Source: Oculina patagonica
Taxonomy: Eukaryota
Length of the DNA stretch: 64,000 nt
Direction: 5' to 3'
NCBI RefSeq assembly: GCF_052425735.1
Contig: NC_135763.1
Span: 36,022,001-36,086,000 of the forward strand
The position numbers were made by a program, and so were the translations under genes. The notes beneath the pieces are model-generated. The model was not told where the DNA came from and ran no database searches. It worked only from the letters and a program-made list of their open reading frames with translations. Positions 1 through 64,000 of the stretch are shown piece by piece. Within the stretch, counting starts at the first letter, position 1, and the number at the start of each line of letters is the position of its first letter.

Positions 1-246
1 CCTTTCATACAACATGAATATTTCTGGACAGAAAATTATTCAACACAACTAATCGCGACCTGTATTTTCAGAGAGTTATATCACCAAATCAGTATTGCCA
101 AATCAATCGCTTTATACCATTAAACAAACCCAAAATACTTTCTTACAGCGAGGCACTCACCTTGAGCCTTTTCTTTGTAGAATGCGCAGATCCCAAGCCC
201 ACTTTCTTTCATAAAAGCCTTATAAAAATCTTCGCGAAGGGGCCTT

Positions 247-515
247 GGTGTCATAGCTACCTGTTACCTAACGTGGTATGGGGCAGGCAGGAAGTAATTT
301 GCCGCAGGCATAATTTTGAGTATATGCAATATAATTTGTCTTCAAATCAGCGAGCATAAATATAAAGCTTTAGTCAACAGTCCATGTGTGCTTCCTGAGA
401 AATAACATACGCTCAAATTATGAGTGTTCTTATTCACGATGGGTGCGTGATTACGGCGAAACAGTCGCCATCTTGGAATTGAGCGACACCGAGAAGGTCC
501 TGGTGGCGAGGTTCA
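247..515. repeat. Duplicate of the region upstream of the Gly-rich gene (copy of 4816-5074)
   Basis: GGTGTCATAGCTACCTGTTACCTAACGTGGTATG...TCAAATCAGCGAGCATAAATATAAA... is colinear with 4816-5074. Confidence 0.85.
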
Positions 516-1496
516 AGGAACCCAATTAAAAGTCACTTGTCTTGAGCCAACTAGTGGGGGAGGGAGGGGGAAGATAACAAGGATGATTGTCGTTCGTTGC
601 AGCGAGAAGAGGTGGAGGAGGAGTAGGAGGAGAGGAGACTGTAAAATAATAATAAAAAATAAAAGGGAACCACAAAATGACCAGAATGTGATGTTGAAGC
701 GCGAGAATTCATTCCAGCAGGAGCATCAATCCTTTTGACATGTCGTTGCTATCGTATTCTTTTCGAGCTCATTACCCAAAAGTTAACCTTTAACAGTGGG
801 TCATTTATTCACCAAACCATAAGTTTTAACGTTAACCCTAAAAAGAAGACGACCCCCTTCCCCACCCGCCGAATTATTTGGGAGTCCACCGATCTGTGTA
901 GGTTTACATTTGTAGCAATTAGCTGTGTTAAAATTACCACGATACCTTACAGAGCATGTATCGAGCCGAAAACAAAACGATGGCAGGAACACCAGGCTAC
1001 GCAATGCTGAGAGTCCTAACAAAAACGAAACAGCTGTAATAGGCTGTTGCATGCGTACAGGTCCTGGTCACACCGTCGAACGTGGAGATGTGTACACATG
1101 GGTTGTGTGTCCCATTGCATTCAGATGGTTTACTAACGCATACAATGTCATGATATGACACAGTCGATCTAGTCCGCGATCCATAACACTTGGTTTTTAA
1201 AAATCAGAGGGAGATCTTTCTTTTCAAAAATCTAACTATGAGCTCCTGGGCTAATATTAGGGGCCGGGTAAATATCGGAAGCCGGGAATTTTAATTTTGC
1301 GTGTGAGATTGACTTTTCGGAACACAACGGCTTAGAACATAAAGGGTAGACTCAGTTCTCAGTCAGTTTGGTTATTCCGGGGCTGATCTTTGGAATGGAC
1401 TGCCATCTGAATTACGTAAGCCATTAACCTTGCAAGCTTTCCTCAACGGGCACCCACACGGCAAACACTTAAAACAACCGTGTTTAAATAAAATTT

Positions 1497-1548
1497 TGTC
1501 TGTCTGTCTGTCTGTCTGTCCGTCCGTCCGTCCGTCCGTCCGTCCGTC

Positions 1549-1579
<31 letters not shown>

Positions 1580-1656
1580 TTGTCCGTCCGTCCGTCCGTC
1601 TTCTGTCTGTGTGTCTGTCTTCTTTCTGTCTCGTCTCTTTCTTTTTTCTTTTTCTT

Positions 1657-1690
<34 letters not shown>
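1497..1690. repeat. Compound (GTCT)n/(GTCC)n microsatellite followed by poly-T
   Basis: Read directly from the sequence. Confidence 0.95.
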
Positions 1691-1697
<7 letters not shown>

Positions 1698-2011
1698 CTG
1701 TCTGTCTGGATTTAGTTCACGCAGGGTATTTTTCAAAGAAGTGATCACGTGATGCCCTTGGATTTCTCTCAATCCAAGTCAGATCAAAGCTCAAACAAAC
1801 CAATACTGATCAAGAAAACAGTAAACTGCATTTTAAACACCTTTATTACTTTCCTACTTTTTACAATTATTGCTCCTTGCATGAACTAACATAACATCAG
1901 TTCTAAAGTGCAAAATTATTGAACTACTAAGTGAACTAAGTTCAAGAACAGCCGTTTTTCATGCTCGAGTTAAAACAGTAAATGCATGAATCTTTATTGT
2001 TTTCCGTAATA

Positions 2012-4711
2012 TCACCCCCATGGCCACCAGTTACCGCCGCCTCCACCGCCTCCTCCTCCANNNNNNNNNNNNNNNNNNNNNNNNNNNNNNNNNNNNNNNN
2101 NNNNNNNNNNNNNNNNNNNNNNNNNNNNNNNNNNNNNNNNNNNNNNNNNNNNNNNNNNNNNNNNNNNNNNNNNNNNNNNNNNNNNNNNNNNNNNNNNNNN
2201 NNNNNNCACGGCCGCCTCCATTGCCTCCATAGCCTCCGTATCCTCCGTAGCCTCCATAGCCTCCGTTGCCTCCGTAGCCTCCGTAGCCTCCGTAACCTCC
2301 ATAGCCCCCCTCCTCCACCGCCACCCTCCACCGCCGCCTCCTCCGCCTCCGCCTCCACCGCCGCCTCCCCAATAAGAGGGATCATTCAAAAGTTCTCCTG
2401 AAAAATTTATATATTAAAATGATTAAACCTGACGTTTTCTAACGACATTGTTGGTTCCAACCTCGTTCCCAGGGTCTCTCTCTCCCCGCCCCCAACAGCG
2501 GGGAGAGAGAGACCCTGGGATCGGGGTTGGTCGAAAGCAGTGAGCACGAGCACTAAGGTACCATTGTTATTTTCACTAAAACGGAAAAAACAAGGCGTCA
2601 TTCTTAAAATACGAATGTGGTGGAAAATTAGACGCTCTGTTAAGCCCTCATCAGAGGGGCATTTGACCGTAAAAACTGCCAACACAGTGAAGAATTTGAC
2701 CAGCCTTTGTTCAAAAGAAGTCCAATGCCCTGGGGTTTGCACCCCCGGGGGGAAAAGCATGGGTGCTCTTCTTTTTGACAGATATATACATAGACAGGAG
2801 CCATAATCGGGGATTATGGCTCCTGACATTGTGCAATGAACAGATCAGAACTCAAAACATAAAAGGTAATAGCCCAGGAAACGCTCTATGTCAAACTATG
2901 TTTTGCGTAGTCTACGTTTTAGTTAGTAAAATGCATTTTAGTTATTGTCAAGCCTTCTTAAGGGGAGGGGAGAAGGTATGGTGAGTTGGGGGAGAAGGCC
3001 TTTCTTCGTTCTACTTTTCCTATCTTCCCCGTCCCGTTTAGAAAAGTGCGATATTCAGACCACGTTTTTGTGGGCTTATAATTATGGTCCTTATGTTGCA
3101 CAATTTTTGGAACAGTTTAAAGTAAACACAGTGTCGCTTTTGACAGCCCAATGATATCAGCTACTAGTAATAAACGGATAGGCTTACCATTCATCTGGTC
3201 ATCCATCTTCACAAAATCACGATATCGGGGCCGATGCCCCGCTGAATCTTTCTGAGTAATCCTCAGAGGATCTCGATATATTGGAATCTCAAGCCTCTGT
3301 TAAAGATATATTGAATGCGACTTAAGAAAAGATTTAAAGAAAATAACTAAGACAATTAAAATTATTGCGCTTGTTTTACCAAAGAAATGGCGCGTTCCCC
3401 GATCAGAAACACAAGAGGGTTGAACTTTAACCCTATTCAGACCGGGCTTTTTTTGGACCTTCTCTGGCCGGGGGGGGAGGCTCAGAAGCCCCCCCCCCCC
3501 CTAATATAACTTTCAGAATATTTAAGCAATCACAATGAAACTTATAGGATATATAGTATGTCCGAACATCTTTCTTTGGTCAGTTACGTCACGTGGGATG
3601 ATGACGTCACGTGGGATGATGATGTGCAACCACATCTCGTACATAGATTCATACATACATAACTTCAGTTACCCTCGGGCTTGTGAGGCTTGTTATATAT
3701 AATTTTAGGTCTTTAGCAATTTAACATCCTAATATGTCGAGAAATAAAAAGTGTACAAAGAAAGAAAAAGAAATTAAGACGGAATCTATCAGGAAATAGA
3801 GTAATTTAAATTTAAGTTGGACAAAAATCGAGTACTAGAGTTATTTACATGCTAAGGATGTAAGTAATTATCCGTGAACCAACAACAATTTCTTATCAGA
3901 GCCAGAGAAAGTGAATTTCAGAAGTAAAAAACCATGTAAACTAAAGGTAAAATCTCACGTGAAGCTATTTTGTAATTACTAAAACTGTTTTTTAAGATTA
4001 TTGTTGTTAGAAATGATTTCTTTCGATAAGATATTTTATTGAAACAGAAGAATATAGAAATTTGCAATAAGATAATTTTTGTCCAATAAATACTCGAAGT
4101 CCTGGCGGATTCTGTTCTAAACATGATAAAAACAAAGAAAAAAAAAACAAGAACATTTCTATTGGTTTTAGCCTCCAGTAAGCGACCATTACACATGATT
4201 TGACCCACCATACATAAATTTTGCTCTTACTTTACAACATTTTATTCCTCATATCCGATTCTCACAAGTGAGTATTGTTTCTATTGTGTCAGTTCTTAGA
4301 AGTTGCACTTGCTGAGCCGATTTTCTTTGCATGCTTTTTGAGCTTCTAAACGAAGCGTTTACGGACGCATTTGTGCATAGATTTGGCCTCAGAAACGACG
4401 GCGAGCTATGACTCAAATGAATGAATGAATGAAATACTTTAGATTATAGTGTCAAGATATTTAGCTTTAAAAAACTAATTGGGTACACTATTTACATTAA
4501 AATCTACTAAGCTACATTAAGTTAAAAATTTTAGGGCCCCGCTGGCTTGACCACTCGTAAGCATAGGCTTGATATTTTGGGCGGTCACTTACGGGAGTTT
4601 CAATTGTATATGTAACACGTTTACCTCATCTTGCTTTCCGATTCCACCATTCTTGAGAGGAAATGACATCACCAGGTCCAGCGTAATAAATAAAAACACA
4701 AGGCACTTCAT
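2012..4711 (-). CDS. Secreted glycine/tyrosine-rich (GGY-repeat) peptide precursor, 3 exons
   Basis: Exons 4711-4625 (MKCLVFLFITLDLVMSFPLKNGGIGKQDE, signal-peptide-like, phase 0), 3296-3188 (RLEIPIYRDPLRITQKDSAGHRPRYRDFVKMDDQMN, phase 1) and 2397-2012 (GELLNDPSYW-polyG-(GGY/GGN)n...gap...polyG-NWWPWG*). All junctions are GT-AG and in phase. Two apparent extra G bases in homopolymers (2324-2326, 2305-2310) next to an N-gap. Minus-strand AATAAA at ~1993-1998. Confidence 0.8.
2458..2529. mobile_element. Short palindromic MITE (CAACCTCGTTCCCAGGG.../...CCCTGGGATCGGGGTTG)
   Basis: Terminal inverted repeats. Related ends at ~33511, ~40431 and ~61444. Confidence 0.6.
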
Positions 4712-4815
4712 ATTTCGTTAAAGTACATAACAGATCGTCAGCCAAGCTTTAATTCAGTGAAGACAGAAAGACAGTACAAGATGCAGTTGGTGTTTTCGTT
4801 TCGTAAAGTGTTTTG

Positions 4816-5074
4816 GGTGTCATAGCTACCTGTTACCTAACGTGGTATGAGGCAGGCAGGAAGTTACATGGCGTAGGCATAATTTTGAGTATAGTAAGTA
4901 TAATTTGTTTTCAAATCAGCGAGCATAAATATAAACTTTTAGTCCAGAGTCCGTGTTGTGCTTGCTGAAATAGAACATATGCCCAAATTATGTTATGAGT
5001 GTTTTCATTTAAGATGGGTAGGCGGTTACGGCGCAAAAGTCGCCATTTTGGAAGAAGGTCCTGGAGGCAAGGTT
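4816..5074 (-). promoter_or_regulatory. Upstream/promoter region of the Gly-rich peptide gene (duplicated at 247-515)
   Basis: Starts ~100 bp 5' of the ATG at 4711. Conserved in a second copy in the same orientation. Confidence 0.5.
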
Positions 5075-7329
5075 GTGTTGAAATCGGTTGGCCAAGTATT
5101 GTCTCCAAAACCTAAGGGAAACAAACTTCAAGTCGCTTGTCTGCAGTCCACCCCCACCCCCCCCCCCCTCCCCTCCAAACCCACCCAAAAAGTCCTTTTT
5201 AGTTGGAGGGACTCCTAAGAAATGGACGGGGTTAATCAGTCATCGGAAATTTTAAAAGGAACTACTAAAACGTACCAGAATCACATTTTGTGGGCGCGCT
5301 CGTATTCATTTTTAGTCCTAAGAGCCCATTCATTCATTTTGAAAGGTTGGAAAACTTTATGAGTGGGGTTTTTAATATTTTACCAAACCACGAGTTTCAC
5401 GTTAGCCCGTAAAAGTACGAAGACCCCAGACCCCCCCCCCCCCCTACCCGTCACTTATGTCACTTAGTGTTTATTTTAAAAGAATATCGAGGAGGAAGTT
5501 TGCGAAATTTTAAGAATATTTTAAGAATAAACCCGAGGCCAAGATTTTAAAAAGAATACAATTTCATGTTTTGAAAATTTGTAAATACAATACAATTTGA
5601 TGTTTTTAACTATCCGCATACTGACTTATATTTTTCCTTTCTCTAAACGGCAAAACTAGCCAATAAAACGATAAAAACCTGCACTGGCCAAATGTTCGAT
5701 GCTAATGACAGTTTGGTGAACGGTTCATGTACAGTCAACTCTTTCTAAGACGGACACCTTCGGGACCGGCTCCAACTGTCCGTCTTAGAGAGGTGTCCGT
5801 CTTGTAGAGAGTCGAGGTAACATGACACCAGTCATTCTGAGATAATAAAGCTGGTCCTCGTTTAAATTCGCTAACTTTAACAAAACCTACAAACTGGGAC
5901 AACAATAATATCAGAAAATTGACTCGTTTGTTCACTACAATCGCTAGTTCACTGCTTCTAAAAAATGAACATTACAACTTGTTGCAAATTGTATCACGTC
6001 TATATGTATATGTAACAAATAATAAATGGCACGCGATGCATGCGGAAGCGATGGCGTTTCACAAGGGGTCTTACATAATTTTAGGCAACCGACATGGTCG
6101 GCCTACTAGTAGTATGCCTTATGTCAAAGTTAGTTTCCATGCTTATACCTCACTAAACGCGAGGAGGATAAGTGTGAGAAAGATTGTGCGACGAGCCAAA
6201 ATGAATGAAATATTATTTACACAAAAATAATTATTTATTTCACTTGACCTGTTATCGTTTGGTACTAACGAGATTTAAACTTCCACAAACTTCGAATTCT
6301 AGAAATAGTTTTACTTTGATTTAAAAGTCCACAAAGTACTTAAAAATACAGACAATTCACACAGTTATCCAGTACACGCATATTACATTCACACAACGAT
6401 TTCCTCGTCAAAACGTCTAGTGTTTCTAGGAAGAACGGTATATCACAAATTCAAAGAAGTGATAAAACAATTTCGATCCGTATTATACCCACTCTCGATG
6501 CATACGAGTCTAACAATTTGTAGTTTTGTGCAACATATAATTGGAGGAAAATACGCTGGTTTACCTTCGAACGAACTCCGTACGAAACTACGCATCGACT
6601 TACTCGATTTCCACTCTTTTTATGACGTTCGGTGGCTGAAGACAACTCTGCTACCTTGGATGATAACCTTGTAATGTTCTCCATGACATTTTTGCCAAAA
6701 TTACAATTTTGGAAACACGTTTTTAACCCTTTTTTTCAAGCAAAATAATGTTTCTAAGCTCCGTTTGGGACGCCATCTTGTTTTGCATAAAATCGAGGCC
6801 ATCTGTGGCTACCAGTTTCCCGGCTGAGATTTGCCCCTGCAAAAATCAATCGGGGCGGCCAATCTCGAGTCCATACATCTGCGGGCGCATTAAGGCTCGA
6901 TTCATTCCGCATAACAGTACACAGGCATACCAACTCAAAAGACACAGGACGCAAAAACAAAATTAGGCTTGCGCTCTCCTTCGTCGAACGCAATTATGCA
7001 CGTCTAATTGCCATTGAAGGATGAAAACTCAGGGGTCTTGCAATTCTGGGTTTTAGAATTTTGATGACGTCACGTGAAAACCAAGAATAGCCCGGGCCAA
7101 ACGAGGATGAGAGTTGATGAGAGTTGACTCTCATGATCTCATGAGAGTTTTCGTCAACTCTAATCGCCTATCATCAACTCGGTACAAACGAGAACGAGAG
7201 TCATCCAAATCTTACAACTCTCATCGACTCTCACGAAAAATTTGAGCACGTTCAAAGTCATATAGACTCTTGGTTTTAGGCCATCGTAACTTGATTAAAA
7301 ATATAATACAAACAGCGGTGATAAACATG

Positions 7330-8065
7330 ATAAAAAATCGCATTTTACTAAACTTGACGTTTCGTATGCTAAGCTACATATATTTTCAAAAGTATGACCG
7401 TTAAAACTTTTTGGCAACTATTTATATATTGTAATGAAAGGGGTCTGGAACCAAGACTGAGACGATTGATCTTCAGCAGTAACTTAATAAATGTATACGT
7501 AGTGACATTTCAGTTAAAAAAAGCAGCAACCTCTCACTGCCGACATTTGCATTTATGAGGGTTGAAGTTCTTGGATAAATAATGTCTCCTTAATTTTGCA
7601 GTGGAGGTCAGTCTTGCCAGATGCAAGGATTTCAAAATGATCCCATTTGATGTTATGGCCTGTGGTTTTAATGTGATCAGCAATAGCTGATGGATGGTCA
7701 CATTTAGTGAGGGCCTTAAATTGTTCAGTTTTTCTGTCATGAAGTCGTCGTTTTGTTTTTCCTATGTAAACGTCATCACAGTCCCAGCAGCCAGCTTTGT
7801 AAATGACCTTACATCGTTGAGAATGGTTGAGGCGGTCTTTGTACGGAAAGAAGGATTTGATGGGGCGTGTGTTCTGAAAAATGATCTTGAGGTTGACGAA
7901 AGAGTAGAAGTCGGATACACAGGATTTAAGGCGTTTAGTGATTTGAATGCTCGGAAGTCCTAATTGCTAAGTAGGGTAACAGGAAAAAGAAAACAAGCCA
8001 GACACCCCTGTGGCGACAGTTCCTAAAAAAGCTGTCATAATCCTGTTACCCTACTTAGGTCTTTT
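7330..8065 (-). mobile_element. Penelope-like retroelement 3' fragment (GIY-YIG endonuclease) with a short inverted 5' piece
   Basis: Minus-strand translation ~7985-7514: LPY..GLPSIQITKRLKSCVSDFYSFVNLKIIFQNTRPIKSFFPYKDRLNHSQRCKVIYKAGCWDCDDVYIGKTKRRLHDRKTEQFKAL...SAIADHIKTTGHNIKWDHFEILASGKTDLHCKIKETLFIQELQP. Plus-strand 8010-8063 encodes VATVPKKAVIILLPYLGL (the inverted upstream part). Confidence 0.85.
7352..7393 (-). ncRNA. Minimal hammerhead-ribozyme-like motif of the Penelope pLTR (variant core)
   Basis: Minus strand ACTT-TTGAAAA-TA-TATG-TAGCTTAG-CATA-C-GAAA-C-GTC-AAGT gives stem I ACTT/AAGT, stem II TATG/CATA and a GAAACGUC cleavage context. The core is UUGAAAA rather than CUGANGA. Confidence 0.45.
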
Positions 8066-8547
8066 TGAGCAAAACGGACTTTTACCAGATGTTCTCTCCG
8101 AGAGTCGAGAAGATCTGGGTACGAGATTAAAGACTTAGCCGAAACGTCTTACGCACACCCCTACATCTCCTTTCACAGGGGAGGAGTAAACATCCTTCCA
8201 GGAACAGCTTTTAAGATGTAATTTTTTTTTTCCAAAATATGCCCGCTCTCTCGTCTAAAAAGCCTTTTGTATCAACAGTGTTATTTCTGGCAAAAAAGAA
8301 CTTAGTTTGAGAAACTGGTCACGTCTTCATTCAATTCACATGCTTACACTAAAAACACGTATAAATTGCGTTTTATTCTTTGCTGTTTACTGTCTGTCAA
8401 GAGACGACGGCAAATTGTCTGAAACCTACATTGTAAAATTCACAGGGTTCGACAGGGCGGTCCCATTTTATTGTATTTAAGGGAAATTAAATTTCGGCGA
8501 TTCTTTGTCACCAGAAACATTTGCATAAATTATGGCTTTGAACAAAC

Positions 8548-8567
8548 GGGCAAGTCTGGGCATGCCC
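8548..8567. promoter_or_regulatory. Perfect p53-family response element (two half-sites, no spacer)
   Basis: GGGCAAGTCT GGGCATGCCC matches RRRCWWGYYY x2 at 20/20 positions. Confidence 0.8.
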
Positions 8568-8569
8568 GA

Positions 8570-8580
8570 TTTCCCGCCAA
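8570..8580 (+). promoter_or_regulatory. E2F site
   Basis: TTTCCCGCCAA matches TTTSSCGC, 2 bp downstream of the p53 element. Confidence 0.55.
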
Positions 8581-8899
8581 ATTAACAACGAAAATTCACA
8601 CGCGCTCGCAAATAAATTCCCGGTGGATTTCCGGTGCTTTCTTGAGGTCTTGAACATCTGGAGATCTAGAAACAACATGGGGTATTTTTAAGTTGCTGTG
8701 CTTCGAAAGAAGCCCACAATATTTAGAAACATCATCACGAAAGCTTCGAGGGAACTGTTGATTGTTTTTAAAAGAGATTGCCCTTGAGTTGGAGTGCGAA
8801 AAGTTGCTGTCTGCATAAAGTCACGATATCTTTAAAATCTTGTCAAAACACTGCTCCATTTGACTTTACGTGAGCGCAGAAAATAAGGCTTTCGTCCCA

Positions 8900-9109
8900 G
8901 ACCACGTGCAAAAGTTGTCTCGATAGATATAGCCTTTCTATTGGTTTTCCTTGCGGAGTGTGAACTAACCGCATCGCTGATTGGATCGCTCCAGTCTTCC
9001 AACCGGATACAGAAGCGCTGATTTGGCAAGTTTGAGCAGCGCGCGTGGTTCGATCGAAGATGGCTGTCTGTTGAGGTCGTGCTCCAGAGTTTTCGTGTTC
9101 CTAAGCCAG
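8900..9109 (+). promoter_or_regulatory. Core promoter and probable non-coding exon 1 of the p63-like gene
   Basis: E-box CACGTG 8903-8908. Inverted CCAAT (ATTGG) at 8940 and 8980, imperfect at 9021 (~40-bp spacing). YY1-like AAGATGGC ~9057. Donor CAG|GTAGGT at 9109/9110. Confidence 0.55.
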
Positions 9110-10718
9110 GTAGGTCGACTTTGCCTTTGTTGTGAATCATGTGTATTCGTTCTTTGAAGGAATCGAGGTATTCTGCGACATGTTTCGTCGAAATCTCGAC
9201 AATAATCTATGTTTGCAGCGATGTTGATCGCAAATGTTTTGGGCGATGGAAAATCGAAGCTGAGCTCATTTGATAAATGTCTAATCAATTTCCTTTATCC
9301 GTGGTTTAGTTCCATTTTCTTTGTTTAAGGACCCATTATCTCCAATACAAAATACATCTCGGTCATTATTAGATATCTTATATATAATGGGATATAATGT
9401 TTTGTCTTGGTGAATAAATTGTTTGGCCTGATTTCAATTCGGAGGTTGGGTAAATTTCAATGTTTACATCGGAAGTTGAGCTTGTTTTTGTGCCAGAAAA
9501 CGAAACTAGTTTACACGACTTCTCAGTTTTGTTGCTTGCACCTAAATTCTTCCTTAGTTAGAAAAATATTTGGCTACCTGAAAGTTTGAAAGTCGAATTC
9601 CATGCATTTGGTTATAAGGGCAGGTCAAATTTTGACAGGAAAAAAATCATTGTATAAAGTTATCGCTTCGATCTCCGAAAATGTATGACACCTGATTTTC
9701 GAAAAGGCACTTTCCCATGCACGAAACTTTTATCTTTGGCTATAAATCTCGGCACTGTAATAGAATTAGTTGCTTTCTTGACTGCTGATCACAGTGTGCA
9801 AGTATTTATGTAGTAATTTGACCTTTTAATTTTCTTTCTAATTTGCATTCTTGTTGAAACTTTCAAAAACTTTAAAGTCCTGATATTGGTAGATCTGTGA
9901 ACACAATTCAACCATCCCTAACTCATGACAAACATTTTGATGTAGCACTACGGGAAGAGCAATGTTTGATTGTTTGTCCGGTGCATCCAGACCTCAATGC
10001 TGGATAAAAATATTTGGCTGCTTAGGTAGTAGTGAAGGCTAAAAGCCTTAATTTGAAGTGCAACTCCAATATAAAAAATACCATAACTAATAAATCAATC
10101 CTGTGTAACTTCTCATTTTTTGTGTTACTGACTGCACTTTTTCTCCTGTATTCTAATGCAGTCTGATACAATGTACATGTATAACTAACCGATAATAAAC
10201 CCTAATAATTATGTAGTACAGCTGGAGCACTCCTTATGGATACCTGGACCCTTGTTTTGTACAGTTAACTTGAATTGGTTTGAAAGAGACTAGAATTCAT
10301 ATTGATATGCACTCTTCCTTTGTAATAACCTCCATAATAAGGACATTCTTTCCGGCAATGTGACCTCCATATAACAAACATTGAATTTTAAAAACAATTC
10401 TTGTGCAATCTGATATCATTTTCAAACCAGAAGTAAACTGGTCCAGTCCGTAACCACCTAAAATAATGGTAGGTTCCTTTTTTTTTTAACACGACTTGTA
10501 CAAGAGTATCTCACTGTCAGCCAATGTAATAAGATTTGAGCTAATTAAAGTCCACAAATTGCTGAATATTGAAAATTTATAACCTGCACGTGGTCATAAT
10601 GTTCAAACAACTACTAGAAGAAAATAAGTTCTCTTTTCATGTTTTTAAGGACAATTATTGCAAACATTTTAATTAGTGACTTGTTGTAAATTGTGTGTTC
10701 CTTCATTTCAGCTTAAAG

Positions 10719-13700
10719 ATGTCTCAACAGTCTTCTTCGCAGACGTCCAATTGCTCACTTGAGCCAATTTTATCTCAGGAGACTTTTGACCAGGTCTTCT
10801 CTAGCGTCCATGGAATTTTCGACAGTCAACAAGACTTTAACAGGTAAAACTGCAGCACACGCTAAATAAGATATTAATATCAAAAATTTGAATGTTTAAA
10901 ATACGTCAGAGCTTTGTCAAAACAACAAGACCCCATAAAATGGTATGATCTTAAATTGAGTGGAGGGGGGAGGGGTGGGAATGGGAAATATATTTTGCCC
11001 AAGTGGACCTTTTGCAGTGATAAACCTGAATGTGAGGTTCAGAATGTGATACCAATGATGTCGGCATTGAAAGAAAAAAAAATATAGAATACTTTATGGA
11101 AAGTGCGCCCGTACAGTATTTACACACAAGCTGGTGAAGTATCAGAAAACAAACGAGTGAGCTGTGCGAACGAGTTGAGATTTCTGATACAAACCAACTC
11201 GTGCATAAATACTGTACAAAGCACTTTCCATGTGGTATTGGGTTTATTATAATTTTATACGTACTGAGATTGTCATTGAATTCATTGAATGCCCCATTTA
11301 ATGAACAATTGACCCAAAACTTTAAAGCAATGTATGAAGCTAAATTGGAATTTCCAGAAGGGTGGGCAGGGTTCGCACACGCCTTGAAAGTCCTTGAAAG
11401 TCCTTGAATCTCAAAATAAAAATTCAAGGCCTTGAAAGTCCTTGAAATTGGTTTTCGGTCCTTGAAAGTCCTGGATTTTTTATTGAACGTCAAAAGGCAA
11501 TGAGAAGACCGCAAAAATAAGCGATTTATTTACTTCTTCAGCAAGGACATCAACCGTTGTTTTGGGGTAAATTTCATGAAAAAAAGTCCATGAAATTTCC
11601 AAGAAGGGTCCTGGAAAGTCCTTGAAAAGTCCTTGATTTTTTGGCCTGAAAAAGTGTACGAACCCTGGGTGGGGGGGGGGGGGTCATAGAGCAAATCCCT
11701 TCCGTGGGGGGGTATGGATATTTTCTGGGACCACACATTGTATATTCTCTCAAACGTTCTTGTGAGACCTTGTGAGAGGTGCTACCCAACACAGGTAATT
11801 TACGATGTCAGTGTAACTACTGACAGTATAGGTTTTGTATTTTTTAGGATACAAACTGAGTGTCAGATGGCGCCAACAATTATTCAACTAACTGATGAGA
11901 ATATACACGGTATGTGTGACGTATATGCAGGGCGTCAAATTGCGCCTAATACAGGCGCCAATGCGACTAAATTTTTCACTTTGGCGACCAAATCCTGAAA
12001 GTTGGTCGCCAAATTGGCGACTAGGATCATATAATCGACCTCAAATCGCATCGGATCACTTAATTTATCAAAAACTGCATAACTCGTAAAAAAATCGCAC
12101 AGGGTGAGCAAAGTACAAAATAACTTCTTGCTTTATCTAAAGATCTTACATTTCAGCTAAATATATTAGTTTTGAAGGTTATTTACCTGTCCAAAACTGT
12201 AAGAATACATCTGATATGGTTTGCAATCGAGCGTTGCTATTTTGGGCAGGCAACTTCCTATTACACTTTCAACTTAGCCACACAAAACAGCCACACAATG
12301 AATTTGCTTTCTATCTTTGCTCTTTGTATTGTATTGAAGTTTACAAGGAAAAATGGTTCAACTCAAAATGTTTAAATCCATACATGAAGTCAAAAGCATC
12401 GGCAAACGACTGTCAAACATTGTGTAGTGCTCGTTGCGTACATGACACGTGCGCCTATTTTGACGCGGTCAGCGGTTTCATCTGGTACTTCATGTAATGT
12501 CACCAAAAGTCTTCCTAGTTCTTGTGCACAAAAAGCCATTCAAGATTGAAATAAATGCAAATGTGATGAAAATAATCTATTTTAAAGGGTCTATCTAGTA
12601 AAACGACAAAATGAGAAGTGTTTTATTTCTTTTTTAAAAAAATGGCGACCAAATTTTTGGAATTGGCTACCATTTTGGCATACTTAGGAGCCAAGTGGCT
12701 ACTGGGAAAAAAAGTTAATTTTACGCCCTGATATGTGTGCCTGACCAGTGTCAGTGTCATGATTATGTGAATGAATTTAATCATGAATTCAATCAAAATA
12801 TTTGTGCTTAAAGGGGCTAGGTCCCAGTATTTTAGGAAATTCTATTTAATGTCATTAATTTAGAGCTCTTAACTTCAAATTGGCAGAGCAAAAACTTGTC
12901 TTTTTTTGCCAAAATCACGACCACATTACAAACAAGGATGGTTTTTGAGCATTGTAAATGACACTTTAATACAAATTGAGATAAAAAAGTTGGGCCAACG
13001 TTTTTCAAGCTTAGCCAAATGCAATGGGTTTTAATCTAATCAAATTTTGCCCATCCATGCCGCTGTTTGGCCTTTCTGTGTTTCTTTTGAGTTCTTCTAC
13101 AGTTTTAAGCCGTTATTGTGACATTCAGTTAATTCTATAACCAGTTGGTCAGAAATTGCCTAAAATTGCAGGGAATTAATAAAACAGGATTTTTTAGGCA
13201 TGAAACAGGGTTCGAAACTTGCGACCTTGTCAATCCAGTAGGCAAGTGCTAACTTAATTTCCATCCCGCGATGAATGGCATCTTTTGGTTGGTACCTAGA
13301 CCTTGTGTGGTTGTTACACATGTACATCTGTATTATAAATTATATTTATTTACCAGTACATGTGAACTGCATGTGCATGTAGATTAATTCAATCTTGTGT
13401 GATTTCAGAAAATGTGGAGATGACCTTGAACTGTGTAGGTGTCATGAGGCCGGAGGTAAAACACTTTCGATGCTTATAATATGTTATTTGAATCGTCTTT
13501 ATATAGTATCAAGTCAACATTGCCTCTTTTAAGTGGCCAATCAGCTTGCCTGTCTACAGTGCTGCCAATAACAGTCGGTCATCGGACACTGGCCGACCAA
13601 AATTTGTTCATGTCTGACAAAATCCCAAGTGTGGTCAGACATGATGTCCGGAAGGTAAATCATTTTACGGTAACAATGAATAAAATTAAACCTTTTGGAT

Positions 13701-16700
13701 TTAGTGATGTCCAACCAAAATTTTGTTTTGTTCGACCATGATGGTGTCTTAGTAGGACATATATGTCCTTTCAAGTGAAAAAAATTATTTGCAGCCCTGT
13801 GTCTATAATGTCTAATTTATTTTTTCTCAACAGGTTGAATTTCCCCCATTTATGCCAGACCATAGCTTTAGAATAGATCTCAAGCAAGAACCTACATGTA
13901 GTACATCTTTCAAACGAGAACCAGTCGACAATTCGAGATTCATCTCATCTACGATGACCACACCACCCCCTGAACAGCCTATTCCGCAGCCCTTAATAGT
14001 GTGTAATACTGATTTCCCCGGCACGTATGGATTTGACTTGGGCTTTGAGGAAGAGAAGGGTCCCGTGACCAAGTCAGTGCATTGGACGTACTCTCCAGCC
14101 CTAAAGAAACTGTTTGTTAAAATGCGGTGTATTGTTCCCCTTCGGTTCCGCCTCCAAGGTAAGAAGATCATGATTATATTTTTTATTAAATATTAATTTC
14201 TCCTCTTTTGTACAATTCTCATTTCTGTGCCTTGTAAATGACTTCCACGTTTTCTTTGTTGCAGTTTTTCCCCCAGCTCCTGGCTTCTATGTAAGAGTTG
14301 TTGTGATTTATAGACAGCCGGACCATTATAGGGAAATTGTTGAACGGTGCCCGAACCACATCACAAAACACAAGGATGGTTAGTTTTCATTTTCTTGAAT
14401 CTCGACTTACATGTACTTCTTGAGATGCAAAGGGTGTAAAGGAAAACAGAATTCCTAGGGTGCCCTTTGGGCAAGTGTGCAAGCCATTGTGTGCTAGGTA
14501 GAAACTAGCCTAGCCTTACTTAATGCCCTTATTTGATGGGAAAAAATAATACATATCGCCCAGCAAGCAGGCCATTGATCAATAAAAATTATATCCCTCT
14601 AGCCACTGGCTTTTGGACAATATACACAGTGTATATTTACATTATGCACTTTCTTTGCATGCTGACATAGTATTTCAGCAGTGAAGCAGGTCTCTTAAGC
14701 TTATAGAGTCAGTGTGTAATTCTACTGGTCCTCTAGTATAGCAGTTGGTGTTGTGTTTGTGGCTAGGGGAATAATATTGTTCCTGTTAGTTAGTCTATAT
14801 GTATGTCTTAATACATTATATTGTACATGGAAATCACATCTAGATTTACTGTTGTTTTCAGGCCATCATGCACCAAAACATTTGTTGCGTTGTGAAAATC
14901 CCAGAACAGATTATGTCACCTGCCCTGAAACTGGGAGGCATAGTTTAAAAATACCTCTGGAGGCACCTCAGGGTAAGTCTGAATCTCAATCAGCACTTTT
15001 TTGTTTGGAAACAAGTTTAATTTTTAGCTTGCCCTACAGACAGTTGTCAAAAGTGTGATTGCCATGGGTAGTTGCACGCTTGTCATAGGTTAGCCCATCC
15101 TATGGGATGATCCAGCCCAGGATTGATGATCCAAGATCAGTCAGACTATGGTACATGAATTGAACTGATGAATCCACTCTGGGCAAGGATTCATTGGAGT
15201 CTTTGATCATCCCAAATGAATGCACCCTTACTATGCAGACAGCTTGCAATTTCCTGGGCCCTTGTGCAATAGAAAGTTTCTTTCCCAGTTGACAGGTCTG
15301 CTTGTGGATGACAAGAAATTTTTTTTCAAGTTCCAAAACAGTGAAAGACAGAAATTCAGAAGCCAATAAGGAATATCCACACAAATACATGTATATAGAA
15401 CTCCTTAGTAATGTCTGAGCAGTGTAATATTCATATCTCAGTGTAATATCTCACATCTCAGTGGATGTTGGACTCAGCCATTGTTTTATTACTTAATTCT
15501 TGTTCATTTGACTTTATATTTTGTAGCTGGCAGTGACTTTGTGACAAACATGTTTCAGTTCATGTGCTTCAGTTCATGCCCTGGGGGTTTGAATAGACGA
15601 CCTATCCTTGTGGTTTTCACACTGGAGTATAAGTAAGTCTTGGGGTAGAATATGTTATAGCCTTACACTTATAATTATTTTGAACTCTGTAAGTGTACAT
15701 GTAGGTAATGCATGTAACTCTGCATGTAGGTAATGTATTTTGAATTCCTTGTTTTCCAGCAATATGGTATTGGGAAGGAAAGCGCAAGATATACGCATAT
15801 GCGCATGCCCTGGGAGAGACAGAGGAATTGAGGAAAATGCCGAAGCAAAACGACAGTCAAACCAGCCAGCAGCAACTGCCGCCAACCCTCAAACTCCAAA
15901 TGTGACTCCGCCCCCTACCCCTCAGATATCATCAACCCCTCGCACTCCTCCTCCCGAGGAGCCAACAACATCCACTGGTGCAGAAGAAACAAATCATGTT
16001 CAAGTACCGAAACTAACAAAAAAGCGATGTAAGTGTGGAGTTCCATGTACATTTCCAAAAGGTAAAGGCTGTAGCTTAAAGCGACCTACTCTCCCTGGAT
16101 GAGAGGCTACACGTACATGTAGTCCATCACAGGGTACCCCGCAGAATTTTGTCTGGTTGGCCTAGCAGTTTTCTACTGTCTTTAAATACCCCTGCGTGGA
16201 GAGAGGCAGTAGTATGCTCAGTGATCTATAATGTTTGTTTACCAATTGTAGGACTTGTTTTGAGCTTTGTGGTATGTTTAGAGAAAAAAACAAAACAGAT
16301 TGATTGGCAGCAAGGCTGGTACAACGGGAGGAGGGCAAGATTTATTGGCCCATATTTCAACTAGAAGACTAGCTCTGCTAGGTGAAATATGGGCCAATAA
16401 ATCTTGCCCTCCTGCCGTTGTACCAGCCTTGCAATCAATCTGGTTTTATTAGCACTTAGAGTGACGTCTGGACGTCTGGTACGAGCATTTCTTGACAAGA
16501 GATCCGGCAGCAGACTAGCCAAGCAGTTTTTTCCTTCACTGCGTGGTCCCCTGCATCCAAACAGTTTTTGTTTAGAGAGTTTTACCATGTGGCATTTTTG
16601 TGTGCAGAAAAATAATTTGAGTTGTGGTATCCTGTCGACCTAGAAACACAAATGTTTGAAACCCAAATTTCCATCTGAAAATACCTTAGTACATCCATGT

Positions 16701-19700
16701 TAAATTTTGCCCCCAAACTCCCCTAGGGCTAAAAGCATATTCTTAGTGAGTTGATTCTTTTTATCCTATTTCAGGGAGTGTCAGTTTTAATAACCACATT
16801 CTGAATTAGCCACTTTCATGCTAACCTTATTCTGTTTAATCTTGTTTGAATCCTCAGCACATTCCATCATGTCATCTGGTTTTGAGGTCAGGTCATTATC
16901 AGCTAATCGGATGAAACGAATGAAGACTCATGAAGATGAGGAGATTTTTACAATACAGGTTGGTTATATCTTAGTTAACAATTTTGTGGAAAATATAATT
17001 ATTCACTTGGTCCTGTTCAGTTTAATGGTTTGAAGTAGACAAGAAGTCGCAGAACTCTGTCTCTTAGGGGTGTTTTTTTTTTCACAATTCTGGAATGAGA
17101 ATGGCCAGAATGTGAAATGTGCATGTTTTTCTATTCCACATTTCTATTTCGTAATGGACAAAACGCCATTCCTTCCATTCTGCTCCCAGGGGCAGAATTA
17201 ACAGAATGTTGCGAATGAAAATCAAAGTTGGCTGGTAGAAGGCATAGCCCGTGATTTGACGGGATGTGTCTCCTCTCCTTTGCAAAAAGCACTGCCAGAA
17301 CATTTGGCAAATCCACAAGACTCCATACTTCTTTTCCTCTTCTTAGAAAAATTGCTGTAACTTGAGTCTGTTTTTCCTTTGTTGCAGGTTAAAGGTCGTG
17401 ACAAATATGAGATGCTCCTGAAAATTAAAGAGGGTCTGGATATTATGGACATGGTTCCACAAGCACAAATAGATAATTACCGTGCAAGGTGAGTCTCTAC
17501 ATTCAGAACTACTGATGTAACATTAATGCAGAATTTGTGCATCTTTGGCCCTTAAAATACATTTTTGTCAATGCACATACATTACATTTCAGCGAAAAAT
17601 AATTAAATTGTACCAGAGGTTTTGCAAGATTTCTTCAATACAGCATGATTTGCTAATATGGCCTTTAACGTTTTCATTGAATCCTTGTTTTGAATTCTCT
17701 TAGATTGAGCAGTAAAAAGTACTCACCATAAGGCACCTTGTCCCGGAATAAAATCCTTCCCCTGCAAGGGGCAGGGGCGGATACCCCCCAAGCCTCCTGT
17801 TGAGGGTCCATAATAGGCTTCGGCAGTCCCCCATCCCGCCACCCTTTTTAGCCCTTATCCCACCCATTTTGATGAGTTTGATCCTACATCCTGCCCTCAA
17901 TTTAAGAATATCCCACATCCCACCTAGCAAAAAGAACACATCCCAGTCCCGCCAAGACAATTTCATCCTGCCACTAAAATATTGGTATCGGGGATTCCGC
18001 CTTGATTTTAAGCCTTATCCTGCATCCTGCCAGACCTATGTTCCTCCTTGGTATCCCCAAACTTACACGACTTGGGACCCTCAGGACCTATAGCAGCAAC
18101 TTCTAGTGGTATCTCTGTGATCTGAAGCTTCAGAACAAAAACAAAGCAAATTCATGTTTTTCTTATGACATTTTTATGAATTAAACTGTGCCACTGATAA
18201 ATGATTTATTTTGTTGAAACCAACAGCTGCCCCCCTTGTGGGAGATTGACGAGTTCCAGGTCTTCACAAAGAGAGAATTCTCAGAATGTAAATTCACAAA
18301 ATTCTGATTCACAAATCTCTACAGATTCTCAGCCAGTAGGTCTTCTTTTGTCTTTTTACTTCCTGGCTATAACTCTAATTCTTTTGTTAAGTGTGTTGGT
18401 TGAAATAAGGTACCGTAGTTAAAATTCATGAGGCTTTGTAACTAAATGATTTTATTATTGGTTTACTGGTCCACTGGTATTTTGTATTGTTAATTGGTTA
18501 ATGTTATTATTGATTGGCTGACTGACAGACAGACAAACAGATGGACAAATGTGCAGGTCTGTCTTACTAACAGTCTGAGTATACCTAGAACAAAGAAAAT
18601 CCTGCCAAATGTGGTAAAACATTCGTGTACAAACTCTTTGATATACAAGAAATTGGAAGACAATTATTTTGGATTGTGATGATATAGTACAAAATACCAA
18701 AGGTGAAAATAGACAACATTATGCAAAAGCTAGTACGCCGTAAAATTCTGGTTATAAGCCCCCCACTTTATAAGCCCACCCCCCGGTTATAGGCCCATCT
18801 TTCTGGGAAAAAAATACAATACATCCGATTATAAGCCCCCCGGATATAAGCCCCCCTTTGCCGGATGATAGTACTGAAAAAGGCTAAATGTTGCTTTTTT
18901 ATGCGTTTTTAACTTAATACCGTATTTTGATCAACACTCCTGTGGCTCTTTTCGAAACGTTTTTTTTCATTCCGCTTTTTAGCCTTCCCAGATTGCATTT
19001 CACATAAATTTCACATTTTCCACTAAAAAAGGGGCAGTAGCCCAGAAACGTATATGTTTCCATCGTTTGGGGTTCCTTGGAAACATTATACTACCATCAG
19101 GCGCATTTTTCATTTTCATTTTAATTATCGTTTCAATTCTCCCGGAATAGCCCCTCTGTATAAGCCCACCCAAAATCCCTTACGAAGTTGTATAAGCCCA
19201 CGGCTTATAACCAGAATTCTACGATATGTAGTAATAATTATCAGCCCAAACACCTGAGGCAAGATAGATACCTGAATTCTGAGCACAGTAACTCCAGTCA
19301 GTGTCACGCCCAGCTCTTCTCTTGTAGCTTCACTTTCTCATGTCTTGAAATTTATCTGTTATCTGGGGTACATTTCATTGGTTTCTAGTTTGTGCTAAGT
19401 TTATTAACAATAAAATCAGCACAAACTAGAAACCAATGAAAATGTACCACATGTACCATTATCACAGTAGTGTGTGACCTTATTGCCTGGATGGAAGTAT
19501 ATCACACTCAGAATTCAGGGTTTAAGTAGTAAATTTATTAATCATCTGTTGTCATAGGATGAACTGGATGGTACTCCACCCATTTCTCAACTTTCGCGCT
19601 CAGACTCTGGCTCCTCGTACCAGTCTCCCACGTCCTCCCAGCAGAGTTCTGGAGGAGGGACTGGGATCAATGCTGTCAGATTTACCCTGAGACGAACTGT

Positions 19701-19731
19701 GTCATTAGACAAGAAGGGTTTCCAGCAATAG
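10719..19731 (+). CDS. TP63: p53/p63/p73-family transcription factor (TAp63-like, no SAM domain), 12 coding exons, 547 aa
   Basis: Exons 10719-10843, 11848-11909, 13409-13455, 13834-14158, 14265-14378, 14862-14972, 15527-15632, 15760-16028, 16858-16958, 17388-17488, 18227-18335, 19558-19731. All GT-AG, phases consistent, 1644 nt total. TA: [13 protein letters not shown]: [63 protein letters not shown]. Tetramerisation: [40 protein letters not shown]-terminus: [12 protein letters not shown]. The symbol denotes the pre-duplication p53/63/73 homologue. Confidence 0.95.
11084..11240. mobile_element. Palindromic MITE in p63-like intron
   Basis: TACAGTATTTACACACAAGCTGGTGAAGTATCAGAAA is mirrored by TTTCTGATACAAACCAACTCGTGCATAAATACTGTA. 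Confidence 0.6.
11367..11667. mobile_element. hAT-like MITE with 6-bp TSD, nested in an older repeat
   Basis: TIR CAGGGTTCG/CGAACCCTG, flanked by GGTGGG on both sides. Internal AAAGTCCTTG repeats. Confidence 0.75.
11928..12730. mobile_element. hAT-like non-autonomous element with 5-bp TSD
   Basis: TIR CAGGGCGT/ACGCCCTG. TSD ATATG. Subterminal TGGCGACCA repeats. Confidence 0.75.
13557..13799. mobile_element. hAT-like MITE with 6-bp TSD
   Basis: TIR CAGTGCTGC/GCAGCCCTG. TSD TGTCTA. Confidence 0.7.
16296..16443. repeat. Near-perfect ~70-bp-arm palindrome (foldback MITE) in p63-like intron
   Basis: GCAAGGCTGGTACAACGG..GGAGGGCAAGATTTATTGGCCCATATTTCA is mirrored by TGAAATATGGGCCAATAAATCTTGCCCTCC..CCGTTGTACCAGCCTTGC. 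Confidence 0.85.
18738..19224. mobile_element. Tc1/mariner (Tc2/pogo-like) MITE
   Basis: TIR CGTAAAATTCTGGTTATAAGCC / GGCTTATAACCAGAATTCTACG. Internal TATAAGCCC repeats. Confidence 0.75.
19271..19519. mobile_element. Foldback MITE
   Basis: Ends CCTGAATTCTGAG/CTCAGAATTCAGG. Central palindrome CATTGGTTTCTAGTTTGTGCT...AGCACAAACTAGAAACCAATG. Confidence 0.7.
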
Positions 19732-20509
19732 CTTGGTCAAAAGGCATCTAGGAGTGATCAAATTAACACGTATGATTGATTGTTGATATTATGGCATAAC
19801 ATAAATGTATTATGTTGCCAAGACAGGCTGAAGGATTTGTAATAGTCGCTGTTCATACATAATTATTATTGCATTGAGCTGCGTTGTTTTTGAGAAATAC
19901 TTCTTGCAGTATTTTTGTGTACACTACTGTAAGCTTAGTTGGTTCCAGTTTTAATAGACCTTGATAATTATTTCAAGGTGATGTTTCAGAATGAGAGAAT
20001 TCACATGCAGCTCTTAAAGAGATGTTTATTTTTCAAAGAGCTGAGGAAAGATTAGATTATTGTTATATTCAAGTTTTTGTTATTGAGAAGCAAATGCTTC
20101 TTACCAAGAAAATGATCAATAAAACATTTACTTGTCTTGAAAATGACACTGGTTAAATAATTTTTCAGTACGAAAGTGTTTCAATATATATTATCATTAC
20201 TTCACAAATGTAAATGATTTTTACAAAACCAGTGTGTGATTTTAAGTTTTAAAACCAACTGAGCTCTTTCTCCTTAAAGCTGGTATCGGTTTTCAGCATT
20301 TTAAAGCTCTTTTCCTTTGATGGATCAGTACTATAAAACTTTATCAGTCGATGCTACAATAATGATATCAAATAAATGCCCAATGATTGGTAAATACGTT
20401 TTGGTAATTTTATTGATGTCACTGGTTACCATAGCAACAGTAATAGCGGTTAAAAACACCCTTAATTTTGGCTTCAAGTGCTTAAAAAAATTAATGTGCT
20501 AAAATTTAA

Positions 20510-20818
20510 GGTGGCTCTGAAACCATTTCGTATTTTTTTTAAACTTTGCAGAAAGTTGTATCTTAACCTGCTGATCAATGTTCAATAATAAAAAATGGGA
20601 GTCATCGAGCTCGTTTTTGAGCCAAAATGAAGGATGTTTTTAACAGGTTATACTGTTGCTATGGTAACCAGTGACGTCAATAAAATTACCAAAACGTATT
20701 CACCAATCATTGGGCATTTATTTGATACCATTTTTGTAGCAGCAACTGATAAAACATTGTTGTACAGGCCCGTCAAAGTATAAGAGCTGAAAAGTGCTGA
20801 AAAGCGATTCCAGCCACC
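20510..20818. mobile_element. TTAA-target (Kolobok-like) MITE, with an inverted partial copy at 20274-20462
   Basis: TTAA-GGTGGCT...AGCCACC-TTAA. 20277-20460 is the reverse complement of ~20635-20815. Confidence 0.7.
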
Positions 20819-22839
20819 TTAATGGAACAGACTGCATTATCATCCTGTGAGTAAAAAAGCACTCAGGAAAATACATTGCTAAAAACAGCTTATAAATAAT
20901 TAGAGTACTTTCAAGACAGTAGAGCAAGTAACAGTTTCAAAGTAGTTTACATGTACACTTTACTTCTGCAGTGCAGATAATGTAAGCCAATGTACACATA
21001 AGTTCACATGTAGATCAGGTAATGTATCATTTCTGTGGTCTTATTTCTTTTTCTTAACCACTTTGAGGTTTGAGGCATACAACTATTTCAATTAAGGTTG
21101 TCGTATGAAGGTGTTATAGGCAAACACGATAAGAACGAAAGATGGAATGGGTAGAATAAAAGAAGCATTGCACATGCTGAACACTGACAAGACTAAGAAG
21201 ATGAGGAACTAGATTATTTTGTAATGTTTCCATCAGTCAAACTTTAAGCAGAATTTTCCAACACTTCAAAGCCCTGCAAAGGTAAAAAAAAATACAAAAC
21301 TTGACGGCTAAGCTAGCCTTGTTTATTTCTTTTGCACCAGTGTGCAGAATTTTAGTGAATGCTCACCCCCCCTGACTGTCATCTAGTCATGTTTGGCTCC
21401 GACAACCTTTCTTGAAATAGCTGTATCAGAATGTATATATAATTGTATAATACAATGGGTTTGTTAATGTTGTTGTTAACAGTTAACGTTAAGTACAGCG
21501 CAAGGTGCTGCTGCCAGTGTAAATGCTAAGATTTCTATATAGGTACTCCACGACAAGAGTTTTCCCCTTAGCCGTGCCTTCAGTGCCTCTGTCCCCCTAT
21601 CAGATAATTCTCAGTACCCAATAAGACTCTCTTTTTCTAACTTGAAAACTATTAGTAAATATTTTTTTAGGTTTCCTTTAATTTGAAAGTAATTAGGAAA
21701 GTGACTCAAAATGTTGTGACATAGCTTCTCCAAATAAGAACTGCTGAAAATATCAAATATGGCCTTTCCTTCAAAAAAAGTTGGACATTGATCCCTTTTG
21801 GGGCATTTAGGGTTATCAGGCTAAGGTTTCTGGAAAAAGTTTAAATGCAGTATTGATTGTAATGAGCAAATTTGGGTTTCATTGGTTATAGCCAAAATAC
21901 TCTGGATAGAGTATTGTAGAGTGAATTATTTTTATCTTGAAGGAAATGCATAATTCTATTTTCACATATATTAATTTTGTGACCCTGCTATTTTTTAAGG
22001 CACATTTTGGGATTATGTAGTATGACAAAAAGAACAAAATTTAAATACACGTAAAATAATAAAAAAGAACGATTTTGGAGGGTTGAATTAAAAGAAATCC
22101 AACAGTTAAAAGATACATACATAATTGTTATTAATAGTTATTGTTTTCCTTTGCTAAAGCAAGGGGCAAGAATAGATGAACGAGAAGACCAGTACTTTAT
22201 TTGAAATTGTACTCTGCATGTGTCTCGAAATAAATCTTTTACAAAATGTGGATGTATGGCATGACTTGTCGCTTCTCAATTTATTTTACAAAAACATATT
22301 GCCCGGTGACACTTGATAACTCTTTGCCCAAAGGTTCTACAAAAATACCCATTACCCACCCCACGGAAGGTTATTGGAAGTTCTGGGAGAGTGGGCGTGG
22401 GGGTGTCTGAAAAGCCAAAAAGGGAAGTATAACTGAAATACGCAAGAGTAAGAGTTAAAATACCATAATATCCTCCTTTGGGTAATGGCCTTTTACTGCG
22501 ATGCGGCGTGATGGACTACAAAAAATTCCGGTTCATATGAGGCCTGGGCCAATACAACTTTTGTTGTTTTGGGTTTTGGGTGGGCTTATAAATAGAGGGT
22601 AATAAAAATGTTTCGAAACGATCCACGGCAGTGTTGATCGAAATACGCTTTAAAGTTAAAAAGTCATAATAAAGCAACATTTAGCCCCGTTCAGTACTGA
22701 CATCCAGCAGAGATTTTACGGTACTTGCTATTTGGCAAATGTGCAGGGATGCAATAGCCCTCACCGAAGGGAAGATAAAAGAGGCTCCGGTCGCAGGGCC
22801 TAGAGGACGGCTGAATTTCAGACTAGGCCTAGGGTGCCA

Positions 22840-23089
22840 TAGCCCACGAACACAGACGGATTTCCGGTGATCGAAAAAAGAGTAAGAAAATGCGCTTTAC
22901 AGAGCTTGAATGATAGTAAAACTTGCATAACCATAATAAACGCGAAAAAAATAATAAAATTTTATTTCTCGAGTCTTTGCATGTAAATGGCGCGTAATAA
23001 GCTGTCTTGAAAGAGCTGTCTTGAAACGGAAAAAAATACTGCCCAGATTTAGAAGCGACGACCGGAAATGCGTCTGCGTTCGCAGGCTA
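22840..23089. mobile_element. MITE
   Basis: TIR TAGCCCACGAACACAGACGGATTTCCGG / CCGGAAATGCGTCTGCGTTCGCAGGCTA. Confidence 0.65.
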
Positions 23090-23775
23090 ATAAATTGCCA
23101 CTGAAGTTGGCCATAAAAATAATTCAGGGAAGTGCCTAAATTTGTTAAGTGTGACTGTTCAATATCAGTTGTACGTCACGCTATATTTTACATGTGGAAC
23201 CATTTTAATGTCGAGAGATTGTAAACAAAAATCTTATTGGAAACATAAAAATATTGCCGCAGTTTTGTGCTGAAAATATCGGGAGGATACCTGCTTCGGT
23301 TGACGAAATAAAAATTTTTTCGTCCCCGCCGCTCTGTAATTCAAAAAATATGCTGATGTGCTTAGTTACACAAACCTTCCACAGTAGCCGAGCAGCGAAA
23401 CAAACATTCCCAGACATCACAAAACAATTGCTTTCTCGTCCAATGAACAGGACATTTACAGACGTCTTGCGGCGAACAAAGCCGCAGAGTACCTGTTTAT
23501 TTACCATGTTGCTAAGGCAACTTACGTCACAAAGGCATTGTAGCATGAAAGATTACGACAAAGCCTTCTTCGAGCTTTTGTGATCAATGAGTATTTTGGT
23601 TTCTATGAGTGACTTTTAGCACAATTTTGTCCTTCTTGCTGGCTTGGAAAAGATCATTTCTGACTGCAGAGACCTTGGAATACCTCCATATTAAGTAAGA
23701 ACTTAGTATATTTCGACGAAATGTCCAGAACACGTTGGATATAATTTCGGAGCTGAGGCGATCGAGCTACGAAAC

Positions 23776-26700
23776 ATGACTGTGCCTATTATGTCCGATC
23801 GGGAAGAGTAAGTAATTGTCTTTTTATTACCTTCGCTTATAGATGTACTGCGGGATTTAAGGCATCTAAACAAGCGCGTTCTTCTTCTCTTAACACAGGT
23901 CATCGCGCGAGGAGAGGGAAAACTACACCTCTGTTCCGATTGTAGTTTTGACGGTGCATCGCGCTCAAGAAGAAGCCAAAGAACAGCGCGCGCAAGCCAG
24001 CTACGAAGCCGAAGATGCTTTGCCGGTAAGTGGATTTCATGAAAGGAAAATTGCTGTTTGGATGCATCTTCATTGAGTTACCCTAAAGCATAATTACAAG
24101 AATCTCAAACACGCGGTTGTAAAGATTGGCTGAGCGGTTTCGTAGCTTGTAAAAATAAATGAATTGCTTTCTTGTGTGTTTGTGTACAAACTCGCGGCAA
24201 ATATGGCGAGCACTTCTAATCTCCCGCGTAATAAAGCGTAATGCAGGGATCTCAGATTGCAATGGTGTCTTTCTATCTTCTCTGTAATTTTGCGGCGTAT
24301 TTCTAGTCTTTGATACCGAATGCGGAAACTGATTTATCAGCCACGCTCAATCGCGCTTTCATGAATTCAAAACAGCTGACATTTTTAACGTAGCTTTGAT
24401 ACTGCCAATGTTAAGGTTATTCCACTTGTTTATACCATTTTTTATTCCTTTTACTATCATCAGCTACCTGCATCTAAGTACAGATACAGTAAATGGCACG
24501 AACTCGAAGACATGGATATCAAAGGAAACATGTTGAGGTCTCCCAGGGTTAGAAGAAGTAAGTTGGGTATCTCAATTTCCTTATTTCTGGGAAATATGAA
24601 GTTGTTGTACAAAACTGTCTATTCAGTTAGACATTAAATGATGTATGATTTTTGAATGTTGAATGAAAACTCAGTGAATCTTCCAAACCAACAAAAGTGT
24701 GGATGGGAGTGAGGGGTTGGAGTGGAATTGAGCCAGGGGAGGGGGTGGGGATTAACTGTTAAAACGGCTTGAGAAAAAAATCCTAACAAGTTTGTGCCAG
24801 TAGATTCTAACATTTTTCTCAATGCCCATTTCCTAAAGCCTGGTTTCCATATGATAACAAACGATCGTTGAAATGTAGTTTCTGCGATCTGCGATCATAT
24901 CGAAACACGCATCTGCGATCCTTTGCGATCATCTGCGATCGATCACAGAGGATCGCAAATGATCTCAGAAAAAAGAACCAAGTTCTATTCTTTGCGATGG
25001 TCTGTGCTCGTTGCGATCATATAGAAACACAAATTATTGTGATCCATTGCGATCAAAACTTATTCCGTAATATTGATAATCGATCCCATCATTCAACACT
25101 CATGCGATCTTCTGTGATCGTTTGTGATCAAATAGAAACAGTTTGCTCTGAAATGGTTGCGATCACGGTTCAGTAAATTTCTGTGACTTTGTGTTCATCT
25201 GCGATCCACTGGGATTGTCTGCGATCATATGGAAACCAGGCTTAAGTCCTTAAAAGTGTAGTACACCAAGTTTAAGGTTTTTAGAACATGTTAAATGTTT
25301 TTACTTTTTTTCTAGATCCCAAAGGATTTAAAGTGGATGCTGTTCGAAAACTGGATGAAGAAGAAAAATTAGAATATGGTGACTCAGATGATGATGAATT
25401 TAGAATAAGTCTGCCGCTGAAAAAGAACAAACCTAAAAGACAGCGCAACTACAAAAACAAGATGGAAAACTGGGAAAATGCAGACGTATGTTTTAATTTT
25501 TTGTGTGTAAATTTTACATTATTAGTAAAATAACGCTAAAAAAATGCAAACTCTAAAATTGGAATCTCAACCAACGGTTGCATTATCACTGCTGTCAATT
25601 ACATGTATCTTTGTGGACCTCTCAGGAAATGGGCTCAAAATTATACATGTACATGTAAGTCATGCCTGTGGATTGTGATTGGTAGATTTTGATCTATTTA
25701 GTTCATTTCTTTTTAGGTTTGTTGATTTTTTCTAATGATTATGTTTGATGGCAGCATAAAATGCAATCATTAGTTGGGGTTTGTCTTCAAAATATCAATG
25801 ACCTTGCGAAGTGCAGTGAAATAACTTAATTGAATCCAAACACCCTACAGCAAATAAAGTTTTTGCGGGTTTCTGTTATTGTTAACTTACTAAGAAAGCA
25901 TGAATTCTGTGATTTAATTTTTTATATTTTAATTTTTAGTCTGTAAATCTGTCATACCAAGACCTTGGGCACCCCTTTCAGAGGAAAGAGTTCCAGCGAG
26001 TACTCAGAAGACTCTTAAGATGTGAAAACTTACAACTAATAGAGAACTCGATACAGGATTTGAGCACTGTCTTACTTCCAAGGTGGGTTTATTTATCAAT
26101 AATGTTATTACAGTCGAAGCTCTCTTAACGGACACTCCCGTAAGCGGACAGCTCTACTTACGGCCGCCTTGTTTGAAACCCCGTTTTAACTCCCATACAA
26201 ACTCTGTATTTTTACATTCTCGTAAGCGGACATTCCCGTAAGCGGCCGCGGACACTTTCAGAGATTACGACTTAGACTTTTTCTTTGTTTTTAAGCTCCC
26301 GTAAGCGGACACCCAAAAGAAAATTCTACAAACAACCTCTGTATCTTTACATCGCCGTTCGTCACAATGATTTTACAGTGATTACAGAACCATATTAATC
26401 AGTGTTTGTTTTGTCGTCATCCACGTCTGGTTACATTTTGAAACACCACTTGTTAGCTAGGCAAGCTCCCGTAAGCGGCCATCTATTCCCTTCACCTCTA
26501 GTGGCCGCTTACGAGAACCATTCTCGTAACTGGCCAGCTCCAGTTACGGACACTTTTTTCGCGTCCCGAGGGTGTCCGCTTACGAGAGCCTCGACTGTAT
26601 TAAAAATCAGTTTTTGGGAGGCATGTTGGCCAAATGGTTAGCGCACTTGACTCTGGATCAAGCAGTCCAAGTTTGAGCCCTGACCAGGTCGTTGTGTTGG

Positions 26701-27910
26701 GTTCTTGGGCAAGACACTTAACTCTCACGCAGTGTAGGTGTATAAATGGGTACCAGCTATTTTATGCTAGGGGACAACCCAGCGATGGACTAGCATTCCA
26801 TCCATCCTGTATTCCTTGACGCAGACTCAACCTTTTTAAATTTGCTGCGATTAAAACATATTACTTCTTAACATTTTATGTATTAAGGTTGTATTCTTTG
26901 TATTTTGTGTCTAAAGTCATCCCTTATTATTTTTTAGGTGTACTCATCTTTACCTGCAGAGAAATTTCATTACTGATTTGAGGGTAAGATAGTAACGTCT
27001 ATTCCGTAACACCATACTCTGTTAAATGAAAAATAATGTTGAATAATATTTCAATGTTTCAGACAGTCATTCCCTTCTTAAATAGGTTGCAATACAATGC
27101 AATATTTCTTTAATTCTCAATTTCTTTTTTTAAGGCCAAAAAATCCTGGTCGTGCTTTCTTGCAAAGTCTCAAAATTCCCATGCACCATTCCTATTAGAT
27201 AAGAGCAATAAATGTTATGGCTATTATTTTTGTGCAATATGGAACCATTCAAAGCAGCATTATTCTAAAATTTCTATCTTCATTATTTCCAGAAACTTCC
27301 CAGGGCTCCTATGTTAGTACACTTATCATTGCAACAGAATAATGTGGAAAGTTTAAAGGGACTTGAAGTGCTCAGAAAAACTGGAATACAGTCCTTAGTT
27401 CTCAAAGGAAATCCAGTGGAATTAGATCCACACTACAGACAACAGTAAGTCACCTCTGTTAATCAACATTTAATTAGTGAACTGTAATATAACCGCATAG
27501 TGATCAGATGTTCATTTCTCTCTACCATTTCTCTCTTGTTCTGTAGTCCGCAACAATTTTGCTATTTCAAATCATGTTAATTCTCTAAAACAGCTCACAA
27601 ACAAGTAACTCCCATCACCGAACACGATCTCTGTCGACTGATTTACAGATCAATCTTTTTACAAGCATTATTTGTATGATCATGTGAACTGCTAGTTACT
27701 CAGTAGTTAATCAATAAACGATTACGCCTTATTTTCAACATGACTGTATCTCTTTGTTGGTTGAGTAAATCAATTAACAGAATCCTCTTTCTTTATTCTT
27801 GCAGAGTTTTCAGAATTTTACCAAACCTCCAGCTTCTTGATGGAATCCCAAGACTAGACAGTGATTCAGCAGATGCAGTAGTCAATGCAAAGACGTGTAT
27901 TGTGTCATAG
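23776..27910 (+). CDS. Leucine-rich-repeat (SDS22-like + LRRcap) protein with C-terminal CaaX, 8 exons, 289 aa
   Basis: Exons 23776-23807, 23899-24025, 24464-24557, 25316-25485, 25940-26082, 26938-26983, 27293-27444, 27805-27910 (870 nt, phases consistent). LRRs: CENLQLIENSIQDL, CTHLYLQRNFITDL, LVHLSLQQNNVESL, IQSLVLKGNPV. Cap: YRQQVFRILPNLQLLDG. Ends KTCIVS*. Confidence 0.85.
24837..25242. mobile_element. PIF/Harbinger MITE
   Basis: TIR AGCCTGGTTTCCATATGAT. TAA TSD on both sides. Internal GCGATC repeats. Confidence 0.85.
26111..26597. mobile_element. Tc1/mariner (pogo/Tigger-like) MITE
   Basis: TA-CAGTCGAAGCTCTC...GAGAGCCTCGACTG-TA. Internal CGTAAGCGG repeats. Confidence 0.85.
26616..26810 (+). 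mobile_element. tRNA-derived SINE (CORE/Meta-like central domain), degraded
   Basis: tRNA-like head TGGCCAAATGG...GTTTGAGCCC, then TTCTTGGGCAAGACACTTAACTCTCAC...GGTGTATAAATGGGTACC. Same family as 31602 and 53772. Confidence 0.8.
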
Positions 27911-29135
27911 CAACAGGAAACATTGGGTGTCCTCTGATAACGATACAGATAAGATTCCTGTCATCCAGAAATCAGATGGGTTATCCTGTGATCCCAAGTA
28001 CTGATGTCCTGATGCGACAAGCACCTGTGATCAGAAAGCTTTCAGATGGAGAGATAGTGTGCGGAACATTGTGATCAGCTGATTGAGACTATCCCACACT
28101 TTTCTGTTGATTGGATAAAGGAGTTGTGCCATTTTGTGAAAGCGACCACCAAACTACACCAGCTGGCCAATCATTTTGGTCAAAAGAAAAAGGATTGTCT
28201 AAATTGATTTTGCATAAAAAAATGGATTATTTAAATTATGATTTGTTTTGTTTTATACTTGAATCAAGATAATTATTTCTCATAAATCTGAATAGAGTAT
28301 TCCAAATGATACAAAAAATAATGTCAAGCACGGCAATTCAAATGTCTTTGAGAGGTTTTGTATCTGGTGGAACATTTTTGGATCTAGTGAATCAACGGAA
28401 TCACAGATTACATAAAAATTGATTTTCTATGAACTTTTTTCTGCAAGATGGGACTTCTGAAAATATTTTATAAATATACGAGACATTTAACAATTATCCT
28501 GGAGAAATCGCCGAACTTAGCCGAGGGCCGAGGCCGAGTCGTAATCAGACGAATTCCGCAAGATGAGCGGAATTGTTTTATTATTCAACAAATTGTCAAC
28601 GGAACACATTTTGCACATTAAAAACTGATGTGCAGCACACAAGATTTCGGACGAATTCGCAACACGAATATCGCAGGATATCTGTTATGTACGGATGACA
28701 GATATCGTAACATTTTGACCATATATGGGCAGCGCGCGCATCTGTTGAATAATAATTGTGAATATATGTAAATATATATTTTTATCAATAATATTAGTTT
28801 ATATGAAGATGTTAAAAAAAGTTGTACATAGTATTTATTATGTCAAAAAGACATTTTCTTTAGAAATTGGGAATAAAATCAACATCAATCCAAAGAAATA
28901 CCTTCCTCTCATATTTCATCACGAGTTTATTGTAAGTCTTGAAAGTTTATTGTGATGGGGTTCAAAGTTGTTTGATGCAATAAGTGAAAAGACAAAACTC
29001 TTTAAAATCTGGCAACGTTATCTGGCTGGCTGTTTTAATGAAGGTTCATTTGCTCTTTGAAATAAACGAAGACTCAGAAGCATGATTTGTATAATGCCCC
29101 TTGCACGATATAACCGCAAAATGCAATGAAAGACG

Positions 29136-29174
29136 TTTCCCGCCCCACTTCCGGTGGCCACGAAAACCGGAAGT
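29136..29174. promoter_or_regulatory. E2F-like site plus an inverted pair of ETS/GABP sites
   Basis: TTTCCCGCC 29136-29144. ACTTCCGG 29147-29154. CCGGAAGT 29167-29174. Confidence 0.45.
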
Positions 29175-29325
29175 GGTTCGTGAAAGATCCGTTTTCTCAG
29201 GCAAGCAGACTGGTTTGAGTTAGAATTGTTTATTTTATGGATTTTTTTATTGGTAGCTTTTCGATGGCAAACTATGCATCCGGTAGAATGAAGTTCTCCT
29301 GAAGGCGCTTATTTCGATTTTTCTC

Positions 29326-29504
29326 AAGGCACATCATCAGTAGGGGGTCAGAGGGTGGTTCCTGATGGGTGTTGTAGCCACCAGGACCGAGAGGTTTAAC
29401 TCACATGGAATCATTTCCTCTCTCTCATCACGTTCCTCACTGTGCCCCGAAGGGCTACAGGTAAGGATCACCCTAACTGATGATAAAGGTTTTGAAAGTG
29501 CCCC
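29326..29504 (-). ncRNA. Unidentified GC-rich structured RNA candidate
   Basis: Minus-strand nested helices GGGGCAC/GTGCCTT, ATCATCAGTTAGGG/CCCTACTGATGAT, GAGAGG/CCTCTC and GGTCCTGGTGG/CCATCAGGAACC, plus a cUUCGg tetraloop hairpin (29444-29455). Promoter-type motifs on both flanks. Confidence 0.35.
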
Positions 29505-31326
29505 TAAGCCTATTGACCTTCAAGTGCAGGTTAACACTTGTGGGATTCGCAACATTAAAATCCTTAGAATTCATTCAGTTTCTAACAAAATGTCAATAAA
29601 TCGCGAGCTTCAAATGCGAACTGTGAAAAGAATTGTCGAAACGAGTAAAATAATTGCATTGCAATAATTTTTGTTTAACTGTGGTTATACGCATGCGCAG
29701 TTGAGTCTTCTTCTTTGACTTCTTTTGAAGGCGATTTTTTCTCAATGAAATTGCGGAAATTAATTGCTTAGTAAAATTGCTTATCACAATAAAAAACTGA
29801 ATTAAAAGAATAAGTTTTATTTTAAACTAACTGCTTATCGATCTCGCTTCCGAGTTCAACTAAATAAAAAGTTTTCATGTTTATGAATATCATAATTTTT
29901 TTTAGAAGTCAATTGTTATTTACATATTCACAAACTTAGCCTATTCGCAGGCTATCACAAACTTCGGTGATTTTAATCTTCTTTGTAAGGAGAATGTGAA
30001 AGAAAGTTTTGTTTCAGTTTAATTTAGTTGCGCCCTGAACTTTATTTTGCGCGCGCGGGGGAAAATGCTTCCGCGCGTGTTGATCGCGTAGTTTACACGA
30101 ACATACCTTTGTTAGCGGAGATCGTCGCAAAACAGTGAGGAATATTTTTAAGAATACAAATACAACAGTAAACTATTCAAAGAATAAAGCAGCTTTATTG
30201 TGTTAACAACCAGAATCCTAACCGGTAAATCAGGCTTGCGAAAATTTTGTTTTTAATTTTAACTTTTCGCGCGACTCGCTACTGAGAGCACATCAGAGCA
30301 CGGAAGAAAAAAAAAACCTGATCGCATGTTTCCTGAATCGTGGATCTTTATTTATCTAACACGTCTTTTAAATAAACTTTTTAACTGGGTTTAATTTCAT
30401 AAAAGCGGAGGCGAAGGTCACCTGCTGAAGGTTCATAATAGTAGGTCTGTCAACTAGCTATTTATTGATTACAAACTGAATAAATTTAACTAGTGACACA
30501 CATTGTCAATTGCAAGTCTTGTCACAGCCAGAATGTGGATCTTGTGAAAGTGTTTTTTCTGCGCTACCGACATAGATCATGCTTCGCTTAAATTCTATTC
30601 TCGCAGTTCAGAGCTCTGATTTATTTCATATGCGAATAAGATATACTGTGTTAAGAAAAACAATTAGATTAAATTAACATTATTTTTCAATATTAAAAAA
30701 TTGTTCCCAAAAACTTAACAGACTTCACGTGAAAAAAGTTTTATTTTCCTATGCTGTCAAATCCTCATCCTGATCAGTACTGCGCAAAGAAATATAAATT
30801 ATTATAAATGACTTGATATTGAATTTTTTGTTAAGAATTTTTTTAAAAAAATGTTTCTTAATTTTCTTTTTCGGTAGGCTTTGTCTACCATCGTCATGCA
30901 AAGTACATCAATCCTTGTTTGTTTTCTGTGCTTGAGAAAGATTTCAAAAAAGGAAGATACCGTACTCGCAGTGAAATATTTTTCGGAACTAGTCCGTTTT
31001 TATCAAATGTATATATACAATAAATAGTCTGTTCAATATAAGATGAGCTCTTTTACGGCTCAGTGCTTTCCGTAGAGATCTTTCACTAAGATCTAATTGT
31101 ATATAAATTCGTCAAAGAATGTACAAAATGAGACTTAAGAATTTTTTTCCTTTTCTCCTCATTTTACTTTTCGGGGACCAGGAGCTGCGATGGTCTGGGT
31201 TCGAATTTACTCCACCAGCCTCGTTCTCGCGGCTTGTTTCGTTCACGTGACCATGGACGTTCTCATGGACAACCTCGTCCTTATGACTAGCTTCGTTCTT
31301 GTCTCTTCGGGCAGAATGACGCGTGA

Positions 31327-34300
31327 TCAGAAAAACGAGCAGTTCCCGGATACAACTGAAATGGCTTCTTTGTATCTCTTCTGCCATAATGTCGCCTCTG
31401 TCTCCTCCTTGGCCAGGATTTCAGCCATGTTTGCGCATCGTCTCCATAGCTTTGCTCTCCTGTCCTTTAAGAATGTTCCGTCTTTCTCTAAAGTGTCCGC
31501 CATTTGAAGCTGCTTTACTTTGCTCTTGACTGCATCCTCTATGTTGCGCTAAAATATCGAAAATAAATGAAGTTTCCCATTAAAACAAATTCGCCCATGT
31601 GAGAGGCGCGGCGGCCTAATATGGTTTATGCGCTGGACCCCGGATCGAGCGGTCCGGATTCGAGCGCTGGCTGCATGGGGTCATTGTGTTGTGTTCTTGG
31701 ACAGGACACCTGTACTCCCATACGCCCAGGTGTATAAATGGGTACCGGCGAATTAACTGCTGGGGGTAACCCTACGATAGACTAGCAACCCATCCAGGGG
31801 GAGTAGAAATACTCCTAGTCTCTTCATGCTACGGAAATGGGATAAGCTCCGGCCTGATGGGCCACTAAGCTCGATAGCAGACTTAACCTTTACCACTAAA
31901 GTAAATTCGTCCACAGATGCCCAGGAAAGGTGATTTGTTTTAGTTGAATTCCGTTGTATGCAGATTTTACCACCTTGGGAAAAACGCGGTACTAAGTGTA
32001 TAATTCTCACCTCAATTATTTCACTTTCTTCCTGAAGTTGATTCATTCTTCGTTTGGCGTATTCAGCCCTTCTCTCGGCGAGTTTAGACGCTACCTCTCT
32101 CCCAAATTGCTTGATATCGTTTCTTTGTCGCTCGGCTTCGTATCCTGACACGAAGATTGGCGAAGATCTTCCGGAATCGCACGGCGGTGGAAGCTTTTCT
32201 TTTGTCTACCAAAAGGAGAAAAATCATATTGTATTCGATCTTATTTACATTCCTACACTGAATTTTTGGTGTAAATTAAATATTTACTTTGAAATGTTGT
32301 TGGTTAGTCGCGAGAAAGATTTTTGTTTGCTTCGGGCAACTTCCTTGAAACATTTAAGGCTCAAATGTCAAGTTTAGGTGCATGTGTGAGATGAATTACA
32401 AAAAAAACAACGTCTTCGCGAATTCGAACGTGCTTGGATTATTTTAGCACTGTTTATTTTTGAGCAAAAAATAATACAGTGACTAAATAAGCAGAAGAGG
32501 GCAATGATTGAAGGACTCCCTTTTCGTTAAGTAGGTCTGTTGTTTGTTTACCGTAAATGATCTAATAAACGCCCGGGGCGTCTATTGAATTTTAGGGGTC
32601 CCACAGGGGGCGTGAAATAGATATGAGGCGTTTATAAGAGAGAGGCGTTTATTTAACTTTAACTGAAACCATGTCAACAGATCAGAACAAATAAGACACA
32701 AAGTTTGCTCGCGGAGTAAGATAGAAAACAGAGTTGGTATAGAGGAGAGTATCCTAAACTGCGCAAATGCTAAGCCTAAAGATGTCGTTCATAGTTTGCT
32801 ATTGATGTTTTCATCTTCGAATCAAGCAAGAAACTAGATAAATTACATGAAATTACTCTTAGGGAGTGTATGTTGTTACCTTCGTTTTTGAGGCGATCCT
32901 TGGAGGGGGCGTCTATTACACACGGGGTGTTTATAAGAGGGGGGCGTCTAATACAAACTTTACACCTCAGGGGGAGCGTTAATTGGTTACGAGGCGTTTA
33001 TTTGAGAGTGGGCGTTTATTAGATCATTTACGGTAATTGTCAATTTCAAACATATGCATCTGATTACCTCAGCTATGTTGGCAATGGGCGGATACAGTAA
33101 TTCAGGTGACCGAGGCCTCTCTCGGTCATCAGCAATCGGGAGGAAAAAACTGTCTCTTGGGGACGTGGGACTGTCCGCTCTCTGTATCTTAACTTCAATG
33201 CTAGACAAATCCTGTGGACGAAAAAAAAACACGATTTTACATCAAAATAACATACTCTTGGTTGTGGAATGAGAGTGGTAGGGCTAGGAAGAAAAAAACT
33301 TCAATTCCAGCTTGCCCTTCGGTCGAGCAGCTATCAAAGTTTGCTTGGCCGGGGCCATTGTCTTAGTTAACTTTCCAGTATCATTATGTTCGCACATGAT
33401 CATGACTTGCCTGAGCCCTTGTCCATCGGGCAAATGAGAATTAATAATTTCTTGCCCGACGGACGACCGGACGGCACTTTTTGCCGAACCCTGGAGTGGT
33501 ACTTTGTCACAACTCGTTCCCTGGTCTCCCCCACAAGTTTAATTTGCTATGCATGGTGAAAAGTAAAGGACTCTGGGCCCAATATGGTAATAATACCTCA
33601 CTGGCGCGATTTTAGTCATTTTGGTTTTCTGGGGGGTGGGATCGTTTCGCCCCACTAACTGCCCCCTGAGTCTCCGAGGATGAGGCTATTGCGACTTTTA
33701 CTAGATGGCCGCAAACACTTCACTCTTAATCTAAATAACAGAAAACGTCAACGAGGAGATTGAGCTTTCAAACTTAGTAGGGAGACAACTACTAGTTCTA
33801 AGCGACTTCATGTTCTAGGAAATTGAAATAAGCTGCGGTTTTCGTTAGGCACCATATAAACGTTAATGCTGTGGGGTGACTGTTTTCGGACCACGCGCAA
33901 GATTTTTCCTTGGAAGGGAATGTTTAATGCGGTTTTCACTTTGAGTGGCCAAAGTTAATCGAGTTTGCATTGGTTTTATACTACGCTTGGTGATTGGTTT
34001 AAAACTCTCGCGCCACTTTCTAGGCCAATCAGAAGTAAAACTCAAACCAATCGTGACTCGCATGCGCACGTTTTCCGGCGCTTCGTGTCGGCTTCATAAA
34101 TTTGTTTCGAGTTTTGATTGGTTATTTGAATTGCCTGTCTTCTTAGTGATTCGCTAGAGTGATTACTTTGGTTTTGGTTTTAAGACACAATTGAAAACTG
34201 CTCAATACCCACCTTGAGTGTGTAATGCTGATCCCAAATGACGCCATCATCTTCTAGATTAGAGATTGACTTATCGTCATAAGTTGCTGAAGAGGAAAAT

Positions 34301-37300
34301 GGATGCATAATCATTTAAATGGCTCTTTTATCAAGAAAATAAAACTCAGGATGTGAATTTAGAAAGAAAACACGTTTCAAAGTTTTGTACATCATGTTAG
34401 TTGAAAGACCTTAGCTGATGGAGCAAGTGGCTGGCACAATCTGTACTAGACTTAATAAATAAGCAGTAGAATTAAATACGTTTTCAGCAGCGTGGGAAGA
34501 TTTTGATGTACATTATACTTGATATAATGGCGGTTGCAATTGGCAGGATTTCTAGAACAAATTTTGGATATAGCCAATAAATTAAGGTGGCTTACTGCAG
34601 TTTTGAGGGGGTAAATGAGTTAAACTTTTAACTCTCTTTTAAAATGTTCAGAAATGTTTTATCTTTCTCTTACTGCCGTTTTTTTACAGCGTACAACCAT
34701 CATATACGGCATTTGAACAATAAAAATGCTAATAAACAATCAATAAACAGCCAAAATGAACGACCGGGTGCTTAAGAGAGGACTGGGCACTAATAGTTTC
34801 AATGGCGTTTTTCTCAAAATCTACACGTATAACCCCACCTCAAAATTTCAGAAATTTACAAATTGGCTCTGATTAAACATTGATGCAAAATAAAATAAAA
34901 ATCTTTTAGCTCGATGGAGAATCGAGGACTACTATTCCCACTCCTTTCGCAACTGCTTACCATAAACGGCGCAGAGAGCTGGGGCGAGAATCGAGGACAA
35001 AGCAGGTTTCAGTGCTGTTTCTTGCCAGTCCGATCTCTTGAAAATATCTTCTAAAGTATCGAGCTCAAACTGCGCCCAGTCGGCGAATGACCAGCTAGGA
35101 AATCTTAAAAGAAAAGACAAAAGAAAAAAACATTAGTCACGGCTAGGAGCTTATCTAAAGCGTTTTCGCAGGGACCCACAAAGGACTTTTATTTGGGGAC
35201 CCTGTGCCTCTGCGAAAGAAAGAAAACCCACACGCAATTTTGAAACGATGCCACGTCGGGATATGTTGTCGTCTTTAGTTGCCGCGCTGTTGTTTTATCT
35301 TTCTCGAAAAAAAAAACATTTTGGTTTAGCACAACTTTTAATTAGTACAAGTTTTCAGCCAAAAAATCATGTTTGAGCCCATTGACGAATTTGGCCTTAA
35401 TCGATTCTTTTGGGCATTTAATCAATTTTTGGCACATTAAGTCAAAAAGTATTAAACGAGGAAGACGGAACAGGGGAAAAAAAAAATAATCGATATCAAT
35501 CAGTCCTTTTAAGTTAGATCATCTGAAAGCACATCTGAAAGCACATCTGAAAGCATATATGTTTGCCAAAGATAAGCGATTTAATAAATGTTGTCCAACT
35601 TAAAAAAAGGACAACGTTTTCTTGGACACGTTTTATCTAGAGGAAAACATTATTTAGTAAACATAGTCCTTCTCTGTCAACAGAGTGACTTGAGATCGCT
35701 TTTTTGTTTATTTTAATTTTTCCGCATATGGCAAAAGACCCCACGTTTCAGTCTGCCACTTTTACATAAAAGTGGGAAGTTTTAACCTCGTCGTTTGATC
35801 TGAGCCTACAAATTTTTCCCGTTTCTTTAAAAATAGATGTATGCATTGACCAAGCAAGAAAATCACATGAAAACGGGAAGTAAACAAAATCAAAGGCAGG
35901 CCGCCTTTTCCGTGTCGTAGAACCCGATGCTTGGTCTATGTCATTATTATTATTATTACAATGCGCGCGACCGTCACATGTTCAACTTCTATAATTACTA
36001 AATCCCACTATTGTCTGTTCAGATCCAACATTTGTCCAACGCATTGTGGATTTTAACAAAGGAAAAACTCAGTGAATTGTCCTAGTTCCTTTGAGCTGGC
36101 GTCACCGTGAGAGCGGTCTATTATAGTAAGACGGGACTACGACAGAACAGATCGGAAGAAGATCGAAATTAGTAATTCGATTCAGTTCGGTATTGTTTGA
36201 AGATACAAAAGCACTTTGTTTGGTTTCGTCACGAAACCGGGAAAAATACAACGCGCTGAGAGGCGCAATTGATCCAGAGAAATCGTTTAAAATATGCGAA
36301 GTAGTTGGTAAATATTACTTTGTGAGATCGGGGACAAAGGGTAACCCAGGATATACCTAATGAAAAACAAAGGTACTGAAATTATGGAGCTTAGCGCCTA
36401 TTAAACAGCGTTATGCGAAAAGCTAATCTAGCTCGTTTCATAAACATAAAAGTAGTCAGTCGATCTTCGATGACAAAGCACTGCACGATTAACGAAAATC
36501 AGCCATAAATCATCGTGTTATATTAATAGCTTTGATAAAGAGACAGTTAATACAAGTTTTTGTTGCACGTAGGCGCACGCGAATATCAACAATGTCAACT
36601 GCTTTGACGTCATAAGTGCGTCACGGAGCCAAATGAAAATAACACCGAGTTTTAATCGATGTGTTTTTCGTTCAGATCAGTTTGATTAATATAATTGTGC
36701 GAACTCTCAGTACAATTTAACGCTGAATAATTAATGTTTCCTTGCAAGCGAGCACGTTTTAACTCTGCCTCATAAATTTCTACTTGATACTTAATAAATT
36801 CTTTCCAGTTAACGCTCGATCGCGTAGGATGATTTTATTTCCACTAAAGCTTTGAAATTGTATTCTATTTTTAAACGGTCAATTGTGTGCATAGTATTCA
36901 TCGCCAGGTCAAAATATCGGGTCTGTTTGTCCCTTGAAAACTGCATAAAACGGCATCATTTCCGATGGGAAAAATTAAGTAAATTTTTAATGGATCAAAG
37001 ATTTGCGTAAAAAAAAAGAAAAAAAAAAATCTGACAAAATTTCTGTGGGCTAAAATGAAATTGGACTTTTAACATGTGCGCGGCGCGAACGTGCTGAATT
37101 TTAATTAAAACAGATTAGAAACATGCTGTTCGCAGGCAAAAACTTGTTACATTAACTATTCTAAGTTAAAAGGAAATATCGTTTTGTCCACGACCTCCGG
37201 TTTTTCTGTCTTGTGAATTTTCGCGTAATCAAAGCTTGCTTTTATGAACGTGCCACTGAGAATATTCACAACTCAATTAAATTTTAATAATCTCTTTACG

Positions 37301-37613
37301 CTATGTGGTTTAGCTCGATGGATTTTTTTGTGCTGTTGAAAATTTCGAGTGAAACGATTAAATTTATTGTTTACTTCAATGTAGTGAAATTTTTCGCCTT
37401 GATACATAGAATATAAAAAAATGACAACCTATAAAGAAATTCAATGATTCGCAGTCTCAATCAAATTTGCAATGTGAGACGAAAAAATATTGCAACCGTG
37501 GGTCAACGGGCATTTCAAAGGCTTTACGCCTAGAGCGAGCTTTCTTCTAAAAAATTCCAAAACAATTACATGCGCAAAATATCTTACCTGAATGGACTAA
37601 AACGAAGAACCAT
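31327..37613 (-). CDS. Uncharacterised 267-aa protein with SP-rich middle and C-terminal coiled coil, 6 exons
   Basis: Exons 37613-37588, 35103-34961, 34286-34213, 33211-33068, 32205-32011, 31548-31327 (804 nt, GT-AG, phases consistent, in-frame stop upstream of the ATG). MVLRFSPFRFPSWSFADWAQFELDTLEDIFKRSDW...QFGREVASKLAERRAEYAKRRMNQLQEESEIIERNIEDAVKSKVKQLQM...GNCSFF*. Confidence 0.75.
31602..31895 (+). mobile_element. tRNA-derived SINE (intronic, antisense to host gene)
   Basis: tRNA head, TGTGTTCTTGGACAGGACAC core, tail GCAGACTTAACCTTTACC. Imperfect TSD AAATTCGCCCA/AAATTCGTCCA. Confidence 0.85.
32551..33033. mobile_element. Tc1/mariner (Tc2-like) MITE
   Basis: Perfect 24-bp TIR CCGTAAATGATCTAATAAACGCCC. 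TA TSD. Confidence 0.9.
33279..33493. mobile_element. hAT-like MITE with 6-bp TSD
   Basis: Ends TAGGGCT.../...AACCCTG. TSD GAGTGG. Confidence 0.65.
33929..34203. mobile_element. MITE
   Basis: TIR GCGGTTTTCACTTTGAGTG / GACACAATTGAAAACTGC. Internal GATTGG/CCAATC repeats. Confidence 0.6.
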
Positions 37614-40600
37614 CTTTCTCAGTTTGCAAATAACCACGAGGGTCTTCCGAATTTAGGATTTTAGGAAGTTGTGCTGCGACCTTTTACCTGAGGAGTCAGC
37701 TTTTATTTGAATTGGTCTTTTTTTGCAGCTCAATTTAAGCCCATAAAATGCAAAACACTTTGATGGACGCGTGACGTCATCCGTGACAAATTTAGCGCAC
37801 AATCTTTTGGCATTGTCACACTTTGTGATGGATTGAGTGTTCTGTTGTTTTTCCAAAAGTGTCAAACATTGTAAACGTCTGGGACATCTGGTATTTGCAT
37901 GATGCTAGCTTTATTCTTTCGTGGAAAATTCTACCAATTTTTCTTTCAATTTCGAGTGTCATTTGGTAAGGAAGGAATCTCAGCTAGTTCTTTTTAGTTA
38001 TATCTGAGCCGGAAACTTAGCGAACATAGTATATGACAGCAAATTAGACAGACGCGCGTTCATATCTGATTCTACGAATAAGTTTCTATTTTAAAGGGTA
38101 TTTTATTTCTTGGGAGTTTAGTATTCGTCTGCAATTTGAGAAGAGGAAAATAAACCATGCAGTCGATGGTTTTAATGCTTCGATCTTTTTTCATACTAAA
38201 ATGGGTTTATTTCATTGGAAAATGGGGATTTTTTTAGATGGAATTTATCAGTATTTTTTATCAGTACGAATGTGTACGTGTTTCAGCTGAAAACACATAG
38301 ATTTTAAGACAAGCCGCCTCGGAAAAGAGTTCCGCTTAAAACAAACCTAATTTATTCATTTAATCATCGAAGCCACGTGCGTAATTATGGATTCAGGCTT
38401 TCATATTTCCTTAAATGTGAACAAAAAAATCGTTCTGCTACGCAGTCATGTTTTTCATCAAGAGCAATTTAAGAAAACGCGCCTCTGCGGCGTCTTAGAA
38501 CATACAATTGATATTTTTTTTGTCACGAACAAACAATTTCGAAGAAATTTTAGCGGGAGGTTGCCGTAGTTTCTCTGGTATAATGCGCACTTTCGAATTT
38601 TGATCTTTCAATAGCTTCAAGTTTGAGTTCGCTCAGAAGCATTTAGAATGGTGTTGAAACCTGAAACCTTATTTGCCTTGCAACTTTATGTATTTTCCCC
38701 TCTAATAAGACGAAATGATCTTTTTAAGGATCTTGACATATTGAAGTCTATTGTATTTCAGTTGCTCAATGTAAATTTTCGTGACCCCTCCCAACAGGCG
38801 AAATTAAAGTCACGGGTGAAAAACTGAAAATATTTACTACAAATGTGGCGATCCAAAATGGTACCATTTTTTTCAGGTCTTTTACGTTTACTTATTTAAA
38901 TATTCCGAAATAAAATCTTATAAATATTTATTGACATACTACTTCCCAAGGCTATCGTAAATAATATATTCAAGATGGCCGAATTACGTACAGCGCTTGC
39001 TATCTTATTTATATGAAACTTCTTGGGGAAACTATATAGCTCTCTTATCTTGCGTAATCTTCCCTTTGTTTTGTTAGTGCAACTTCCTAAAGACCAGCTT
39101 TCTAAAACTTCCCTAGCCAGAAAATTCAAGAACACATTGTAATATTTTTAAACATTTTTACGTACGGTAAAAGTAAAAATAGATAAATTGAGGCCTAATA
39201 AACAGATGTCAGAATTGCCTTTTCTGATGCGAAAAAACAGGGCTATCATTAGCAACTTACAAATTTAAGGCCATTGCCTCAGGAAGACAAAGGAAGAAAA
39301 ACTGTATTAATGGAAAAAAACTAACAACACATCTTTATGTCACAGAATTTTCTATTTTAGAATTTTCTTTTTAGTTTTTACTGGTGTGGCAAAATTAACC
39401 ACTAAACCGTTACTAATACAAGAACTTCCTTTGTGGTATCGTCTGATCATGCAATACTTGAAAAATATGTTCAGTTATTCACCAGCATGGCTGCATTTGA
39501 TAATCTTTTCGGAAAGAAATTCATCTAAAACTAAAAATACCACCTCAAAACTGTGTTAATTTGGACCAAAACTCAAATAACTTGAATGTGGATTTGTGTT
39601 GATTTACACGCGGACAAATTCAGTCTATTTAAATACCATAAGCTAAATAAATTTGAACACCTGCGTGGGATAAAAGCTAAACGTAAAGTGCAAATGTACC
39701 CCTAGGAAATTATAACAAGCAAAAATAAGGCGTTTCTCTAATGTTACACGAGTACCACGTTACCACAATGTTAAGCATGTTAAATTACTCTTAAAAGTGT
39801 CTTTTTATAACTATTAATATTTATCATTTGGACGTTTTTTAACGATAAATTCTTTACTTCTAAATTATAAATATCTGTTTTCGATGGAATTTGTCTCTAC
39901 TTCCTTCCAAGTAACCGCACAAATTTGGTATTTTTTCTTACACTGATTCTCTTATAAAATTGTTCACATAGCTTTTGTTCTTTTTCCTTATATTATAGTA
40001 CTGGCCCTGAAGAAGACTAGCTCTGTTTTTTTAAATTTTGGCCAAAAAATTTTCCCCCCCCCCCCGTTTCCCCCCCCTTCCAATTTTTTTGGTTTAAAAT
40101 AATTTTGTTTACGCTTTTTGAAGTCAAATGGTGAAACTGCTGTCTGACCTTTACGAGTTTGTTTCTCTCCAAAACAAAAAATGGCTTCTGAGAAGAGGAG
40201 GCAAAGACTGAACAGAATAATAATTAAAAACATATAAGAAAAATAATCTCACCCAAAGTTTGTACTACCCATGGCGTGGTAAGGTTGCGAGAGCTTGGTT
40301 GTAGAAACCCTAATCAGTGTTTGGTCAAGGCAAGCCGGAGCCTCCGATCCTATTGTTCAGCTGCAGAAAGTGAAAGGCTCTGGAATTATTTATATCTAAA
40401 CAATTAATATTCAACTGCTGCTCCTAGACGCCCTGGGAACGAGATTGTTTCAAACAATCCCGTTTTTTCTGCCAATGTAGTTAAGGCTGAAACTGTATTT
40501 TGGTTAACAAGTTTCCGTGGGTATGTAATCCATTCCAAGTTAGATTTCTTACTCTATATGTCATATATGATTCGTAAATACAAAAACTGCCGACATGTAA

Positions 40601-43600
40601 AAACTTTCTAAACGAAATTTCGAATTCGTAGTGGGAAGCTTCCAAATTACTGACTTCTTGCCCTCTAACTTTGTTCTTGTTGCATTTCTACAGTAAATCT
40701 GACTTCTAAATTGAGCTTTTTAACTATTTGAAAATGATCTGAAGCCTTATCTGTAAGCAGAAGTGGAAGCCCTTACACCGCAAAGAGCGACCAATCATGA
40801 CGGATACATTGCAATGCTACGTCATCAGTGTGGAATTTTTTAGGTCTAATTTCGCACCACGAAGCTCCTCGAAAGATTTAACAGGATTGGCTAAGAAAAC
40901 AATAGACAAACAACAGAACAGTGACCCAAGCCCTGAAAACAATAGAGCTTCGTGCCACAGGGAGCGAAAGAAATTATAGGCTCCGAAGAGCTTCTTGCCA
41001 ACAGCTACTTTCAGACGACCCTGGAGCTAGGGAAGAATTGGGCGCGCAGGTAGACAGTGTTTACTCACACTTGACACCTCTACAGGCTCAATATATTTAA
41101 AGGCGAGAGACGAATCTGGCGCAAAGAATGTACTTCTACGCACGTAGACCACAAAGAGGCTTGATTCCTCCGATGCGATCTTAATAAACCGATATTTATA
41201 CTGACGGCGAGTCAAAGAGTCGCCTTCTACCGAACAACGAAAACCTCTAGGTGAAAACATTCCGCCATTTCTTCGACTCCCAGGCCATAAAAAGTGTAAA
41301 TACCCCTCAATATCAATTAGCCGGAAGACATAAATCTCATATACGGAAAGCCAAGTCGTTTTAGACATAACAATAACCAACTTTGCAACTTCCGTGAAGG
41401 AATAAGAAACTGTTGCAAGGAAATAATTTGATCAATTAATTCCAAAATCTATCATAAGGCGTCACTGTTGGTTATCACAGGAAGAAATAAATTGTCATCA
41501 TTTCTAAAATCCTGATTTGGTGCTTGCTAGCTTTAGTTTATTTATTCAGTTCAGTGACTGGGAAAATATTCTTAGAGTATTACGGAAGAATTGAAGGTCC
41601 AGAGGAAATGAATAGCTAAAAAAACAGCTTTGATATAGGTCTGGACTGAAGAACGATAAAAGCGAAATAAATCTTGTTAACGCGGAAATTTGAACTGACC
41701 AGGTCGTATAAATGGGTTCAGTTTTCGTTTATTTTCGGCGATGTTGACACTCATAATATAAATTCATTTTCAAAATTTGTTTTGGTAGGCGTTCTGCGGA
41801 TGGCTTGTCATTTTTTTCTATGAGAACGATCTACAAAAGCAAACGTCGAGTGATTACAAATATAATCTAAAAATAGAACCTAAACATGGAGATAGATTTT
41901 CTTACCCAACACAGGGAAATAATTGTCCGTGTCTTGCACACAACGCACTCCGAGGGCTATAATCCATTTCTCAGGCCCGTTACAAAAATATGTTCAGTTA
42001 TTTCTTAGTTCCTCCACCCGGAAGACAAAAAATATTTTTTGCTTTTGATTTAAAGATCAGAAGGCTTGTCATCACGCGACGTTCTGGGTTATCTGCCGGG
42101 CAACTCTCAAATCAATCTCATTTATTCTTGACTTTCTGGTAAATAATCCATATTTATAAGGGTCTGCAAAGTCTTGACAATTTACATATCAAGACAAGCT
42201 TGATGTAACAATACACAGTAGTCTTCAAAACACCGAAAATGTGGCTCCTTGATCATAGATCATGCGATGATAAGTATTTATGGACAATTAAGCTAAATTT
42301 ATAAGGCTAAAATGATTTATGTGGGCTGTTACTAATTGCGAATATTTTTTCGTGGGTCACGCAAAACCAGCCTCTTGGAGTGAATTTGAATTTTAATCCG
42401 AAAACAATGTCTGCATTTGAAAGTTTTAATAACAAGCTAAACAATAAGCACACTGCTGAGACAGGTTTGGACATGATAAAATCAAGAAACCAAGCTGGGT
42501 TTTAAATAGCCATTTCTGTTTTCAAATGAATATGTTAATATTTATATTCAACCATACAATCAATTTTTTCTTTTGCATTTTCTTGCGATTGAAACTCTTT
42601 GCCCAAAGCACAATTTTTTGGCTGGCGAGATTACTATAATATTATCACTTGAAAGCTAAACTTTTTTTATGACATTTAGTTTACTAAAAATTAAATTTCT
42701 TGAGCAGATATAGTCAAATATTTAAGCCTTTCTTGACAATTTGTACAGCGTTGTTAATCAAATAAAGGAATCAGACCAAGCAGGCCCAATTCATAACAGT
42801 TATAGTTCAATAAAATAACATATTTTTACTCCTCGCTCTTGGGATAAAAAGTCGAGATTGTTAAACATCTTGCTCAGGAAGCATAAATCTAATACCGGAA
42901 CAAATGTGAAGCTAAACGTTGTTTCCAATTTTCAAGTCGATTATTATCACAAGACTACCGCAAGCTTTCCATTAGGAATAGCGAGCGTTGCACCATATTT
43001 ACATAGCAATATCAATTTTATGTATCAGGCCAGACGTAATGAAAATACCGAGATAAAATGATAAAAATGTAATATAAACAAACTTGTGCATGCAAAAACA
43101 TTAGGTTAAAGCGAAAGGACAATCACTAACCCCCGCCAAAATAAAATTGAATAAAAAGAACTCGCGACCCTCGCAACCGTTGGTACAAATTAAATCCATT
43201 TTTCTGTTGAAAGCGGGCGATTGGTTGGAATCAAATATAATTTTACTTGAGATAATTTTTATAAGTTTTATCGTTACTTTTAGCTTTCTTTTAAATGTAG
43301 CGTACTTTATTACAATAAAAAACAAAACCCTGCCATGCAAAACATGTAAAGTCTTAATGAAAATACATACGGTTGCATACAGAGTAGGCCTCTTTTTAAT
43401 ATTAAACAGCTCCACCTGCAAAGGCATATGAAAAAGAAGCAAGAGAAAATAAGGGGAGACAACCCATGCAGCCCAAGAGGAGACAAAAGGAGTGTTGACT
43501 TTCGGAGAATTCTTTTTACATTTGTTGTATTATGTACCGTTAGGTTTACTAAATCTACTTACTTTACAAATGTATTCTCCCAGTTAAAGCCCTTGCTGTG

Positions 43601-45560
43601 GTGACCAGGGCACTAGCTGTTATATTTTCGTGCTGTGTCAAACTGAAAAATCATAAGATATCCCTCATTGTTTTTAGAGGCGTCACATCGATTACTTTGG
43701 AGTGATTTTGCTATGCATAAAATCTCTTCGAATCCACAAAGACTCAAAATAACAGTTTTTTAAGGCAAAATTATTACCAAAGAGATAACAGATAGTCATA
43801 AATAATCAAGGATGGACAAGATTTGGAGAGACTTTAATACAACGCGGATTATAAAAATCGCAATTTAATTCCTTGCCTGAGTGGAAAATAAAGTTGTATT
43901 TACGTGTTTCCTTTTTTTTTTTTTTTAAAAAAAAAAAGCAAGTCTTACACGATCAAACTTTGTTTAATCTCACTCCTAAGGTAAAATATTCATTTTATAT
44001 CTTTCTTCTCAAGTTATATTTACAACTCATATACAGTATCTGATGAATGAAAGAGCTTCTTCTGGTAAATAACCATTGACGCTGCCCTTTGCGTAGGAAT
44101 CTACAAATGGCATCGATTCCAGCGTGCTTTGGTCTCGCACTTGAGCCGCGACCAGAACGTCGCGTGTCATTGACAAATAAATCTGCTTGATTAATTTTAA
44201 TAACTCGAAATAAATTTTCGTTATCAGCCTTCTTTCACCCTAACCACAACTTGAGGTTACCGTCAATTATTAAAAAACTCATTTGCTGCATTTATACAAA
44301 TAGATATTTTGAGTCCCCCAAACAGCGAATATACAATTTTTTTTTGGGGGGGGGGCCCTAAGCATCCCCCCACGTTTTGAAGCCGAAAATATCGCGAGCG
44401 AAGCGTAAAATTGGTTTGTCAAGATATTCCGTCTCGTGATCTTCTCACAAATCGTTTTAACAGGTTAGCATTTGGTGAAGTCATATGTTGTAGGACCTTC
44501 AACAAACCTCCTCTCTTCAGAACGCCACTAATAGAGGTCCAAAAGCTGTTTAGATCGTTTTTGACGTTATCTTTGACATTGGCGACTTCAGAGTCTACAT
44601 TTTTTGCCCTCCGACGACAAAAAAGCTACCCAAGAAAGGCACTATGAAGTAGGATTGTCTGAACTGTCATTAAAACAATTTAAGACTAAAACTCGTTAAA
44701 TTAAATAGACTTCTTTCACTGAGAACAATCATGATGAAACCGATGAAGTCATGTCTGCCTGTTGACGAGTTTTTTAATGCTGAACGATCGAAAGTTCAAA
44801 CATCTTTGAAACATCTCAAAGTCTTCGGGAAACCTCGTTTATCTTCGAAAACATTCGAAAAATGATCGGAAACGTTAGTATGGCCTTCACACAACAATCG
44901 GAGAATCTTCGGAAATCTTCGGTCTAGAAACTGCTCAATACATAAAAAGTTGCTAGAACGGATTCTTGGGGACAAGATACTTTTTAAAAAGTCTAATTAA
45001 AAAGACCAAGAAAGTTGATTTCCGTCTTTTTTCTTTTTTTTCTTTCTCCTAAATGAATACATCTGAACAAATTGAGTTTTGTTCTAGGCCGATAATTAGA
45101 TACCGCGAAGGTCTTCTTATTCCGTACGCAGCGAGTGGCGCGAAGCGCAAACAGTGACGTATAGGAAACTATAATTGGCTCTCTACTACTCAATAAAAAG
45201 GACGGAGAAAAAAGTTCTTGAAATCTAAAGGCTTGCTTTTTCAACATTCGGCAGAGAAATTGGGACCCACAGTGTTTCAAGCTAATTTGATGACTTTGTA
45301 CCATACCACGAAGGTTAAGAAATGAAATTCTAGCACCAAATTGGAAGGGTAAAGATGTCAAAACGCTTGTAGAAAAGAAATAAAAAGTTTTAGCCAATGC
45401 CCACTTTACTGATTTGACAGCATGTTTAATAGGACACAGCAGATGGCTATTTAGTAATTGCTACATGGCAGCAAATAAATGCGGTACATATAATAGCTGT
45501 GCTTTCAAGTAACACGCCAGATGGACAATAATTGTTCGTCGTAAACTGAAAACTTCCAGA

Positions 45561-45926
45561 ATGTCCGCAATAAACTTAACCGCGAATGGAACTCAACCAC
45601 CAAGCTGCCTAAAGTCGCCGTATTTTTGGGCGACTTAAGGCGATTTTAGGCGTTTTTTTTTTTTTTTTTTAAAATTTTCGGCTTTTTGGCGTTTTAGGCG
45701 TTTGGGAATTTTGGGTCCCGAGGCCTTGGGGGCGACTTAAGGCGACTTTAGTCGATTTTAGCTTATTTTGTCCAAAAAAACGGGCGATTTTGGGCGTTGG
45801 GGACTTTGGCGACTTTCGGCGATTTTGGGTCCAAGAGTAGGCCTAAGCTGCGCTAATCCCGTCGCAGCAGAAAAAGTCAGTAAAACCTTTGCTTACTGCC
45901 TGATTCTTGTTGTTTCGCTGGCCTAA
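45561..45926 (+). pseudogene. GPCR 5' fragment interrupted by a ~236-bp insertion
   Basis: MSAINLTANGTQPPSC-[insert 45609-45844, TSD AAGCTGC]-ANPVAAEKVSKTFAYCLILVVSLA* is paralogous to the neighbouring GPCR N-termini. Confidence 0.8.
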
Positions 45927-46229
45927 TAAAATCAACCTTTTGTTTTCCCCAACATTTTTGCTTCTTATTTAAAACGGGATAGAATTTTTGTCCCGTGGAA
46001 CCAGATTGCAAGAGTAAAATTTCAAAAAGTTCATAGTAGGAATAAAATTATATAAATTCCTTGCCAATGTCCACTTTGCTCATTTAGCAGCATGTTTGGA
46101 AGGGTGGTAAGAAATAATTATACTACCTCATAGCGACAAAAGATAAGTGCAGCGCATATAAAGTGGTGCTTTCAAGTAAACAAGCCAGATGGATATTAAC
46201 TTTTGGTTGTAAAACTGAGAACTCCCAGA

Positions 46230-47216
46230 ATGTCTGCAAACTTAAACGCAACGGCGAATGGAACTCAACCACCAAGCGGCACTACGCCGGATACCAATGC
46301 AACAGAAAATGTCGGTAAAGCCTTTGCTTACTGCCTGATTCTTGTTGTTTCGCTAGCCGGGAATACCTCGATCGTAATAATTGTCTACAAGACGAAAACC
46401 ATGCGAAGAACAATCAACTACTTCATCGTAAACATGGCAATGTCCGATCTTCTGTTTCCAATCTTAGTATTTCCGTCGGTCCTCACAGACCTGCATGACG
46501 GCTTCGGGTTTTTCGGCTATCAACTCGGTCAGGCCTTTTGTAGTGCGATGAAGTTGCTACAATACGTCTCCGCTTTTGTCTCCGTCGAGGGTCTGGTGTT
46601 GATCGCTGTGGATCGTTTTGGAGCTGTAGTATTTCCCCTTCGCCCTCCGCTTATAAGTCCAAAACTATGCCCCTTGTTCAGTCTCGGTACTTGGGTTGTT
46701 GCAATTGCTTTGTCATTCCCCGCTTTTTATGCCTAAAAACCAGTAGAAAACACAGGGAAAGTAAACTGCTTCTGGTTTTGGAAAGAATCTTTTCTCAGAG
46801 ACACTTACTCTTTTGCTATACCTTTTGCTTTCGCTTTTATCTCTTTCATCATGATGGTTATATTTTACTCTATTGTCATTTTCAAGCTCAAGTCACAAAA
46901 GATTCCGGGCGAGCAATCGAACAACGCCGAGGAGCAACGCGTGAGAAGGCACAGAAAAGTAGTAAAGATGGGGGTTGCTATCCTGACAGGGTTTGCCTTA
47001 TGCTGGGGGCCTATGAATGTTTTCACTGTCCTGAATGTCTTAGTATGGGATAACAGCACTAGATTGTCTTGTGGCATCTCAACCTACTGGTATGTAGCCT
47101 TGTTTATAGCTCACACAAACTGTGCTTTAAACCCTTGCATCTGTTTCACATTCAGTGGAAATTATCGTCAAGGCCTGAAAGGTCTCCTTGGATGCCATGG
47201 AACATTGCAGAGATAA
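46230..47216 (+). pseudogene. Intronless rhodopsin-family GPCR with a single in-frame premature stop
   Basis: GN (TM1), NYFIVNMAMSDLL (TM2), DRF (TM3), CWGP (TM6), NPCIC (TM7). TAA at 46734-46736 after TM4; the reading frame continues to 47216. Confidence 0.8.
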
Positions 47217-48269
47217 TTTCTCAGTTCTGCAGCGCCAATGCAAACTGACCACTTTCAGAAATCCTGGGATAACTGCACTAAATGATCTTTGCCTTGGCAT
47301 AACCAACAGCGAAACATCAATTAGTGTAAAAATCATCTTTGCACGAAGTGGAAACGAACAATTTGTTACCTTTTGATGAACAATCCCATTGGCAGGAATA
47401 ACATTTTAAGGGAACAGTGTGAAAGTCGGAGCGATTTGTCAATAACTGGACATCTTCGCTTGTCAATTATTGATGAAGCAATTCTTGGCAAGGCGGAGTG
47501 AACTGATAATGATTCTGAAAACTGCATGTAAATAACATTTTTTTCTACACACTTTTTTAAAAATCATTATGATAACGCACGCGGAGCAATATCAGGAATT
47601 AGCCGGAAGATGTCGGACGAAACAAAAAAGGTCTTGCGAGACAGAAGTAGTCAAAGATATTCCAAAAGATCCAAAACGTTAGTTTGAAACATGTCAATTG
47701 TGAAGACCCCATGACCACAAATTGTTTTTATGAAGAGCTAGAAAAATGGGCGTCAGAAATTGTAAATATTTCGCTGTGAAATAAATATTTTTTAGCCTAA
47801 ACAGATTGCACAGATATTCTGCTTTCAATACGACACAAAACTAATACAGCATTTCCTCACCCGCCGAAATAGAAAGGTTTTATTAACTACTTTTTTAACT
47901 GCTTCTAAACAACACAGCCATATGGAATAGTAGGTAACGGTTATTTTTTTTTTCTAAATGAAACACCGTTGGCAATCAATTTAAGTCTTACTACTTCTTA
48001 CTTCTCAATAAAAGCTAGATGGATTTATGTTACGTAGAACCTAATGGCAAATGGCAAGTGAAATAATGTAAAGAACTTCGTGGTAGTAAAATAAATTACG
48101 TTTTAGCCACTGTCTACTTCGCTCATTTGGCAGCATGTTTGAAAGGACACAGCAGATGGCTAGTAATTGTTATACCGGATAATAGCGACAATAGATAAGT
48201 GCAGCGCGTATGAAGTGGTGCTTCCAAGTAAACAAGGCAGATGGACAATTATTCTTAGTTAATGATCCC

Positions 48270-48990
48270 CTTTTCGAGGGCTGGTTGAGTTGCTGCTAAA
48301 GTAATACATAAGTGACAATGACACTGTGGTTTTGGGTAAAATTTGGGTGGCAGGGAAGCGCGACTTGGGACTAGGGTCCCAGGAGGAGGCCCTCTTGGGG
48401 GAAGTACAGATTAGGTGGTACCTGGGGTAGCCACCCTGGGCTTAATGTTCCAGACCTGCCTCCAGGGGTGAGGCCTATATCATACAGTCCCGAGGGATTG
48501 TGGGAACCAGGAGGGGGAGCCTCCTGGGGGAGTACAGATCAGGTGGTACCGAGGGTAGCCACCCTGAAATGGGTATTTCTCCGAACCTGTCTCCAGTGCG
48601 CTAGAGCTTTATAAGGTGCAGCGAATGGGTGCATTTCCCTGCCACTAACCTTTAATATCAAATAACAATTGCGATAAAGCTAAGTATAATAAGACAAAAG
48701 TTTAAGTTACAATGTAAAAGACTAGCTTTCCTTTATAAAAGGAATGGTAGCATTAAGCAACAGCTATATATAAGATATATAAAAGCAAACGCCAACTAAA
48801 AGGTAAAATAACCTAAGGCAAGGGTTCCAATCATGGGAGTGTGGACGACAAAAGAACTTGTGAAGGATCTGCACGGAGTGACAATGATTGCAAGTTCGTA
48901 CTGTTTATTGAAATACTTGCTATGAAAATTAAAGTTTGCAGACAAATTACTCCTACATGTCCTATGGATCCAAATGACAAAACCATAGCT
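48270..48990 (-). mobile_element. Probable 3' end of an L2/CR1-type LINE with a structured 3' UTR
   Basis: Minus strand 48990-48820 gives a frameshifted ...SFTSSFVVHT/HDWNP, resembling L2/CR1 ORF2 ends. It sits between a GPCR promoter fragment (48000-48260) and GPCR downstream sequence. Confidence 0.4.
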
Positions 48991-49647
48991 TTATCAACCA
49001 ATGGCAACTAGAGACAAATTAACAGCTGCATTTTTGTCATGTGTTCTTTAAAAAAACTAAAAACCACATTTATTTACAATTTCTGACACCATTTTTCTGG
49101 CTCTTCATTAAAGCAATCCATGGGTTCTCATCCTCTCTTGGTTCTTCACAATCGATTGACATGTTTCAAACTATAACGTTTTGGATCTTTTGGAATATCT
49201 TTGACTACTTTTGTCTCGCAAGACTTTTTTGTTTCATCCGACATCTTCCTAATTCCTAAGCTTTCCTAATATTGCTCCGCGTGCGTTATTATAATGATTT
49301 AAAAAAAAGTGTGTAGAAAAAATGTTATTTAAAAACAGTTTTCAGAATCATTATCAGTTCACTTCGCCTTGCCAAGAATTGCTTCATCAATGATTGACAA
49401 CCGAGGATGTCCGGTTATAAGCAAATCACTCAGTGTGGAACTCGGGCCGAGTTAAACACTGTTCCCTAATGTTATTTCTGCCAATGGGATTGTTCATCAA
49501 AAAAATAACAAATTGTTCGTTGCCACTTCGTGCAAAGATGATTTCTTCTCTGATTAATGTTTCGCTGTTGGTTATGCCAAAGCAAAGATCATTTAGTGTC
49601 AAATTATCCTAGGATTTCTGAAAATGGTTAGCTTGACGCTGCAGAAA

Positions 49648-50553
49648 TTATCTCTGCAATGTTCCATGGCGTCCAAAGATATCTTTCAGGCCTTGCGATA
49701 ATTTGGTTTTTTTTTTTTTTTTTTTTTGCGCCTTGTCGATAATTTCCACTGAATGTGAAACAGATGCAAGGGTTTAAAGCACAGTTGTGTGAGCTATAAA
49801 CAAGGCTACATACCAGTAGGTCGAGATGCCACAAGACAATCTAGTGGTGTTATCCCATACGAAGACATTGAGAACGGTGAAAACATTCATAGGCCCCCAG
49901 CATAAGGCAAACCCTGTCAGGATAGCAACCGCCATCTTTACTACTTTTCTGTTCTTTTTCCGTTGCTCCTCGGCGTGTTCGATTGCTCGCCGGAATTTTG
50001 GGACTGAGCTGAAAATGACAAAGAGTAAATCACAGAGAGAGAGAAGGAAAGCAAAGAAGCAAAAGAGTAAGTGTCCGAGATGAATCTCCAGCCAGAGAAC
50101 ACGGGGGAGGCAAAAAAAGCCGCAAAAAAGTGGGGAAGAGGAAGCAACAACCCAGGACGAGAGAACAAGGACAGTGAAGCGGAGGCGAAGGGGAAAACTA
50201 CTACAGCCCAAACGAGGGACCGAGGAGACAAAAGCGGAGAAGAGCAACACACGCACACAAAAGCCGACGAGGAAGCCGAAAAACCAGAAGCCATCATACA
50301 GGTCTGGAGGACGACGGAAACACAAAGATTGGAAACAGAAGACGGACTGCCATGTACGATGAAGTAGTGATTGTTCTTCGCATGGTTTCGTCTTGTAGAC
50401 AATTATTACGATCAAGGTATTCCCGGCTAGCGCAACAACTAGAATCAAACAGTAAGCAAATGTTTTACCGACTTTTTCTGTTGTAAGGTTATCCGGCGTA
50501 ACGCAGCTTGGTGATTGAGTTCCATTCGCCGTTGTGCTCAAGTTTGCTGACAT
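49648..50553 (-). pseudogene. Rhodopsin-family GPCR, inverted paralog of 46230-47216 (degraded or low-quality central part)
   Basis: N-terminus MSANLSTTANGTQSP...LAGNTLIV and TM6-7 are near identical to 46230-47216. Many small deletions at 49950-50380. Poly-T insert ~49700-49727. Confidence 0.75.
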
Positions 50554-51466
50554 TTTAGGATTTCTCAGTTTTACAACCAAAAGTTAATGCCCATCTGGAT
50601 TGTTTACTTGAAATCACCGCTTTATATGTGCTGCACTTATCTTTTGTCGCTATGAGGTGGTATAATTATTTCTTACCATCCTTTAAAACATGCTGCCAAA
50701 TGAGCAAGGTGGACATTGGCTTGAACTTTAATTAATTTTATTGTTACTATGAATTTTTTGATATCTTTACTCCTGCAATTTGGTTCTACGGGACGTAAAT
50801 TCTATCCCGTTTTCATTTAGAAGCAAAAAATTTAAGGGAGAACAAGATTTTGATTTTATTAGGCTTCGTGGTATGGTAATCATCAAACTAGTTTGAAACA
50901 GGCTTGGTTCCAATTTCTCTGCAGAATTTTGAGCACGCAAACAGGTAGATCTTAAGAACTTTCTTTACTCTGTCGTTTTTATTGAGTAGTAGAGAGCCCA
51001 TTTAAACTTTCTACATCACAGTTCACGCTACTCGCTGTGTACGGAAGAAGGAGACCCCAGTTTGGGGTATCTAATAAATATCTGCATTGAACGAAAGTCT
51101 ATTTGTTCAGATGTATTTATTCAGGAAGGAAATCAAGTTTCTAGGGCTTCTTAATTAGTCTTTTAGCTATATTGCATTTACCAGGGGCCACTCTTTATTG
51201 ACCAAACGTGAGGTCCAGATGTAGAAATATTAACTCTTTAGTTGGCCCCTTTTGTTAATTTTCTATATAGTTACTAGTTCAGCGACACCTGGCTGAGTTG
51301 TGTTAATTCAAGACAATGGATCACTTTCGTTTTGTGTTTTCGCAAACGGTTTCGTTGAATTGACCGCAAATATAGTAGCATCCACCAATTAGACTGTTTC
51401 TGCCAAGGAAAAAATCCATCACAGCCTGCAAAGTAACTTGTAAAGTAAGGTCCCATTTTGTCAAAG

Positions 51467-52459
51467 TTACCTCTGCGTCAGCGGGCTATTACGTCTAAGG
51501 AGACTCTTCAGGCCTTGACGATAATATCCACTGAATGTGAAACAGATGCAAGGGTTAATGGCAGAATTTGCGCTAGCCAGAAAAAGAGCAAAAAACTGGA
51601 ACTGCGTGATGCCACAGGATAATCTAGTGGTATTGTCCCAAACAAAGTACGAAAGAAAAAGATACGTGTTCACCGGTGCCCAGCAAAAGACAAATCCTGA
51701 CACAATAGCAACTGTCATCTGCAACACGTTTCTGTGCCTTCTAACGCGTTGCTCCTCGGCGTTGCTTGATGACTCGCCTGGGATCTTCTGTGATGCGAGC
51801 CTGAAAACGACGATAGAGTAAAGTCCGAGCATCGATGCGAAAGAGATAACATATAGTAGTAGGGGTAGAACTAGAAGGTATACCTCTCCGAAATAAGCGT
51901 CGCTAAAGCGCGCCATACACATCCACTTCCCTTCGTATTCGACAAGTTTGAATGCGAACACATATGGGAAGCTCAAGACTACTGCAAAAATCCAAGTGGC
52001 GAGAATTAAGTAGGGGCACAGCTTTGAGTTGATGAGCGGACGACGAAATGGGTACACCACGGCTCCAAATCGATCCACAGCTATCAGGATCAGGCACTCA
52101 GTCGACACAAAACAAGAAATATAACTCATGAGAGGGTTCGCCTTACAAAAGACCTGCCAAAATAGATCGTGACCGTTAGACCACAACTGCGGGTACAAAT
52201 CTATAATTCTCTTCGGAATAACAAAAATTGGTACCAGCATATCGGACATAGCCATGTTAACGATGAAGTAGTTGATAGTTTTTCGCATGGATTTTGTCTT
52301 GTAGACAATTATTCCGATCAAGGTATTCCCGGCTAGCGAAACAATAAGAATCAGGCAGTAAGCAAAGATTTTTCCGATTCTTTCCGCTGTGAGGTTACCC
52401 AAACTGGAGCAGTTTGGTGGCTGAGTTTCGTTCACCGTCGTGTTAAAGTTTACCCTCAT
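51467..52459 (-). CDS. Intact intronless rhodopsin-family (peptide-receptor-like) GPCR, 330 aa
   Basis: Full ORF with 7 hydrophobic segments, N-glycosylation sites, GN, DRF, CWAP and NPCIC. Confidence 0.92.
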   Translation of the reverse strand: MRVNFNTTVNETQPPNCSSLGNLTAERIGKIFAYCLILIVSLAGNTLIGIIVYKTKSMRKTINYFIVNMAMSDMLVPIFVIPKRIIDLYPQLWSNGHDLFWQVFCKANPLMSYISCFVSTECLILIAVDRFGAVVYPFRRPLINSKLCPYLILATWIFAVVLSFPYVFAFKLVEYEGKWMCMARFSDAYFGEVYLLVLPLLLYVISFASMLGLYSIVVFRLASQKIPGESSSNAEEQRVRRHRNVLQMTVAIVSGFVFCWAPVNTYLFLSYFVWDNTTRLSCGITQFQFFALFLASANSAINPCICFTFSGYYRQGLKSLLRRNSPLTQR

Positions 52460-53771
52460 TCTGGTCTGTCTTTGACGGCTTAAACTTCAATTAATTATTC
52501 TCCATCAGGCTTCTTTTTTTGAAAGCGCCGTTTTTCGGACGGTGTACTAAGCGATTACCACAGCAAACTATTAACTACCTATTTCTTGTGACGTTGAAAT
52601 ATGCTGTCAAATCAGTAACGTTGAAGTTTTCTGAGAATCAGTAATTGCTTTTAAGTCGACTTGTTGAAATCTTTACACCTGCTTCAAGCTCTATTTCAGC
52701 TCTGCATGTGGGTGATTGCCGGATTTGTCGTATATGGTACAAAATACATCAAAGCTTGAAAACGAGCGAGATCCAATTTCTCGGCAGAATGTTGAACTAG
52801 TATGTTAGATTTTAACAAGATTAGTGTAAGCAATGAAGTCAATTTCTACTAAGATAATTGATCGCGCTGTGAGAGTAATGGAAAAACTTGATGGCGTCTG
52901 CCATAAAAAATGCTCTTTTTGTTTCCAAAATAAAAACAGGTTGCTGGAGGTTAAACACAGTTAACCTTGTACCTGACTAAACGTGAAAATATAAGTTACT
53001 TGGACTAAAGCAACCAGAACGAACCTTGTGCTCCATTCACCGTTTGTTCCTTTTGTTCGCTTATATTCTGGTGCTTTAGTGATTTCTTTTTCATGCTATT
53101 CATCTTCTACTAATTGCAAACTAATGACCTACGGATAGTCTCTGTTGTGCGATTTTGACCAATCAGCCCACGGTTGTCTATTGTCCGTCGTGCTTTTCCA
53201 ACATACTGTCAAATCATGAAAATTATTTTAAGCTAAAATATAATGTATCTTTCGGCAGCTATTTAAGTTTGCCTCCTGCTGCTATTTTGGCTTTTCTTGA
53301 AGGCCATTCATGGGCCCTATTGATGAATTTAACGCCTAAAAACGTTTGGTCAGGAATCTTTTCGCCTACTTTTCGTTACGTAGAAGTTCCTTCTGTTCCA
53401 AAGCTATGTCTAAGGAAATATTGTAGAAATGATATTTTCTATTTTTTTTTTAAAACTGAATTGAAAACATTTTACAAGTTCTTCGATTCAATAAGACAGA
53501 ATTATATTATATGACTTAAACCTCAAAACAAACGTTGAAATTCGTAAGAGAACTGGTCACCAAGGTTGTTGTAATTCTGAGCAAATAAGAAACTGGGATA
53601 TCTCGAGTTCCACATTATCTCCTTAATAATATTAAAAGTACTTCTGCGAATGTAACTGTACACTAAAATTAAAATTACGCTACTTATAGACCTTTCACTA
53701 TTTTTAAAATTTCCTGCCGTTGAGTCTTTCAAAGCAAAGACCATTGCTTGTTTCCTAAGCGGTAGAGTATG

Positions 53772-54073
53772 ACAGGCGCGGTGGACAAACAGCTAGAGCA
53801 CTGGACACCGAATTGAACGGTCCGGGTTCGAGCCCTGGCCGGGGCGCTGCGTTGTGTTCTTGGGCAAGACACTCACACTCTCACAGTGCCTCTCTTCGCC
53901 CAGGTGTTTAAATGGGTACCGGCGAACTTATACAAGGGGTAACCATGCGATGAACTAGCATCCCATCTGGAAGGAATAGAAATACTCCTAGTCGCTTCAT
54001 GCTATGGTAACCGGAATAAGCTCCTGCCTGATGGGTCGCCAGGCTCATACGCAGACTTTACCTTTTAATTAAT
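53772..54073 (+). mobile_element. Full-length tRNA-derived SINE with 12-bp TSD
   Basis: TSD CGGTAGAGTATG (53760-53771 and 54074-54085). B-box GGTTCGAGCCC. Core TTCTTGGGCAAGACACTCACACTCTCACAGTGCCTCTC. Confidence 0.9.
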
Positions 54074-54104
54074 CGGTAGAGTATGGTTTGATATTGCCCC
54101 GAGA

Positions 54105-55320
54105 TTAACCCTGCAATGTTTCTTAACATCCAAAGAGATCTTTCAGGCATAACTTGACGATAATTTCCACTGAATGTGAAACAGATACAAGGGTTTAAAC
54201 CCNNNNNNNNNNNNNNNNNNNNNNNNNNNNNNNNNNNNNNNNNNNNNNNNNNNNNNNNNNNNNNNNNNNNNNNNNNNNNNNNNNNNNNNNNNNNNNNNNN
54301 NNNNNNNNNNNNNNNNNNNNNNNNNNNNNNNNNNNNNNNNNNNNNNNNNNNNNNNNNNNNNNNNNNNNNNNNNNNNNNNNNNNNNNNNNNNNNTCTTTAT
54401 ATAAAACCCCCCCCCCCCCCCCCCCCCCCCGGGTTTAAAGCACAGTTTGCGTGAGCCATATACACGACTATATACCAGTAGGTTTTGATGCCACAAGACA
54501 ATATAGTGGTGTTATCCCATACAAAGACAATCAGAAAGGAGTAGATTATAAGTGGCCCCCAGCATAAGGCAGAACCTGACACAATAGCAACCGCCATCTT
54601 CACCACTTTTCTGTGCCTTCTCACGCATTGTTTCTCAGCGTTGTTCGATTGCTCACCTGGAATATTTTGCGACTTGAGTTTGAAAAGGATTATAGAGTAT
54701 AGAATGATTATCAAGGGGAAAGAGATGGCAGCGAAAACTATACGCATTCCATCACTATAATATGTGAAAGGGGTTTCTTTCCATTGCCAGCTGCACCTTA
54801 ATTTTCCTGTGAATTCAATAGCGTTGTAGGCGAAGAAAATTGGGAAGAACAAGGCAATTGCAACTATCCAAGTGGTGAGAATGAAGAAGGGACATAGCTT
54901 TGAACTGATAAGCGGAGGACGAAGGGGAAAAACCACAGCTCCAAATCGATCCACTACGATCAGGACCAGGCTCTCAGCAGAGACGACAGAGGATAAGTAT
55001 TGTAAGGGACTCACCACTTTGCACAAGGCCTGGCCATTCAAAAACCAGGAGCTAACGTTCAGCTCTGTTATAATCAAGGTCGGAAATACAAAGATTGGAT
55101 ACAGCAGATCGGACATGGCCATGTTTACGATGAAGTAGTTGATGGTTCTTCGCATGGTTTTCGTCTTGTAGACAATTATTCCGATCAAGGTATTCCCGGC
55201 TAGCGAAACAAGAAGAATAAGGCAGTAAGTAAAGATTTTACCGACTTTGTCTGCTGCGAGGGGACTAGCACAGCTTTGTTGTTGAGTTCCATTTGCCGTT
55301 GAGTTCAAGCTTGCGGACAT
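54105..55320 (-). CDS. Rhodopsin-family GPCR; TM7 interrupted by an assembly gap, C-tail possibly frameshifted
   Basis: Open from ATG 55320 through TM7 (...HANCALNP). After the gap, NPCICFTFSGNYRQ is followed by a 4-bp insertion relative to the paralogs. Confidence 0.75.
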
Positions 55321-56405
55321 TCTGGGATTTCTTAGTTTTACGAGCAAAACTAACTGTCCATCTGGCTTGTTTATAAGAAAGCACCAGTTTATATGTGCTG
55401 CACTTATAAGTTACCGCTCTTAGCCGGTACAATAATTACTTACCATCCAACTGCATGCTGTGTCCTTTCAAACATGCTGTCAAGTCTACGTACATTGACT
55501 AAAAGTTAATTAATTTCAGCACCACGATGGTCTTTACATGATTTTATTTGCTATTAGCTGCACGTTCTACTTGACATAGTATTGAGTAGTAAATAGTAGT
55601 AAGACTTCATTTAAGTGTCAACGGAGTTTAACTTTACCCACTGCTCTGTCGTTTGAAAGTAACTAGATAGAGCTAAAAAAGTAGTTTATAAAAGGTTCGT
55701 TTTGAGCGGGTGCGGGAAACACTGTATTAGATTTGTGCCGCACTCAAAGCGGAGTGTCTGCTTTCATCAACCAGTGGCAACTAGAGACAAATTAAAAGCT
55801 GCATTTTTCTTGTATTCTTTAAAAAAGACTATCAAATCTGTAAAGGCTAAAACGTACTTATTTCACAGCGACTATTTACAATTTCTGACACCCATTTTAT
55901 AGCTCTTCATAAAAGCAATTTTTGGGTTCTTCACAATCGATTGACATGTTTCAAACTAAAAAGTTTTGGAACTTTTGAAGTATCTTTAACTCCTTTCGGG
56001 TTGTTTGACCTTATTTTGTTTCATTCGATATCTTGCTCATTCCTAAAATATTGCTCCGCGTGCGTTATTATAATGATTTTTAAAAACAGTTTTTTGAAAA
56101 AATGTTATTTACATGCAGTTTTCAGGATCATTATCAGTTCACTCCACCTTGCCAAGAATTGCTTCATCAATGATTGACAAGCGAGGATGTCCAGTTATTA
56201 GCAAATCACTCCGAGTTCCACACTGTTCCTTAATGTTATTCCTGCCAATTAGATTATTCATCAAAAAGATAACAAATTGTTCGTTCCCAGTTCGTGTAAA
56301 GATGATTTCTTCACTTATTAATGTTACGCTGTTGGTCATGCCAAAGCAGAGATCATTAACTACAATTCTCCAAGGCTTTCTGAGAATGAGTTGGTTTTTC
56401 AGAAA

Positions 56406-57205
56406 TTATCTCTGCAATGTTCCATGGCATCCAAGGAGACCTTTCAGGCCTTGACGATAATTTCCACTGAATGTGAAACAGATGCAAGGGTTTAAAGCAG
56501 CGTTTGCGTGAGATATAAATACGACTATAAACTTGTAGGATATGATGCCGCAAGACAATCTAGCGGTGTTGTCCAATACATTTCCAAAGACATTCAGAAA
56601 AGCGCCAGATAAGACTGGCCCCCAGCATAGGACAAACCCGGACACAGTGGCAACCGCCATCTTCACGGGGCACGTTTCTGTGTCTTCTCACGCGTTGTTC
56701 CTCAGCGTTGGCCGATCGGCTCGCCTGGAATCTTCTGCGACTTGAGTTTGAAAAGGATTACAGAGTAAAGGATGAATATCGATTAAGGCGAAAGTGATAA
56801 GAGAAAAAAACTATGCATATAAATTGACTATAATATCCGACAGGGTTTTTCCCCCCATTGCCAGCTGCATCTAAAATTTCCTGCTTGTACAAAGACTCGG
56901 GAAGGACAAGGCAACTGCAACTAATCAAGTAGCGAGGACAAGGAAGCGACTCAGCTTTGAACTGATGAGCGGGAAGGATGAGCGGGAAGGACAAGGCAAC
57001 TGCAACTAATCAAGTAGCGAGGACAAGGAAGCGACTCAGCTTTGAACTGATGAGCGGAGGACGAAGGAGAAAAACCACAGCTCCAAATCGATCCACTGCG
57101 ATTAGTACCAGGCTCTCAACGGACACGAGAGGGGATATATTTTGTAAGAGCATCATCACTTTGCACAAGACCTGGCCATAAAAAAAAAACAGAAACTACC
57201 GTTCA
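56406..57205 (-). pseudogene. 5'-truncated, frameshifted GPCR pseudogene
   Basis: TM3-TM7 remnants (VDRFG, CWGP, NPCICFTFSGNYRQGLK). Internal tandem duplication ~56898-57060. No TM1-2. Confidence 0.85.
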
Positions 57206-58604
57206 GTTGTGTAAATTTTTCGTCGATTTTGGAATATTCTTTGAAATATTCTCATGGAATCTTTGTAAAAATCCGTTTTTACGTTGTTTCAGTAGAAGCG
57301 TATAGTTGCTTCAATATGTCAATAGCCCTATAATTCCATAACGTTTGCTTCTTTCGGCAAAATGTTGGCGTTTTGCCCTAACATTGTTGTGTCACTTAAG
57401 GACAATACTCATATTCTACATCTGGCAAAAACATTCTGCATGCAATGAGCGCCTCTCAACTAAGGCTAGGCTTTTTAATACTGCTTATGCAAACTGACAA
57501 AGTACTTATAAACTGAAGCTCTAAAATGCAAAAACGAGCATGGTGAACCCCTCTTTATATTTCATTTTTTATGTACTAGTTGTCATTAACAACTTTGCAA
57601 AATTTAATAAAGAAGTATTTTTCAACAATGACACGAGCATAGAACAAAGAAAAAATTCTGTTCCCCNNNNNNNNNNNNNNNNNNNNNNNNNNNNNNNNNN
57701 NNNNNNNNNNNNNNNNNNNNNNNNNNNNNNNNNNNNNNNNNNNNNNNNNNNNNNNNNNNNNNNNNNNNNNNNNNNNNNNNNNNNNNNNNNNNNNNNNNNN
57801 NNNNNNNNTCTCTTTTTGTTAATTAAGTTTTTCCAATTTTGGTTTTCTGTCCAAGGATTGAAGAACACTCACTGTAAATTGTTGGGATTGCACCTCCACT
57901 GCAGATTGTATGTTGCTTGGCTTGCAAGATTCCGAAATTGAAATTGCAAGATTTCAGATTCTGAGACCAACTTTACTTTTTGCACAAGATACCGAGACAC
58001 TAGTTAAATTTGTGGGCCCGAGATTTGAAGATTCCACTTGAATTGGCCGAGACTCATTTTATTTTAAGGACCATGTTAGTTATACCCCTCGAATTCAAAC
58101 AAGTAATATTTCTTTTTCATTTAAACTTTGCGTCAGTCCTTTCTAACTTTCCAGGAGTCTTTCGCTTCATGTTTTTCACAGTTTCTTATTAGCGTTTAGT
58201 TTTGTTAATGTAATATTTATATTGATGGATGGATCGCGCGCAACAGAATAACGGATCCAGCCGACCCCCTTTTAATCAATCGTCATCCCTTAAAAATATA
58301 ACTCAGACAAATACAAGACAGCTTTTTTGCGCTTTTCAAAAACACGTGAACTCTGAAGGTAAAACCCAACTAATGATTGTGTTTTTGTTGCTGTCAATCA
58401 CAATTGTGACAACCAATGAACCTTGAAAAACAGAAACAAACAAAATGGATTAAAAAATACCAATTAAAACTGACCGACATGGTCTTCCGACCTGGTTGAA
58501 GTGAACCCTTGTTTCCCGAGAGGTTCACTGAGATGATTGACAGCAGCAAAAAGCACAAACCGTTTGTTGAGGTTTAGATTTCAGAGTTCGCATGTTTTTG
58601 AAAA

Positions 58605-61400
58605 CCACAATAAGAGTACAAATTGCGTTTATTTCCACTCGATGAATGAAATACTTTCATCTGTAAAAAATTCTGAGTTTTCTGAATCACAGATTGGTCA
58701 TAAAAACATTTTAGTAAAAATCTGATTTATAAATACCTCGATCAGAAAAGACTGTATACATGCATATAATATCGCAACACATTCACATGATAAATGCAAC
58801 TGCAAAGCTAGTTTAGTCCTTGACCTCTCCAATTGGTTGCCATGTAATCAGAGTCATTTGCATCTGAGTTGACATCATGTAAGCACATTTGAAATATATA
58901 CCAGATATTAAGTTCCAAACTATCTTTATTTACTACCGGTATTTTTATTTATTGAGCATTCCATTTTTATTTTATTTAAAGCTTATGTAGTTAATATTTT
59001 TAGCAACTTAAGAATTCAGTAAATACATTGAGATTAAGATGAGCCACCTAACTACATAAGGTTTCAATGAGCGATAAAACCTCAGGCACATTTACATTTG
59101 TAAAATTTTCAAATGTAAATGTATGGCATGCCGTCATTGATTTATTATGTAATTTTGTTGCTCATCGTTCAACTGAAGTATTAAAATTATACTATTTTAT
59201 TGCTATTTTATATGTTTCTGTTGGTTCAGTATTATTCAAAAATATTGTCATTTGGAACCTATTTTAAGTTTTACTTTCCATACATGGTTACATGTGGAAA
59301 TCCCAGATTGAAATCTATTTTTGGCAACCAACTAAAGAGGTCAGAGATGAAACTGGTTTTGTAGCCACATATTTTGCCTAAATGTGTGTTGAAAGTGAAT
59401 GCCAACAAGGACTCCCCTATTTAAGATGCTGTTTAGCTATGCTTTCTTTTCTATATATATCAATTCTCCTTACTATTTCACATACATTTCTTTAAATGTT
59501 AGTTCGGAGAATTTAGCGGTACATCGAGACAATATTCTCTAGTTGATGATTGTCTTTGTTCTCATCACTTGACTGATGAAAAGTGGATTAATAATGTAAA
59601 GAGAAACCAGTTGTTGATCACTTGATCTTCTCTGTCATGCTTGTCAGTGACGACAGGAATCTTGACTGGACCACAGACAAAGCTACATGCATGTTCTTTT
59701 AGACGTTGATCTTCACTGCAAGCTTTTGATTTGCAATGTTATGAATTTGAAAGTATTTGCTGCATTAAGTGATGGTGAGTTCAGAAAAAAAAATTAAGGC
59801 TCTGTCTTCTTCTAAGAATTGTTTTGGACTGGGATAGGATCCTGTGAAACAGAGCCTGCGAAGACAAAAAGAAAAAAAATAACTGAAGATTTGCGAGAAA
59901 GAGATGGCTAGGTGAATCTTCTAGATGGAAATTGAGTCATTTACAGATAAGTGCAACTACTTGAATGGGGTCACTTGGAAAAACATTAAATAAGTGTTAA
60001 AATGATTAAAAGAGACTACCGGTATCTAGCTGCGCATAGCATTGCGAAAGGCCTGTCACCCCACCAGTATCTTACGGAATTCAGTCCATATTTGGTGATA
60101 AAAAAGGTCGCTATCCTTTGTTCTCAGCTACACGTTGTTTTGACATGTTCCTACAACATGCCCTCTCATGTTCAAAGATGTATATAAAAGAAGTATATAT
60201 TTTAATAGTAAATACCATTTTTCTAAGGTCCTCTTTCTTCGTAACAAAGCACCATCTCTGCTACTTAGTAAGGAACCAATTGACACAACAGTAAGTTAGT
60301 TGATTTGGTGTCTGTATTGACTGGAATCCAACTAAAAGAATAAAGAAAGTAAATGACTAGTTAATATGTACCATTAGAAAATGCAAACTCAGGATAATTA
60401 TTAGCAAGCTCAGAAATCGACAAAATAAATTATGAAGACAAAAACATTCAAAGATCATGTTACTATCCATACTATATATTAATTTATTTCACTATAACTT
60501 TACTAACCTAGAAGAGTACTGGTGAAATATGTCCTTTCCCATACTTGGCCAACATCAGTCAACATCAATTGTCCCAGCCTGGAGGATCAAAGAAAGTACA
60601 TTGCAGTGTAACCATTTTATAAGTGTATCCAAGTTGTTTCACTGTAACAATTACATTCTTGAGAACACTTAACCTCGAATTATTTTTTTTTTTTTTTTAT
60701 TTTACACTTACAGTTCAGGCTTATTGTTTCCTTCCAGACATAATACTGGTACTTTTCTGGGGTATTTATTGTGCACCTCCCCCTCCTGCCCCCCCCCCCC
60801 CTCCCCCTCGCCCCAACCCCGTTCTGTTGCGCTGCCTATGGCTTACCATTTTTCCTTGTAACATAATTGCAAGTCCATGAAATCTTTTTATCAATCGCAC
60901 TTTTGCCAACTTTTCCTTTGCCAAACAAAATAAGGCTCATGTGGTAGGAAGGCTTTAACACTTCACCGATAAACCTGAAAAAATAATCAAATATAAGCTT
61001 GTTATACATATATGAACATATTATATGTCGTAGCTCCTTGAGAATTAGCAATCACTGCCATTCCTGAACGCATTCTGCATAAGCTGGATTAGACTGCATT
61101 CATTTCTAGTCAAATTCGTAAATTAACACAAGCCTTCAGTCTTTGGCCAGGGATTAAAACGCAACATGGAGTTTAATACTGGCTACTAGAGCCTAGAAGC
61201 GGAAGTATTTGGGCACATTTACCAGCCGGATTCCAAAGAAGAAACTGAAAGTGTGTGTTTGAAAAGCTTCAACGAACTGATAAATATTCTGCCTGGTATG
61301 TTTTTTTTTAAAGAAAAGTGGGTTAACAAACTGCGCATGTTGATTTAAAAAGAACATTGGACATCCTAACTTACCGTCCGCCATCTTGAATTTGACAGAA
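58605..61400 (-). other. Possible multi-exon short-ORF / non-coding (snoRNA-host-like) gene
   Basis: YY1-type AAGATGGCGG start with donor G|GTAAGT (61375). In-phase exons 61244-61223 and 60974-60847. The next exon (~60577) stops the ORF at ~57 codons. Further acceptors at ~60331, ~59856, ~59331 and ~58660, and a minus-strand AATAAA at ~58630. Confidence 0.35.
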
Positions 61401-62791
61401 AAACTGCTGAACATCTATTTGTACTGTCGGCTCAAGAGACTCTAATTCGTTCCCAGGGTTTTCTCTTCCATGGCGATTCTGCAAGCCGACAAAAAATATT
61501 TATAAGAGTTTTTGTCCTGAAAAAATAAGTCCGGAGTACAAACAGAAGCCGTGTGCGCTCCTACAAACATGTATAAAGTCCACAATTCCGACTTCCGAAA
61601 ATTGTCGAAAATGACGAAGACGTCCACCTTGCCATTTCTGAAAGTGGCCGAAGCTTTTTGACGCGAAAGCCGAAAGCCGAAAGTTCAACTATGAGCGAGA
61701 AAGAATGAGTGAGTGAATTTCGAAGGCGTTCCCGACGTTTTTCGAACATACTCTGCGATGCCCGAAGATGTTCGGAATACGATGATTTGACGCAGCCGAA
61801 GATGTCGGAAGCTTTCCGAAGACTGCCTTGGGCTTAGTGCCCAGTCCCACAATGCATTTTACTAGGTTTGACGGATTTGATAATTCATGGGATTACGATT
61901 GAATCGAATAAACAAACTGCTGGGTTTCTGATCGAGACAGCGCATGACAGACATTATAATTCAGCAACTGTGCATGTCCGTTGTATGTCGGTAAATGAAC
62001 GATTTCTTCGAATTCGTAAAAACAAATATTTAATATATGGGGGGAGGAAAAATATTTTTTTATCTACCATTGAGTGGACTGAGAATAAATTTTATAACAT
62101 GTTTTCCTCCCTTTGAAGAGTGAACATTAAGATGTTTTGTTAGTTAACAAAACTCAAACAACAACAACAGCAGCAATAACAAATGGGCATCTTATCTATA
62201 CACACTTTCGTTCATTAAACTTTTAATTAAATAATGATCGTGTATAAATAAAGGTTGTATACAAGTATGTATTTAACAATATAACAATAGCACTGAGAAG
62301 AAGAAAGGATACCAGTTTCCAGAGGCAGACCTGAAAAATATCGAAAAGAAAGAGGAAACGAGAAGGAAACAAAGAAGAAGAAAACGCATGTACGATGATC
62401 TATATTATCATACATTGTGTTATATGAATTTACAATTATACGTCACCATGTATTAAAATATAATAACAATACACTAGTTATATAGTGCTAGTTGCATTAT
62501 TTGTTCTTACATGTACATACATTGCCCAAAAATAATCTTACATGTACAGATTGATACATGATCATCTTGTTGCCTTACATGATCTTACCTAGCCATACAT
62601 TGTGATACATGGACCTACATAATCTTACATGACCATTAATTAGATACAGTTCTAGCCCTACAATTAAGGCCTTACATAGCCATCCTTTGTCAGTCAACAA
62701 AGCCTTATGTAGTAATCATTCGTAGTCAGTCTGGCGGGCAGTCATGGTCTTTTTCCTGTCTTATGTGAAACATAACTAACAGGTTAGTAGA

Positions 62792-62883
62792 CTTAACAAT
62801 TATTCCACAAACGTGCAAATTGTTGAATATGAGATGGCCGGCTATCATCGCATATCCAACAAGCGCGGGTGGAATAATTGTTT
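62792..62883. mobile_element. Short MITE (ACAATTATTCCA...TGGAATAATTGT); second copy 63890-63989
   Basis: Terminal inverted repeats, and two similar copies with a shared 5' flank. Confidence 0.65.
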
Positions 62884-63148
62884 AACTAAAGCACGGTTAA
62901 AGCTATGAAAATGCGGTAATGCCACAGTTTTTAACGATGCATATATGCATGTTGTTCTTTCTCGAATTTCTAGGAGGTATATCACATGAAATTAAAGTCC
63001 GTTTTATTTGTTCTTGTGGCCCTCTAGGCCACACGACTGTTTCAGTGATCAGGATTGATTTACAGTATATTTTTGACATTTTAAAATGATCCTCTGGCAC
63101 ATCAATGAGTGAATCAACTAGGAGTCACTCACGCGCTGTTCCCATCAT

Positions 63149-63221
63149 GGCTCTGTGGCTCAGATGGTAGAGCAGTGGACCTGTAACCCGAAGGTTGTGG
63201 GTTCGAATCCCACCTAAGCCC
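63149..63221 (+). pseudogene. tRNA-like Pol III unit (tRNA pseudogene or solo SINE head; Tyr-GTA/Thr-TGT-like loop)
   Basis: A-box TGGCTCAGATGG, D-stem GCTC/GAGC, T-arm GTGGG-TTCGAAT-CCCAC and TTTTT at 63223. The acceptor stem has 2 mismatches and the anticodon stem pairs poorly. Confidence 0.65.
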
Positions 63222-64000
63222 CTTTTTGTTTAAGGGGGCATACTTTTTATACATGTTATAGTTTCGAATAATCCCCAGGCACGTAAATAAAGGTTATGGG
63301 TTTGAATCCCTACCTTTCTCGCATACTAGAAAGCACAACTCTTTTTCGAAACGATCCGGACATTGTAAAAATTGTAAAAAAATGATATCATTTTCATACC
63401 CTATTAAACTATACCTAGTAATTTTGTTTAAATTTTGATATTTCAGTCCAACTGACATAAAGCCAGTTCGTTCTCTGACCAAATGGACACAGGCACACGC
63501 TCAGGTTCGTGCGTTAGCACTGGCAGGGGTTCATGTCTTCGCAAGCACTCGCATGGCAGTCACACTGGCACTGGCTCTGTGTCATAAGGTCAGACGGAAG
63601 AAACAAAGGCCGCAATATTTAGAGAGGAAGCCACATCAGCCATAGCTGGTTTTCATGTGGGTCTTATTTCCAGATCGAATTTGAATTTAAATTTCATTTT
63701 GTTTTTTAGAAGGAAGGAAACCCGAAGTGCCTGGAGAAAAATCCCTCGGAGCAAGGCGAGAACCAAACAACAAACTCAGCCCAACTACTTATCTATTTAT
63801 ATAATCATACTTTACCCTACATAATAGTCCGGTGGGCATCAACGGTCTTCTTCCTGTCTAATGCGATTCATAACTGAGAAGTTAGTATACTTAACAATTA
63901 TTCCACAAACGCACAAACTGTTGAATATAAGATGACCGGCTATCATGGTAACTTTATAACCAACAACTAGCGTGAGTGGAATAATTGTTCTACATATATA

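Follow-up and report, generated by a model that had tools for sequence, protein, structure and literature searches.

A conserved p53-type response element beside an E2F-type site in the promoter of a coral p53/p63-like gene: a candidate autoregulatory module

Promoter feedback in the p53 family and the coral locus

Internal-promoter loops are known in vertebrates for deltaNp63 and delta133/delta113p53. At the upstream P1 promoter of mammalian TP53, the autoregulatory element is a weak, non-canonical site; autoregulation of this promoter was reportedly described by Deffie et al. in 1993. A loop similar to the internal ones is found in TP73, where p53 and TAp73 bind the internal P2 promoter, leading to negative feedback through deltaNp73 (PMC3267157, citing Grob 2001, Kartasheva 2002, and Nakagawa 2002). 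The P1 promoter of human TP73, which gives TAp73, is driven by E2F1 and YY1 and ties expression of the family to cell-cycle and damage signals (PMC3267157). In Nematostella, the protein nvp63 binds the vertebrate consensus response element (RE) and activates a reporter in SAOS-2 cells (Pankow and Bamberger 2007, PMC1964547). UV raises the RE-binding activity in Nematostella polyps, and nvp63 is activated by UV as well as by deletion of its C-terminal inhibitory tail (PMC1964547). That paper describes neither the nvp63 promoter nor self-regulation, and our literature search, incomplete in its coverage, found no report of promoter autoregulation in a cnidarian p53-family gene.

The window analysed here, a 64-kb stretch of Oculina patagonica DNA, contains a p53/p63-like gene preceded by a perfect RE and an abutting E2F-type site. 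The features of the promoter and of the gene are arranged as follows (window coordinates).

8519-8526, plus strand: octamer-like ATTTGCAT, 29 bp 5' of the RE, the same in Oculina and Desmophyllum
8548-8567, no strand assigned: perfect zero-spacer p53-family RE, GGGCAAGTCT + GGGCATGCCC, at -490 to -471 from the transcription start
8570-8581, plus strand: E2F-type site TTTCCCGCCAAA, 2 bp past the RE, matching TTTSSCGC
8617-8634, plus strand: conserved TTCCCGGTGGATTTCCGG block from the coral alignment, with ETS-like CCGGAA cores on the minus strand
8903-8908, no strand assigned: E-box CACGTG, invariant in corals
8940-8984, minus strand: two CCAAT boxes, read as ATTGG on the plus strand at 8940-8944 and 8980-8984, 40 bp apart
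9038-9109, plus strand: non-coding exon 1, start at 9038-9048, donor CCAG/GTAGGT after 9109, from spliced RNA contigs
10712-10844, plus strand: exon 2, whose ATG at 10719 begins the TA domain, from the RNA joint and RefSeq isoforms X1-X4
13828-19728, plus strand: remaining coding exons, encoding the DNA-binding domain, tetramerisation domain, and C-terminal tail, from tblastn of P0078 and P0138

Positions 8548-8567 read GGGCAAGTCTGGGCATGCCC, followed by GA and then by TTTCCCGCCAA(A) at 8570-8581. The element fits the El-Deiry rule (two RRRCWWGYYY decamers, 0-13 bp apart) at 20 of 20 positions with zero spacer, and RRRCWWGYYYRRRCWWGYYY is matched only once in the window, at 8548-8567. The TTTSSCGC match of the E2F-type site is formed by TTTCCCGC at 8570-8577, of which TTTCCCGCCAAA is the longer form. 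The original prediction had placed an E2F site 2 bp behind a perfect p53 RE and a CCAAT/YY1 promoter about 0.5 kb further downstream. All three are present in the window, the promoter being marked by ATTGG at 8940 and 8980, by the YY1-like AAGATGGC at 9057-9064 inside exon 1, and by RNA 5' ends at 9038-9048.

Like TP73 P1, the coral promoter is the TA-type promoter of a p53-family gene, with an E2F site and a YY1-type element near the start (PMC3267157). It differs from TP73 P1 in that its E2F site abuts a perfect RE across a fixed 2-bp gap, ~470 bp 5' of the start. We know of no such RE-E2F composite described for TP73; the two promoters have no detectable sequence homology, and E2F binding in the coral is predicted. 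With the vertebrate deltaN loops, the coral gene shares a p53-type RE in the regulatory DNA of a family member. Those loops, however, use intronic promoters that yield truncated dominant-negative isoforms, whereas the coral RE lies upstream of the sole mapped TA promoter and not at an internal promoter for a truncated isoform. In line with this layout, no zero-spacer RE with at most one mismatch was found in the introns of the p53-like gene, and no internal (deltaN-type) start was seen in the Oculina RNA contigs. TP53 P1 resembles what is proposed for the coral, as the protein acts on its own upstream promoter, but the coral element matches the consensus at 20/20 positions and is deeply conserved. 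Finally, nvp63 is the ortholog of the coral gene (43% identity) with the same promoter layout, whereas the Nematostella copy of the RE is degenerate and has no E2F site beside it. Judged by these comparisons, the coral element appears to be a new, deeply conserved case of a known type of p53-family loop.

The downstream gene and the proteins that could bind its promoter

The RefSeq entries 'cellular tumor antigen p53-like' X1-X4 (Oculina patagonica) map to the window at 99-100%, and all four isoforms share the ATG at 10719. The encoded protein contains the Pfam domains P53 and P53_tetramer, and its DNA-binding domain aligns to the structures of p63, p73, and p53 with E-values of 1e-48 to 1e-68. 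Oculina thus encodes a p53-family protein with intact DNA-contact residues: in the structure alignments, the equivalents of K120, R248, R273, A276, C277, and R280 (in the p53 numbering used for these residues) are kept together with the zinc ligands, while the position of p53 R283 is occupied by G. The best match of the domain (13828-16063, P0138:95-330) among solved structures is PDB 7pc6 (E = 1.9e-68), which is closer than human p63, p73, or p53 and whose molecule name, as given by the depositor, is only 'DNA-binding domain'.

The start of the gene was located by placing the contigs of three RNA-type runs (X24, X28, and X22) on 8001-11000. Their 5' ends fall at 9041 (X24), 9048 (X28), and 9038 (X22), and the X22 end lies directly behind a loose end, GGTATCAACGCAGAGTACATGGGG, which we take to be the 3' part of the SMART template-switch oligo, marking the 5' end of a capped mRNA. 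Spliced contigs of X24 and X28 join exon 1 to exon 2 through a GT..AG joint from 9109 to 10712, and the start-site block in exon 1 is the most conserved block of the promoter. Because the RNA 5' ends lie at 9038-9048 and none lies in 8201-9000, the RE is located at -490 to -471, in untranscribed DNA and within the regulatory DNA of a p53-family gene.

Three further observations concern the same region. The GenBank model KAL9971225.1 (P0137, 587 aa) begins translation at 8981; since this is upstream of the mapped start site (RNA 5' ends 9038-9048), the 44 additional N-terminal residues probably stem from faulty annotation. In X22 (organism C), the last 30 letters of exon 1 (window 9075-9109) are wholly different, yet the contig splices to exon 2 at 10710-10712; either exon 1 has diverged at its end, or a close relative uses another donor. 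DNA contigs of X13 (from a close relative, ~91% identical) cover 8614-10987 and end short of the RE.

Three loci in the Oculina genome carry a P53 domain, namely this gene and two others at C6:34709687-34711932 and C14:19610927-19612266, so that the species has three p53-family members, as does Nematostella. The RE may accordingly receive hierarchical input alone, from a paralog protein (C14:19.61 Mb or C6:34.71 Mb) and not from the gene's own product. Besides the presence of the two additional loci, this reading draws on the three paralogs of Nematostella and on two distinct RE-binding complexes in its lysates (PMC1964547). It is also consistent with asymmetric regulation, as no RE with at most one mismatch was found within 10 kb upstream of either paralog locus. 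We nevertheless consider exclusive paralog input rather unlikely, given that the gene's own DNA-binding domain keeps all base-contacting residues, that the Nematostella ortholog nvp63 itself binds the consensus (PMC1964547), and that the self- and paralog modes are compatible with each other. With two paralogous p53-domain genes present, strict self-regulation is one possibility among several; that the gene answers to its own protein family is very probable, given the retention of the site in distant corals and a sea anemone.

Conservation in stony corals and sea anemones

The loci of Desmophyllum pertusum (L017), Stylophora pistillata (L019), and Acropora digitifera (L018) were chosen through their proteins and not through the motif. 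When orthologous loci of 27-31 kb were scanned for REs, the best match was located at the homologous place in Desmophyllum, Stylophora, and the sea anemone Actinostola. The Desmophyllum and Stylophora loci contain exactly one good match each, a perfect RE in the former (GGGCAAGTTTGGGCTTGCCC) and one with a single mismatch in the latter (GGGCAAGTCTGGGCTAGCCA, with a weak CTAG core and a final A), so the conservation in orthologous coral promoters that had been suggested as a check is observed at the same position in both. In the Acropora locus no RE was found, which carries no weight either way: exon 1 of the transcript does not map there, and the promoter would be expected to fall within a run of Ns (L018 6077-7537). 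In addition, a coral-like metagenome contig (L023) with a clearly different promoter contains a perfect RE, GGGCAAGTTTGGGCATGCCC, with the spacer AA and the same E2F site; as it was found by a motif pattern search, it illustrates the spread of the arrangement and is not independent evidence of conservation.

The promoter from ~8362 to 9110 is alignable among Oculina, Desmophyllum, and Stylophora, and 46% of the 721 scored Oculina positions are invariant. Within it, the 33-mer comprising the RE and the E2F site has 27 invariant columns out of 33, compared with a mean of 15.4, and is second only to the start-site block (28). Six of its positions vary: Y9, W15, W16, and Y20 in the RE, plus both bases of the spacer, which changes freely. 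Across the three corals, neither the C/G cores nor the E2F site shows any change. With Actinostola included, six of the seven inferred RE substitutions keep the R/Y/W class and the C/G core bases are invariant (p ~0.01 under neutral change, a rough estimate). Constraint across species thus follows the p53 consensus classes, which points to purifying selection of that kind on the site, while part of the RE conservation in stony corals appears to be shared background, the whole promoter being conserved. In tblastx comparisons only the promoter block is shared, and it is shared in all frames. Conservation is therefore at the DNA level, and upstream coding conservation was ruled out on the same ground.

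The E2F-type site is fixed at +22 from the RE and invariant in the four coral sequences, among which the 2-bp spacer reads GA, AC, TT, or AA. It is absent beside the RE in both anemones, Actinostola and Nematostella; as sampled, its conservation seems confined to Scleractinia. Genome-wide, the 12-mer TTTCCCGCCAAA occurs 2335 times, compared with 56 occurrences of the reversed control. Of 22 copies sampled, roughly half fall in one of three dispersed repeat families. The flanks of the copy at 8570 are unique. The 40-fold excess is real but inflated by repeats and argues only weakly for E2F being used in general. TTTCCCGCCAAA is carried by at least three families of dispersed repeats (contig C1), one of them arranged as inverted pairs 140-360 bp apart, and mobile elements may be spreading E2F-like sites in the Oculina patagonica genome.

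The remaining parts of the promoter are conserved to differing extents. The TTTGCAT core of the octamer is invariant in all four coral sequences, as is ATTTCCGG, located at +67 to +80 from the RE. The E-box is also found 5' of two CCAAT boxes in Actinostola and Nematostella, and the CCAAT boxes, invariably 40 bp apart in three corals, are separated by 41 bp in one anemone and by 52 bp in the other. Other invariant blocks of the promoter are ACGCGC (8600-8605), GAGATTG..CTTGA.TT.GAGTGC (8768-8800), and ATATC..T.A.ATC...TCAAAACAC (8827-8859).

The 27 kb of the Actinostola sp. locus (L024) contain a single perfect RE, GGGCAAGTTTGGGCTTGTTT. An E-box and two GATTGG boxes come ~280 bp downstream of it, and after them what is plausibly a non-coding exon, equipped with a GT donor. 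The whole arrangement is situated ~4 kb before the exons of the DNA-binding domain and has the same layout as in corals, with unalignable flanks. Because the N-terminal exons of the Actinostola gene were not found by tblastn, the RE is assigned to the promoter by layout and spacing alone. A second gene with a P53_tetramer domain (L024 26491-27268) is placed tail-to-tail, ~9 kb downstream of the Actinostola p53-like gene. The nvp63 locus of Nematostella (L025) has no RE with two or fewer mismatches. Its degenerate copy, GGGCAAGAACGGCCTTGCCC, has three mismatches with both CWWG cores intact; matches of such quality occur by chance ~2 times per 10 kb, so the copy is no more than suggestive of a conserved RE. 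The anemone octamers are located 3' of the RE, ATGCAAAT at +39 in Actinostola and ATGTAAAT at +42 in Nematostella. Both species show the order RE, octamer, E-box, and two CCAAT boxes, the last two elements being represented in Nematostella by CACGTG and two ATTGG boxes.

The pattern of variation also bears on whether the 20-mer is recognised by p53-family proteins at all, or instead serves an unrelated factor or a pair of factors and matches the p53 consensus by coincidence. The constraint on the whole promoter in stony corals would accommodate such a factor, and GC-rich palindromes like GGGCATGCCC could serve other dimeric proteins. Yet the element consists of two tandem decamers in a 10-bp register, both of the form RRRCWWGYYY, and its variation over five lineages largely keeps to the R/Y/W classes and includes A/T swaps in the CWWG core (AT, TT, TA), which are tolerated by p53-type recognition and not by most other motifs. 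Moreover, none of the consensus motifs of NF-kB, EBF, AP-2, RFX, and NRF1 fits the 20-mer. Recognition by an unrelated factor is on this basis improbable, and a p53-family RE is the reading we adopt.

Upstream transcription, chance and the proposed module

The original prediction also held that the element might drive an alternative first exon with a donor at ~8681. An upstream promoter of this kind, giving a longer 5' UTR or a non-coding RNA, would suit the run of conserved sequence from 8362 to 9110 and the GGTATTT at ~8681 that is common to Oculina and Desmophyllum. The GT, however, is absent in Stylophora. In addition, no RNA contig of X24, X28, or X22 lies in 8201-9000 (contigs show presence only), and all spliced contigs start at 9038-9048, one of them with the template-switch oligo. 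Transcripts of other corals start at the homologous point as well: the Stylophora transcript L021 begins at the homologous start block, 470 bp past its RE, and splices to exon 2, and another pocilloporid-like transcript starts at the same place. A search of 8200-9300 gave no Rfam match, and the non-coding RNA reading was rejected. We regard the upstream exon as very improbable, and this part of the prediction was not borne out, while a rare stress-induced upstream isoform may exist. A further Stylophora transcript, L020 (L019 9883-10122), is unspliced: it begins 83 bp inside intron 1 and continues into exon 2. Either the intron has been retained in it, or transcription has a second start a little 5' of the ATG exon.

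The rarity of the element was assessed at several scales. At the base composition of the window, a perfect zero-spacer RE has a chance of 4.8e-8 per position, corresponding to 0.003 per 64 kb and ~25 per genome; the 2^-24 per position given earlier holds if all bases are equally frequent. In 100 dinucleotide-preserving shuffles of the window, RRRCWWGYYYRRRCWWGYYY was never matched. The 529-Mb assembly contains 57 perfect zero-spacer REs, compared with 35 matches to the reversed control pattern, a density of about one per 9 Mb, and several of the 57 sit in a local repeat family on another contig. A perfect RE is expected by chance in a given 10 kb with a probability of ~1e-3 and within 1 kb of a given start site with one of ~1e-4. 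A dispersed-repeat origin was ruled out, as 8300-8900 is single-copy, with no second copy in the genome, and repeats are found only upstream of ~8200; the earlier claim that the RE lies outside any repeat agrees with this. Those repeats include high-copy pieces at 8001-8063 and 8081-8129, with contig depths of hundreds to thousands in all four runs, and a perfect 18-nt inverted repeat (7967-7984 / 8041-8058) of MITE-like look, 5' of the conserved promoter. A functionless chance occurrence, which the 57 observed against ~25 expected perfect REs (some in repeats) might suggest, is barely credible beside the low chance per 10 kb and the fact that Desmophyllum, Stylophora, and Actinostola have each kept a homologous copy at this place in the promoter.

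We propose, with a probability of about 0.6, that these 33 bp act as a functional distal module in the promoter of the TA-type p53/p63-like gene, with p53-family and E2F input, likely in a feedback or feed-forward loop. A p53-family tetramer, encoded by this gene, by one of its two paralogs, or by both, would bind the 20-bp element, and an E2F/DP factor would bind the abutting TTTCCCGCCAAA. Both factors would modulate the single mapped promoter 480 bp downstream, with its E-box, two CCAAT boxes, and start at 9038. In the loop, the latent protein, once activated, for example by DNA damage, would raise the transcription of its own gene, and E2F would restrict or boost the loop in cells that are cycling or belong to the germ line. 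With only 2 bp between their sites, the p53-family and E2F factors may touch or compete. As the full TA form is the only product, the loop is probably positive, unless binding is repressive. Within this scheme, we infer the binding, the family member that binds, the sign of the effect, and the p53-E2F interplay. The original description as a candidate autoregulatory module stands for the conserved cis-element, through the orthologous sites, the class-keeping substitutions, and the invariant E2F site, and not for the alternative first exon.

Published cnidarian p53 work concerns activation at the protein level; the element described here lies at the promoter of a family gene. As a 20-bp target, it makes transcriptional self-regulation as part of an ancestral p53/p63 damage response directly testable, and the RE-E2F composite, its spacing fixed, allows the integration of signals at one site to be tested. 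The promoter itself, well mapped for a cnidarian in its start site, CCAAT boxes, and E-box, is useful for reporter design. The finding is also relevant to coral stress biology, where UV stress, heat stress, and bleaching-linked apoptosis are discussed in terms of p53-like signalling.

Stony corals and sea anemones last shared an ancestor several hundred million years ago. Tentatively, and at somewhat less than even odds, a self-loop at the TA promoter of an ancestral p63-like gene may have been present in that ancestor, and stony corals may then have fused an E2F site to it at a distance of 2 bp, creating a composite sensor of the state 'cycling and damaged' in which p53 and E2F would contact each other directly or compete. 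If this is true, feedback at the family's own promoter would date back to the ancestral p53 family instead of having been elaborated in vertebrates.

Follow-up and report, generated by a model that had tools for sequence, protein, structure and literature searches.

A p63-like gene without SAM in the stony coral Oculina patagonica appears to carry the linear elements of the TAp63α autoinhibitory latch

The window analysed here, a stretch of 64,000 nucleotides from Oculina patagonica, contains a p53-family gene whose features are listed in Table 1. All introns are bounded by GT-AG, and the 12 exons join in frame to a chain that is identical to RefSeq XP_078373715.1 of the same species at 546 of 547 positions, leaving aside an 11-residue insert from an alternative donor. 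The peptides quoted in an earlier note on this DNA for TA1, T1, T2, the tetramerisation domain and the last exon were all found at their positions.

Table 1. Coordinates of the p53-family gene in the window, with the content of each exon
Feature	Coordinates	Strand	Content and support
p53-family gene	10719-19731	+	12 exons, 547 aa, SAM-less p63-like; Oculina patagonica (stony coral)
Exon 1 (start ATG 10719)	10719-10843	+	TA1 residues 18-30 at 10770-10808
Exon 2, 62 nt	11848-11909	+	T1 (TA2A) strand, residues 50-59, at 11870-11899; both joints in 4 runs
Exon 3, 47 nt	13409-13455	+	T2 (TA2B) strand, residues 63-75, then R76-P77-E78
Exon 4	13834-14158	+	Linker and start of p53-type DNA-binding domain; Pfam P53 E 6e-7
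Exon 5	14265-14378	+	DNA-binding domain; Pfam P53 E 8e-7; both sides bridged by spliced contig, run X6
Exon 6	14862-14972	+	DNA-binding domain; Pfam P53 E 2e-4; joint 14972/15527 in 4 runs
Exon 7	15527-15632	+	DNA-binding domain; Pfam P53 E 9e-12; joint 15632/15760 in 4 runs
Exon 8	15760-16028	+	Pfam match; RNA contig alignments stop at 16028
Exon 9	16858-16958	+	Linker and tetramerisation-domain beta-strand from 16935; in-frame chain, kept in orthologues
Exon 10	17388-17488	+	Both tetramerisation-domain helices; Pfam P53_tetramer E 2.2e-13
Exon 11	18227-18335	+	CPPCG motif (conserved in cnidarians), then Ser/Gln/Asn-rich linker
Exon 12 (last)	19558-19731	+	Serine ladder 19591-19638, Gly-rich spacer, TI strand residues 527-540 at 19666-19707
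Stop codon TAG	19729-19731	+	In last exon

Spliced RNA contigs from four runs in three studies contained the joints 10843/11848, 11909/13409, 13455/13831, 14158/14265, 14972/15527 and 15632/15760, and the joint 14378/14862 was bridged by one contig of run X6. The junctions of exons 1 to 8 are supported in this way, including those of the 62-nt and 47-nt exons, on whose splicing the earlier note had made its reading depend; the joints 10843/11848 and 11909/13409 were each seen in four runs and 13455/13831 in three. A DNA origin of the runs was rejected because the contigs skip introns at GT..AG. The contigs also extend upstream of 10709, indicating at least one non-coding 5' exon. The exon chain proposed from the letters was seen in RNA for the joints of exons 1 to 8 and had to be amended at one point, since both the contigs and RefSeq isoforms X1 and X3 begin exon 4 at 13831 instead of 13834, the extra CAG adding one Gln. 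In the present assembly, the acceptor at this form of the exon 3/4 junction would have to be a non-canonical AA. The RefSeq isoforms also differ further downstream: X1 and X2 use an alternative donor of exon 8 at 16061 and gain 11 residues, and X4 reads through the donor of exon 11 (18336-18419) and is without the serine ladder and TI strand.

Read evidence covers exons 1 to 8, and exons 9 to 12 are based on RefSeq models and transcript-derived orthologues. It could be argued from this, from the loss of the TI strand in isoform X4 and from the AA acceptor needed for the additional Gln that the chain is partly a prediction artefact, with either the small exons or the final one lying outside the main transcript. 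We regard this as very improbable, since the joints of exons 1 to 8 are present in four runs, a 1467-nt contig leaves 515 nt, exactly the length for exons 9 to 12, and the same N- and C-termini are encoded by transcript-length contigs from five other corals.

The folded domains were assigned using Pfam. Exons 4 to 8 consecutively cover positions 2 to 192 of the DNA-binding domain model PF00870 (E 9e-12 to 2e-4), and a tetramerisation domain (PF07710, E 2.2e-13) at 16935-16958 and 17388-17486 is of the p63/p73 type with a second helix, a feature already noted in Nematostella (PMC4155161). Within its KIKEGLDIM segment, I433, L437 and M440 are identical to I378, L382 and M385 of the hydrophobic tetramerisation interface. 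The description of the gene as SAM-less was borne out by both searches made: Pfam detected a SAM domain neither in any exon nor in the precomputed listings of cnidarian orthologues, and no relic was revealed in the 64-kb window when the C-terminal halves, SAM included, of six homologues were used as tblastn queries. A genome search showed that, among the p53-family genes of Oculina, a tetramerisation domain and a TI strand could be detected only in the present one; neither element was found within about 10 kb of the two paralogous DNA-binding-domain loci. The gene is the Oculina patagonica orthologue of nvp63, an ancestral-type p63/p73 factor that lost SAM.

The N-terminus was compared with vertebrate p63 using hhalign. 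Profile-profile alignment of the cnidarian and vertebrate N-termini gave an E value of 7.2e-6 with TA1, T1 and T2 in register, and alignment against a single p63 sequence gave 9.6e-5. The one p73 N-terminus that was compared with the cnidarian profile did not align (E 0.35). Exon 1 also has a weak Pfam P53_TAD match (E 0.033), and in the alignment the TA1 contact residues F16, W20 and L23 are replaced by F23, F27 and V30 in the coral, which is conservative but not identical. The T1 strand pairs with the vertebrate QPIDLNF segment and is kept across cnidarians, and the T2 strand pairs with the vertebrate NKIEISMDCVRVQ segment. On the hydrophobic face of T2, I50, I52 and M54 correspond to V65, M67 and L69, and E51 is retained as E66. 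The acidic cluster D61/D63/D66 that follows is only partly matched, by R76/E78/F81 together with E80, which gives two acidic residues and one basic residue, and this R76-P-E78-V-E80-F81 stretch is kept in corals as the pattern RPE(Q)xEF.

At the C-terminus, the hhalign comparison of cnidarian and vertebrate p63 spanned the TI strand as well as the kinase site (E 1.9e-8). All five TI residues compared are identical (V603/R604/F605/L607/R608 in the vertebrate protein, V530/R531/F532/L534/R535 in the coral), and bird p63 matched the TI strand by tblastn at 19666-19707. Upstream lies a ladder of serines in which L502-S-R504-S-D-S507 fits the CHK2 consensus and S510, S513 and S516 are candidate CK1 sites; position +12, where a fourth CK1 site would lie, is occupied by Gln in the coral. 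Four serines are present in every stony coral examined. When the 45 residues preceding the TI strand were shuffled with their composition preserved, a ladder by the strict criterion of L-x-R-x-x-S followed by three more Ser/Thr at 3-residue steps arose in 0.135% of the shuffles. The distance from the priming Ser to the TI Arg is 24 to 27 residues in stony corals (24 in the window) as against 22 in vertebrates, and 23 to 28 in hemichordates, echinoderms, amphioxus, a brachiopod and a bivalve. The charge latches are not conserved: of the residues that link R595/R598 with D61/D63, the first pair is Gly and Thr in the coral and the second is R76 and E78, and in the D601/D55 latch both residues are Asn. 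When the last exon was compared with PDB sequences, only a chance antibody match was returned, the TI region being in no solved chain, and a search with the C-terminal region returned stony-coral p53-family proteins only, adding no lineages.

Structure prediction was consistent with these assignments. From a 27-sequence alignment that included vertebrate p63, AlphaFold2 (AF2) predicted a helix for TA1 (residues 20-35) and three strands (52-58, 61-75 and, in P0077 numbering, 537-551), along with tetramerisation helices at 435-453 and 456-465 (P0077 numbering). Confidence for the strands was moderate, with pLDDT 66-69 at the elements (about 69 for T2 and 67 for TI) as against 30-45 in the flanks. 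Bird TAp63α, used as a positive control, gave the same signature with strands at 33-37 and 48-60. The AF2 output holds no contacts, and a pairing of T2 with TI is suggested by the paired-strand assignment and the equal strand lengths. A prediction by ESMFold2, run with no alignments on a complex of two copies of residues 1-82 and two of the region from the tetramerisation domain to the C-terminus, gave a pLDDT of about 30 and a score of 0.00.

The elements are not peculiar to Oculina. In each of the six or more stony-coral genera examined, the whole set is conserved, from TA1, T1 and T2 through the tetramerisation domain and its second helix to the serine ladder and TI strand; alignment with anthozoan homologues, which the earlier note had proposed as a check, recovered them in five other genera (Acropora, Montipora, Porites, Stylophora and Pocillopora) and for the most part in Nematostella. 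Similar elements were also found in sponge, placozoan and invertebrate bilaterian homologues. In Saccoglossus, Ptychodera, Branchiostoma, echinoderms, Lingula and bivalves, the proteins resemble the coral one in having a TA1-T1-T2 N-terminus, a serine ladder and a TI-like strand, but Pfam listings give these invertebrate bilaterian p63/p73-like proteins a SAM domain, located after the tetramerisation domain and ahead of the ladder, that the coral gene does not have. The latch elements are recognisable in a sponge (Corticium) and in all of the invertebrate deuterostomes and lophotrochozoans sampled, while in a placozoan TA1 and TI were recovered and no ladder was found. From sponge to vertebrates, the order, spacing and amphipathic pattern of three separate elements are maintained. 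A search of a representative library with exon 4 returned mainly exon fragments, together with the full-length Acropora transcript P0006. One 507-residue SAM-less protein (P0072) has a TI-like end; its relatives were not found.

Outside animals, Syssomonas has a T2-like N-terminal and a TI-like C-terminal strand, and choanoflagellates have a TI-like strand. These sequences are a weak hint that the strand pair may predate animals. An hhalign match of unicellular holozoan C-termini to the metazoan TI profile (P 8.5e-5) was discounted because the windows had been pre-picked by their TI-like pattern.

Vertebrate TAp63α is reportedly held as a closed dimer that serves as an oocyte checkpoint, as described by Deutsch in 2011 and Tuppi in 2018. 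The coral protein shares with it the same order, at similar spacing, of TA1, T1, T2, tetramerisation domain, CHK2 site, CK1 ladder at +3 steps and TI strand. The residue-by-residue match claimed earlier was reproduced by hhalign: the TI core VRFTLR is identical in the two, and T2 shows conservative replacement at every position. The coral protein differs in that it lacks SAM and its second helix is without the Gln-rich extension, and only 7 residues follow its TI strand compared with about 27 to 30 in vertebrates, the tail ending in KEE being missing. The earlier note had spoken of the whole switch, which holds for the linear elements, all of them real and spliced, but not for the individual residues R595 and R598 (Gly and Thr), D61 (Arg), D66 (Phe), D55 and D601 (Asn) and the fourth CK1 site (Gln); W20 and L23 are likewise Phe and Val. 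SAM itself is dispensable for the human closed dimer (Coutandin 2016, PMC4876613). TAp73α is like the coral protein in its p63/p73-type tetramerisation domain with a second helix and its TI-like strand near the C-terminus, but it is a constitutive tetramer, has a second transactivation motif in place of T1 and T2, and its ladder is broken after the priming site. Residues 2-69, which include T1 and T2, decide between the closed p63 and the open p73 (PMC9091270).

Among cnidarian proteins, nvp63 of Nematostella (P0082), one of three p53-family genes in that genome, is the orthologue for which functional data are available. It is 48% identical to the coral protein over 478 aligned residues, and the two share the order of transactivation domain, DNA-binding domain, tetramerisation domain with second helix, CPPCG motif, Ser-rich tract and C-terminal TID, with no SAM. 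Full-length nvp63 binds DNA and transactivates in SAOS-2 cells, and the TID of this SAM-less protein was shown to be inhibitory, since deletion of the last 34 residues (ΔC34) raises transactivation (Pankow and Bamberger 2007, PMC1964547). In the same study, nvp63 was activated by UV and was expressed in early gametes, whose death followed UV exposure. Inhibition in nvp63 may be partial, since the full-length protein still binds DNA and transactivates. The coral TI strand is nearer to that of vertebrate p63 than is the Nematostella strand AVRFSLKRTVTY, and the ladders differ as well, with four serines at 24 residues from the TI Arg in the coral and two serines at 17 residues in Nematostella. 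The putative CHK2/CK1 relay is thus not uniform within Anthozoa.

Taken at face value, the sequence comparisons and models suggest a closed dimer with kinase activation in the coral, and we put the prospect that coral p63 is a latent dimer of the TAp63α type, opened by damage-triggered kinases, at somewhat better than even. In such a protein, the TI strands of two chains would combine with the T1 and T2 strands into an amphipathic sheet, as in TAp63α. The hydrophobic face of the sheet (V65/M67/L69 with V530/F532/L534) would cover the tetramerisation interface I433/L437/M440, and TA1 would sit in the second-helix site, locking the protein as a latent dimer. On DNA damage, a CHK2-type kinase would phosphorylate S507, after which CK1 would phosphorylate S510, S513 and S516. 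The phosphates would then repel E78 and E80 beside T2 and the sheet would open, and the opened protein could tetramerise, bind DNA and drive germ-cell death.

The TI strand could instead be autoinhibitory with no dimer-to-tetramer switch, in a constitutive tetramer like TAp73α where it masks TA1 or recruits a co-repressor and the serines modulate activity gradually. TAp73α demonstrates that a TI-like strand alone does not make a closed dimer, its own being very similar and the protein nevertheless an open tetramer (PMC9091270). The lack of conservation in corals of the salt-bridge residues R595 and R598 and of part of the acidic cluster points the same way, as does the fact that ΔC34 only increases the activity of an nvp63 that already binds DNA and transactivates (PMC1964547). 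The regions that separate p63 from p73 are T1 and T2, however, and the coral N-terminus aligns with p63 and not with the sole p73 N-terminus compared, which counts against an open tetramer. The coral also retains a hydrophobic face on both T2 and TI as well as the I/L/M interface of the tetramerisation domain, and corals kept the serine ladder that p73 lost. On balance we consider a constitutive tetramer unlikely, though to be taken seriously.

The TI region of vertebrate p63 also influences protein stability, and the coral motifs might act as a degron, direct nuclear transport or dock a ligase or kinase, and have no part in autoinhibition. They are short, they lie in disordered, low-complexity regions, and the ESMFold2 complex prediction is uninformative. 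Against such roles, three elements keep their order, spacing and amphipathic pattern across the range from sponge to vertebrates, AF2 gives paired strands for T1, T2 and TI, and removal of the C-terminus increases the activity of nvp63 (PMC1964547). We therefore judge a purpose of this kind improbable.

A 2022 review left open whether the autoinhibition of TAp63α occurs in the p53 proteins that guard invertebrate germ cells (PMC9091270), and the phosphorylation sites have been described as conserved from fish to mammals only (bioRxiv 10.1101/681007). We found no published report of T1/T2 strands or of the serine ladder outside vertebrates. Less is new than the earlier note implied, the TID in SAM-less nvp63 having been published in 2007 and the dispensability of SAM in 2016. 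An evolutionary survey scored cnidarians as being without a transactivation domain and sponges as being without the whole family (PMC5543598), and our data disagree with it on both points. Tentatively, with a prospect a little short of even, we suggest that the complete TAp63α latch represents the ancestral condition in the p53 family of animals and works in cnidarians without SAM as a damage-triggered dimer-to-tetramer switch, p73 and p53 being derived, unlatched forms.

The coral gene and its alignments yield residue-level predictions with which the age of the checkpoint can be tested directly in a protein that lacks SAM by nature. Should the latch work, spring-loaded germ-line quality control by p63 would be older than the cnidarian-bilaterian split, which would also matter for the removal of damaged gametes by corals under UV and heat stress.

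The coral p63 gene was read from window positions 10500-20000 as 12 GT-AG exons joining into an uninterrupted frame of 1644 nt (547 codons plus stop). Pfam returned a weak P53_TAD match in the first coding exon, successive pieces of the p53 DNA-binding domain in exons 4-8 and the P53 tetramerisation motif in exon 10 (E 2.2e-13), with no SAM domain in any of the exons. A tblastn search with the C-terminal halves, SAM included, of six homologues matched the tetramerisation domain and the TI strand alone and found no trace of a SAM in the window, in agreement with the earlier description of the gene as SAM-less. The predicted protein is identical at 546 of 547 positions to RefSeq XP_078373715.1 ('cellular tumor antigen p53-like isoform X2', Oculina patagonica), an 11-residue insert aside.

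Coordinates of the coral p63 gene, its RNA-supported splice joints and the further p53-family loci of the same assembly (C14 and C6 are other contigs)
Feature	Position	Strand	Evidence
Start ATG	10719	+	Joined reading frame
Stop TAG	19729-19731	+	Joined reading frame
Splice joints seen in RNA	10843/11848, 11909/13409, 14158/14265, 14972/15527, 15632/15760	+	RNA contigs
p53-family locus	C14:19610927-19612266	-	tblastn with p63-like protein, DNA-binding domain only
p53-family locus	C6:34709687-34711932	+	tblastn with p63-like protein, DNA-binding domain only

Splicing was assessed using RNA contigs from four public runs in three studies, with introns skipped at GT..AG. The exon chain proposed earlier was borne out by joints across exons 1-8, and since these include the joints of the 62-nt and 47-nt exons, both small exons, the least certain links of the proposed chain, are spliced in. 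A single 1467-nt contig spans exons 4 to 8, its remaining 515 nt equalling exons 9-12 plus 30 nt; support for exons 9-12 comes from the RefSeq models and from transcript-length contigs of other corals encoding the same C-terminus. The exon 3/4 joint in RNA lies at 13455/13831, three letters (CAG, one Gln) more than the canonical AG acceptor at 13833 would give. This extra Gln, right after the T2 strand, is also present in RefSeq isoforms X1 and X3 and in other corals, and an exon 4 start at 13831 implies either a non-canonical AA acceptor in this assembly or an A/G polymorphism at 13830 making a tandem CAG/CAG acceptor.

Other features of the transcript were also observed. In isoforms X1 and X2 an alternative donor at 16061 extends exon 8 by 33 nt (16029-16061), which adds 11 residues to the linker before the tetramerisation domain and turns the junction residue from Ser into Ala; the RNA contigs end exon 8 at 16028. 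Read-through of the exon 11 donor (18336-18419) produces a hydrophobic tail of 28 residues that ends at a TAA codon, corresponding to RefSeq isoform X4 (530 aa), a model with neither serine ladder nor TI strand. Judging by its sequence, X4 may be a naturally un-latched form whose effect would resemble that of vertebrate C-terminal splice variants. Four intron stretches (11196-11741, 12834-13197, 13562-13925 and 14654-14835) have very high summed depth from many short mismatched RNA contigs; these are repeats dispersed through the genome, with copies expressed or present at other sites, and lie outside the gene proper.

The coral protein was compared with bird and frog TAp63α (P0099, P0102 and P0105), in which residue numbers run in register with the human positions named by Coutandin et al. 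2016. When a profile of nine cnidarian N-termini was aligned with one of three vertebrate N-termini, the E value was 7.2e-6 and TA1 was paired with TA1, APTIIQLT with QPIDLNF and the coral T2 with NKIEISMDCVRVQ. The cnidarian profile also matched a single bird TAp63α (E 9.6e-5) and did not align with the one p73 N-terminus used (E 0.35). The C-termini aligned from the L-x-R-x-x-S site to the TI strand (E 1.9e-8). The likeness to TAp63α that the earlier note had pointed out for TA1, T1, T2 and TI is reproduced by software. TAp63α F16/W20/L23 correspond to coral F23/F27/V30, and I50/E51/I52/M54 to V65/E66/M67/L69. In the tetramerisation domain I378/L382/M385 are identical in coral (I433/L437/M440), as is the entire TI core (V603/R604/F605/L607/R608, coral V530/R531/F532/L534/R535), for which identity had been claimed. 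Unlike in TAp63α, R595/R598 are Gly/Thr in coral, D55 and D601 are both Asn, and D61 and D66 are R76 and F81; D63 corresponds to E78, with another coral Glu at E80.

Upstream of the TI strand, the coral protein reads L502-S-R504-S-D-S507, a CHK1/CHK2-type consensus, followed by Ser at +3, +6 and +9 (S510, S513 and S516) and Gln at +12. When the 45 residues preceding the TI strand were shuffled with their composition preserved, this strict ladder pattern arose in only 0.135% of cases. Human p63 needs its third CK1 site and can do without the fourth (PMC9091270). The distance from the ladder to the TI Arg is nearly fixed across taxa: 24-27 residues in stony corals (24 in this window), 22 in vertebrates, 23 in hemichordates, 23-25 in echinoderms, 24 in amphioxus, 27 in Lingula and 28 in a bivalve. 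Unlike coral p63, vertebrate p73 has lost the ladder beyond the priming Ser, and Nematostella has two serines only, 17 residues from the TI Arg.

Orthologs from Acropora, Montipora, Porites, Stylophora and Pocillopora and one JGI transcript, several of them taken from transcript assemblies, carry the full set of elements, namely TA1 (LSQETF..VF), T1 (AP....LTDE), T2 (EN.E..L..V.V), the tetramerisation domain, a CPPCG motif, the serine ladder stretch and the TI strand. The motifs on which the earlier note had staked its reading are thus kept in other corals. In Nematostella nvp63 (P0082) the layout is the same and substitutions are more numerous, and SAM is absent from the precomputed Pfam list for all these cnidarian orthologs. 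The S/T-C-P-P-C-G motif (window 17487-18242, residues 454-459) directly follows the second tetramerisation helix; it is kept in all cnidarian orthologs aligned there and missing from the sponge and bilaterian proteins. A CxxC pair so near the oligomer axis could serve in metal binding or redox sensing.

Beyond corals, the TA1-T1-T2 N-terminus and the ladder-plus-TI C-terminus occur together with SAM in Saccoglossus, Glandiceps, Ptychodera, Branchiostoma, four echinoderm classes, Lingula and bivalves. They also occur, without SAM, in the sponge Corticium candelabrum, whose family member of 454 aa shows TA1-, T2- and TI-like motifs, and in Trichoplax the TI strand forms the very end of the protein. 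Syssomonas and two choanoflagellates have a TI-like strand at the end, after the SAM domain, with a significance figure biased by the choice of window. Aberg et al. 2017 described cnidarian p53-family genes as having lost the TAD and sponges as being without the family (PMC5543598). At the sequence level, our data contradict both statements, since coral TA1 aligns to p63 TA1 and Corticium has a family member.

Secondary structure was predicted with AlphaFold2 on the 558-aa RefSeq isoform using a 27-sequence alignment. The model contained a helix at 20-35 (TA1), strands at 52-58 (T1), 61-75 (T2) and 537-551 (TI), and tetramerisation-domain helices at 435-453 and 456-465, with block pLDDT of 66-69 at the predicted elements versus 30-45 in the flanks. 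No strand call was made in the monomer for the tetramerisation-domain strand, which depends on a second chain; the TI strand must therefore have its partner inside the monomer. T2 and TI are predicted to be of equal length, and we infer that they would pair in the coral monomer, from a prediction that gives no contacts. For the positive control, bird TAp63α folded with the same sequences, the helix fell at 13-22 and the three strands at 33-37, 48-60 and 595-607, with confidence much like that of the coral elements. For the human protein, AlphaFold2 monomer models recover T2-TI pairing (PMC9091270).

A perfect, spacer-less p53 response element, GGGCAAGTCT GGGCATGCCC, was observed at 8548-8567, directly before an E2F-like TTTCCCGCC (region 8548-8580) and approximately 2.15 kb upstream of the ATG. 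No other match at ≤1 mismatch occurs in the 64-kb window (0.16 expected; at least one in 16 of 100 shuffles), and from its sequence the element may be a candidate autoregulatory site near a 5' exon. The genome search by tblastn (loci L001-L012) included two further p53-family loci, within approximately 10 kb of which no tetramerisation domain or TI strand was detected. Together with coral p63 they parallel the three-gene set of Nematostella.

Some of this switch was known. Removal of the 34 C-terminal residues of nvp63 raised reporter activity (Pankow and Bamberger 2007, PMC1964547), and the closed dimer was shown not to need SAM (Coutandin et al. 2016, PMC4876613); because of these reports, the TI part and the SAM-independence of the switch count as already published. 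nvp63 is also UV-activated and expressed in early gametes, and RNAi points to its involvement when gametes die after UV (PMC1964547); moreover, the Nematostella tetramerisation domain is p63/p73-like (Joerger et al. 2014, PMC4155161). A full-text literature search found no published report of the T1/T2 strands or the CHK2/CK1 ladder outside vertebrates. For the PAD, conservation has been described 'from fish to mammals' (bioRxiv 10.1101/681007), and a 2022 review listed conservation of autoinhibition in invertebrates as an open question (PMC9091270).

The coral gene is a well-preserved, new cnidarian p63 of the nvp63 type. The earlier note had credited it with the whole TAp63α switch: the linear elements stand, and a putative TAp63α-type latch has the support that sequence, splicing, conservation and predicted secondary structure can give; two charge latches are missing. 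The main value of coral p63 is that it puts the question stated in the review within reach of testing.

What the first reader, a model, noticed from the sequence alone, without database searches (positions are those of the whole stretch)
19591..19707. CHK2-priming LxRxxS followed by an S+3/S+6/S+9 CK1 relay directly before the TI strand
Seen: L-S-R-S-D-S(19606) is an LxRxxS consensus. It is followed by Ser at +3, +6 and +9, and the F of FTL at +25. Established: human p63 has LLRTPS582 with CK1 sites S585/S588/S591/T594 and FTL about 21-23 residues after S582. Inference: the kinase logic and spacing are kept although the surrounding sequence has diverged.
Basis: partly seen in the sequence, partly recalled or inferred. 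Interest (0 to 1): 0.75.

Follow-up and report, generated by a model that had tools for sequence, protein, structure and literature searches.

The report
Coral p63 tail keeps phospho-switch motif
The last exon of a stony coral's p63-type gene carries, just before its self-inhibiting end piece, a strongly conserved serine loop that lines up with the CHK2/CK1 switch that activates human p63 in damaged egg cells. This suggests the switch may be much older than vertebrates, but no phosphorylation has been shown.

Summary
Window 19591-19608 (+) reads L-S-R-S-D-S. Ser follows at +3, +6 and +9, and the F of FTL lies at +25. The stretch lies in the last coding exon (19558-19731) of the SAM-less p63-type gene of Oculina patagonica (NCBI model, 558 aa). 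Spliced RNA contigs confirm the reading frame.

In one sequence the pattern is weak evidence. A four-member SxxS run appears in 55% of shuffles of this Ser-rich tail, and the full pattern in 0.4%.

The comparative evidence is strong:
- The block is nearly invariant in seven scleractinian genera, while synonymous sites are saturated (pN 0.078, against 0.22-0.28 in neighbouring linkers).
- An unsupervised alignment puts it in register with the bilaterian and vertebrate p63/p73 motif (hydrophobic-x-R-x-x-S, then S/T every third residue).

Caveats:
- S+6 is always followed by Pro.
- Position +12 is Gln.
- The vertebrate VG/SE kinetic residues are absent.
- Acropora palmata has Pro at +3.
- Nematostella keeps only S0 and +3.
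- The invariant D-S-G-x4-S also fits a beta-TrCP degron.
- The kinases were not tested.

Verdict: a probable homologue of the vertebrate p63 phospho-activation loop, a new member of a known kind. Another note of this scan (s1-278840) covers the same gene.

The parts
19591..19608 (+). L-S-R-S-D-S: basophilic priming consensus (hydrophobic -5, Arg -3, acceptor Ser S0 = residue 518 of the 558-aa NCBI model)
   Evidence: L/M, S, R, S, D and S are invariant in Acropora, Montipora, Porites, Pocillopora, Stylophora, Oculina and one unnamed coral. Nematostella has LSRTSS.
19615..19617 (+). Ser +3 (S521), first candidate CK1 site
   Evidence: Ser in all corals except Acropora palmata, which has Pro (P0273/P0279). 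Ser in Nematostella and all bilaterian p63/p73 examined.
19624..19629 (+). Ser +6 (S524) followed by invariant Pro +7: second relay position, also a proline-directed-kinase type site and the distal Ser of a D-S-G-x4-S pattern
   Evidence: The S-P pair is invariant in all scleractinian sequences. Bilaterians have S/T at +6 in 14/18 lineages but no Pro.
19633..19638 (+). Ser +9 and Ser +10 (S527, S528). +9 corresponds to the decisive third CK1 site (S591) of vertebrates.
   Evidence: Invariant in corals. S/T at +9 in 15/18 lineages. S528 is nearly invariant in the 37-sequence alignment.
19588..19650 (+). Whole conserved PAD-like block (Q512 to S532), predicted disordered
   Evidence: pN 0.078 with pS 0.77 over 7 coral cDNAs, against pN 0.22-0.28 in neighbouring linkers. 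AlphaFold2 pLDDT is below 50 for residues 509-537.
19651..19671 (+). Gly-rich spacer (GGGTGIN) between the Ser block and the TI strand. Its length varies (Acropora has 3-5 extra Gly/Ser).
19672..19707 (+). TI (transactivation-inhibitory) strand [12 protein letters not shown]
   Evidence: 9/12 identical to vertebrate AVRFTLRQTISF. 92% invariant columns and dN/dS about 0.008 in corals. Predicted beta-strand 538-551 with pLDDT about 78. Deleting the last 34 aa of Nematostella nvp63 raises transactivation (PMC1964547).
19558..19731 (+). Last coding exon (57 codons plus TAG stop at 19729-19731)
   Evidence: GT..AG joint 18335 to 19558 in contigs of three runs. 100% match to P0077 residues 502-558. 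Single copy in the genome.
18227..18335 (+). Linker exon (starts with the conserved CPPCG, then a variable Ser/Gln/Asn-rich stretch). It is needed to keep the last exon in frame.
   Evidence: Joints 17488 to 18227 and 18335 to 19558. Direct joining of 17488 to 19558 would shift the frame. 100% match to P0077 residues 465-501.
17388..17488 (+). Oligomerisation-domain exon
   Evidence: Pfam P53_tetramer on the orthologues. Helices 435-451 and 456-465 in the model.
13834..16028 (+). Five exons with the p53-type DNA-binding domain: 13834-14158, 14265-14378, 14862-14972, 15527-15632 and 15760-16028 (alternative donor at 16061)
   Evidence: Pfam PF00870 matches. GT..AG joints. Exon solving.
16858..16958 (+). 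Exon between the DNA-binding domain and the oligomerisation domain
   Evidence: Joints 16028 to 16858 and 16958 to 17388.
10719..13455 (+). N-terminal coding exons 10719-10843 (ATG, SQ cluster, TA helix), 11848-11909 and 13409-13455 (predicted beta-hairpin 52-74, at the position of vertebrate TA2)
   Evidence: Exact solution against P0077. Secondary structure.

Best explanation
The stretch is the phospho-regulatory loop of the C-terminal autoinhibitory tail of the coral's single p63-type protein (Oculina patagonica, 558 aa, no SAM domain). It is the homologue of the vertebrate TAp63alpha 'PAD' loop.

Shown:
- It is coding and spliced as read.
- It is predicted disordered.
- It lies 25 residues before a TI beta-strand nearly identical to the vertebrate one.
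- It is under strong purifying selection in stony corals.
- It aligns in register with the p63/p73 motif (hydrophobic-x-R-x-x-S, then S/T at +3, +6, +9) found from corals to birds.

Inferred mechanism:
1. After DNA damage a basophilic checkpoint kinase (CHK2, or CHK1/MK2-like) phosphorylates S518 (S0).
2. This primes CK1 for S521 (+3). The relay then runs to S524 (+6) and S527 (+9).
3. Alternatively S524-Pro is phosphorylated by a proline-directed kinase and itself primes S527.
4. The added negative charge next to the TI strand loosens its pairing with the acidic N-terminal strands and the oligomerisation domain, as shown by charge-swap mutants in mouse p63, and releases the active tetramer.

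My odds: about 0.8 that it is a conserved, functional phospho-acceptor loop homologous to the PAD, and about 0.35-0.4 that the exact CHK2-then-CK1 order operates in corals.
For: Frame and gene:
- Searches give the exon chain with GT..AG joints and a 100% match to the NCBI model.

Conservation:
- Searches show the block L/M-S-R-S-D-S-G-x-x-x-x-S-P-x-S-S-Q-x-S invariant in 7 genera of both coral clades.
- One search gives pN 0.078 at saturated pS 0.77, like the DBD (0.109) and OD (0.098). Linkers have 0.22-0.28.
- One search gives Ser invariance of 9/10 against 6/22, p=0.0017.

Homology in register:
- Searches are the unsupervised alignment.
- One search gives S/T occupancy peaks at +6, +9 and +12.
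- Nematostella LSRTSSNAS matches hemichordate MMRTGSNAS.

Structure:
- The loop 509-537 is disordered and the TI strand 538-551 is confident.
- An N-terminal hairpin at 52-74 is the only other non-DBD strand.

Literature:
- The mammalian mechanism (PMC7730327, PMC9091270, 10.1101/681007).
- Charge repulsion between the TID region and acidic TA2B (PMC4876613).
- The TID is functional in Nematostella nvp63 (PMC1964547).
Against: - No phosphorylation data exist for any cnidarian p63.
- LxRxxS is shared by many basophilic kinases.
- S+6 is always followed by Pro, which marks proline-directed sites. CK1delta has a hydrophobic +1 pocket that holds Val in p63 (10.1101/681007).
- +12 is Gln, so there are at most three CK1 sites.
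- The VG and SE residues that give the vertebrate loop its delayed kinetics are absent.
- Acropora palmata has Pro at +3 in two independent sources.
- Nematostella lacks S/T at +6 and +9.
- The invariant Asp -1 and Gly +1 are not explained by a CHK2/CK1 model.
- The coral loop lacks the Arg pair (R595/R598) that pairs with TA2B in mouse.
- The complex prediction of tail plus N-terminus gave no verdict.
Confidence: 0.55

Rival explanations
1. The conserved core is a phosphodegron. D-S-G-x-x-x-x-S (D517-S518-G519...S524) is the DSG(X)4S variant recognised by SCF-beta-TrCP in CDC25A. Phosphorylation of S518 and S524, the latter by a proline-directed kinase, would then target the protein for destruction rather than, or as well as, activating it.
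For: Asp -1, Ser 0, Gly +1 and Ser +6 are invariant in every scleractinian sequence, while +2, +3, +4 and +5 vary. DSG(X)4S is a documented beta-TrCP degron variant (PMC10487276). In CDC25A this degron is also fed by checkpoint-kinase signalling (Jin et al. 2003, cited in PMC10487276).
Against: DSG is absent from Nematostella (T-S-S-N-A-S) and from all bilaterian p63/p73 at this place. It would therefore be a coral-specific overlay on an older motif. It does not explain the invariant S+9, S+10, Q+11 and S+13. No binding data exist.
Confidence: 0.15
2. It is a conserved multi-kinase phospho-cluster with a different logic. Possible inputs are proline-directed phosphorylation of S524-P, a GSK3-type 4-spaced series (-2, +2, +6, +10, +14), or 14-3-3 binding to R-S-x-pS. 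The output need not be opening of a closed dimer; it could be localisation, partner binding or DNA affinity.
For: The 4-spaced Ser series is fully present. The S-P pair is invariant. R-S-D-S resembles the first part of the 14-3-3 mode-1 motif (my own knowledge). A. palmata breaks the 3-spaced relay at +3.
Against: Montipora foliosa and M. capricornis have Ala at +2, which breaks the 4-spaced series. Across phyla the periodicity is 3, not 4: +6, +9 and +12 are high, while +8 and +10 are low. Position +2 is Ser or Ala, not the Pro of the 14-3-3 motif.
Confidence: 0.25
3. It is a chance pattern in a Ser-rich disordered linker with no specific function.
For: A four-member SxxS run appears in 55% of shuffles of the tail, and +3/+6/+9 given S0 in 7%.
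Against: There is near-invariance over seven coral genera with saturated synonymous sites. Ser conservation is far above that of other Ser-rich linkers of the same protein. The motif is in register across phyla.
Confidence: 0.03

Closest known systems
Vertebrate TAp63alpha phospho-activation loop (PAD): CHK2 at S582, then CK1 at S585/S588/S591/T594, upstream of the TI domain (Tuppi 2018 as cited in PMC7730327; Gebel et al., 10.1101/681007)
   Same: It holds the same place in the protein, directly N-terminal to the TI strand. It has the same hydrophobic-x-R-x-x-S start, S at +3, +6 and +9, a similar distance to FTL (+25 against +23) and a disordered loop. The TI strand is 9/12 identical.
   Different: There is no SAM domain before it. 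It has three rather than four relay sites (+12 is Gln). Pro follows the second site instead of Val-Gly. It has Ser-Gln instead of Ser-Glu after the third site, and no Arg pair between the loop and the strand. It has extra invariant Asp -1 and Gly +1 and more serines (+2, +10, +13, +14). Published conservation was stated only 'from fish to mammals'.
Nematostella vectensis nvp63 C-terminal TID (Pankow & Bamberger 2007, PMC1964547)
   Same: It is the orthologous SAM-less cnidarian gene, with the TID encoded by the two 3' exons. It shares CPPCG after the oligomerisation domain and SQLSR before the acceptor Ser. The inhibitory function of the last 34 residues was shown experimentally.
   Different: Nematostella has only S0, +3 and +4. 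It has no S/T at +6 or +9, no DSG and no S-P. It has a GRR pair instead of the Gly run, and FSL lies at +18. The 2007 paper predates the CHK2/CK1 model and does not discuss these sites.
CDC25A DSG(X)4S beta-TrCP phosphodegron (PMC10487276)
   Same: It has the same D-S-G-x4-S spacing, lies next to a checkpoint-kinase type site, and is embedded in a run of serines.
   Different: No evidence of beta-TrCP binding exists. The motif is limited to stony corals among the p63 proteins examined.
Vertebrate p73 C-terminal loop (LLRSSSNASSISIGSS before AVHFRVRHT)
   Same: It has the same motif and register, showing that the pattern predates the p63/p73 split.
   Different: p73 is reported not to form the closed dimer (PMC7730327). 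Keeping the motif therefore does not by itself prove the switch.

Membership tests
p63-type PAD-TID regulatory tail | Belongs to a p53-family protein with a DBD and a p63/p73-type oligomerisation domain | tested here: met
   PF00870 exon matches. PF00870 plus PF07710 on all orthologues. Two OD helices in the model.
p63-type PAD-TID regulatory tail | C-terminal TI beta-strand with the V-R-F-T-L-R core | tested here: met
   [12 protein letters not shown] at 19672-19707. Invariant in corals. Predicted strand 538-551.
p63-type PAD-TID regulatory tail | Hydrophobic-x-R-x-x-S priming site in the loop just before the TI strand | tested here: met
   LSRSDS at 19591-19608. Conserved in 7 coral genera and Nematostella, and aligned with vertebrate LLRTPS.
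p63-type PAD-TID regulatory tail | Four S/T at +3, +6, +9 and +12 (CK1 relay) | tested here: inconclusive
   +3, +6 and +9 are Ser in Oculina and +12 is Gln. +3 is Pro in Acropora palmata. Nematostella has only +3.
p63-type PAD-TID regulatory tail | Val-Gly after the second CK1 site and Ser-Glu after the third, which set the delayed kinetics (10.1101/681007) | tested here: not met
   The coral has Pro-Thr after +6 and Ser-Gln after +9.
p63-type PAD-TID regulatory tail | SAM domain between the oligomerisation domain and the loop | tested here: not met
   Spliced joints leave only a 36-codon linker exon. No SAM Pfam hit on any cnidarian orthologue. The alignment shows the SAM as a gap in corals.
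p63-type PAD-TID regulatory tail | Actual phosphorylation by CHK2 and then CK1 | not testable with these tools
   Needs kinase assays or phosphoproteomics. The presence of CHK2 and CK1 genes in this genome was not checked here; it is assumed from their pan-eukaryotic distribution.
p63-type PAD-TID regulatory tail | Closed dimer that opens to a tetramer on phosphorylation | tested here: inconclusive
   The complex prediction of 2 x tail plus 2 x N-terminus scored 0.25, below the mark of 0.34, so it gave no verdict. The monomer model shows the TI strand and an N-terminal hairpin as the only non-DBD strands, but their pairing was not output.
SCF-beta-TrCP phosphodegron, DSG(X)4S variant | D-S-G followed by Ser after four residues | tested here: met
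   D517-S518-G519-x4-S524, invariant in corals. The variant is documented for CDC25A (PMC10487276).
SCF-beta-TrCP phosphodegron, DSG(X)4S variant | Phosphorylation-dependent binding to beta-TrCP and shortened half-life | not testable with these tools
   No data.

The most novel reading that the evidence does not exclude
The checkpoint-kinase-primed CK1 relay that fires the 'spring-loaded' TAp63alpha switch in mammalian oocytes was already present in the cnidarian-bilaterian ancestor. It works in a protein without a SAM domain. Stony corals have added a proline-directed input (S-P) and a DSG(X)4S degron, so one loop would couple activation to later destruction.
Probability: 0.3. Interest if true: 0.75.

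Novelty: new member of a known kind. Interest (0 to 1): 0.55.

Why it matters
The 2022 review of p63/p73 structure lists it as an open question whether the autoinhibition of mammalian TAp63alpha is conserved in invertebrate p53-family proteins that guard germ cells (PMC9091270). A related review contrasts mammals with invertebrates on this point (PMC7730327).

Published conservation of the phospho-sites was stated only from fish to mammals (10.1101/681007). The present data show that the priming site and the 3-residue serine register sit before the TI strand in corals, hemichordates, echinoderms, molluscs, a brachiopod and vertebrate p63/p73, and that corals keep the loop under strong selection.

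This gives concrete residues to mutate (S518, S521, S524, S527) in a small SAM-less protein. It also offers natural variants as controls: Acropora palmata with +3 Pro, Montipora with +2 Ala, and Nematostella without +6/+9. For coral biology it points to a candidate damage sensor in germ-cell or stress-induced apoptosis.

Tried and rejected
1. Joining the oligomerisation exon (end 17488, phase 2) directly to 19558 would put the last exon in another frame. I considered a hidden alternative acceptor inside the exon that would skip LSRSDS. Both ideas were rejected when the contigs showed the intermediate exon 18227-18335.
2. Complex prediction with two copies of residues 425-558 and two copies of residues 1-62 scored 0.25, under the mark of 0.34. 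That is no verdict and is not used as evidence either way.
3. A search with the C-terminal 63 residues alone found only the same seven coral clusters. A search with Nematostella nvp63 found no further cnidarians: no octocorals, zoantharians or other anemones with a complete tail. 'Anthozoa-wide' conservation therefore could not be tested beyond Scleractinia plus Nematostella.
4. The Desmophyllum pertusum model (P0080) switches frame inside the last exon and was left out.
5. No run was on record as RNA. I used contigs whose GT..AG joints show that they come from spliced RNA. Depth, strand and expression level cannot be read from them.
6. A GSK3-type 4-spaced series as the main logic is weakened by Montipora Ala at +2 and by the cross-phylum 3-periodicity.
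7. I did not look for CHK2, CK1 or beta-TrCP genes in this genome, because no tool-derived query sequence was at hand.
8. Literature searches for p63 with CK1 or Chk2 and Nematostella, and for invertebrate autoinhibition, found no paper describing these sites outside vertebrates. The library holds open-access papers only.
Full report
WHAT IS THERE

The window is G000:C6:36022001-36086000 of a 529-Mb coral genome. Pfam P53 matches lie at window 14005-15657.

Six-frame reading and contigs from four public runs, laid on 13830-19800, give a chain of GT..AG joints:
- 14158 to 14265
- 14378 to 14862
- 14972 to 15527
- 15632 to 15760
- 16028 to 16858
- 16958 to 17388
- 17488 to 18227
- 18335 to 19558

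The NCBI protein 'cellular tumor antigen p53-like isoform X2 [Oculina patagonica]' (P0077, 558 aa) matches the exons at about 100%. The N-terminal exons solve exactly as 10719-10843, 11848-11909 and 13409-13455.

The finding therefore lies in the last coding exon (19558-19731) of the coral's p63-type gene. The intermediate exon 18227-18335 matters, because without it the last exon would be read in another frame.

There is no SAM domain. The oligomerisation exon is followed only by a 36-codon linker exon and then the 57-codon tail. The genome has two other p53-family loci, but the tail exon is single copy.

THE OBSERVATION

The tail reads L-S-R-S-D-S (L at 19591, acceptor Ser S0 at 19606, residue 518). 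Ser follows at +3, +6 and +9, and the F of FTL is at +25.

The human reference points are confirmed by papers:
- CHK2 at S582, and CK1 at S585, S588, S591 and T594, with the third site decisive (PMC7730327, PMC9091270).
- FTL is F605/T606/L607 (PMC3087504), so F is at +23.

CHANCE

The tail between the oligomerisation domain and the TI strand is 36% Ser/Thr. Results from shuffles:
- A four-member [ST]xx[ST] run appears in 55% of shuffles.
- A hydrophobic-x-R/K-x-x-S/T site appears in 13%.
- The full pattern appears in 0.4%.
- Given S0, S/T at +3, +6 and +9 appears in 7%.
- A 4-spaced series (-2, +2, +6, +10, +14) is also present.

One sequence alone would not carry the claim.

CONSERVATION IN CORALS

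Searches returned orthologues from Acropora, Montipora, Porites (complex clade), Pocillopora, Stylophora, Oculina (robust clade) and one unnamed coral, plus Nematostella.
- In all corals the block [L/M]-S-R-S-D-S-G-x-x-x-x-S-P-x-S-S-Q-x-S-[S/T] is invariant, while the preceding linker is highly variable.
- With cDNA contigs of six other corals, the block has pN 0.078 at saturated pS 0.77.
- That compares with the DNA-binding domain (0.109) and the oligomerisation domain (0.098). The linkers have 0.22-0.28.
- Nine of ten serines of the block are invariant, against 6 of 22 in the other Ser-rich linkers of the same protein (Fisher p=0.0017).

Two natural variants are informative:
- Montipora foliosa and M. 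capricornis have Ala at +2.
- Acropora palmata has Pro at +3, in two sources.

HOMOLOGY WITH THE VERTEBRATE LOOP

An unsupervised MAFFT alignment of 37 full-length proteins puts coral L, R, S0, S+3 and S+6 in the same columns as the following, with the SAM domain appearing as a gap in cnidarians:
- vertebrate p63 (LLRTPSGASTVS)
- vertebrate p73
- hemichordates, echinoderms, molluscs and a brachiopod

Nematostella LSRTSSNAS bridges corals and hemichordate MMRTGSNAS.

I anchored 18 lineages on R-x-x-S-x-x-[ST] only. S/T occupancy was then:
- 14/18 at +6, 15/18 at +9 and 10/18 at +12
- 1/18 at +5, 2/18 at +7 and 4/18 at +8

The 3-residue register is thus an old feature of the p63/p73 tail. These lineages are related, so the counts are not independent trials.

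STRUCTURE

An AlphaFold2 model built with that alignment gives:
- residues 509-537 as disordered (pLDDT below 50)
- the TI stretch 538-551 as a beta-strand (pLDDT about 78)
- a TA helix at 20-35
- an N-terminal hairpin at 52-74, with alternating hydrophobic and acidic residues, where mouse TA2 lies

In mouse, TA2B and TID strands form a sheet that covers the tetramerisation interface, and added negative charge near the TID opens the dimer (PMC4876613). The coral model is compatible with that. Strand pairing was not output, however, and the complex prediction gave no verdict. In Nematostella, deleting the last 34 residues raises transactivation (PMC1964547), so the tail is inhibitory in a cnidarian.

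WHAT DOES NOT FIT A SIMPLE CHK2/CK1 COPY

- LxRxxS is not specific to CHK2. MK2 is used to prime S582 in vitro (10.1101/681007). That CHK1, PKD, CaMK and AMPK-type kinases share the motif is my own knowledge.
- S+6 is always followed by Pro, the mark of proline-directed sites (PMC9876800 for the classes). CK1delta holds Val589 in a hydrophobic +1 pocket (10.1101/681007).
- pS-P-x-S is a known priming arrangement in LRP6 PPPSPxS motifs (motif named in PMC12095580; the CK1 role is my own knowledge). S+6 could therefore be a second, independent primer for S+9.
- +12 is Gln.
- The VG and SE residues that set the vertebrate kinetics are missing.
- A. palmata lacks S+3, and Nematostella lacks +6 and +9.
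- Asp -1 and Gly +1 are invariant in corals. With S+6 they give D-S-G-x4-S, the CDC25A-type beta-TrCP degron (PMC10487276).
- p73 keeps the motif although it is reported not to form the closed state (PMC7730327).

VERDICT

The loop is very probably a functional phospho-acceptor element homologous to the vertebrate PAD (about 0.8). That it is read by CHK2 and then CK1 to open an autoinhibited state is plausible but untested (about 0.35-0.4). A coral-specific degron or another kinase logic may be layered on it.

NOVELTY

The cnidarian TID has been known since 2007, and the PAD mechanism since 2014-2020. Its conservation was stated from fish to mammals. The 2022 review lists conservation of the autoinhibition in invertebrates as an open question (PMC9091270). 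I found no paper describing these sites outside vertebrates, though only the open-access library was searched.

I file it as a new member of a known kind, of moderate to good interest because it makes that open question directly testable.

Noticed in passing
window 17388-17801 and 18227-18768: Transcript forms may exist that lack the regulatory tail. One contig (run X10) runs through the donor at 17488 into the intron; that form would end ...NYRAR-stop right after the oligomerisation domain. Contigs of X6/X7 and NCBI isoform X4 (P0255, 530 aa) run through the donor at 18335 and end in a hydrophobic 28-residue tail. This recalls the alpha versus beta/gamma C-terminal isoforms of vertebrate p63. 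Unspliced pre-mRNA cannot be excluded.
   Followed up: partly
window 18227-18244: A C-P-P-C-G motif directly after the oligomerisation domain is invariant in all stony corals and present in Nematostella and Actinostola. It is absent from bilaterian p63. It is a CxxC-type motif (redox or metal site?) whose function I cannot explain.
   Followed up: no
window 19573-19587: T-P-P-x-S just upstream of the priming site resembles the Fbw7/Cdc4 phosphodegron core TPPxS (my own knowledge). G-T-P-P is kept in robust-clade corals and the unnamed (JGI) coral, T-P-P in Porites; Montipora has T-P-Q and Acropora P-S-Q-S.
   Followed up: no
window 16028/16061 and 13831/13834: There is an alternative donor 33 nt apart at the end of the exon starting at 15760: the long form has an 11-residue Cys-rich segment ([12 protein letters not shown] replaces Ser; net +10 aa) (NCBI X2), while the contigs use 16028. 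There is also a NAGNAG acceptor giving plus or minus one Gln at 13831/13834 (isoforms X1 and X2).
   Followed up: partly
protein P0080 (Desmophyllum pertusum 'Tumor protein 63'): The deposited model changes reading frame inside the last exon. It reads ...LSRSDS and then the +1 frame, so it lacks the TI strand. This is likely an assembly or annotation error rather than a real loss.
   Followed up: no
window 18830-19229 and 14630-14829: Very high contig depth and many loose ends in the introns mark abundant, transcribed repeats. The peptide-like 'YKP...' frames are of a common coral repeat.
   Followed up: no
proteins P0202, P0210 (bird p73): Vertebrate p73 keeps L-[LI]-R-S-S-S-N-A-S-S-I-S-I-G-S-S, about 24 residues before its TI-like strand. 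This is the same register as p63.
   Followed up: partly
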